Below, piece after piece: positions 1 to 33,090 of a stretch of DNA of 33,090 nt (position 1 is its first letter; each line of letters begins with the position of its first letter). The translations under genes and the position numbers were made by a program. The notes under the pieces are model-generated. The model was not told where the DNA came from. It was given only the letters and a program-made list of their open reading frames with translations, and did not search any database. Origin of the DNA: a virus (Duplodnaviria > Heunggongvirae > Uroviricota > Caudoviricetes); IMG/VR virus record IMGVR_UViG_3300045993_000281, positions 1 through 33,090 of that record; one strand, 5' to 3'.

Positions 1-163
1 ACCGCTTAGCATTGTCTGCCAAGTACTTCTTGTAGAACCTTTCAATGTTATCCGTGAGATACACCACCAACTGAGCCGCGCTGGTTCTGCTGTGTATCTC
101 GCGTGTAAGTACCAGCGTCATCTTGATTTTCGAATCATTTATTGTTGCAGTTATCTTTTGCAT
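1..163 (-). CDS. Hypothetical protein, partial (runs off the left edge)
   Basis: ATG at 163 just after the stop of 169..819; reads MQKITATINDSKIKMTLVLTRE... with no stop before position 1. Not in the ORF track. Confidence 0.6.
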   Translation of the reverse strand, partial: MQKITATINDSKIKMTLVLTREIHSRTSAAQLVVYLTDNIERFYKKYLADNAKR

Positions 164-168
164 TTTAT

Positions 169-819
169 TCACTTATATTTGATTTGCGTTGCCATACACA
201 TCATGTGTAGACGATCCTTGTGTTTCTGTGTTATTGGTTCTTTTACAACCCATGAGACCTTGTTCACTAACAAATTGTACCACATATGCCGGTTGACAGG
301 CGACTCCACATGCATCAAACTCCATGTTTCGGCGTAACTGACAGCACCTTTTGAGCGATATTGCTCAATTGCCACGAATTCAAAACTATCCTTTCCATTC
401 GTCTTAATTGATGCGCTGAGTTCCTTTGAGCTTGAGATATACCATCGCCAGTTAGAATCCTCCCCTTTGTTTTCCCTTCCAAGCCCTTTAAACTGCTTTT
501 TACCGAGATAGAGCTTTTCATTTAAAATATCCCTTATCACGTAAATGAAACCGACTTGCTTGTCGGTCCCAAGAGGTTCATCAAACTGCCAATGTCCGTT
601 TCCACGATACTTAGTCGGGTCTACACGACTGCCTACTTTTCCCTCCAGAGATACTCTCGTTACCCTAGGTAGAATAGTAGGAGTGGCGACAAGAGGACTA
701 ATATAAGTAGTACCAATAAGATGCGCTGGGAACTCGAACTTGGGATTATCATCCAATGGGGCTTCATTCTTTGCTACTTCCTTTTTGGGAAAGTTAAACT
801 TAAACTTTTCATCATCCAT
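169..819 (-). CDS. GIY-YIG family endonuclease
   Basis: GFIYVIRD...LYLGKKQF...WRWYISSS...E-x-AE pattern typical of phage GIY-YIG nucleases; about 70-aa Pro/Lys-rich N-terminal extension. Confidence 0.75.
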   Translation of the reverse strand: MDDEKFKFNFPKKEVAKNEAPLDDNPKFEFPAHLIGTTYISPLVATPTILPRVTRVSLEGKVGSRVDPTKYRGNGHWQFDEPLGTDKQVGFIYVIRDILNEKLYLGKKQFKGLGRENKGEDSNWRWYISSSKELSASIKTNGKDSFEFVAIEQYRSKGAVSYAETWSLMHVESPVNRHMWYNLLVNKVSWVVKEPITQKHKDRLHMMCMATQIKYK

Positions 820-825
820 AATCTT

Positions 826-1128
826 TCATCTAAGTGAGGAGTATATTTCAAACTCTGAGGTACTCATTCTTTCTAGCCATTCTAGGTCATGATGATTTAG
901 TGAATCCAAGCGTTTTCTAATGGCGGCTAGGCTAACATCTTCCGCTAACGTCACCGTTACATAAACCATGTTATGAACGTATACAACCAATCCGGTTTTA
1001 CCTACATACAGGCCTGTGGCTATATGTTTAAGACCGACGGCAAAAGTGAATTGTTCGTAATGCTTGTCCAAAAACTCGTTCATTTCGTGCTTGAACTTCT
1101 TTGCAACCAATCCAGTTTCTGCGCCCAA
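826..1128 (-). CDS. Hypothetical protein
   Basis: ORF track 100 aa; TTG start has GGAGG upstream, alternative ATG at 1083 overlaps an upstream stop (ATGA). Confidence 0.6.
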   Translation of the reverse strand: MGAETGLVAKKFKHEMNEFLDKHYEQFTFAVGLKHIATGLYVGKTGLVVYVHNMVYVTVTLAEDVSLAAIRKRLDSLNHHDLEWLERMSTSEFEIYSSLR

Positions 1129-1232
1129 AGTACGCCTCCATCATGCCACGTTGTTGTCGGCGAACCGACTGAGAGTGCTCCCTGATGTCGGTAATGGCTC
1201 ACTTTTTTCGTGGGCGCAAAAACCAACGTCAT
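1080..1232 (-). CDS. Small hypothetical protein (50 aa), translationally coupled
   Basis: ATG 1232 overlaps the exonuclease TGA (ATGA) and its TGA at 1080 overlaps ATG 1083; MTLVFAPTKKVSHYRHQG...SSTK. Confidence 0.45.
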   Translation of the reverse strand: MTLVFAPTKKVSHYRHQGALSVGSPTTTWHDGGVLWAQKLDWLQRSSSTK

Positions 1233-2221
1233 GTTGCGTTTGTTGTATCTTCTTTCTTACCCCAATCGTCGCCGACTGAGGGTGGTGTTCCTACCATCGC
1301 AATTGGCGGGGCAGGAATGTAAATACCAGATGTGTTGTCAGTCAGTACTCCGACTGTGAAATCTGGTCTTACCGCCTTGATGGTTACCTTTTTAACGCCT
1401 TTCGCAGGTTTTTCAACTACTACAGGTTCCACGTAGGGGACATCCGGCCACCCGTCGATGCTAAACTCATCATCCATCGTTTTCTTCAGGTAGATAAGGT
1501 TACCATTTAAAATCAATTCTTTTTTCCAGTTCTCTTCACCAAAGGCGTTTTGATATTCTTTCTGGACAACAACCTGAAATTCTGCCTCTGTGTTCGCTTC
1601 TGCGAGATAGGCCTTTGCCTTCACATCACCGACTTTTGGGATACCCTTTATGTTATCTGTAGGGTCACCTTTTAGCAATTGCTCGTAGTAAAATCGCAAT
1701 GCAAAGTCTGGTGTTACATCTAGAAACTCGTTCTTGTGCATCAGATAATGTCTACCTGCCATGCACTTCAGATCCTTGTCGATAGAGCACACAATAGTAT
1801 GTTCACCCGCGAGGGTTGCTTCGTGATGCCACATACGCATCAAATCATCTGCCTCCATGTTATGGGCAAACGTAGCCATTCCCCGCTCGACAGCGCGCTT
1901 ACGAATAGGCTCTACGAACGGATTGCGCCGACGTGGGTCAGCATGCCTGTTCGCTTTATAAGCCGGATACATATCCAATCTAAAATTTCCCTCACCCTTT
2001 ACAGCCATCTTGTACGTATCTGTAAAGCACAACTCACATAAATCCTTGATAATCTCTTGAAAGTTTAGCCAAGACTGCTCCATATAGAGCGCATCCTGCT
2101 CAGGTGTAAACTGAGGAAACATGTTAGGGTCGGTTACTAATGTCCGCCCAGCCGAGTCAAGATAACGACTCTTACAGCACATGTACGCTACAACATCCCC
2201 ATCGATAATCGCAATTGTCAT
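1229..2221 (-). CDS. 5'-3' exonuclease / flap endonuclease (T7 gp6, T5 D15 family)
   Basis: IIDGDVVAY, FRLDMYPAYKANR, EADDLM, SIDKDL, GDPTDNIKGIPKVG motifs; Pro/Lys-rich C-terminal tail. Confidence 0.92.
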   Translation of the reverse strand: MTIAIIDGDVVAYMCCKSRYLDSAGRTLVTDPNMFPQFTPEQDALYMEQSWLNFQEIIKDLCELCFTDTYKMAVKGEGNFRLDMYPAYKANRHADPRRRNPFVEPIRKRAVERGMATFAHNMEADDLMRMWHHEATLAGEHTIVCSIDKDLKCMAGRHYLMHKNEFLDVTPDFALRFYYEQLLKGDPTDNIKGIPKVGDVKAKAYLAEANTEAEFQVVVQKEYQNAFGEENWKKELILNGNLIYLKKTMDDEFSIDGWPDVPYVEPVVVEKPAKGVKKVTIKAVRPDFTVGVLTDNTSGIYIPAPPIAMVGTPPSVGDDWGKKEDTTNAT

Positions 2222-2412
2222 TAATGTACCTGTGGTATTGGCATGTCATCGCATGCTTTTCGTATAAATTGAATGGAAAGCTTTTGTAATTCTGGCGGAA
2301 ACTGTTTGATTAAGCTGAACAAAACAGCTGTAAGGGCAGACGTCCCATCAATCATGGTTTCACCATCAACTACTTGTAGAAGACGCGCTTCTATTTCACT
2401 AATTTCAGACAT
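2221..2412 (-). CDS. Hypothetical protein
   Basis: 63-aa ORF tightly packed (TAATG overlap) with the exonuclease. Confidence 0.65.
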   Translation of the reverse strand: MSEISEIEARLLQVVDGETMIDGTSALTAVLFSLIKQFPPELQKLSIQFIRKACDDMPIPQVH

Positions 2413-2414
2413 AC

Positions 2415-2735
2415 TTACTCCGGTGATTCAAATGACGCAACATGCGTAGCCCAACCTGGCTCCACACTACCTGGACCTACCAAATGATTTGGCGAGTAAC
2501 CCTTGTCATTAGCGTACCAGTTACAACTATCGTGAAACATTATGAAGCCTTGACTAACAGCCTCTTTGAAGGCGTCCAGTGTGTAGACTTCCTCTACTGC
2601 GTGTAACGGTAACAGTCTCTTAGGCGCAAATATATTATCGAAGCCGTCTCGATATGCGTCACTGTTCGGCTTTGACTGTAACTTTTCGCCTGTATGAGGA
2701 TTCCTATCCGTCATCTTTTTACTCATGGTTGCCAT
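2415..2735 (-). CDS. Hypothetical protein (likely start 2726, MSKK)
   Basis: ORF track; ATG 2726 overlaps the TGA of a 40-aa upstream ORF. Confidence 0.65.
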   Translation of the reverse strand: MATMSKKMTDRNPHTGEKLQSKPNSDAYRDGFDNIFAPKRLLPLHAVEEVYTLDAFKEAVSQGFIMFHDSCNWYANDKGYSPNHLVGPGSVEPGWATHVASFESPE

Positions 2736-2845
2736 ACCTTCTTACAGAGCTTACAGGTAAAAACCTTATACGCACCTTGGAACCATTCATGTTTCATCCC
2801 TGGCAGACATTTCTTAGGCGGGTCTGCTTCGTAATGATTTGTCAT
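2723..2845 (-). CDS. Putative 40-aa zinc-binding micro-protein
   Basis: MTNHYEADPPKKCLPGMKHEWFQGAYKVFTCKLCKKVWQP; C-x5-H...CxxC; GAGGA upstream; ATGA coupling to the next gene. Not in the ORF track. Confidence 0.5.
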   Translation of the reverse strand: MTNHYEADPPKKCLPGMKHEWFQGAYKVFTCKLCKKVWQP

Positions 2846-3011
2846 TCTTTATCCTCTTTCTATCACGTCCTGCTTGTTTGATTTGTACAATCGTTCTACC
2901 GCAGCCGGTACAAATTCCAGATTCAAGTAAACATCTCTGGACACATCCTGTCGCGGCATTGACCACAGATTGATCGGCGGCAGTATCAGGTCTGGCCAGT
3001 TGATCATTCAA
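2814..3011 (-). CDS. DUF1289-like small Cys-rich protein
   Basis: CVQRCLLESGICTGCGRT matches the C-x3-C...CxGCGRT signature. Confidence 0.65.
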   Translation of the reverse strand: MNDQLARPDTAADQSVVNAATGCVQRCLLESGICTGCGRTIVQIKQAGRDRKRIKNDKSLRSRPA

Positions 3012-3217
3012 TCTGTCTCCCTTTTAACGTTTGAACCGGCGAATAATAAAACCATCGATCCAACTGGAAACCCATTTGAATTACTGAATCGCGACCGCAT
3101 GTTCTCTTCTTTTGCCTCCAAACGGCGTTGAAGCTTCTTCTCCTCTGCGATCACTTTGAGAGCAATGGCGTGATCGTAGCGTTGTTCTTTTGTTCCTCTT
3201 CTCCTAGCCTGACCCAT
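3008..3217 (-). CDS. Hypothetical protein
   Basis: Start reassigned to ATG 3217 (MGQARRRGT) with AGGAGG Shine-Dalgarno upstream. Confidence 0.65.
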   Translation of the reverse strand: MGQARRRGTKEQRYDHAIALKVIAEEKKLQRRLEAKEENMRSRFSNSNGFPVGSMVLLFAGSNVKRETD

Positions 3218-3425
3218 ACCACCTCCTTTTGAAAACAATATACCCCCTTACAGAAAATTCAGCAGAGGTGCACTACATTGTCTTGCGCACTGCGCACTGC
3301 CTAATCTCTCCTGAGAATCACTTGTCATGATATTACTTTCGTTCGTATTAAACATTTGTGAAGTACCCATTGCTCTACACATAACATTTTCCCTCAAATA
3401 CGTTTAGATGGTGATTCAGATCAGT

Positions 3426-4001
3426 TTACTCTATGGTGCCCGCAACGTTACGCGAAATATCGGTGTACTTCTTATAACGTGCGTTCTTCTCTTCCATTGC
3501 TCTTGCACTTACAACGCCTACTATTCGATGTTCCTTGACCCTGGAGTTCAATAAGTCGGCATCATACATTTCTGCGGCTAAATGGTCTTCGTTCACTACG
3601 CCTGTAATAGGGTTCACGAATTTCGGACCAAATCGTAACATCTTACTACACGCCTGGATGACCTCCGCGTGTTCCTCCATACAACAAATTAATGAATACT
3701 GCGCTGCAGACAACCGGACAAATTTGGCGTCTAGGTCAGCCACGGTGTAAAGCTTGTGAAACGTTGAATCTTTCAAAATAGTCAGGCCGCGAATAGGGTC
3801 TTTTACTAACCAATCGCCGACTCGCGCTACGTGTATTTCTTGCGACACTTCGTTGTAAACCTCCAAATGCCTTTCATGGCTTGGGAGTCGTGTGCCTTTA
3901 ATCGAACCAGAACACCAATTCTCTATAACGTCTTGATTGTCTTCTGTAAATCTCATGGCCGAAACTGCGGCCAGCCCTTCTTGTGTAAGTGTATAATTCA
4001 C
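3426..4001 (-). CDS. Two-domain protein with C-terminal MazG-like (dimeric NTP pyrophosphatase) domain
   Basis: N-half ends ARVGDWLVKDP..GLTILKDSTFHKLY (common phage module); C-half MEEHAEVIQACSKMLRFG...LAAEMYD resembles MazG EExxE...ExxD helices. Confidence 0.55.
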   Translation of the reverse strand: MNYTLTQEGLAAVSAMRFTEDNQDVIENWCSGSIKGTRLPSHERHLEVYNEVSQEIHVARVGDWLVKDPIRGLTILKDSTFHKLYTVADLDAKFVRLSAAQYSLICCMEEHAEVIQACSKMLRFGPKFVNPITGVVNEDHLAAEMYDADLLNSRVKEHRIVGVVSARAMEEKNARYKKYTDISRNVAGTIE

Positions 4002-4021
4002 TCTATTCCTCGTTATTAAAT

Positions 4022-4438
4022 CTACTGAAGTGTTCCTTCGTGTCCTACTGCTTTTCCACCAGCATCAGGGAAGATAGATGCATGAAGCGCCTTGATCATC
4101 TTTAACTGAAGCGCTGGCATGTCTTCACTTGGGTCGTCAAATATAGAGAAGAGAACCGTAATAGTTTTGTAAAAGTCAGATAATTTTTTGTCTTCTACAA
4201 AAATGTACAGTGCATCTATTGTGTTCTTATGCAGACAGTTGTCAATTGCTGTTACTGCCTTTTCAAACGCATATCGATTCTCTTTTCGAACAATTGAAGC
4301 GAATTCATGTGTCATTTGAAACACAAAGCCGTCTTCAGGACCTCTTGACATTACGTCTTCCCAATGCTTTCGAAGGTGCGGCGGAACAACTTTCATTCTC
4401 TTTGCAATATGCGCTTTTACGGCATCCGGGTCTCTCAT
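4022..4438 (-). CDS. Hypothetical protein
   Basis: 138-aa ORF, in-line with operon. Confidence 0.7.
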   Translation of the reverse strand: MRDPDAVKAHIAKRMKVVPPHLRKHWEDVMSRGPEDGFVFQMTHEFASIVRKENRYAFEKAVTAIDNCLHKNTIDALYIFVEDKKLSDFYKTITVLFSIFDDPSEDMPALQLKMIKALHASIFPDAGGKAVGHEGTLQ

Positions 4439-4463
4439 TGTGATCTTTCTTAAGTTTGGTTAG

Positions 4464-5378
4464 TTACGCCGCCATCGCGTAGTCTTTGAATATCTTACCG
4501 CCGACTCCGGCATTGACGACCATAGGGTTGATCCAAATTTTCTTGCCATTCTGCAGCCGTCTTACATGACCGCGTCTGAGGTGTTCTCTTGCAGGACGCC
4601 TGTCAGTTTGCTGCTCTGATAACGTCAATGCAGCACCGGAATCGCTATTAGTGGTTCGTACGATTAGCGTATGGTACTCGTCTTCCTTCTTTGCAGATAG
4701 ACGTTCACCTTTTTTGATCTTTTGATTCGGAACCTTTTCAGGAAATACGTTACTACAACTCAGGGCTTCTAATAGTCCAAATAATACAAAAGCAGCAACC
4801 ATTAGATTTCCTTTGAGCCCCACTATTGCTTTATCGTCTTTAGTCACGTCTGCGCCGTAAATCTTATGTAACTCCGGCGACAGAAAAAACAATGGCGTTA
4901 AGTTTGGGATAAGCACTCTGTCTTTTTGCTTATCTACAATAGGGATAAAGTCTACTTCAGTTTCTGGAATTTGTAAGAAACCAGGCACGAGTTGCCAATA
5001 ATTAGACATACCCCTGTCTAGGTATCCGAAACAAATACGAATTACCGGAGCGCCATTATCAAATGCCTTTCTTGCCAATACGACATTCTTGAGTGGGAAC
5101 CCGAATCCTTCTTTATGAACACCAACGCCGCCAACCCCATCCGAAAAGAATTCTATCGCAATGGAGTCGTATGGCAGTCTTATGGCGCCAAGCCCGTTCA
5201 AATCATCGTCTATTATCTTGCCATTAACAGGCAATACGAATTTCATTGAAGCTTCCGACTGTTCTATGAATTCTCGAACGAATCTGGCGTAAAGTGGACA
5301 ATTCAATTTTCTGTATTCAGACGCTAGCTTAACAATATGCTGCGACTTAAACTCTCTGATGTAATTTAATTTTTCCAT
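4464..5378 (-). CDS. Hypothetical protein with basic C-terminal HxRRGHxR motif
   Basis: 304-aa ORF; C-terminus REHLRRGHVRRLQNGKKIWINPMVV. Confidence 0.75.
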   Translation of the reverse strand: MEKLNYIREFKSQHIVKLASEYRKLNCPLYARFVREFIEQSEASMKFVLPVNGKIIDDDLNGLGAIRLPYDSIAIEFFSDGVGGVGVHKEGFGFPLKNVVLARKAFDNGAPVIRICFGYLDRGMSNYWQLVPGFLQIPETEVDFIPIVDKQKDRVLIPNLTPLFFLSPELHKIYGADVTKDDKAIVGLKGNLMVAAFVLFGLLEALSCSNVFPEKVPNQKIKKGERLSAKKEDEYHTLIVRTTNSDSGAALTLSEQQTDRRPAREHLRRGHVRRLQNGKKIWINPMVVNAGVGGKIFKDYAMAA

Positions 5379-5401
5379 TTTCGCCTCTTAGATTAATAGA
5401 A

Positions 5402-5473
5402 TGGCCCCAACTGGATTCGAACCAGTGACCAAAGGATTATGAGTCCTCTGCTCTACCGCTGAGCTAAAGGGCC
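5402..5473 (-). tRNA. tRNA-Ile2 (anticodon CAU, lysidine type); 3' CCA not encoded
   Basis: GGCCCTT TA GCTC AGCGGTA GAGC A GAGGA CTCATAA TCCTT TGGTC ACTGG TTCGAAT CCAGT TGGGGCC A forms a 72-nt cloverleaf; GGCCC acceptor start, G1-C72 and A73 resemble E. coli ileX rather than Met tRNAs. Confidence 0.9.
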
Positions 5474-5480
5474 GTACTCT

Positions 5481-5747
5481 TTAATGCATTAAGCTGGGCG
5501 GCACCGGCACACCAACTTCGCCAGCCAACTTAATAATACTATTCTTTGCTTGTTCAAGAGTGATACCATCTCGTTTCATAAGGAACGCCAGGTTCTCTGG
5601 TGTAGCTGTTTGGCAGACTAACGAGTAAACTCCGTCGGGTTTGCCTGTTGCCGGATTCACGTACAAGTGTGATTCCAACTCGGCCTGTGGCATCGCCGAG
5701 AGTTTATCCCACGCTTCTTTCGTGCTCATGCGAGTTTGATCGTTCAT
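5481..5747 (-). CDS. Hypothetical protein
   Basis: 88-aa ORF, GAGG upstream. Confidence 0.7.
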   Translation of the reverse strand: MNDQTRMSTKEAWDKLSAMPQAELESHLYVNPATGKPDGVYSLVCQTATPENLAFLMKRDGITLEQAKNSIIKLAGEVGVPVPPSLMH

Positions 5748-5914
5748 TTTCCTCTACTACCTCTTTTGACAGTTTTCACAGTAGCCGGTTGGCCTCTGCG
5801 AACGTTAATAAACTCACTCTTCGTCTTCTCGCTAGGCCTTGGTTTAACATTAAAGGGTTGGTTCGAAGGTGTATTCGCAAAGTCTGCTACGCCTGTTTTC
5901 TTGACTTTGTTCAT
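5744..5914 (-). CDS. Small basic protein (56 aa)
   Basis: MNKVKKTGVADFANTPSNQPFNVKPRPSEKTKSEFINVRRGQPATVKTVKRGSRGK; ATGA overlaps at both ends; fills the gap exactly. Not in the ORF track. Confidence 0.65.
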   Translation of the reverse strand: MNKVKKTGVADFANTPSNQPFNVKPRPSEKTKSEFINVRRGQPATVKTVKRGSRGK

Positions 5915-6387
5915 TTCAGCTCCGTCGTCTTAGTTATATCAACTGATGCAGACATAGCCGTCGGGGTGCCGTAGTTGGTGTTCGGCTGCGAAACGCCAGC
6001 TGGAAGGAGTCCTTTTAGGGTTTCGTGTATAACAGGCGCCCTAAATATCGTCCTGACGAGTTCATAGATTGCGCCAGTGCTCTTGTCGCGTTCTGCCAGC
6101 CTGTACGTCAATTCTGCAACCTTCATATCCCTTTCTTTGTGATCAAGCTGTTCAGTCCGCGCCGCCAGGGATATTTCTCTGTCTCGAAGCGCCTCTTGGT
6201 CGACAATCTGTTTTGATAGTTCGCCGATACGATTTGATTGCGCAAACGATACAGAACGCAAACCTGTTATTTCGTCACGAAGAACTGCCAATGTCTGAAG
6301 CTCTCTCTGTATAACATCACCAACCAGTTTCGGGAGTTGTTCACGGATTGCCTTGTCAATATCCGCTTGGAGCACTTCTGTAGTCAT
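5911..6387 (-). CDS. Coiled-coil hypothetical protein
   Basis: 158 aa with heptad-rich L/I/E/R central region. Confidence 0.7.
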   Translation of the reverse strand: MTTEVLQADIDKAIREQLPKLVGDVIQRELQTLAVLRDEITGLRSVSFAQSNRIGELSKQIVDQEALRDREISLAARTEQLDHKERDMKVAELTYRLAERDKSTGAIYELVRTIFRAPVIHETLKGLLPAGVSQPNTNYGTPTAMSASVDITKTTELK

Positions 6388-6557
6388 TTATTTTCCTTTG
6401 AAATTTCGTAGACACCGTACATTGCCACTAGAAAGAAACCCGTGGACCATAGCGGCATGATCCACCAGGGGCGATACCCGATATACGTCAGGAAGGGCAA
6501 TATCCACACAGAGGCAGTCATGTACAAGCCTAGGATAAACCATCTAATGGATTTCAT
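6384..6557 (-). CDS. Small membrane protein (two hydrophobic segments)
   Basis: Likely start MKSIRWF at 6557; two TM-like stretches; ATGA overlap with the next gene. Confidence 0.6.
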   Translation of the reverse strand: MKSIRWFILGLYMTASVWILPFLTYIGYRPWWIMPLWSTGFFLVAMYGVYEISKENK

Positions 6558-8421
6558 ACCAATCTTTTCCAATCTTACCTCCACCGTCCATTATTGTAAC
6601 GCCGAAAAGTTTCGGCCCTTCTTGAAACGCCTTTACACCTAACTCCTTTGCCCGTTCCGCATGTTCTTCCGGAACCATAAAGTCTAGCTCATCGTGCATG
6701 AATATCAGCGGTCTGTATGGAATCCCCTCTTCCTCTAAGTACTGCATAAGGAGCATACAAGCGCCAGCACAAGTTGCCTTCTCACAAGCTTGCAACAAAT
6801 ACACTAGTAATTTATGAAAGCTATCGCAATAAATCTTGTTGCCAGCGATACCTTCAATATATCCAGCATTACCGAATTGCCGCGTCTTTGCAAACATGGC
6901 TTCCAGCTTTTCTACCAGAGTCTTGAATCCTGGCACTGCCTTTGTAAAGCCTAGCTTCAGGCGTTTACCTTTTTCGCTATCGATTTTTCCGAAGATGTAA
7001 CTCCACAACTTATCTCCAGATGCTCCAAAGAGGAAGGCGTACAGAATCCTTTTCGCAGCGGATCGAGGGACTACATAATCAATCCCCATCTCTTTCAGTA
7101 CAGCCGTGAGCGCGTTAGCATTATACTGGTGAATATCTCCGTGCAGTAGTTGATGTGTAAACTCTGGGGATTTCAGATAGTGCGCCAAGCCACGTGCTTG
7201 GTTACCTGCGCTATCGCAACCTATCAGTTTCCATCCAGGTAGGCATCCAAATAGACCACGCATTTCTTTCCCCCACACACTATCCGCGCTAGGAACATTC
7301 ACGATGGTAGTATGCGTAGCCCTCATAGAAGGTGTACCGATGGTGAAGCACTTTCCGTGTAACATACCCTCAGAGTCGCAGTTAGCCAGCCACCCTTTCA
7401 GGAGACCATGTCTTGACTTTGTGGTAAGAAAGTCACAATACATCTTACCATCACCGTCCATGCATTCTAGACTGTCTTCTGTGATCTTTGGTGATGTCTT
7501 TACCTTTCTCGTACGTTCACTGCCCTCGATTGGCTCTTGCTTAGTGTTCCATTCAGTTGGAACCCAACCATTCCTGAAAAGGAATATCTTTACATCAGCT
7601 ACACTATCCAAATCTAGCATTTCGAATGTTACACGGCTATACTCACCTTCAACTAATCGATTCAAATCCTGCCCTGTTTCAGGCAGTATACCGAACCAGT
7701 TTGCTGTGTGTAAATTATAATCGCCATTCTTGATCCATTTCGGAATCTTTGGTTCAACTACACCTAGCTTCTTATCGACGGCAATTGTCTTACTCCCAAG
7801 ACGCGGCAGTAACTTATCCCTGACAGCGTTCATCTCAGCTTCCATTAATTCGAACAGAGCGTTCCCTGCTTCTCGATTAAATGGCCATCCGCCAATTTCA
7901 GCGTCAGTGCACCATTTAGATGTAGCGTGTTCTGCAAGCATATAGTCAGCAATCTGTGGTCTACGTTCAAACAGTGTAGTGAATTCACTAAAGAGACACT
8001 TGTAGACTTTTGTGGTTAGCACTAAGTCTTGCTGCCAGTATATCCACATTTCTTCCGAATACTGGGAAAAATCTTCGAACTCTAACTTAGGACAACACAG
8101 GAATTCACCCCAACGCGCTAAGCCATGTCCATCAGCACCGAACCTTTTATAGTTAAGTATCTGGGACATGATCATAGTGTCGTGGAGTTTTGTTCCTTTC
8201 TTAGGCGCCCATTTGAATAGCTTCTTGAGCACTGGCAAATCGAAGCCGATAATATTGTGGCCGACAATCAGCTTCATTTTATCGAATTCCTCCATCCAAC
8301 CTAGATCACCATCGAGCCATGTCTTTATCTCTCCGGTGTCCAAGTCGCGATATCCAATAATCCAGCATCTCGTGCATTCATGCAGCAGCCCGTCAGACTC
8401 TACGTCCACGACACCTCTCAT
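6544..8421 (-). CDS. Family A DNA polymerase with 3'-5' exonuclease (T7 gp5-like)
   Basis: ExoI DVESDGL, ExoII GHNIIGFDLPVL, ExoIII YWQQD; motif A GCDSAGNQAR, motif B AKRILYAFLFG, motif C MHDEL. Confidence 0.95.
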   Translation of the reverse strand: MRGVVDVESDGLLHECTRCWIIGYRDLDTGEIKTWLDGDLGWMEEFDKMKLIVGHNIIGFDLPVLKKLFKWAPKKGTKLHDTMIMSQILNYKRFGADGHGLARWGEFLCCPKLEFEDFSQYSEEMWIYWQQDLVLTTKVYKCLFSEFTTLFERRPQIADYMLAEHATSKWCTDAEIGGWPFNREAGNALFELMEAEMNAVRDKLLPRLGSKTIAVDKKLGVVEPKIPKWIKNGDYNLHTANWFGILPETGQDLNRLVEGEYSRVTFEMLDLDSVADVKIFLFRNGWVPTEWNTKQEPIEGSERTRKVKTSPKITEDSLECMDGDGKMYCDFLTTKSRHGLLKGWLANCDSEGMLHGKCFTIGTPSMRATHTTIVNVPSADSVWGKEMRGLFGCLPGWKLIGCDSAGNQARGLAHYLKSPEFTHQLLHGDIHQYNANALTAVLKEMGIDYVVPRSAAKRILYAFLFGASGDKLWSYIFGKIDSEKGKRLKLGFTKAVPGFKTLVEKLEAMFAKTRQFGNAGYIEGIAGNKIYCDSFHKLLVYLLQACEKATCAGACMLLMQYLEEEGIPYRPLIFMHDELDFMVPEEHAERAKELGVKAFQEGPKLFGVTIMDGGGKIGKDWYEIH

Positions 8422-8428
8422 GATTGCC

Positions 8429-9046
8429 TCAACTCAATAACTTATCTATTTCTTCTACTCGTATGGGCTTGTTTCCGTTCTTTATGTATGCAGCAAGGAA
8501 ACGAATGTACCATACAGATTTTAGCAACTCCTGAACGTCATTGTCTTTCTGCCCAAGTCTGTCCAGATACTTTCGTGCCTGTAATTCGACAGATGCTTTG
8601 AAGCAATCAGGATCACGGAAACGTGGAAGATACTGCATAACCTCCAACCATTGCATATCTTTCACGTATCCTTGATAGTGTGATGGATTAATCGGGTCAG
8701 GCTTTTTGATAAAACCAGGTTCACCGACTTTGGAATAATGCGCAAAGAAACCGTCACCTGCAGTTAGCCCTTGATTCAGATGAATACCAGTCTCAGATTC
8801 ATCGAATGGTTTCCAAGCAAAATTCCTTTCCAGCGTCTGGCGCCATTCCATCACGTCCTCAGGTGTATGTAACTCTCTGGAACTATGAACATCTACCCCA
8901 TCACTAATATTTACCCACGGTGTGCCGCCATCTGATCTTATTGTAGCTACAGCAGCTTCCACTTGGTTAAAATTATCTGTCGTATCCTTTCGAATACGCC
9001 CAGAATACACATCATAGGTGTATCTCATGCTGTCTATCTTAGCCAT
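8429..9046 (-). CDS. DUF3310 domain protein (T7 gp1.7 nucleotide kinase / SaV-like) with N-terminal extension
   Basis: INPSHYQG...EV...KYLDRLGQKD...ELLKSVWYIRFL signature. Confidence 0.75.
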   Translation of the reverse strand: MAKIDSMRYTYDVYSGRIRKDTTDNFNQVEAAVATIRSDGGTPWVNISDGVDVHSSRELHTPEDVMEWRQTLERNFAWKPFDESETGIHLNQGLTAGDGFFAHYSKVGEPGFIKKPDPINPSHYQGYVKDMQWLEVMQYLPRFRDPDCFKASVELQARKYLDRLGQKDNDVQELLKSVWYIRFLAAYIKNGNKPIRVEEIDKLLS

Positions 9047-9272
9047 GATCGTACTCGCTCTGCACCATTGAAGGTGTTATATGTTTCCTGTAAATTTCCT
9101 GCTTTGCACTCTCAATAGCCCCAACCGCTTGATTGGGGCTGCCGCCATGTTTGATCATATACTGCTTTGTCAACAATAGTATGGCATATGTTAATTCATG
9201 GTCAGATTCGAGAACACAAGCGCTGACTGGGCTGCTATCAATAGCGTCCCTAGCTCTTTTGTTGATTCTCAT
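9039..9272 (-). CDS. Conserved small phage protein
   Basis: ELTYAI...VGAIESAKQEIYRK..TP pattern resembles a widespread small phage family (possibly DUF6899-like). Confidence 0.65.
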   Translation of the reverse strand: MRINKRARDAIDSSPVSACVLESDHELTYAILLLTKQYMIKHGGSPNQAVGAIESAKQEIYRKHITPSMVQSEYDHG

Positions 9273-9281
9273 ATCTAGCCT

Positions 9282-9833
9282 TTAAAATTTGCTGGTATCA
9301 ACTGCCCTAGCAGGTGCGCCACTTGGCTCGCTACCTTCTGCTACCTCATCATCGTCCGGTGGCAAGACTTCGGTCTCTGCCTCTTCGAACTCTTCCATGG
9401 GTTTCGGTATATACAACTTGTGTTTTATCAACTGCACAGCCATCAATACACTCGAGATTCCTGTTTTGCCTTCGAAAGTGTAGTTGTGCTGAAAGATACG
9501 AATACTTGCAATACTGCCATTTCCGATTGAATTTGGATCAACATCCGCGCCCTTGCCGTCTACGACTTGTACTGGTGCTGTAGGTTCAAATACGTCTTTG
9601 CTGACTTCCTTGAGGCTCTTCTTTTTCAAATTGACGCGGTAATAATCCAAGTTGTCATCTTTGTCCATTACTGGCTTAACCTTCAGATTAAGCGCTTCCC
9701 AGGACTTCTTGACTTCCTTATCTTTCGTGCGAATTTGAAGCTCCCAAGTTGGATTCTTGGGACTGAACTTCTTAGCAGGCCTTTTTGGGTCAAGTTTTGT
9801 AAACCAGATTTCAGCGTTTTTAATAATAGCCAT
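9282..9833 (-). CDS. Single-stranded DNA-binding protein (T7 gp2.5-like)
   Basis: beta-rich OB-like core with IGNGSIASIRI, acidic tail (EEFEEAETEVLPPDDDE) and terminal Phe; located upstream of the polymerase. Confidence 0.8.
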   Translation of the reverse strand: MAIIKNAEIWFTKLDPKRPAKKFSPKNPTWELQIRTKDKEVKKSWEALNLKVKPVMDKDDNLDYYRVNLKKKSLKEVSKDVFEPTAPVQVVDGKGADVDPNSIGNGSIASIRIFQHNYTFEGKTGISSVLMAVQLIKHKLYIPKPMEEFEEAETEVLPPDDDEVAEGSEPSGAPARAVDTSKF

Positions 9834-9858
9834 TTGTTATCCCTATATGATTTTAAGC

Positions 9859-9874
9859 GCCTCACCTTTGAGGC
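9859..9874 (-). other. Short hairpin in the SSB leader
   Basis: GCCTCA-AAGG-TGAGGC, extendable by U.G and G-C pairs on the minus strand. Confidence 0.4.
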
Positions 9875-9886
9875 ACCGTTGTAACA

Positions 9887-9904
9887 TTAATTTAACGGGG
9901 TCGC
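9887..9904 (-). promoter_or_regulatory. Candidate phage-RNAP promoter, copy 1
   Basis: GCGACCCCGTTAAATTAA; 17/18 identical to 24961..24978; intergenic, upstream of SSB. Confidence 0.6.
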
Positions 9905-9929
9905 TGAACAATCATACCTACTTTTGTTA

Positions 9930-10127
9930 CTACTCTTCTTTCCACAACTCATCCCACTCTTGTGCAGGGATTCCACTTAGTATAAACTCGCGCTCTGCTG
10001 GTGACAAATTTGGCATGGCGACTTGGATAAACGTGCCGCTTGCAAAATCGTCCAATTGCGCTTGCGTTACATCGATTTCTATTTCATTCACTACACCGCT
10101 AAGCGGGCTTGTCTTTTTGATTAACAT
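9930..10127 (-). CDS. Conserved small phage protein
   Basis: Start reassigned to ATG 10127 (GGAG upstream); IQVAMPNLSPAEREFILSGI..QEWD motif is common in phages. Confidence 0.7.
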   Translation of the reverse strand: MLIKKTSPLSGVVNEIEIDVTQAQLDDFASGTFIQVAMPNLSPAEREFILSGIPAQEWDELWKEE

Positions 10128-10611
10128 TTGACTCCCAAAAGCCTTTTGTGGCATTGATGGACGCGGCAACGTTCATGCACTGGTTTGCAACGTCCTTTGG
10201 TATAAAGTACGCTGGACCACCTGAATCGTTCCATATCATTACCAAAAATACCATCGCGTTGTCAGGAAACATCCATTCGCATACATCGAAGGAATCTGCG
10301 GCTTCATACAAACTAAGCCACCGATCTCCAGCGGCAGTCGATATGCTCGTCGATATCTCTTTTAGGTCTTCGACTGTTTCACACAAGTATACATTGCCAC
10401 CAAGATGACTCGAAAATGAGTTCAGTGATATCTTCGCACCAAACAAATCATCTCTGAATATCTTGCGCATCTTGCCCAAGTCCATCGGACGTTGTAATTC
10501 ACATGCATCATTGAAGTAGATGTATGAGATATACATGAGAATGTCCTCAGGACATTTGTGGTCGAAGTGCAAGTCCCACATCTCTTTAAGATTGTCCCCA
10601 AGTTTAATCAT
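10099..10611 (-). CDS. Hypothetical protein
   Basis: 170-aa ORF; GGNVYLCE...WNDSGGPAYFIP. Confidence 0.7.
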   Translation of the reverse strand: MIKLGDNLKEMWDLHFDHKCPEDILMYISYIYFNDACELQRPMDLGKMRKIFRDDLFGAKISLNSFSSHLGGNVYLCETVEDLKEISTSISTAAGDRWLSLYEAADSFDVCEWMFPDNAMVFLVMIWNDSGGPAYFIPKDVANQCMNVAASINATKGFWESNVNQKDKPA

Positions 10612-10916
10612 TTCTGCTCAAACATTATCTGTTCTGCTGCACGTAGTTGCATCGTGTTAAACTTATACTTCATGAGAGCCTTCTGGGGTATTGTGTGTAA
10701 TGAAACATACGAATACTCGATCAGCAGCGGTCGGTTAGTTGTTATACTGCTACTGTACCTAAACCAATTTCCACGACGCCTCTCGATGAAAAGATAGATC
10801 GCTAATCGCGTTACTCCGTTAGTAGAACGGGTAGTTTTAAATAGGCGATAGACCTCACGTAGTGTGTCTGCTGCTACTTGATTCAGCTTCCAAAACTCTT
10901 CTTCGTGCTTGCTCAT
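10608..10916 (-). CDS. Hypothetical protein
   Basis: 102-aa ORF with 4-nt overlaps at both ends. Confidence 0.65.
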   Translation of the reverse strand: MSKHEEEFWKLNQVAADTLREVYRLFKTTRSTNGVTRLAIYLFIERRRGNWFRYSSSITTNRPLLIEYSYVSLHTIPQKALMKYKFNTMQLRAAEQIMFEQK

Positions 10917-11278
10917 ATGATTGGTCCTCTAGTTGCAAAAGAATAGTTATTTAATTCACTTGGGGAAAGGCCAGCAAGAAAAACTTCAACAGCTAGCCCA
11001 TCCTCATGCAGTGCCTTGAAATGCTCTGCGTTTCTACCAGATATGTCGTAGTGCTCACCGTCGAACATAAGCCAATAGTGTGTCAGTTCTCGAGAGTACA
11101 GTACATGCGAACCTGGGATCAATTCTTTCAATGCAAAAGCGAGATTACCACAATTACCATTACTAAATACTTCAATGATAATCCCAGAAGCACCATCTGC
11201 CTCATTTTCAGGCCCAAGATCATACATTACGCCACGTAGTAGCGCAATCGCCGCTGTTATTTGTTCATGCGAATGCAT
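10913..11278 (-). CDS. Hypothetical protein with possible papain/transglutaminase-like Cys-His-Asp triad
   Basis: C43 (NGNCGNLAFAL), H67 (THYWL), D78 (HYDISG). Confidence 0.6.
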   Translation of the reverse strand: MHSHEQITAAIALLRGVMYDLGPENEADGASGIIIEVFSNGNCGNLAFALKELIPGSHVLYSRELTHYWLMFDGEHYDISGRNAEHFKALHEDGLAVEVFLAGLSPSELNNYSFATRGPII

Positions 11279-11280
11279 AT

Positions 11281-11880
11281 TTATACTGACATTCCTCTTA
11301 GATCCACTGTAATCAGTGGGATAGGTGGCCCAATTACTTTTTTACAACCACGATGCCATGTCTCGTCATTTGTCGTTGATGGTGTTCGTTTCACTTCGCC
11401 TCGTTGCCTTAATGGTTTTAATATATGTTCATTCTTCTCAAACATACAGGCCGGAGGCAGTCTGAATCGCATCTCGCCATTGCTGAAATAAACACTTGAC
11501 AGAATTTTCAATCCACTCTCATCCACTTCTTGTGGGCCGAGTTCTTTGATCGAACAACGAAACAGAGTGGGGAACTGAATATACCCAGCATCTGTTAATT
11601 TATAACCTTCGCGTATATAGACTTTTTCGCCTTTATGTGTATGCCAACCGAATGGGCCCGGCCACATATAGAACAATCCATCTTCCCGCATTTCACCAAC
11701 GAAACGCATAATATCGTCATCGGCGTAATTGAAGTAACTACGCGCAAACTCGATGGTGGCCTTACTAAGTGTTGCACCTAAATAACCGCATAACATTTTT
11801 GCCTTACTTCCATTAGCAAGTATACGATTCCTTAAAGACCGGTTACGACTGAACACAGCACTGACTTCCATTTTTTCCAT
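11281..11880 (-). CDS. Hypothetical protein immediately downstream of RNAP
   Basis: 199-aa ORF, 5 nt after the RNAP stop. Confidence 0.7.
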   Translation of the reverse strand: MEKMEVSAVFSRNRSLRNRILANGSKAKMLCGYLGATLSKATIEFARSYFNYADDDIMRFVGEMREDGLFYMWPGPFGWHTHKGEKVYIREGYKLTDAGYIQFPTLFRCSIKELGPQEVDESGLKILSSVYFSNGEMRFRLPPACMFEKNEHILKPLRQRGEVKRTPSTTNDETWHRGCKKVIGPPIPLITVDLRGMSV

Positions 11881-11885
11881 TTGAT

Positions 11886-14180
11886 TTACGCGAATGCGTA
11901 CTCACTGTCTAAGATTAGATTAATATCGAGATTCCCCATTTCTACTTTTGAGACGTCACCATTTATGTCGCGCATGATAGATGTAAGCGGATCATGCGAG
12001 TACAACTCTACAAAGGACTCCCGTATGATTACAAATAAATCTGCCATATCGCCAAGCAAACAACCGAAACTATCATGAATGGTAGTCACTGGAAAGTCTG
12101 CTCTATTTACTGCTATCGTCAAATGCGCAGCATCAAGGCTGTGTATTGCATTTGGACTTGCCCCTTGGCTTTGTTTCTTCTTACTTAATTGTGTGGTTTC
12201 CAGAAAACATATAGCTAGTTGAAATGTGTTTTCATAGTAGCCTGTCGAATTACGGATGCCTACTGGTGGGCCATATTGCACCCATATCTTCTTAACCGTA
12301 CCTTCGGTGTAGTGTTGCGTGACAGGGAAGCCTGTTCCAGGAACCTTCCATGATAGGAATTGTCCGGCAGTTTCTGCAGCCTTACCAGCAGCTTCAAATA
12401 CACTTAGGAGTTGCATGGGCCTCTTTAAAGATACTCGGCAGTCTTCATAGACTTCACGCCCCATATAGGAACCCCATTTGTGTTCCATGGCAAACAACTG
12501 CTCAATGCCGTGTTTTCTAGCATCATCAATCTGCTGCTGACCTAGCCCATATGCTGTTCCGCCGTAGGGCAGCGTCATGATGTTTCTCTTTACTATCTTT
12601 CGCCTATGCTTCCCATCTTTGATTCTGTTCCAATAAACAGGGCATGCCATTGCAATCAAATCTATACGACTCTTTTTGAACGCCATTATCTCTGTTATTA
12701 ATTCTTTTCTCCTGTCGCTCTTAAGGGGTGCTTCTGATATTTGGCGTTTGAAATCCGCCAGATTATCAATCAAATTTTCGCAGTCTTCCACATCAGTTGC
12801 CGACATTTCGCTTACAGCCAATTCAATCCTACGCCACACATGGTCTGCTACGTACTTATACAAATCGCCAGGTAATGGACTCGGCACGAGGTTAACGTGA
12901 GGTGCAGTTACTTCGTCCCTTGTAAGTGCCGATAAGTGTTGGCTACCGTTATTACTCCCATCGATATAACACTCAAGATGCGACTCGTAATTGTATAGAA
13001 GCAAGTCCCAATCATCGCTATCAGTTGGGTCTACTTCTCTTAATTGATGTACGTGAGCATCTTGCCACTCTCTCAATTTCTTTAGTTCCATGCATGCCGA
13101 CAAGAACTGCCAAGGCTTATCAGCTTGCATCCAACCTTGATTAACCTTTGGCGACTCGGCATAAGACAGTATTATTTCTTCATTGTCTAGCACCCAATAG
13201 ACTCTGTCATTGAGGGGGATTTTATCAGTCTTGTAGCCATCCAATCTCCCCGCGTCGCCAGCCCAATTCGATGCAATTGAGATAAGTAGCCAGAAGTAGC
13301 CCTGCTCTCCAATGGACTTGCTATCAGCACGGAGTAGGAGTCCTTTGGCGAGGTCCGTTCCTTGTTCATGAAGGTAAGCCGTAGCTGGATACTTTCTCCC
13401 ACGAAAGTCGTAGTAATAGAGATGAAAGAATACTTTACCAATAAACCTGCTAGCGATGCTACCAATAGCCTTTGCTTCCCGAATCTTCGACTGCTTGGCC
13501 TCGGGATTGTGCATTTCCCAGATGTCTGCGAAGGCGTCTGTTTTGTTTCTAAGGGCCCACGTATAGATAGGGTAGATGTCTTCATTTATTTTCCATCCAA
13601 CAGCTTGCGCTTTATTTAAACAATTAAATACCAATGGATGTGTTTCTGGTGTAAGTTCTTTCAACACATCCTTGCTTGAAGTTTTTACCATAGTAACACC
13701 TGTGACATGTTTAGTGTCAGTCCAGGGGCAGTATGGGGTTTCGCTGGGCAATTTTTCAGTTTTGTTTAGGTGTAAGCTATCCCACATCTTGGATAACTCT
13801 TCCTCATTAATAATCTCTATGACATACGTTTGGTGGCCATTGCCAGCTTTTCCGAGTATGACCTTTATAATTTCAAAAGCCTCGAAAGAGTATAGAACAA
13901 ACGCTCCTGCTTTTGCGGCAATCGCACTGTCCTTTTTTAGTTTATACTTAGTCCTCACACCATGACCAATAGCACTAATAACCTCCGTCATAAGTACCAT
14001 CTTCTTATCCACACCACGCCCAGTACGTGAGTATAAATAGAGGATGCCTACGGAGGCGTCTACTAAATCCTCTATGTTTACCATAGGGTCTGCTAGAAAC
14101 TTCACCGGATTTTGTGGTGCAATTTCAGATGCAATTCTTTGCATTAAGGATGCGATTAGTTTTTGTTTTATCGTTTCCAT
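11886..14180 (-). CDS. Single-subunit T7-type DNA-dependent RNA polymerase
   Basis: YDFRGRKYP, motif A IDGSNNGSQH, motif B RKIVKRNIMTLPYG, PNAIHSLDAAHL, motif C IHDSFG, C-terminus EYAFA (T7 ends FAFA). Confidence 0.97.
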   Translation of the reverse strand: METIKQKLIASLMQRIASEIAPQNPVKFLADPMVNIEDLVDASVGILYLYSRTGRGVDKKMVLMTEVISAIGHGVRTKYKLKKDSAIAAKAGAFVLYSFEAFEIIKVILGKAGNGHQTYVIEIINEEELSKMWDSLHLNKTEKLPSETPYCPWTDTKHVTGVTMVKTSSKDVLKELTPETHPLVFNCLNKAQAVGWKINEDIYPIYTWALRNKTDAFADIWEMHNPEAKQSKIREAKAIGSIASRFIGKVFFHLYYYDFRGRKYPATAYLHEQGTDLAKGLLLRADSKSIGEQGYFWLLISIASNWAGDAGRLDGYKTDKIPLNDRVYWVLDNEEIILSYAESPKVNQGWMQADKPWQFLSACMELKKLREWQDAHVHQLREVDPTDSDDWDLLLYNYESHLECYIDGSNNGSQHLSALTRDEVTAPHVNLVPSPLPGDLYKYVADHVWRRIELAVSEMSATDVEDCENLIDNLADFKRQISEAPLKSDRRKELITEIMAFKKSRIDLIAMACPVYWNRIKDGKHRRKIVKRNIMTLPYGGTAYGLGQQQIDDARKHGIEQLFAMEHKWGSYMGREVYEDCRVSLKRPMQLLSVFEAAGKAAETAGQFLSWKVPGTGFPVTQHYTEGTVKKIWVQYGPPVGIRNSTGYYENTFQLAICFLETTQLSKKKQSQGASPNAIHSLDAAHLTIAVNRADFPVTTIHDSFGCLLGDMADLFVIIRESFVELYSHDPLTSIMRDINGDVSKVEMGNLDINLILDSEYAFA

Positions 14181-14189
14181 GATCTTTAC

Positions 14190-14318
14190 TTAGTTTTGTT
14201 TTCGCTTGTTACATATCCAGACAAAGATACACAAGCCAATTATTATTGAAAGGTCAATTGGTAGATGGGTGACAACTCTTACCAACGTACAGATTAAAAC
14301 AAATTGGAATACTTTCAT
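14190..14318 (-). CDS. 42-aa membrane micro-protein
   Basis: MKVFQFVLICTLVRVVTHLPIDLSIIIGLCIFVWICNKRKQN; GAGAG upstream; hydrophobic with basic tail. Not in the ORF track. Confidence 0.6.
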   Translation of the reverse strand: MKVFQFVLICTLVRVVTHLPIDLSIIIGLCIFVWICNKRKQN

Positions 14319-14341
14319 CGTACTCTCTTGTGGTTGCTACG

Positions 14342-14401
14342 AAAAAAAAAAAAAAATATACGACAGAGACCACTAAACCCGTGGGGGAGTAGTGGTCTCT
14401 G
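14342..14401 (-). terminator. Hairpin plus U15 tract, terminator-like
   Basis: 12-bp stem CAGAGACCACTA/TAGTGGTCTCTG (14364..14401), then 7 nt, then 15 T on the minus strand. Confidence 0.55.
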
Positions 14402-14412
14402 CAGTAGAGGAT

Positions 14413-14733
14413 TTAAAGTATTTCGTAGTTAACAACGCCAATCAACTTCTGTAATCTCGCTACTTTTTCCTCTTCGATGAAGAACGGAATGTTATCACTG
14501 AAGTGCGCTATGCCACGCACGTAAGTCGGATTATACCAAGAACTCGGCGCTGCCCATGATATCCGTATAATGCTAGTTACGAATAAATTCTTCGCAACAA
14601 ACTTTCGGACTGAGGGAGTGAAACTTGAAGGCAAGACCAGACTAGACAATGTACTGTCCAAATCTACTTTGTCTTTTACAGCTGCACGAGCTTCAAAAAA
14701 GAACCCGTGTATTACAACCTCCTTATGTGACAT
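14413..14733 (-). CDS. Hypothetical protein
   Basis: Start reassigned to ATG 14733 (MSHK; GGAGG 5 nt upstream). Confidence 0.65.
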   Translation of the reverse strand: MSHKEVVIHGFFFEARAAVKDKVDLDSTLSSLVLPSSFTPSVRKFVAKNLFVTSIIRISWAAPSSWYNPTYVRGIAHFSDNIPFFIEEEKVARLQKLIGVVNYEIL

Positions 14734-14858
14734 ACCGGCCTCCACGCTCGATAAACGCAAATGAATGGACACGTAATTACTGCCCAAACAGTCTTGATCA
14801 CATTTGCAGTATGCGCAGCCGATACTCGTAAATCTTGAATATCGGCTGCAGTCAGCAT
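14712..14858 (-). CDS. Possible 48-aa protein
   Basis: MLTAADIQDLRVSAAHTANVIKTVWAVITCPFICVYRAWRPVCHIRRL fills the gap after 14870; weak SD. Confidence 0.35.
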   Translation of the reverse strand: MLTAADIQDLRVSAAHTANVIKTVWAVITCPFICVYRAWRPVCHIRRL

Positions 14859-14869
14859 TTGTTTCGAGT

Positions 14870-15349
14870 TCACACAGTTACCGGTGATACGTTGCTGCCG
14901 AAGCCACCGAAACCATTACCGCGTTCCGTATGCTGTGCATTCCAGTCACGACCAACAGCTTGCTCACGTGATGCAATTGTGTAAGCCAACTGAATACGGC
15001 CAAGCATGAAACTGACTGTGTAGCCAATCGCAGCGTATACGATCACAGCGCTAACCACCAACGACACCAACGTCGATGTCGGGATGAAGAACAGCACGAA
15101 TGCCGATGCGTTATAGATCGAGTAACCCGCTGCCAAGCCGCCTGTCAATGCAAATGCGATAGGTAGAATAACAGCTTTGTTCAACGCATTGTACTTCGCG
15201 ACAGTGTTCAGTTCTTCCGTCGTGAAACCCGCGCCTGGATTCAAAGAGCGCGAGATACGCGCGCGCAATGTATCCGTAGCACGCTTGAAACCGTTAGCAG
15301 TTGAATCACTAACTTTTTTTGCTGCGCTTTTGATGTCTTTGACGTTCAT
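14870..15349 (-). CDS. Membrane protein (2-3 TM segments)
   Basis: GAGGAG SD; basic amphipathic N-terminus followed by long hydrophobic stretches. Confidence 0.7.
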   Translation of the reverse strand: MNVKDIKSAAKKVSDSTANGFKRATDTLRARISRSLNPGAGFTTEELNTVAKYNALNKAVILPIAFALTGGLAAGYSIYNASAFVLFFIPTSTLVSLVVSAVIVYAAIGYTVSFMLGRIQLAYTIASREQAVGRDWNAQHTERGNGFGGFGSNVSPVTV

Positions 15350-15375
15350 GTTGAAACTCCTCTATACAGGATTAA

Positions 15376-15408
15376 CAGCAGACGAAATTGTCCGCTGGGT
15401 GCTACGAA
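15376..15408 (-). promoter_or_regulatory. TTCGTAGCA motif plus hairpin (copy A)
   Basis: TTCGTAGCA-CC-CAGCGGAC-AATTTC-GTCTGCTG then TTAATCC and SD. Confidence 0.45.
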
Positions 15409-15409
15409 A

Positions 15410-15631
15410 CTAATCTAACGTACATATTTTGTAGTCGCCCATGTCTTTCAGACGTTGCCCAGAATGCGCGCATATTTGTCTCTGTTGCTCTTCTAACAAG
15501 ATCGCTTGCGCTGTAACTAATGCTGCATTGAATTTGCGTTCCTTGTACTCACTGTATTCGGCTTGCCCAAAGTAAACTAGTAAGCCAAACACAATTACCG
15601 CGACGAACAATTTCATTTTGGCTCCTCTCAT
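15410..15631 (-). CDS. Small protein with N-terminal TM/signal segment
   Basis: MKLFVAVIVFGLLVYFG (likely start 15616, GAGGAG upstream). Confidence 0.65.
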   Translation of the reverse strand: MRGAKMKLFVAVIVFGLLVYFGQAEYSEYKERKFNAALVTAQAILLEEQQRQICAHSGQRLKDMGDYKICTLD

Positions 15632-15648
15632 TTAATTATAAAGATATC

Positions 15649-15678
15649 ACACAAGGACACTCCTCAGTACCCTTGTGT
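15649..15678. other. Intergenic interrupted hairpin
   Basis: ACACAAGG-AC-ACT-cctc-AGT-AC-CCTTGTGT. Confidence 0.5.
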
Positions 15679-15684
15679 AAATCT

Positions 15685-15750
15685 TTACCTTACTGGAACC
15701 CATCCTTGACGTGTTTGTTTCCAAAAACGGCCATCGACGAATATCAGCAT
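15685..15750 (-). CDS. 21-aa micro-protein
   Basis: MLIFVDGRFWKQTRQGWVPVR with AGGAG SD. Confidence 0.45.
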   Translation of the reverse strand: MLIFVDGRFWKQTRQGWVPVR

Positions 15751-15802
15751 TTGTTTCTCCTAGTTGGTTGATCAAGCCTACTGTTACAGGACGTACGTGG
15801 TG

Positions 15803-15928
15803 CTAATGAAACCTGTTGAGAGCCTTTAGCGTCCTCATCAGACCGACGCTTGAACGTTCACGTCCGACTAGTAAGGATGAGATCTCATACAGAACATCTA
15901 ACAAGGCCTTACGGTACTCTTCGGACAT
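15803..15928 (-). CDS. 41-aa helical micro-protein
   Basis: MSEEYRKALLDVLYEISSLLVGRERSSVGLMRTLKALNRFH with AAGGAG SD. Confidence 0.6.
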   Translation of the reverse strand: MSEEYRKALLDVLYEISSLLVGRERSSVGLMRTLKALNRFH

Positions 15929-15966
15929 GATACTCTCCTTCTAAAAGATTGAGGGACGTACGGGGG

Positions 15967-15998
15967 TATTCATATAAGATACCCCGTTTTGCGCAAAT
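15967..15998 (-). repeat. 32-bp direct repeat, copy 1 (candidate early promoter/regulatory cassette)
   Basis: TATTCATATAAGATACCCC-G-TTTTGCGCAAAT on plus; 31/32 identical to 17295..17326. Confidence 0.8.
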
Positions 15999-16084
15999 TA
16001 CCAGGTGATACTTGATAGTATTACGATGATAACGAATACCACTGAGACTACATTTTCACGAGACAGCCACTTATTGTCGTTCAT
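15998..16084 (-). CDS. 28-aa single-TM micro-protein
   Basis: MNDNKWLSRENVVSVVFVIIVILSSITW; AAGGAG SD supports start 16084 rather than 16207. Confidence 0.6.
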   Translation of the reverse strand: MNDNKWLSRENVVSVVFVIIVILSSITW

Positions 16085-16259
16085 TTGAATCTCCTTTGTT
16101 AACCTACTCTCCAATACTATCCTCGCTACATCTACGAAGTCACGACAACCGTTCCCATTGAAGGGACGTACGACCTCACTAAACAAGGATACACGTTCCA
16201 GGCGCAATCGCCTTGTCTGTACTGCCAGCTGGAACCGGCAATACCAGATAGTACTGGAG

Positions 16260-16290
16260 AGTAAGCCCTCTCATGATGAAAAGGCTTACT
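16260..16290. other. Intergenic interrupted hairpin
   Basis: AGTAAGCC...GGCTTACT with inner TCA-tga-TGA. Confidence 0.5.
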
Positions 16291-16302
16291 ATTTCTAAGA
16301 AT

Positions 16303-16560
16303 TCAACTACCATTTGCTGGGTTAGCCGACATGACTGCCTTCATCATGCCCGTCATTGACGCCGATTCACCGCGATCAAAACCTGCATCGTATACAGTTC
16401 TCAATACCGTCTTGATTAGGTCGGGCTGCGTAGCTTCAGGTATCATGCTAATCAGAAAGCTAATGGCAGGGTTTTTTAGCATCTCTTCGAACCCTTCCTT
16501 TTTGTTTTCTGCTATTTCCTTGAATGTCTTCTCTGCAATTTCTTTCATGTCACGTGCCAT
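16303..16560 (-). CDS. Hypothetical protein
   Basis: 85-aa ORF with AGGAG SD. Confidence 0.7.
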   Translation of the reverse strand: MARDMKEIAEKTFKEIAENKKEGFEEMLKNPAISFLISMIPEATQPDLIKTVLRTVYDAGFDRGESASMTGMMKAVMSANPANGS

Positions 16561-16580
16561 TGCGATCTCCTATGTTGGAT

Positions 16581-16618
16581 TAAAAAGGCAACCCAAGATG
16601 GGCTGCCTATGCTACGAA
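16581..16618 (-). terminator. TTCGTAGCA motif plus terminator-like hairpin (copy B)
   Basis: AGGCAGCCCA-TCT-TGGGTTGCCT (10 bp with one G.U) followed by TTTTAATCC. Confidence 0.6.
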
Positions 16619-16794
16619 GTTGCTTTACTGTAAAACCTACAAATACTAAATGGGTGTACCGTCTCACGCTTCACGCTACATTTCAAGCTAAGTTTCTCTC
16701 GCACGGAATTATTACATGTTCCGCAGTTTCGATTCACTTTTACGCCAGGCGGGAAGGTAACAACAGTATTTGAGTCGAAGTGACGAACCGCCAT
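16612..16794 (-). CDS. Small Cys4 (putative zinc-binding) protein
   Basis: CGTC...C...C; AGG upstream; directly follows the SleB-like gene. Confidence 0.6.
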   Translation of the reverse strand: MAVRHFDSNTVVTFPPGVKVNRNCGTCNNSVREKLSLKCSVKRETVHPFSICRFYSKATS

Positions 16795-16797
16795 ATC

Positions 16798-17277
16798 CTA
16801 GTCCTTGTAAAAGACGTGGTCTCCAATTGTAACTGTTCTTGTAAACACTTTAGACCAATATGGTTTTACGTAGGTCGCGTGGAAATACATCGCGCCGTCC
16901 GTGTTATCCTCTTGTGTAACCATCGCTTCGATAGCAATCTCTTTTGATTTCTCGAAAGCGGTTAGATCGCGGATTCGTTTAGCAGTACCATCATACCAGG
17001 AGAACTGAGCGGGTTCTCGTATTATCTCACAAACGGTCTTAGATCGCGCCTTGGCACGGTTCAAGACTACGTGAGCAACGGCTAGTTTGCCAGCATCAGG
17101 TTCACCTCTGGCTTCGTGGTAGATATTCTCTGCCATACATTGAAGGGCATTTGCGGATATAGAAACTATCTTAACTGTTTCCAAAACTGCGGTCGGCATT
17201 ACATCGACCACCACGGTTGTGCTAACAAGAGCGGCCGCCATGATGTATAACAAAATTGAATTACGTAGAATTTTCAT
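16798..17277 (-). CDS. Cell wall hydrolase, SleB/Hydrolase_2 family, with N-terminal hydrophobic segment
   Basis: CMAENIYHEARGE...AVAHVVLNR...QFSW...GAMYFHA...IGDHVFY. Confidence 0.92.
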   Translation of the reverse strand: MKILRNSILLYIMAAALVSTTVVVDVMPTAVLETVKIVSISANALQCMAENIYHEARGEPDAGKLAVAHVVLNRAKARSKTVCEIIREPAQFSWYDGTAKRIRDLTAFEKSKEIAIEAMVTQEDNTDGAMYFHATYVKPYWSKVFTRTVTIGDHVFYKD

Positions 17278-17294
17278 TCACGTTCCTTTGGGGT

Positions 17295-17326
17295 TATTCA
17301 TATAAGATACCCCTTTTTGCGCAAAT
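17295..17326 (-). repeat. 32-bp direct repeat, copy 2
   Basis: TATTCATATAAGATACCCC-T-TTTTGCGCAAAT, between the lysis terminator and the SleB start. Confidence 0.8.
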
Positions 17327-17329
17327 AAT

Positions 17330-17358
17330 TACCTCCTGAAAGGGTATCCCAGGAGGTA
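17330..17358 (-). terminator. Hairpin ending the late/lysis transcript
   Basis: TACCTCCT...AGGAGGTA stem with inner GGG-ATA-CCC, 10 nt after the Rz stop, followed by ATTATTT. Confidence 0.5.
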
Positions 17359-17368
17359 TGTTTCTATT

Positions 17369-17929
17369 CTACTTTGCCTTCTTCAATGCTTCTATTACTG
17401 AATAGACGGATTTATACTCGGCAGCGCAAGAGGCAAGGAGGGCTTCGGTTTCGAAGTACTTTGCGTAATTACGACTGACGACACTGGCTGTTTGACTTGC
17501 TCCAATTCCGCTTTCCGCTCCAACCACAGCGGATTCGGGGGTTGGATATTGATTTGGGTTTCCATTGGTGGCGGCAAGGTTGTGCCAGCGCACCCAACCA
17601 ACGCTAACAGGGAAACGTAGATCAGCTTCTTTGGTAACATACTTGATCACCTCTTTCTCGCGAATCTCTAAATTAGTCTTGGTCGTCATCCGAGCAATAC
17701 CTAATTCAGTATCAGATTCTTTTTTGTTTGCTGCAATTTCGCTAGAAGCATCGGCAATAATCTTGGCTTGTTGCTGCTTAGCCTCAGTAACCTCTTTATC
17801 GCGCTTAAAACGATCCTGCTGGACTGCGTCCCATCGTAACCAGAAGACTCCTGCTACGACTCCAATTGCAGCCCACACCCGCCAATCCCGAAGGACTGGC
17901 ATAAGGTAGATGAGGGCGGACGTTAACAT
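17369..17929 (-). CDS. Inner-membrane spanin (Rz-like)
   Basis: N-terminal TM, coiled-coil, VGWVRWHNLAA...VSRNY pattern; last gene of the lysis cassette. Confidence 0.75.
   Translation of the reverse strand: MLTSALIYLMPVLRDWRVWAAIGVVAGVFWLRWDAVQQDRFKRDKEVTEAKQQQAKIIADASSEIAANKKESDTELGIARMTTKTNLEIREKEVIKYVTKEADLRFPVSVGWVRWHNLAATNGNPNQYPTPESAVVGAESGIGASQTASVVSRNYAKYFETEALLASCAAEYKSVYSVIEALKKAK
17395..17640 (-). CDS. Outer-membrane lipoprotein spanin (Rz1-like), embedded in Rz
   Basis: Signal peptide with lipobox LVGC, Pro-rich mature part, GAGGT SD; lies entirely inside Rz in another frame. Confidence 0.7.
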   Translation of the reverse strand: MLPKKLIYVSLLALVGCAGTTLPPPMETQINIQPPNPLWLERKAELEQVKQPVSSVVITQSTSKPKPSLPLALPSINPSIQ

Positions 17930-18123
17930 TACACGAAGCGCCTAACGAGGAAGCAGACTAATTCGTAAACAACAATAACGCATGCAGCTTGTACAATTGC
18001 GTATACAACATTGCTTACAAATGCTTTCTCAATCTTTATAATAACCTTTGCAGCCTCGGACGCGGAGATCTTTCCATCGCCGTCGGTATCCGCTTCTGCT
18101 AAAAACTTCTCTGCTATAGACAT
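17929..18123 (-). CDS. Small membrane protein with EF-hand-like loop
   Basis: D12-TDGDGKISAS-E23 canonical 12-residue loop; C-terminal hydrophobic helix then RRFV. Confidence 0.7.
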   Translation of the reverse strand: MSIAEKFLAEADTDGDGKISASEAAKVIIKIEKAFVSNVVYAIVQAACVIVVYELVCFLVRRFV

Positions 18124-18132
18124 AACTGTCTC

Positions 18133-18561
18133 CTATGGGTTAATAAATTCGATCCATACTTCTTCATTCCGCGCCCACACTAATGAGATCAGACTGAACA
18201 ATGCATCGAATGCTAACTTGCTCTTTCCTATCGAACCGTCGAGGTCTACATTACCTACTAGTAGACAGCCCTCTGTGTCGGCGATTTTATTGCCCACATG
18301 AATCAATATGTCGCTGTATCCTGGTACATCGACAATATGTGGCATGATGCAACCGAAATGAGGACTCTCCTTCGGCAGTACTTGGTAACGTCCCTGCGGT
18401 GTTGCTGTCTCGCCTTTGATCTTCCAAGACTCAACAGGCATACCTGGGACTTCTCTTATTGCATCCTCTAGCGTAAACATCAAGAGGGAGTCCCCTATGA
18501 AGAGACCCCCTTCTGTGACATTGTTTACGGTAGGGCTTCTGTGAACTTTTAAGTCTAGCAT
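18133..18561 (-). CDS. DUF5675 family protein (L,D-transpeptidase-like fold), probable endolysin
   Basis: FTLED...KIKGETATPQGRY...VPGYSDILIHVGN..DTEGCLLVG; sits between the holin-like gene and the spanins. Confidence 0.75.
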   Translation of the reverse strand: MLDLKVHRSPTVNNVTEGGLFIGDSLLMFTLEDAIREVPGMPVESWKIKGETATPQGRYQVLPKESPHFGCIMPHIVDVPGYSDILIHVGNKIADTEGCLLVGNVDLDGSIGKSKLAFDALFSLISLVWARNEEVWIEFINP

Positions 18562-18914
18562 TATTGTACCTTTGGAGGTTCTGGCAGAGCAGGTTGTTTA
18601 GATCTAAGATACGAGCTATACATTCCGACACCACCTAAATATGCCAAGCTTACGCCTAGCAACGCTGCAAGACCTATTGGATCTACTTTGTCGCTATCTG
18701 CGTACATATAGGGGCATGCAAAAGCTAGGAATACACCTACTGTTTGCCCTAACTTAGTCACGTCCCCTCTCTGGCTCCCTTGCGCGTCTTTGACCGATAG
18801 AAAGTCTGCCCATATAATGGCTGTCTTATCGTTATGCACAACACGAATTAATATCCATACAAGCAATAACAAGATCAGTAGACGCGACGCTACATCTATT
18901 GTTATTCCGAACAT
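18561..18914 (-). CDS. Putative holin
   Basis: 117 aa with three hydrophobic segments, first gene of the lysis cassette. Confidence 0.6.
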   Translation of the reverse strand: MFGITIDVASRLLILLLLVWILIRVVHNDKTAIIWADFLSVKDAQGSQRGDVTKLGQTVGVFLAFACPYMYADSDKVDPIGLAALLGVSLAYLGGVGMYSSYLRSKQPALPEPPKVQ

Positions 18915-18922
18915 GTTTGCTC

Positions 18923-20953
18923 CTATAAGAATGATACATGCGTCCCTTCGCAGGAAATCTCGCTCGTGGCGCCGCCCTGCCCTTGTATCTTGAAAGTAAT
19001 GGCTGCGGTGTCTATGTTTGTCAGAGAGCCTTGTCTAGCTAATGATTGCATCTGAGTGTCGTCTCCTGAATAATTGCTGAGGTAGCTCATTACGTATTTC
19101 TGAGTACTGGCCCCTGTCCTGAACACTTTGACCTGGATAGACCAAAAGACCGCTTGTCCACCGGACGCTCCGTTGGTGATAGCCCATGTACCAAGTGTAG
19201 TAGCCCCCAGTACAACACGTATAGTCTTAGTGCTGATTGCAGTGTAATACCCCCAAGCATGTAGTTCCAAACCGCTGCCGTTCTCAAATAAGCTGTTTGC
19301 AGGAAGTGTGTACGACACTAAGTCCGTATTGCCTGTACCGATGCAAACCGCAGAATTAGTTTGGACGAAGAGTCTACCACCAACCACAGGTTGTGCCGTA
19401 CTTGTTCCTGCACCTGCCAACACCTTTCCACGTAACGTAGTCTGTGTGATTGCGCTATTGCCTATTACCGCAGTATTAGAGCCTGTGCCTGCCGCGTCCG
19501 TCCCTATGACGATGCTATTATTATCAGTTCCAGCTGCACCGACAGTCCTACACCCAATAAACACATTGTCATAACCCGTTGTGTTCTGAAAGCTTCCAGT
19601 GGGCGGGGCGCCCGCATAAGAGCCTAAGAATGTGTTCTGAATGCCAGTGGTTATATTAAAACCAGCTCGTGCACCTATTGCAGTATTGTGTTCACCAAAC
19701 GTGCTTGAAACAAGCGCTGCGTAGCCTACTGCGGTACAGCTGGAACCACTCTTTAGGTTAAGAAGCGCGTTGCTGCCAAGCCCAACATTCTCAATTATAA
19801 ACCCTTGGACCGTTCCAGTCCCTGTCGGAACTCCTGTACATACAAACTCTACACCGACTGTGTTTGACGCTGCGCCTACTAGGGTATAATCTGTAGTGCC
19901 TACAGTGACAATCCTATAGGTGCGTCCCGTCATACTTACAAGCTCCACAGCTGAGATTACCTTTCCGGCAGAGCCCATTGCGGTGTAGCCTAAGGCAGTG
20001 CAGTTATTCGCATAGCCTGTTTTTGCCAAAGCGCCCGCTCCAACCCCCGTACAGAACCCTGTGAATTGAATGCCAACCCCGTAAGTCTCAAGCTGTGAGA
20101 GAACCCTATTGCCGATTGCTAAATTGTTACTAGATTCAATTGTATTTTGCAGCGCAGCATGCCCTACCGCTAAGTTGGCTAATGTACGGTTAGCAATGCT
20201 CTTAAGTGCGTTATGGCCAATAGCGATAGCGCCGTCAGAGGGTCTAACTGCCCTCCCCGATGGGAATCCGTTAGTAAGCGGAGGGGTAGCTACGAATACG
20301 GTGCCCACTGTGTTTGCAGCCGCACCTACAGCAGTGAAGTCACTTGTGCCAGTAGAGATAATCGTGTAAGTTTCTCCCGGGATTACATTAACCTGACTCG
20401 CAGCATCATATGTCTGGGTTACAGTGCCCGTCCCTATGGGTATCGTAGCACTTTGTACGTAAACCTCTCCTACTGTATTTGACGTCGCCCCACAGAGTGT
20501 GAAGTCCGTAGTCCCTATAGAGACTATTCTGCAAGTTTGTCCGTTCTTTACAGATGTGGCGGCAACAACACCTACGTAGGAAGAGAGCGCTTTTGAGCCC
20601 AAGGCCACGTGATAATTACCCCAAACTGTAAGCGCCATAGCAGAAGCGCCTACAGCCACGTTATCTGTCTGAGTAATATTCGCAGCCAACGCACCATTGC
20701 CGAAGGCCGTATTACGTAGGCCTCCAGCAATAGCAGTTAAGGCGGACTCGCCAAAGCCTGTATTAGTGGCACTTGCATCGTCTGGCCCCCGATAGTTAAG
20801 AGCGGCGACCAAACGCCCACCAGCATTAATCTCTACCTTGTATCTGTTAAGGTTAATAAGGTTTGCATCTAGCTGCGCATACGACAGCTCACCACCATTA
20901 TTTGTGACTGTAGGTGTCGCATCTGACGTCTGCCGCGTAGTGATAGCTGTCAT
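18923..20953 (-). CDS. Fibre/adhesin with beta-helix (YadA-head-like) repeats
   Basis: NTAFGNGAL/NTAIGARAG-type repeats, three inserted approx. 35-40-aa modules, N-terminal TAITTR...ELSYAQLDANLINL anchor-like motif. Confidence 0.7.
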   Translation of the reverse strand: MTAITTRQTSDATPTVTNNGGELSYAQLDANLINLNRYKVEINAGGRLVAALNYRGPDDASATNTGFGESALTAIAGGLRNTAFGNGALAANITQTDNVAVGASAMALTVWGNYHVALGSKALSSYVGVVAATSVKNGQTCRIVSIGTTDFTLCGATSNTVGEVYVQSATIPIGTGTVTQTYDAASQVNVIPGETYTIISTGTSDFTAVGAAANTVGTVFVATPPLTNGFPSGRAVRPSDGAIAIGHNALKSIANRTLANLAVGHAALQNTIESSNNLAIGNRVLSQLETYGVGIQFTGFCTGVGAGALAKTGYANNCTALGYTAMGSAGKVISAVELVSMTGRTYRIVTVGTTDYTLVGAASNTVGVEFVCTGVPTGTGTVQGFIIENVGLGSNALLNLKSGSSCTAVGYAALVSSTFGEHNTAIGARAGFNITTGIQNTFLGSYAGAPPTGSFQNTTGYDNVFIGCRTVGAAGTDNNSIVIGTDAAGTGSNTAVIGNSAITQTTLRGKVLAGAGTSTAQPVVGGRLFVQTNSAVCIGTGNTDLVSYTLPANSLFENGSGLELHAWGYYTAISTKTIRVVLGATTLGTWAITNGASGGQAVFWSIQVKVFRTGASTQKYVMSYLSNYSGDDTQMQSLARQGSLTNIDTAAITFKIQGQGGATSEISCEGTHVSFL

Positions 20954-20961
20954 ATTATTCC

Positions 20962-21450
20962 TTAAGCTGCGGTGAAGTTAATTTTCCAAGTAATAGCCAT
21001 GCTATCACCTGCTGCCTTAGTAACAGTGCCAAACACAGTACGGGCAAACGCGATACCTACAGCGTTCGTTCCGCTGTTGAACAAGAACGCTTCTTGAATA
21101 GCGCCTGTGCCTACACCTGGCGCAAATGTGCATTGGTATGTTACGTTATCGTTTGCGGATACGGTAGTGCCCTGAGCTGCTGCAGGGCTTAGCGCAACTT
21201 TAGAACCAATCATCGTAGCAACGCAACTCGCTTCATTATTACCTGTTGCAGCAGCGGTGCCGCTTGTGCCTACACCCATATGGGATATAACAGCCTGCGC
21301 TACACCTATCATACGCGATGTAATAAAGTCTTTGCCGAGGAGCAGAACTAAGTTTTTCTCCTGACGAAACTCTTTAGTGATGCCTGTAGCGAAGTCCCAT
21401 ACATGTATGTCCAACTGGCCGCTAACAGCCAAGCCATCAATAGATTTCAT
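20962..21450 (-). CDS. Virion structural protein (fibre attachment/adaptor-like)
   Basis: KNLV...G.DFI...MGVGTSGT...GTGAIQEAFLFN...FARTVF..VTK..GDS..ITWKINF pattern typical of fibre-associated proteins. Confidence 0.6.
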   Translation of the reverse strand: MKSIDGLAVSGQLDIHVWDFATGITKEFRQEKNLVLLLGKDFITSRMIGVAQAVISHMGVGTSGTAAATGNNEASCVATMIGSKVALSPAAAQGTTVSANDNVTYQCTFAPGVGTGAIQEAFLFNSGTNAVGIAFARTVFGTVTKAAGDSMAITWKINFTAA

Positions 21451-21465
21451 TTGTTTCCTTTAAAG

Positions 21466-24189
21466 TTATAGTAAAGCTGAGTAGCCTGAAGGTGGTGAAT
21501 AAGTAAATGTCGGACCAAAGTTTGCGGTAGCAGCGGCAGCATTCTGATATAGGCATACAATAGGGAACCAAGTACCAGTGAGTCCGGTAGTCGCAGTCCC
21601 TAACGATACATTGTTCTTATATATTGTAAGAACGCCGGTATCCATATCCAACGCCATTCCTATAGTCTCGGTGCTGTAACTTGTAGAGTAACCTGTACCG
21701 TAGCCGTATATTGTACCTCCATTCTGGTATATAGAAAAGCCATTTGGCCCAGTAGTGTATGTTGTCAATGATTGTGTCGAGTTTGCGATACCTACCATAC
21801 AATCGCCACCGCCTGTGATCACAACTTCCCAGTACCACTTCCCAGAAGATTTGCCGATTGTTGCGCGTACATTATTAAATACAAAGGTGACCGTATTTGT
21901 AGCTACCAAGTTTGCAGAAGATAATGTAAGATTCGCACCCTTGTCTGCAGGGTTCCATGTGGCGTATACTGGGGTAGTTTTGATATAGGTCAAAACGTCT
22001 GCCAAAGACACAGCTTCTGAGTATGTAGGTCCAAATACATATTTAGCCGACAATACATCTGTCATACTGATAGCCTCTGTTTTTCCAGCTGGAACCACAC
22101 TTACGCCAAAATTTTCTGATACGTATACCGCATATTTAGGTGTAGCGTAACCACTAGTAACGTAACCGCTTGCAACGTAACCCATAACATCTGAAGGGTC
22201 TTTTCCAATTGCTAAATCTTTAGCGTCGGTGATGCCTGCAGCTTCATTAAATAATTGGCCGAAAGAAATCAAGTAAGTCAATGCGTCAGTTACGGAAACA
22301 GCTTCATTATAAGGCCGTGCGTAGCTCGCCAAATATGTAAACGCGTCGGTTAAAGACACAGCTTCCGGAAGCTGCCTGTCATACGATGTTATAGAGGTCA
22401 GAACATCGGTTATAGAGACAGCTTCATTGTATGGGCGGTTATAATTGACAATTGCGGTGAATAGATCTGTAACAGAAACTGCCTCAAAATAGGGCCTGTC
22501 GTATGCAACAAGATACGATAACGCATCTAGTAAAGAAATCGCCTCTGCGTAAGGTCTGTCATATGCGCATACCGCAACAAGCACGTCGGTTAACGAAAGG
22601 GCTTCATTTATAGACTTTGAAGTTGTAAATGCAGCTGCGTCCGTTATTTGCAAATCGCGTATTGTGTAGTTTCCTGCAACATATCCTTCTGTTACATACA
22701 GATCTGTTGCGGACTTTGCGAACACATTTGTGTAGGCGTCGGAAATGGATAACGCTTCATTTGCTTCTTTGTAGAGAATGCTAAGAAGTGCATCCACCAA
22801 GGTAATTGCCTCTGTGTACGAGCCACTCCCAGAGATTATCATAGTAAGGATATCTGTGAGAGACACGTCCTCTGTATAAGGACGATTGTAACTATATACT
22901 GCAGCGAACGCATCCGTTACATTAACAGCCTCTGCGGAAAATTTGCTTACCACCATCTCAGCCAAGTCTGCAAGAGACATTGGACCATCGAACGGTCTGT
23001 CGTAACTTGATAGTAAACTCAGAATATCAGCAATAGACACAGCTTCTGTCAAAGAGAGGCTAGAGGCGCCGCTCATTGCGTACGAGAAATTATCAGTAAT
23101 ACTAACAAATTCTGCAAACGGGCGTGCGTATGCTATTACGCGGGTTAGGACATCTGTGATCACCATTTCAGCTAGCGTATAACCGCCTGAAACGTACCCC
23201 TCAGTGACATAGATGTTGGAAATAGATTTAGCAATTGCGTTAGTCGTAGCGTCTGTTGTGCTAACAGCGTCAGCACTCCCCTTTCCTACTAGCAAATTTG
23301 TCTGATCAACTACGGCTACAGCCTCAGCCAATACCTGTCCATACACGTAAAGGAATGTCAAAATGTCTGTTATCGACATAGTTTCTAATGACATCTTACC
23401 CATTGTCACCGCGCTTATGTCAGAGACAGCCACACCGCCGCCCTTGATGTACCCTGCAGCTACAAACCCAGACGCTACGTAGCCGTCTTCTGAAAGGATA
23501 GGTTTACTAAAGTTGTTTGCGTAGGCATCCGACACAGTTAACGCGTCGTCCGTAGCCTTAAGAGATACAAAAAGCAGAGCCTCATTTATGGATATCTCTT
23601 CAAGTAACGCCTTTGCTAAGTTCAAGAGCGCCGCATCCGAAATTATTACAGGCTCAATTTTGAAAGAACTAAAATCAATATAAGTCTTACTGAATACATT
23701 AAAGTTTTCAAAGAGATTACTATAATCAGTAATAAAGTCGTAGTAAGTCGGAAATCCAATTACATCGATTGTTATCTCGGAAGCAATGTTTGCTATAAGC
23801 GCAGGACTGCTAACACTCGCAATTATCTGCGGGGTAGCGATCGTAAGAGCAGCTTGTATGCCATTTCGGATACTTGCTACTATATTCGAAGTGGCTACTG
23901 TAGCGGTATTCTGCGAAGTATCAATTCCTGCAACCACCTGGCTGTGAGGAATCGAAACAACAGGTACACCATTATTTGTCAATGTTATGTTCGGGGTAGC
24001 TGCACCCACTGCTATAACCGGAATAGCGTCAGTCGTAACAGTCGGGTTAGTTGTAGTTATATTTACCGCTTTCGCAGTTGCATCAGTAGCAGCATTAACC
24101 GCGCCTACAGCTATACTGGCTACGATAGATTTCGTGCCGACGGTAAGTGTAGGCTTGTTATGCTTTACCGTAACTTTCCGTCTGGCCAT
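21466..24189 (-). CDS. Long repeat-containing fibre/scaffold protein with C-terminal SPRY (B30.2-like) domain
   Basis: Many 18-20-aa EAVS(I/L)TD...Y(D/N)RPY repeats, four GYVxxG(Y/F) motifs, C-terminal TWNPADK...VRATIGKSSGKWYWEV...IGMALDMDTG..YKNN. Confidence 0.75.
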   Translation of the reverse strand: MARRKVTVKHNKPTLTVGTKSIVASIAVGAVNAATDATAKAVNITTTNPTVTTDAIPVIAVGAATPNITLTNNGVPVVSIPHSQVVAGIDTSQNTATVATSNIVASIRNGIQAALTIATPQIIASVSSPALIANIASEITIDVIGFPTYYDFITDYSNLFENFNVFSKTYIDFSSFKIEPVIISDAALLNLAKALLEEISINEALLFVSLKATDDALTVSDAYANNFSKPILSEDGYVASGFVAAGYIKGGGVAVSDISAVTMGKMSLETMSITDILTFLYVYGQVLAEAVAVVDQTNLLVGKGSADAVSTTDATTNAIAKSISNIYVTEGYVSGGYTLAEMVITDVLTRVIAYARPFAEFVSITDNFSYAMSGASSLSLTEAVSIADILSLLSSYDRPFDGPMSLADLAEMVVSKFSAEAVNVTDAFAAVYSYNRPYTEDVSLTDILTMIISGSGSYTEAITLVDALLSILYKEANEALSISDAYTNVFAKSATDLYVTEGYVAGNYTIRDLQITDAAAFTTSKSINEALSLTDVLVAVCAYDRPYAEAISLLDALSYLVAYDRPYFEAVSVTDLFTAIVNYNRPYNEAVSITDVLTSITSYDRQLPEAVSLTDAFTYLASYARPYNEAVSVTDALTYLISFGQLFNEAAGITDAKDLAIGKDPSDVMGYVASGYVTSGYATPKYAVYVSENFGVSVVPAGKTEAISMTDVLSAKYVFGPTYSEAVSLADVLTYIKTTPVYATWNPADKGANLTLSSANLVATNTVTFVFNNVRATIGKSSGKWYWEVVITGGGDCMVGIANSTQSLTTYTTGPNGFSIYQNGGTIYGYGTGYSTSYSTETIGMALDMDTGVLTIYKNNVSLGTATTGLTGTWFPIVCLYQNAAAATANFGPTFTYSPPSGYSALL

Positions 24190-24197
24190 GTTAATCC

Positions 24198-24833
24198 TTA
24201 GGGGACAGGTACAATATTAGTTGGGCTGTATAGCATTTCTACCATACCCCGCATAGGTTTCCAGGTTCGTTGGTAGCGACCGCCAGTAGGCTCAGTTACT
24301 CTCAACTCGAAGAATCCGTAAGTATTATATTGTGTATTAGGCTGAACAGCCCACGTGCTGCTAAGCGCCAGCGGAAACTGTATATGAACTTGATTAGGCT
24401 CGTACAGTTCCCAATTAATAGCGTCTAGTTCCGGCGCCACAATCGAAGTCAGATTGCCAATCGATTTACGCTTATAGTATAGATTATTTGCTGGGGCTCG
24501 CACAAGTTCTAGCGCAGTATAGATAGTACTTCCAATCCAGACGAGCCCAGCTGCGTTGATTGTAGGGTGCCAAACATCCAGTGTAGTGTCTATCCTTGCC
24601 ACTGCTTTCGCGGTAACAGGTGGCACTATTTGGCCGACCACATTTTCTGCTTCCATCACAACAGCCTCGAAGGTATATGGATTTCCACCACTATTGCCTA
24701 ATCCACTTACGTTTGCGATGAAGTCTAACGTGACAGGAAACTCAAGTTGCTCCCCCTGCACGATTGACCATAAAACACCTCCAGAATCGTCCTGAAGGCT
24801 AGTACCTGTACTTGTTATCAAAGATCGCGCCAT
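24198..24833 (-). CDS. Virion protein, possibly BppU-like adaptor, with a CBM5/12-like insert
   Basis: First gene after the candidate promoter; beta-rich; insert W.GSTIY..ELV......YY....NW. Confidence 0.55.
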   Translation of the reverse strand: MARSLITSTGTSLQDDSGGVLWSIVQGEQLEFPVTLDFIANVSGLGNSGGNPYTFEAVVMEAENVVGQIVPPVTAKAVARIDTTLDVWHPTINAAGLVWIGSTIYTALELVRAPANNLYYKRKSIGNLTSIVAPELDAINWELYEPNQVHIQFPLALSSTWAVQPNTQYNTYGFFELRVTEPTGGRYQRTWKPMRGMVEMLYSPTNIVPVP

Positions 24834-24960
24834 GTTAACCGCCTTATTTGTGAATTAATTGATTGTTAATATTGAATAATAATGATAACTATAACCCATA
24901 AGATGATTGGTTGGGCTGGTTATATAGTCCCTATATTACAGGGGGAGGGCGCCCTTATCT

Positions 24961-24978
24961 TTAATTTAACGGGTTCGC
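24961..24978 (-). promoter_or_regulatory. Candidate phage-RNAP promoter, copy 2
   Basis: GCGAACCCGTTAAATTAA; 17/18 identical to 9887..9904. Confidence 0.6.
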
Positions 24979-25072
24979 CCATCCATTATGATGCATATTA
25001 TCACATTAGAAAAAGCTAAGCGTTAAGCCGAACTTTTTCCATTGTCATAACGGTTTTAAAAAGGCCAGCCTT

Positions 25073-25116
25073 GACGACCATCATCGACCACTTTTTTCGT
25101 GGCCGCTATGATCGTC
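25073..25116 (-). other. Long interrupted hairpin after the tail operon
   Basis: GACGATCAT/ATGGTCGTC lower stem, CGGCCAC/GTGGTCG upper stem, A-rich loop; followed by AAGGCTGGCCTTTTT. Confidence 0.5.
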
Positions 25117-25138
25117 CTGACATGCCAGTGGGTACTTC

Positions 25139-25597
25139 TCAACGCGAAGCGTGCGACGTTCGCCAGACTGCGATATGTCCTCGCGATTGCCAGCCACGTT
25201 TCTCCAAGATACGCACCATAACTCTTGTAGGATCCATATGTGAACCTTGCGTTATACAGTATGGAATTCTGTTCTCTTCAGCAAATTTTATCATTTCGCC
25301 GTGAGCACATAGTACTGCTTTTGCGGCTGAAATGCCTTTAAAAATAGAAGTATAGAACTGCTGATTAATAGTTCTATAGTGCGCAAACTTAGAGACAGAT
25401 ACATCGCACACTAGCCAACCGACTATTTCGTCTTCGTCTTCCATTACACGAATAAACTGCCCCGTACGCCAATGTTTCTCAATATTGACGTACGAAGCAC
25501 GCTTATCGGTTGGCAGAAAGGTCTCGTCATTTTGCGCCAAATACATATCAACGCATTTCCTGAGTTCAACAATACTCTCTGGTTTCCGCATATACAT
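25139..25597 (-). CDS. GNAT-fold-like protein in the tail module
   Basis: IRVMEDEDEIVGWL beta hairpin, IKFAEENRIPYCI helix-strand, ILEKRGWQ ending typical of GNAT folds; no clear acetyl-CoA loop. Confidence 0.5.
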   Translation of the reverse strand: MYMRKPESIVELRKCVDMYLAQNDETFLPTDKRASYVNIEKHWRTGQFIRVMEDEDEIVGWLVCDVSVSKFAHYRTINQQFYTSIFKGISAAKAVLCAHGEMIKFAEENRIPYCITQGSHMDPTRVMVRILEKRGWQSRGHIAVWRTSHASR

Positions 25598-26196
25598 TAA
25601 ATCACACTATACCAATTAATGGCATCCGCTTCGGCTACAGTTGTTGCTTTGTTAATCAGACCTCTCAGTTGTCCCGCTCTTGCATGCATGGCCACAGCGC
25701 GTATATCCTGCATTTCTGCAGCACGCTTTAGCATCATGCTTGAGATGATTGTGATAGAGTTGTCCGCTAACGTCCATTCAAAACTGCCACGATCGGCATG
25801 AGACAGCGCGTAAGACATCATGGCTGGGTTATAGTCAAATGTCATTCCATCGCATGTGAACGGCTTTACTTTTTCTATCTCGCGGTTCTTCTTTATCTCA
25901 CGCCATTTAGCCGTTTGTGCTTGCGCTAATATACGGTTATCCACCGCAATCCGTTCTGGCATTTTCCAAGACCATCCTGGGTTGCTTAGGCAGAATTGGA
26001 TGGCTGTCAGCTCCGCTTCGGTATATGCAATAACCTCTCCGTCCTTGTAGTAGTGGCGCCCTGGTAAACAACTCTTGTCCGTCAACACCATAACAGTACC
26101 TACGGGGGTATTATCGGCCATGCAACTCTCTTGGCAAAACCCTGCATTTACAATTTCACCGTTATCTCGAACGGTAATATAGCTTACATTTTTCAT
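25597..26196 (-). CDS. Tail fibre assembly/chaperone protein with DUF4376 domain
   Basis: KWREIKKNR...FTCDGMTFD...WTLADNS...L..LINKATT.AE..AINW. Confidence 0.75.
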   Translation of the reverse strand: MKNVSYITVRDNGEIVNAGFCQESCMADNTPVGTVMVLTDKSCLPGRHYYKDGEVIAYTEAELTAIQFCLSNPGWSWKMPERIAVDNRILAQAQTAKWREIKKNREIEKVKPFTCDGMTFDYNPAMMSYALSHADRGSFEWTLADNSITIISSMMLKRAAEMQDIRAVAMHARAGQLRGLINKATTVAEADAINWYSVI

Positions 26197-29100
26197 CGCT
26201 TTGCACCTGTTAAGAAAATAGAACTACTGCCAGCGTTATTTGCACCGCCAGAACTACCTGGATTGCGCCGAAGATACAACGTATACGTCTTTGAGCCTGT
26301 GGTTGGGATAATAGTTCCTTGCACCGCAACAGTTCCCCCAAACCCGCTAGAAAAACTATATCCAAACTCTGAGGTCGCACCATCAGAAGAACTTATATAA
26401 CAATCTATCTGGTATGGTCCATCACTCCCGAGCGGCGCTACTTGACACATACCACTGACGTACGCCCTATCGGGTAAGTCTGTAACGCTACTACCAAAAT
26501 TAAAGCTAGTTGACACAACAGGTAGCCAGCTTGTCGTTAAGGAACCGCCAGAGCCTGTATTCGCATTTACCCCAGTAATGGCGTTCCCAGCTACCTTTAA
26601 TGTACCAATAGACGCATCCGCAATCTTTGCACTGTCAATTGCAGCGTCAGCTATCTTGGCCGTAGTTATAGTAGCTTCCGCAATAAATGCAGCCTTCATA
26701 TACACCCCTACAGGGTAATACACGCCGTCTACATCAGTACCTGGTGTTGTCCGAACAACAAATGGTAAAGCCGGAGGCACCCCTGGGCCAGCTGGAGAAG
26801 CAATATAAAACTCATCTGCACGGATTGCAAAAGTACTGTATGGTACAAATGGAAAGCTAAGACCTGCATGGTCTCCTGCCCCAATTACTGGAGCAACACT
26901 TGATAGGCCAAATCCTGAAACATAACCATAGTTATCGATCTTAACAGACCATTGATTCTTCAGATTATTGGTAGTTTCAACTAACGAGCCTACGCCTGTC
27001 CCAACACGAGTTCCTAAGGCCGTATAGAACTGGCTTTCGGTTATTTGACTCGTAAGTGATGTCAGTAAAGTAGATACGTCCACACCGGACGTAGCTGCGG
27101 AGTTTCCCCCACAAATAGTCGAATTCGCCCCGACATCCTGATCTCTTGATACCCATTTTACGTACACCCACCATATTCTAGCAGGGTCTGTTGGAAACGT
27201 AAACACACTGTTAGTAGTAGAGCCCATGTCAATCCAACCACCAGTGGCTGTAGTCGGCGCTGCACCTGAGTAACCTAATGGTTGACTCCACGCAAAGACT
27301 TCTGTGTGGTGGTAACCGCCATGTTCTGTATAATTACCTACAGGGATTCCAGTAACAAACACATGGGTTATAGCTGCGTTAACAGCAAAACTTCCAGGGG
27401 TAGGTGTATTTGCACCACCTGAGTTCACGACACGGTTATCTTGTGTCAGAACCGTAAGAGAACGATTATACGTGTTTCCCTTATACACAGCCCTTAACAC
27501 AACACTACCGGACGCTGCCGTTAATGCTGTCAGAACGTACCGTCCACGATTTGTCGGAGGAAGAGCATTATCCATCGTAACCGTACAATTGATAGCACTA
27601 TTGAACGAAAATGTCACTTGGTCGGTATGACTTTTGTCAATACCGCTGTCTAATATCGTAAAATCTCCGAAGAACAGAGGAACACCACCGCCATCAAGTA
27701 GGACGGGGACATTAGTAGTAGGATTTTGTGATACAATAAACGTATTCTTACTTATTGCAGCAACAATTTGGCCGTTGTTGCCGACCAATGTGATATCGAG
27801 TAGCGGCCAACGTGAGCCTGTAGCTTCGCTTAATTCTGGCGCAGTCTTTCCGGCAGCTGTTTGCGCCACAACAGTGAAGGTATAATTACCACGGTCTATT
27901 GAAGGTAACTCAAAACGTAAATCGCTTGTTTGCCCAACTTCTATCCAAGCTGTGCCTCTTTTGACCTCAGTTGCAGCTGTGCTAGTAAACTTAATGATAT
28001 AGTTAACAACACGCGGATCAGGCGATTTAGCCCATGTTAATACGCCAGAGGTAAAGTCCTGCAATTGGCTCGTATCGCTAAAGAATAGATTAGACGCTTG
28101 CGCGACTTCCATTAGATATATGTTACGCGCTTGTACATATTCAGTATCCGCTGCATTCCAAGCAAGATTCCTACAATCATACTTTATAGCCTGTACAATT
28201 GCATTACCTGCGTCAGATACTTTGACTTCCTCAATCTGTAACAATTCCCCTGGGTCAATGCCGAGTACAATACTCGTTATCTTGATAATATCACCAGGTT
28301 CCAGTCCTGCGTATTTAGTACGCAACGCAAATTTATAAATAACCTGCGCGCGGGAACTTCTAACACGTTCTTCTGCAACAGCCTCCGCATGGAATGAGTC
28401 AGAACAGCCTACTTGTGTTATTTCTGATTCTAGCGGCAGATCATTATCTTGAAAACGATACAACTCATACAAGTTGTGTGTACTACCAATACCGCCTGTA
28501 GAGTTGTATATCTTAGGGTCATTTTTAGAAGGCCATGAGACAGAATTTTCAGCAAAATCTTCGGATTCGTCAGAAAATTTGACTGTACAATAATTCAACC
28601 GTTCTTGGCTACTAGGCCAAATTGTTCCAACAGCTTCGTCACGAACGATATCGTTGTCTGTAAGATACGCAACTACCACATCATCTGTCCAATTAGCATT
28701 TCCTGGGGCTGGTAGAGAGCCTGTAGTAGAAGCCGCTGCCCTATACAAAGATACGTCCGTAGTGTATCCGGCGGGGTATTGTACGACATCCCCGATCTGA
28801 TATACTGACCCTGGCCCATGGGAAATGTATTCAGTGGGGTATACTAGACTTAGCTTATATTTTCCATCGCTCCAGATAAGCTCGGCGCCTTCCATTGTTC
28901 CTAGGATTAGCTCAATATTATCACGAATCGGCCTTGAAGTATCAATCATGAGATTACATTCAAACCGACTAATATTTCTATTATTTACTTTGCTAATTTC
29001 CGTCCATAGTTTGCCATTCACTGGCGCTGAGGATATTACGCGATAATCACAAAACTGTTTTGCCCTATAGAAGGATAACCAATCAATCTGAGAGCTTGCC

Positions 29101-30287
29101 AAGCCACGACCATAATCTGCATTGGTAAGATAATCTAGTAATACCTCGGCAGGGTTGTTAGTATACGTAGTAGTTGCACCCCACAACGAGACATCCGGCC
29201 CTGTCAATCTTTTTACCTTTTGGCCCTCGACATAAAATGTTACACTAGGCACACCTGTATAAGCCGGATTATCTCTATCCAATCTGAATACCATAGATGC
29301 ATGGGTACACCCATTAAAAGCAGCATAATTACGTGCAGAATCATTTCCCGAAACCAATGGATCGACTACACTGTCAGTGTAAACGTGGATTCTATGTCCT
29401 GTCACCCTGTTGTTTTCACGGTAAGCAGCATCATTATACGATCTATCGTTGACGTCTACAAACCAAACTTTGCTTATACCTGCGCGGCAGATAGCTTGCT
29501 GCACAAAAAGGAATTCATGCTTAGTGCCGGTAACGTTGTCAGTAAGCGCGCCTGTACCAATGGCTATGGACGCGTTTTCAGTTGGAATATTAGCTATTAT
29601 TTGGCCAGTGGAGTTATTATAGGAGACCAAAGAGTATGTTACAGTAACTATCGCCGTGTCCGTATTAGGGTCATACCCTCCGGAAAATATATCATTTTCT
29701 GTCACGGTGAATAAAAATCCCGCTTTCGCAGAACCTACTCCAAATACGTTAGAGTAGCCAGGCTCGCCAGTAAAGGTTATTTGCGTAGATGTAAAACTGG
29801 CGGACGGCCAGCTGCTGCTCCACGTATTAATATAATTAATTCTTGCCACGCTGACTGTTCCGTCTGTGTTCAATACTTCGGGTACAGTCGCTCTAATTTC
29901 CAAAATGGTTGCAGCGCTCTTAGAGTTGAATACGGTACGGCCATCACCAACACTAGTGAATACAAATGCCTTATTTAGCGCTAACATACTGGAATCCGCA
30001 TTCGCGTATGTGTAGTCAGAAGCTACCCTATGATAAACGCGGTTTCCACCCACTTTATTTCTGCCGTAAGCAACAGGCAAGCTGGTAGATTCACCTTCTG
30101 TTACAATTCTAAAACCCTTTTGTCTGTCTGCTTCTGCCGCCGCCTTTGACGCTAATTGTTTTTGGCGCATACGTTGATATAGAATCGATGAGACTGTAAG
30201 TGCCGCCATTATAGCGGTACTCCATAACATCTCAAAGATAGTGCCAACTAATGCTGTGATTAGTCCCATTATATTTCCTTTCCCCAT
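26193..30287 (-). CDS. Central tail tip / host-specificity protein (lambda J-like, FN3 and DUF1983-like regions)
   Basis: LPVAYGR, YTNNPAEVLLDYLT..YGRG, FN3-like LTWAKSPD..Y, WSVKIDNYGYVSGFGL...FAIRADEF...AFIAEATITTAKIADAAI. Confidence 0.88.
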   Translation of the reverse strand: MGKGNIMGLITALVGTIFEMLWSTAIMAALTVSSILYQRMRQKQLASKAAAEADRQKGFRIVTEGESTSLPVAYGRNKVGGNRVYHRVASDYTYANADSSMLALNKAFVFTSVGDGRTVFNSKSAATILEIRATVPEVLNTDGTVSVARINYINTWSSSWPSASFTSTQITFTGEPGYSNVFGVGSAKAGFLFTVTENDIFSGGYDPNTDTAIVTVTYSLVSYNNSTGQIIANIPTENASIAIGTGALTDNVTGTKHEFLFVQQAICRAGISKVWFVDVNDRSYNDAAYRENNRVTGHRIHVYTDSVVDPLVSGNDSARNYAAFNGCTHASMVFRLDRDNPAYTGVPSVTFYVEGQKVKRLTGPDVSLWGATTTYTNNPAEVLLDYLTNADYGRGLASSQIDWLSFYRAKQFCDYRVISSAPVNGKLWTEISKVNNRNISRFECNLMIDTSRPIRDNIELILGTMEGAELIWSDGKYKLSLVYPTEYISHGPGSVYQIGDVVQYPAGYTTDVSLYRAAASTTGSLPAPGNANWTDDVVVAYLTDNDIVRDEAVGTIWPSSQERLNYCTVKFSDESEDFAENSVSWPSKNDPKIYNSTGGIGSTHNLYELYRFQDNDLPLESEITQVGCSDSFHAEAVAEERVRSSRAQVIYKFALRTKYAGLEPGDIIKITSIVLGIDPGELLQIEEVKVSDAGNAIVQAIKYDCRNLAWNAADTEYVQARNIYLMEVAQASNLFFSDTSQLQDFTSGVLTWAKSPDPRVVNYIIKFTSTAATEVKRGTAWIEVGQTSDLRFELPSIDRGNYTFTVVAQTAAGKTAPELSEATGSRWPLLDITLVGNNGQIVAAISKNTFIVSQNPTTNVPVLLDGGGVPLFFGDFTILDSGIDKSHTDQVTFSFNSAINCTVTMDNALPPTNRGRYVLTALTAASGSVVLRAVYKGNTYNRSLTVLTQDNRVVNSGGANTPTPGSFAVNAAITHVFVTGIPVGNYTEHGGYHHTEVFAWSQPLGYSGAAPTTATGGWIDMGSTTNSVFTFPTDPARIWWVYVKWVSRDQDVGANSTICGGNSAATSGVDVSTLLTSLTSQITESQFYTALGTRVGTGVGSLVETTNNLKNQWSVKIDNYGYVSGFGLSSVAPVIGAGDHAGLSFPFVPYSTFAIRADEFYIASPAGPGVPPALPFVVRTTPGTDVDGVYYPVGVYMKAAFIAEATITTAKIADAAIDSAKIADASIGTLKVAGNAITGVNANTGSGGSLTTSWLPVVSTSFNFGSSVTDLPDRAYVSGMCQVAPLGSDGPYQIDCYISSSDGATSEFGYSFSSGFGGTVAVQGTIIPTTGSKTYTLYLRRNPGSSGGANNAGSSSIFLTGAKR

Positions 30288-30883
30288 AGCAACTGGACGC
30301 CTTTCGAACCAACAAAAACTTGGTCGAAAGACGTATCAGTTGCGCTACTTGGTCTTTGTCTAATACTTTCTCTATTAGTTAAGAAAGACCTAACAAGACT
30401 TAATTGACCCAATGGTGACGCACACTCTACCGTAACCATTACCGCACCGTCTAAATTAATATCGTATGAGGCCCTGTCTACAGCGCCACTGTATGCGAGA
30501 ATAGTGTCCGTAATAGATAAGAATGGCGAACCAGGAGACACACCTGAAATAATAGTCTCTGTGGTATTTATAAAGCCCATGCGTACATTTACAGTGTAGC
30601 CTATCCAACCAGCTTCAAAGTATGGTCTAAACTCAAAGTCAGGATCTGTAAACTTCAGTGTATATACTTGGCGGTCAACTACCTGTGTAATTTTAGGGGG
30701 GTCTACACTCACTAGCTTAGACCCACCGAAATAAGTATCCCCGTCAACGATAACATTATGCGCTAACGTACACTGTCTTCGCATAGGAGTTGCTGTGCCA
30801 TTTCCCTGCATAGACATTATATAAAAGTATTGTATTAGCTGTGTATTTAGCAGGGTCTGTATATTTGCACTAATCGCGCGCAT
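30269..30883 (-). CDS. Tail hub / minor tail protein
   Basis: Position between the distal-tail-like gene and the tip; ends D.SFDQV...LLWG as in siphophage hub genes. Confidence 0.65.
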   Translation of the reverse strand: MRAISANIQTLLNTQLIQYFYIMSMQGNGTATPMRRQCTLAHNVIVDGDTYFGGSKLVSVDPPKITQVVDRQVYTLKFTDPDFEFRPYFEAGWIGYTVNVRMGFINTTETIISGVSPGSPFLSITDTILAYSGAVDRASYDINLDGAVMVTVECASPLGQLSLVRSFLTNRESIRQRPSSATDTSFDQVFVGSKGVQLLWGKEI

Positions 30884-31542
30884 TATATCGCCTCCACTAG
30901 TTTAATTGAACCTGGGTCTTGCAGCATACCATCTGAGTATATCATACCGGATACCGTGTCGGTGTCGTAGTATGCCTCCATCGTAACCCAACCGCCGCGC
31001 ATAATTATAGACGTCGAGGGTGTATTGGCTAACAGTCCCGGAAATATTTCGATAACACCGGCGGCTAATATCTTTTTAACCATATGAACTTTCGCGCTTG
31101 TATTAAACTTAATAAACTCACCAACAACATGCGTACCATTGGATGTAATGCTTGTGTTGCTAGCCACCGCATTAACCAGGACCATCGAAGTACTCCCTGG
31201 AATAGCCTGTATCGCAGGTGTAACCGGTTGTGGCATACGAACGTATATCTTATTGAAATGTCCATTAAGAATACTATTCATCATGAAGTCTACAGAATCG
31301 TTCGTAGGCGCAATCCTCGCTTCAATTTCCCAGCGCTGTGCGGCTTGTCCTGCAACAAATCTTTTCAGGGATAATGTATCCGATACAAATACCGGCACAT
31401 TAGATTTCAATTGTAATGGGGCGGCAAATACGCCAGCCAACTGGTTATCCCATCCGTAATTAGTAGCGTCTTTTAGAATACCGTATAACATGAATTTCTC
31501 CTTGTCGAATAATGAGAGGTAAGCACTCCGAAGAGTGCTCAC
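30883..31542 (-). CDS. Distal tail (Dit-like) protein
   Basis: Immediately after the tape measure; AQRWEI and beta-rich composition. Confidence 0.6.
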   Translation of the reverse strand: MSTLRSAYLSLFDKEKFMLYGILKDATNYGWDNQLAGVFAAPLQLKSNVPVFVSDTLSLKRFVAGQAAQRWEIEARIAPTNDSVDFMMNSILNGHFNKIYVRMPQPVTPAIQAIPGSTSMVLVNAVASNTSITSNGTHVVGEFIKFNTSAKVHMVKKILAAGVIEIFPGLLANTPSTSIIMRGGWVTMEAYYDTDTVSGMIYSDGMLQDPGSIKLVEAI

Positions 31543-31548
31543 GACTCA

Positions 31549-33090
31549 TTACTGACGAATGTTGTTTTCGTAATTGTGTCTGTTGACACCCGTGGCAATA
31601 TTTGGGATCATCTTTTGGATCTCCGACCTTGTTTGCCTTGAAACATCTCCAGTAATATTAATGTTAAACACTTGTTGTTCTTTTGCGGGTGCTCTAGATG
31701 CCATTATATCTTTCATGGCAACAAAGTCGTTTCTTCCGGTGGTAAACGCAGGTGTACCCGCAATACCACCCATCGCGTAATGCGCCAAAGAGCCATTATT
31801 TATTTGGCCCAGCAAATGTGCATAACGTTGTGTAGACTTAGCATTGACTACAAATTCCCCATTTGACAGCATCGCAGGTATAGAATCAGACAAGCTACTG
31901 CCCAATCCCTTAACAAAACCACCTGAAGCGTAACCGCCACCATCCCATACCATTGCGCCAGTGCCAGCTGAACTTCCACCAACACCGCCACCGAAAAAGG
32001 AGGTTGCTATCTTAGCAATGGAGAAGAATTGCCCCCATCCGTCCTTGCTGCCACCGCCACTAAACATACCCAGAAGCCCCTGAAACATACCGCCTAGACC
32101 ACCCAAAAGTGCGGATAGGCCACCACCAAAGATGGAGCCGAGACCTGCAAGGCCGCCACTTAGACGTTCCGTCATGGTCATGTTAGCGTTAACAAATACA
32201 TCACCAAGCTGACTGAACCCACTTTTCATGGTTTCAAGTCCTGCATTTGCTGACATTCCAACCTTCTTCTGACCTGATACTGGATCAAATGCTGTCGGAT
32301 CTTGATTATCACCAAGCTGTATTACACCACCGTTAGCTTCGCCTTTTAGAGCTTGATTTGGGGTATTTAGTGAAAGATCAGTTCCACCGCCGAACCCTAG
32401 AGCAGAGGTAAGTTGCTGAATAGCTACAGTCAACTCATTCATGGCCAGTACTTGGTAGTCCTTTTCGTTATTACCGCCAAATAATCCCGCAGCCTTGCCG
32501 AATAGACTTTCACCAAGGCTTCCGAACAGATTGCTAAACAGGCCGCCTTTCTTCGTAACGGCACTCATCATACCGTCTACAAAAGTGTCTATTATGCTGC
32601 TCGTTAGCGTATCCATTACACTTGTTAAAAAGCCCTTGAACGTGGTTTTACCTTTGGCGAAGTCCTTGATGCCAGTGGAGATGGAGTCCCTCATCTGTTG
32701 CATCATGTTCTGGCCAGCGCGATAGGCTTGCGTATCGGTACGCTTCATTGTTGCAAGCGTCAAAATCTCAGCCAGTTTCTCGTCAAGCAATACGCGTGTT
32801 TCAGCCGCAGCAATCCTTACGGACTTCTCTATTGCAGGGTTTTTCATCACTGTGTCAGCATTCTTCATCTGAGCAGCAATGTCTTCAAAGATAGCTTCCA
32901 TGCCTGGACGGATTAATTCTGCACCGTCGATTTTAGCACCTAGCCCTCTAAACATATCGAGGTACTCCGAACCATTCGTCCTGAATCCACTGATATCCCG
33001 CCCTAGATTTACCTTGCGAGCCTCAATACGTGCCTCTGTCGCAGCCTTTTCTTCCGGTGTAAGGTCCACAAGAGCTCTTCGCGGTGCACC
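31549..33090 (-). CDS. Tail tape measure protein, C-terminal part (runs off the right edge)
   Basis: Helical Ala/Gly-rich, GYASGGFVKGLGSSLSDSIPAMLSNGEFVV motif; frame stays open from 33069 to 33090. Confidence 0.88.
   Translation of the reverse strand, partial: GAPRRALVDLTPEEKAATEARIEARKVNLGRDISGFRTNGSEYLDMFRGLGAKIDGAELIRPGMEAIFEDIAAQMKNADTVMKNPAIEKSVRIAAAETRVLLDEKLAEILTLATMKRTDTQAYRAGQNMMQQMRDSISTGIKDFAKGKTTFKGFLTSVMDTLTSSIIDTFVDGMMSAVTKKGGLFSNLFGSLGESLFGKAAGLFGGNNEKDYQVLAMNELTVAIQQLTSALGFGGGTDLSLNTPNQALKGEANGGVIQLGDNQDPTAFDPVSGQKKVGMSANAGLETMKSGFSQLGDVFVNANMTMTERLSGGLAGLGSIFGGGLSALLGGLGGMFQGLLGMFSGGGSKDGWGQFFSIAKIATSFFGGGVGGSSAGTGAMVWDGGGYASGGFVKGLGSSLSDSIPAMLSNGEFVVNAKSTQRYAHLLGQINNGSLAHYAMGGIAGTPAFTTGRNDFVAMKDIMASRAPAKEQQVFNINITGDVSRQTRSEIQKMIPNIATGVNRHNYENNIRQ

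Follow-up and report, generated by a model that had tools for sequence, protein, structure and literature searches.

A Gln/Phe/Glu residue set as a probable lineage-level alternative to the steric-gate Glu–Tyr pair in a T7-like phage DNA polymerase

In textbook family A DNA polymerases, the motif A glutamate (T7 E480) packs beneath the sugar of the incoming dNTP, while the motif B tyrosine (T7 Y530) hydrogen-bonds to this gate Glu and holds it; the Glu–Tyr hydrogen bond is used to explain both sugar selection and a fidelity checkpoint. The two residues have been called "universally conserved" and "invariant" (PMC3715850). The stretch of viral DNA analysed here (the window, 33,090 nucleotides) possesses a gene, polA (6544..8421; like all window features below, on the minus strand), whose product carries Gln408 and Phe465 at these positions. 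The question raised by this locus is what such a double replacement means for the enzyme. The original prediction interpreted it as a compensatory redesign of the nucleotide pocket and a possible signal of unusual nucleotides, perhaps acting in concert with neighbouring DUF3310-like and MazG-like genes.

The polA product, a T7-like DNA polymerase of family A (625 aa; open reading frame with a stop-free translation), carries its 3′-5′ exonuclease domain at the N-terminus and its polymerase domain at the C-terminus. The Pfam family DNA_pol_A (PF00476) matches residues 304–622 at 51.3 bits (cut-off 34.3), and the best solved relative in HMMER searches is T7 gp5 (E 8.5e-24). For the AF2 model (pLDDT 96, pTM 0.91), the top PDB matches in Foldseek are all T7 gp5 chains (E ~1e-33, TM 0.79–0.81), followed by Pol I fragments. 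The exonuclease motifs (8026..8406), namely Exo I (Asp6/Glu8), Exo II (Asn56/Asp61) and Exo III (Tyr128/Asp132), have residues conserved at 90% or more in a 100-sequence alignment; since all three are intact, proofreading is predicted to be active. Motif C (6688..6696; His576-Asp577-Glu578, T7 D654/E655), contributing the second catalytic carboxylate pair, is intact and invariant in the same alignment. Residues Asp403, Asp577, Glu578, Arg453 and Lys457 align with T7 D475, D654, E655, R518 and K522 and show either no variation or conservation of at least 90% there.

Motif A (7192..7215; Asp403 to Arg410) reads D-S-A-G-N-Q-A-R and keeps the catalytic Asp403 (GAT, 7213–7215). HMMER aligns it without gaps and with high posterior confidence to D-A-S-G-L-E-L-R of T7 gp5, placing Gln408 (CAA, 7198–7200) in the steric-gate Glu column (T7 E480/Klenow E710). 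Motif B (O helix; 7024..7065, Arg453 to Gly466) keeps Arg453, Lys457 and Tyr461; its segment K-R-I-L-Y-A-F-L-F-G is matched to K-T-F-I-Y-G-F-L-Y-G of T7 gp5, again gapless and with high posterior confidence, and Phe465 (TTT, 7027–7029) falls in the T7 Y530/Klenow Y766 column. MAFFT alignment with T7 gp5 produced identical columns for both motifs, and the codon positions originally given for the two residues are exact. The claim of a T7-like tyrosine at the position equivalent to Klenow 762 is likewise borne out: Tyr461 (TAC, 7039–7041) occupies the T7 Y526/Klenow F762 column, the dideoxynucleotide-selectivity position. It had also been considered that a structural alignment might bring other Glu or Tyr residues into the two changed positions. 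Motifs A and B contain no other Glu or Tyr, although one residue elsewhere in the protein, Glu547, comes close to such a case. The alignment of homologues suggested for assessing the spread of the pair returned D-S-x-x-N-Q-x-R and L-Y-A-x-L-F-G in 120/120 closest homologues (56–64% identity, many metagenomes). As all of them share both residues, the Gln408/Phe465 change is evidently fixed in close relatives; the missing gate Glu is thus a trait of the whole clade and no defect.

The idea of a compensatory redesign holds for the pair, but it missed the strongest partner, Glu547 (GAG, 6781–6783), the last residue of motif 6 on helix Q (6781..6816; His536 to Glu547, H-K-L-L-V-Y-L-L-Q-A-C-E). This residue lies in the T7 G618 column, three residues past the invariant Gln544. 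The motif 6 alignment with T7 gp5 is ungapped, the AF2 model places the region inside one long helix (535–564), and the Q-x-x-E arrangement is also fixed in the 120/120 close homologues. Covariation was assessed in 141 cluster representatives plus T7. The G618 column contains Glu in 88/88 Gln-type representatives and in 0/53 Glu-type ones, with a mutual information (MI) of 0.96 with the gate. Because the motif 6 Glu is found in every Gln-type and in no Glu-type enzyme, the active-site carboxylate looks moved, not deleted. In the Glu-type enzymes (53/141), this third site is always Gly (46), Ala (6) or Asp (1). The lone Glu/Tyr/Asp enzyme (P0216) is sister to a Gln/Phe/Glu enzyme and represents a candidate intermediate.

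Further positions in the vicinity follow the gate. The residue preceding it is Leu, Ile, Val or Met in 53/53 Glu-type enzymes, and mostly Asn (43), Cys (26), Ile (9) or Ala (5) in Gln-type ones (n = 88), covarying with the gate at an MI of 0.79; the polymerase studied has Asn407 in this column, where Glu-type enzymes show Leu or Ile. Tyr541 lies in the T7 T612 column, which holds Tyr in 71/88 Gln-type versus 3/53 Glu-type enzymes. Val540 stands in for the Asn of T7 N611, which by our own count we take to be Klenow N845; this Asn is invariant in 53/53 Glu-type enzymes and is replaced with Val in the subclade of the polymerase studied.

The residue pairs at the gate and motif B positions are Gln/Phe (74/141 representatives), Glu/Tyr (51), Gln/Leu (7), Gln/Tyr (7) and Glu/Phe (2). 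With the 526 column and the third site included, the Gln-type states are Gln/Tyr526/Phe/Glu (67), Gln/Phe526/Phe/Glu (7), Gln/Tyr526/Leu/Glu (7), Gln/Phe526/Tyr/Glu (5) and Gln/Tyr526/Tyr/Glu (2). The tree contains nine Glu/Gln changes and nine matching third-site changes, and each independent Glu-to-Gln contrast is accompanied by loss of the Tyr, so that the paired change is genuine. Deep PolA trees at ~30% identity are uncertain; the well-supported independent contrasts are concordant in 5/5 cases (lowest p attainable in a sign test on five, 0.0625), or in 9/9 when weakly supported branches are counted, and FastTree gives six changes, with 5/5 contrasts concordant. Three Gln/Phe/Glu representatives are nested among Glu-type enzymes, and both halves of these proteins are closest to Glu/Tyr/Gly enzymes, which points to convergence of the triad. 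On this evidence, the Gln/Phe/Glu set is best regarded as having arisen several times independently. The sequences sampled show the three positions changing together, repeatedly and with no intermediates observed, one carboxylate always being left in the predicted pocket.

The triad is found in a range of cultured phages: pelagiphage Kolga, roseophage CRP-7, a Zobellviridae vibriophage, Myoalterovirus and Felixounavirus UAB_Phi87. About 300 sequenced phages encode polymerases sharing 64–71% identity with the enzyme of the Ounavirinae phage Wc4. Salmonella phage SE131, considered as a Felix O1-like example of the triad, was rejected, as it is a member of Grimontviridae whose polymerase shows the canonical Glu/Tyr/Gly. 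A Leu version (Gln/Leu/Glu) occurs in phages SIO1 and ICBM1, and a Tyr version (Gln/Tyr/Glu) in Naomviridae with dU-containing DNA. Hosts of the triad-bearing phages are unrelated and morphologies differ, including marine sipho-, podo- and myoviruses together with the Felix O1 group; the lineages sharing the Gln-type design are very large (40–97 kb genomes).

We hypothesize that three other residues, Gln408, Phe465 and Glu547, form an equivalent floor of the pocket here. In the textbook enzymes, helix Q contributes a small residue, Gly or Ala (T7 G618), that makes room for the Glu–Tyr pair. Covariation and helix geometry suggest that Glu547 adjoins Gln408 and orients it via an amide–carboxylate hydrogen bond. 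Glu547 would then take over the role of the Tyr hydroxyl, making the Tyr dispensable and free to become Phe or Leu. Gln matches Glu in shape, so that the ribose 2′-OH should still be sterically excluded, and Gln-type enzymes are predicted to keep both sugar selectivity and fidelity; Tyr461 predicts T7-like acceptance of dideoxynucleotides. In Klenow fragment, E710Q alone produces a mutator with a poor closed complex (K2 0.52 vs 6.1) and slow incorporation, and Y766F is near wild type and shifted to the closed state (K2 9.6) (PMC3715850); therefore, a lone Gln would need compensation, and Phe pushes in that direction. Simulations of Bst Pol I show the motif B Tyr bonding both the gate Glu and a helix Q Gln (PMC12756729) and thereby locate helix Q at this pocket. 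As a joint reading, we consider it probable that the polA product is an active replicative DNA polymerase of T7 type, capable of proofreading and with an equivalent alternative pocket, and that Gln/Phe/Glu is an old, widespread, lineage-level design and not an adaptation to special nucleotides or neighbouring genes.

Adaptation of the Gln/Phe pocket to non-canonical DNA (dU substituting for dT, or some other modified base), in which the DUF3310-like and MazG-like proteins would serve as pool enzymes, seems quite unlikely to us, even though several observations agree with it. The closest cultured polymerases belong to Naomviridae phages DSS3_PM1 and DSS3_VP1, in which dU replaces dT (PMC8323127), and these polymerases likewise combine a gate Gln with a motif 6 Glu; in 2-aminoadenine phages, the DpoZ polymerases show the same Tyr-to-Phe change (PMC8599892, PMC10201439). 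Genes fitting such a pool are present as well: the genome encodes, besides a T7-type primase-helicase and a single-subunit RNA polymerase, HD and class II RNR proteins. The DUF3310-like neighbour (8429..9046; 205 aa), located upstream of polA, carries a C-terminal domain with the T7 gp1.7-type "PSHY" region. It matches Pfam DUF3310 at 23.5 bits, just below the cut-off of 24, and PHROG "nucleotide kinase" families at 2.7e-9; with T7 gp1.7, BLAST gives just one weak match (E 0.22) around the PSHY motif, so we do not call it a kinase. The candidate MazG-like nucleoside triphosphate pyrophosphohydrolase (3426..4001; 191 aa) matches phrog_4856 (2.5e-10, residues 91–184) and has no Pfam match. However, a concerted action of polA with these genes was not supported by comparison within the clade. 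A relative carries PF18909 upstream of polA in place of the DUF3310-like domain; a whole-genome search did not find PF18909 here, and the DUF3310-like and MazG-like proteins share with the relative's gene one 22-residue N-terminal match only. The domain encoded beside polA is therefore not conserved, whereas the triad is invariant among clade members.

Nor does the rest of the genome favour modified DNA. The whole 97-kb genome, rated 100% complete, was searched for modification genes. The search for dCMP/dCTP deaminase (PF00383) yielded no match at E up to 1, with the control matching 13/14 genomes; PurZ (adenylosuccinate synthetase homologue, PF00709) was likewise not found, its control matching 14/14 genomes, and ThyA, ThyX, dUTPase and TGT/DpdA gave no match in searches that each matched control genomes. 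The HD_4 protein (genome positions 71391–71951) lacks BLAST similarity to the dTMP phosphatase DSS3_PM1 gp82 (E 2.2; a sequence-level comparison only). The originally suspected signal of unusual nucleotides thus fades in view of the absent marker genes and of the presence of the triad in Felixounavirus and many cultured phages; to our knowledge, modified DNA is not known for Felixounavirus, Myoalterovirus, Zobellviridae, Kolga or CRP-7. The changed gate and motif B sites contact the sugar and minor-groove side of the nucleotide, while dU and dT differ at C5, in the major groove. The authors describing DpoZ consider the Phe unlikely to account for base choice (PMC8599892, PMC10201439). Finally, ordinary metagenome assemblies contain this clade in abundance, whereas under-recovery has been reported for dU DNA (PMC8323127).

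Loss of the gate carboxylate might alternatively relax sugar selection or fidelity, leading to ribonucleotide embedding or to a natural mutator with a greater mutation supply. We regard this as unlikely. Klenow E710Q is indeed a mutator that binds the correct dNTP weakly, but Gln retains the bulk that excludes the 2′-OH, and rNTP closure is not improved in this mutant (K2 0.056 vs 0.083) (PMC3715850). The replacement of the T7 N611 Asn with Val in this subclade may loosen minor-groove checking; however, every Gln-type enzyme regains a carboxylate at the Glu547 column, which looks like compensation and not relaxation, the proofreading motifs are intact, and the design is stable across large and old lineages, unlike a crippled replicase. 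A further reading, which we consider distinctly improbable, is that the Gln/Phe/Glu pocket defines a functionally distinct class, in which the shifted carboxylate would alter acceptance at the sugar or minor-groove face (e.g., of dUTP, 2′-modified or base-modified dNTPs) or metal or fidelity behaviour; if true, it would help explain the rise, within the lineage, of genomes with non-canonical DNA, those of the dU-DNA Naomviridae among them. A sequencing or assembly error, or a decaying pseudogene, is next to impossible: our analysis found no support for it, the reading frame stays open for 625 codons, the catalytic residues are conserved without exception in a confidently modelled fold, and the same residues recur in all the closest homologues, which are independent and come from several data sources, so that conservation across independent assemblies refutes it.

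What is new here is the third coupled site, the motif 6 Glu. We found no prior description of the Gln/Phe/Glu design and no biochemical characterisation of a Gln-type enzyme in the open-access literature, the former search covering the structure paper on DpoZ, the PolA reclassification of 2023 and work on PolA in virioplankton. Replicative polymerases of a large natural group, spanning abundant marine phages and the ~300 Wc4-related sequenced phages, have neither of the two "invariant" residues and bear a helix Q Glu instead, a solution that evolved more than once. It offers a natural experiment on the purpose of the Glu–Tyr pair and a prediction for T7 or Klenow engineering, that G/A-to-E plus Y-to-F should rescue E-to-Q. 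The motif 6 position could also serve as a third diagnostic column in viral PolA classification, beside the much-used 762 position, and the Gln/Phe motif change should not be taken as a marker of modified DNA.

Among known systems, T7 gp5 (PDB 1T7P, 2AJQ, 6P7E) belongs to T7-like PolA, cluster 5 of Czernecki et al. 2023, in which position B3 is Tyr (PMC10201439). The polA product shares with it the fold and domain order, the exonuclease motifs, the catalytic Asp and His-Asp-Glu, Arg453, Lys457 and the 526-column Tyr. However, identity is only 22–23%, the protein is 79 residues shorter (625 vs 704 aa), and T7 E480, Y530, G618, L479, T612 and N611 are substituted with Gln, Phe, Glu, Asn, Tyr and Val, respectively. 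The third site of Klenow fragment is Ala, three residues past Q849. The Klenow mutants E710Q and Y766F (Hohlbein et al. 2013, PMC3715850) reproduce the same substitutions at the same positions, but as laboratory single changes in a Pol I background with a small third-site residue, whereas natural Gln-type enzymes always add the motif 6 Glu.

DpoZ polymerases of phiVC8-like and Wayne-like 2-aminoadenine phages share the motif B Tyr-to-Phe change, which the literature singles out as a unique exception to an "otherwise strictly conserved tyrosine" (PMC8599892; also PMC10201439). However, they belong to other PolA subfamilies, the papers give no change of the gate Glu, and their system differs from the present genome in having PurZ. 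The closest cultured relatives, the polymerases of the roseophages DSS3_PM1 and DSS3_VP1 (37% identity over the whole protein and 44% across the polymerase domain), fall within the same well-supported all-Gln clade. In motif B they have Phe in the 526 column and Tyr in the 530 column, the reverse of the polymerase studied, and their genomes possess genes for a dC-nucleotide deaminase and for a dTMP phosphatase of the HD family (PMC8323127); the present genome gave no match to the former, and its HD_4 protein shows no BLAST similarity to the latter. Since these nearest cultured relatives are dU-DNA phages, the Gln-type pocket may be linked to uracil use in part of the lineage.

The polymerase gene, polA, occupies positions 6544–8421 on the minus strand and is open over 625 codons. 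Its translation matches Pfam DNA_pol_A above the cut-off in a profile search, with T7 gene 5 polymerase as the best solved relative by sequence (E 8.5e-24). A very confident AlphaFold2 model of the enzyme, computed from 100 homologues (pLDDT 96, pTM 0.91), has exclusively T7 gp5 chains as its top structural matches (TM 0.79–0.81), followed by Pol I large fragments. The catalytic Asp403, His-Asp-Glu 576–578, Arg453 and Lys457 are kept, as are all three exonuclease motifs. The phage genome comprises 97,090 bp and is rated 100% complete, the window being its first 33 kb; it also encodes siphovirus-type tail genes, a T7-type RNA polymerase, a primase-helicase and a class II ribonucleotide reductase.

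A SegE-type GIY-YIG homing endonuclease gene (169–819, minus strand; PF19835, 8e-18) lies inside the replication module, about 400 bp downstream of the 5′–3′ exonuclease gene (1229–2221). The arrangement is the same in L026, a relative contig whose polymerase (P0024) is 63% identical. Two genes on that contig are split by homing endonuclease genes (L026:2034–4996 and L026:13319–16071): an HNH endonuclease gene divides the T7-type RNA polymerase into two, and a LAGLIDADG gene does likewise to the class II ribonucleotide reductase. The polymerase and reductase genes are both unsplit in the present genome (window 11886–14180 and genome 90665–92623, respectively).

The original prediction placed paired changes at the motif A gate Glu and its motif B partner Tyr, and its coordinates and reading of both motifs proved exact at the level of codons and of HMMER and MAFFT columns. 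The two programs agree on ungapped alignments of motif A (D-S-A-G-N-Q-A-R vs. D-A-S-G-L-E-L-R in T7) and motif B (K-R-I-L-Y-A-F-L-F-G vs. K-T-F-I-Y-G-F-L-Y-G). Gln408 (CAA, 7198–7200, minus strand) occupies the T7 E480/Klenow E710 column and Phe465 (TTT, 7027–7029, minus strand) the T7 Y530/Klenow Y766 column; Tyr461 corresponds to T7 Y526. A search of 5.8 billion proteins yielded 764 relatives at E ≤ 1e-10. All 120 of the best of these (56–64% identity; JGI, ENA, NCBI and Logan assemblies, contigs as long as 155 kb) possess the Gln gate and a Tyr...Phe motif B, so selection has fixed the change throughout a large uncultured phage clade. The alignment of PolA homologues proposed with the prediction was built from an exhaustive HMMER search of 1.84 billion cluster representatives (3965 hits), the best 150 being aligned with T7 gp5. 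Its 141 usable rows, counting T7 gp5, the window's enzyme and that of roseophage DSS3_PM1, combine gate and motif B residues as Gln/Phe (74), Glu/Tyr (51), Gln/Leu (7), Gln/Tyr (7) and Glu/Phe (2).

Every well-filled column of this alignment was scanned for association with the gate residue. The strongest partner is not the motif B Tyr but the T7 G618 column (MI 0.96, 141 rows), located in motif 6 (helix Q) three residues past the invariant Gln. This third site is Glu in 88/88 Gln-type enzymes; the 53 Glu-type enzymes have Gly (46), Ala (6) or Asp (1). The window's polymerase carries Glu547 here (GAG, 6781–6783, minus strand; H-K-L-L-V-Y-L-L-Q-A-C-E), and its close homologues share the motif 6 Q-x-x-E. 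Since the third-site Glu always accompanies a Gln gate, one carboxylate is kept in the pocket, carried by helix Q rather than by the motif A strand. All three sites change in concert, the carboxylate count stays constant, and the residues for catalysis and proofreading are all in place. Weaker gate partners are the preceding residue (Leu/Ile where the gate is Glu, mostly Asn or Cys where it is Gln), the T7 T612 column (Tyr in 71/88 Gln-type vs. 3/53 Glu-type) and the T7 R604 column. The helix Q column of T7 N611, presumably Klenow N845 by count, is Asn in 53/53 Glu-type enzymes; the 88 Gln-type enzymes include 45 with Asn, 23 with Val and 10 with Cys. In the window's subclade this column is Val (Val540; 6802–6804, minus strand), and with it one more "conserved" DNA-contact residue is lost.

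The gate residue switches six times on a FastTree tree built with the three motifs left out, and nine times on an IQ-TREE tree, where the third site switches exactly the same nine times. In all five contrasts on well-supported branches, motif B and the third site change in agreement with the gate (a sign test with five pairs has a floor of 0.0625), as they do in 9/9 once weakly supported branches are included. The cluster representatives P0237, P0241 and P0234 are Gln/Phe/Glu (gate/motif B/third site) and nested among Glu-type enzymes. A mosaic origin, with a Gln-type polymerase domain taken in from elsewhere, is ruled out: with the motif columns removed, both their N- and C-terminal halves are nearest to Glu/Tyr/Gly enzymes. 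The sister of P0237 (local support 98%) is P0216, a Glu/Tyr/Asp enzyme and the sole one of the 53 Glu-type polymerases with an acidic third site, which may represent an intermediate step in the evolution of the switch. Neither a Gln-with-Gly nor a Glu-with-Glu form occurs among the 141 rows. The Gln/Phe/Glu state is the derived one, because the literature gives the remaining family A groups as Glu/Tyr (PMC3715850, PMC10201439, PMC8599892).

In Klenow, E710Q alone raises the overall Kd for the correct dNTP to 230 µM vs. 0.83 µM, closes poorly (K2 0.52 vs. 6.1), incorporates slowly, acts as a mutator and does not favour rNTP closure, and Y766F is close to wild type with a shift toward the closed state (PMC3715850). 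For Bst Pol I, closed crystal structures show the motif B Tyr bonded to the gate Glu, and simulations show it bonded to the Gln of helix Q (PMC12756729), indicating that helix Q borders the gate pocket. We hypothesize that Glu547, one helical turn past Gln544, reaches Gln408 and fixes its amide, a role played in T7 by the Tyr hydroxyl acting on the carboxylate of Glu. The hydroxyl would then be unnecessary or obstructive and could be lost to Phe or Leu; some lineages may instead have kept the Tyr and acquired Phe at the 526 position. As Gln has the same shape as Glu, 2′-OH exclusion should persist. The enzyme is predicted from Tyr461 to accept dideoxynucleotides as T7 polymerase does, a prediction whose basis reportedly goes back to Tabor and Richardson in 1995. 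An equivalent, compensated pocket design is the reading we consider fairly probable for the window's polymerase, and the function of Gln-type pockets is ordinary as far as can be told.

The triad might alternatively point to unusual nucleotides in this genome; the evidence argues against this. Whole-genome profile searches, in which controls matched each time, gave no match for dCMP/dCTP deaminase, ThyA, ThyX, dUTPase, PurZ-type adenylosuccinate synthetase or TGT/DpdA. The changed pocket residues face the sugar and minor groove, not C5, where dU and dT differ. The authors describing DpoZ, the polymerases of 2-aminoadenine phages, consider it unlikely that base choice is determined by the Tyr-to-Phe change (PMC10201439, PMC8599892). 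Candidate nucleotide-pool enzymes are an HD_4-domain protein (genome 71391–71951, 186 aa), without BLAST similarity to the Naomviridae dTMP phosphatase, and a weak DHH/DHHA1 phosphoesterase-like protein (genome 83336–84202, 288 aa). A nicotinamide/nicotinate phosphoribosyltransferase gene (genome 79236–81459, minus strand, L006:6236–8459 in a stretch of the same genome; PF04095, 4e-43) is followed by a weak phosphoribosyltransferase-domain gene, and the two look like a phage NAD-salvage pair.

The further idea that the pocket acts with DUF3310-like and MazG-like neighbours found no support, given weak matches and a differing upstream domain in the relative. The gene upstream of polA (8429–9046) scores just under the Pfam DUF3310 cut-off, its product has only the PSHY region in common with T7 gp1.7, and T7 DNA is ordinary. 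The sole match of the MazG-like protein is a PHROG family. In the relative with the 63% identical polymerase, the triad is the same and the polA-upstream gene carries a different domain, PF18909 (dGTP_diPhyd_N). A short N-terminal stretch is kept between the two upstream genes (11/22 identical; L026:7025–7606 in the relative), and the difference between the DUF3310-like domain here and PF18909 there looks like a modular swap of a putative nucleotide-handling domain.

The motif A Glu and motif B Tyr have been called universally conserved and their bond invariant (PMC3715850); the Tyr has been called otherwise strictly conserved, with Phe unique to DpoZ (PMC10201439, PMC8599892). Virioplankton PolA papers treat only the 762 position, and we found no published description of a Gln-type gate or motif 6 Glu in the open-access literature. 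The Gln-type pocket is a real, unremarked exception to a textbook invariant. Direct motif reading of cultured phages identifies Gln/Phe/Glu in Pelagibacter phage Kolga, Roseobacter phage CRP-7, Vibrio phage 1.253.O (Zobellviridae), Alteromonas phage PT11-V22, Felixounavirus UAB_Phi87 and Pectobacterium phage Wc4, to whose polymerase those of about 300 phage-collection records are 64–71% identical. Citrobacter phage CVT22 (Zobellviridae), read in motif 6 only, has the Glu there. SIO1 and ICBM1 (Cobavirinae) are Gln/Leu/Glu, and Glu/Tyr with Gly or Ala is found in T7, LUZ100, Dagda, Bjorn, HTVC104P, S-CBP4, Pelagibacter phage Ran, Kuravirus TH06, Ccr29, JSF5 and SE131. The closest cultured polymerase relatives (37% identity) belong to DSS3_PM1 and DSS3_VP1, Naomviridae roseophages with dU-DNA. 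They share the Gln gate and motif 6 Glu with the window's enzyme; unlike it, they have Phe in the 526 column and Tyr in the 530 column.
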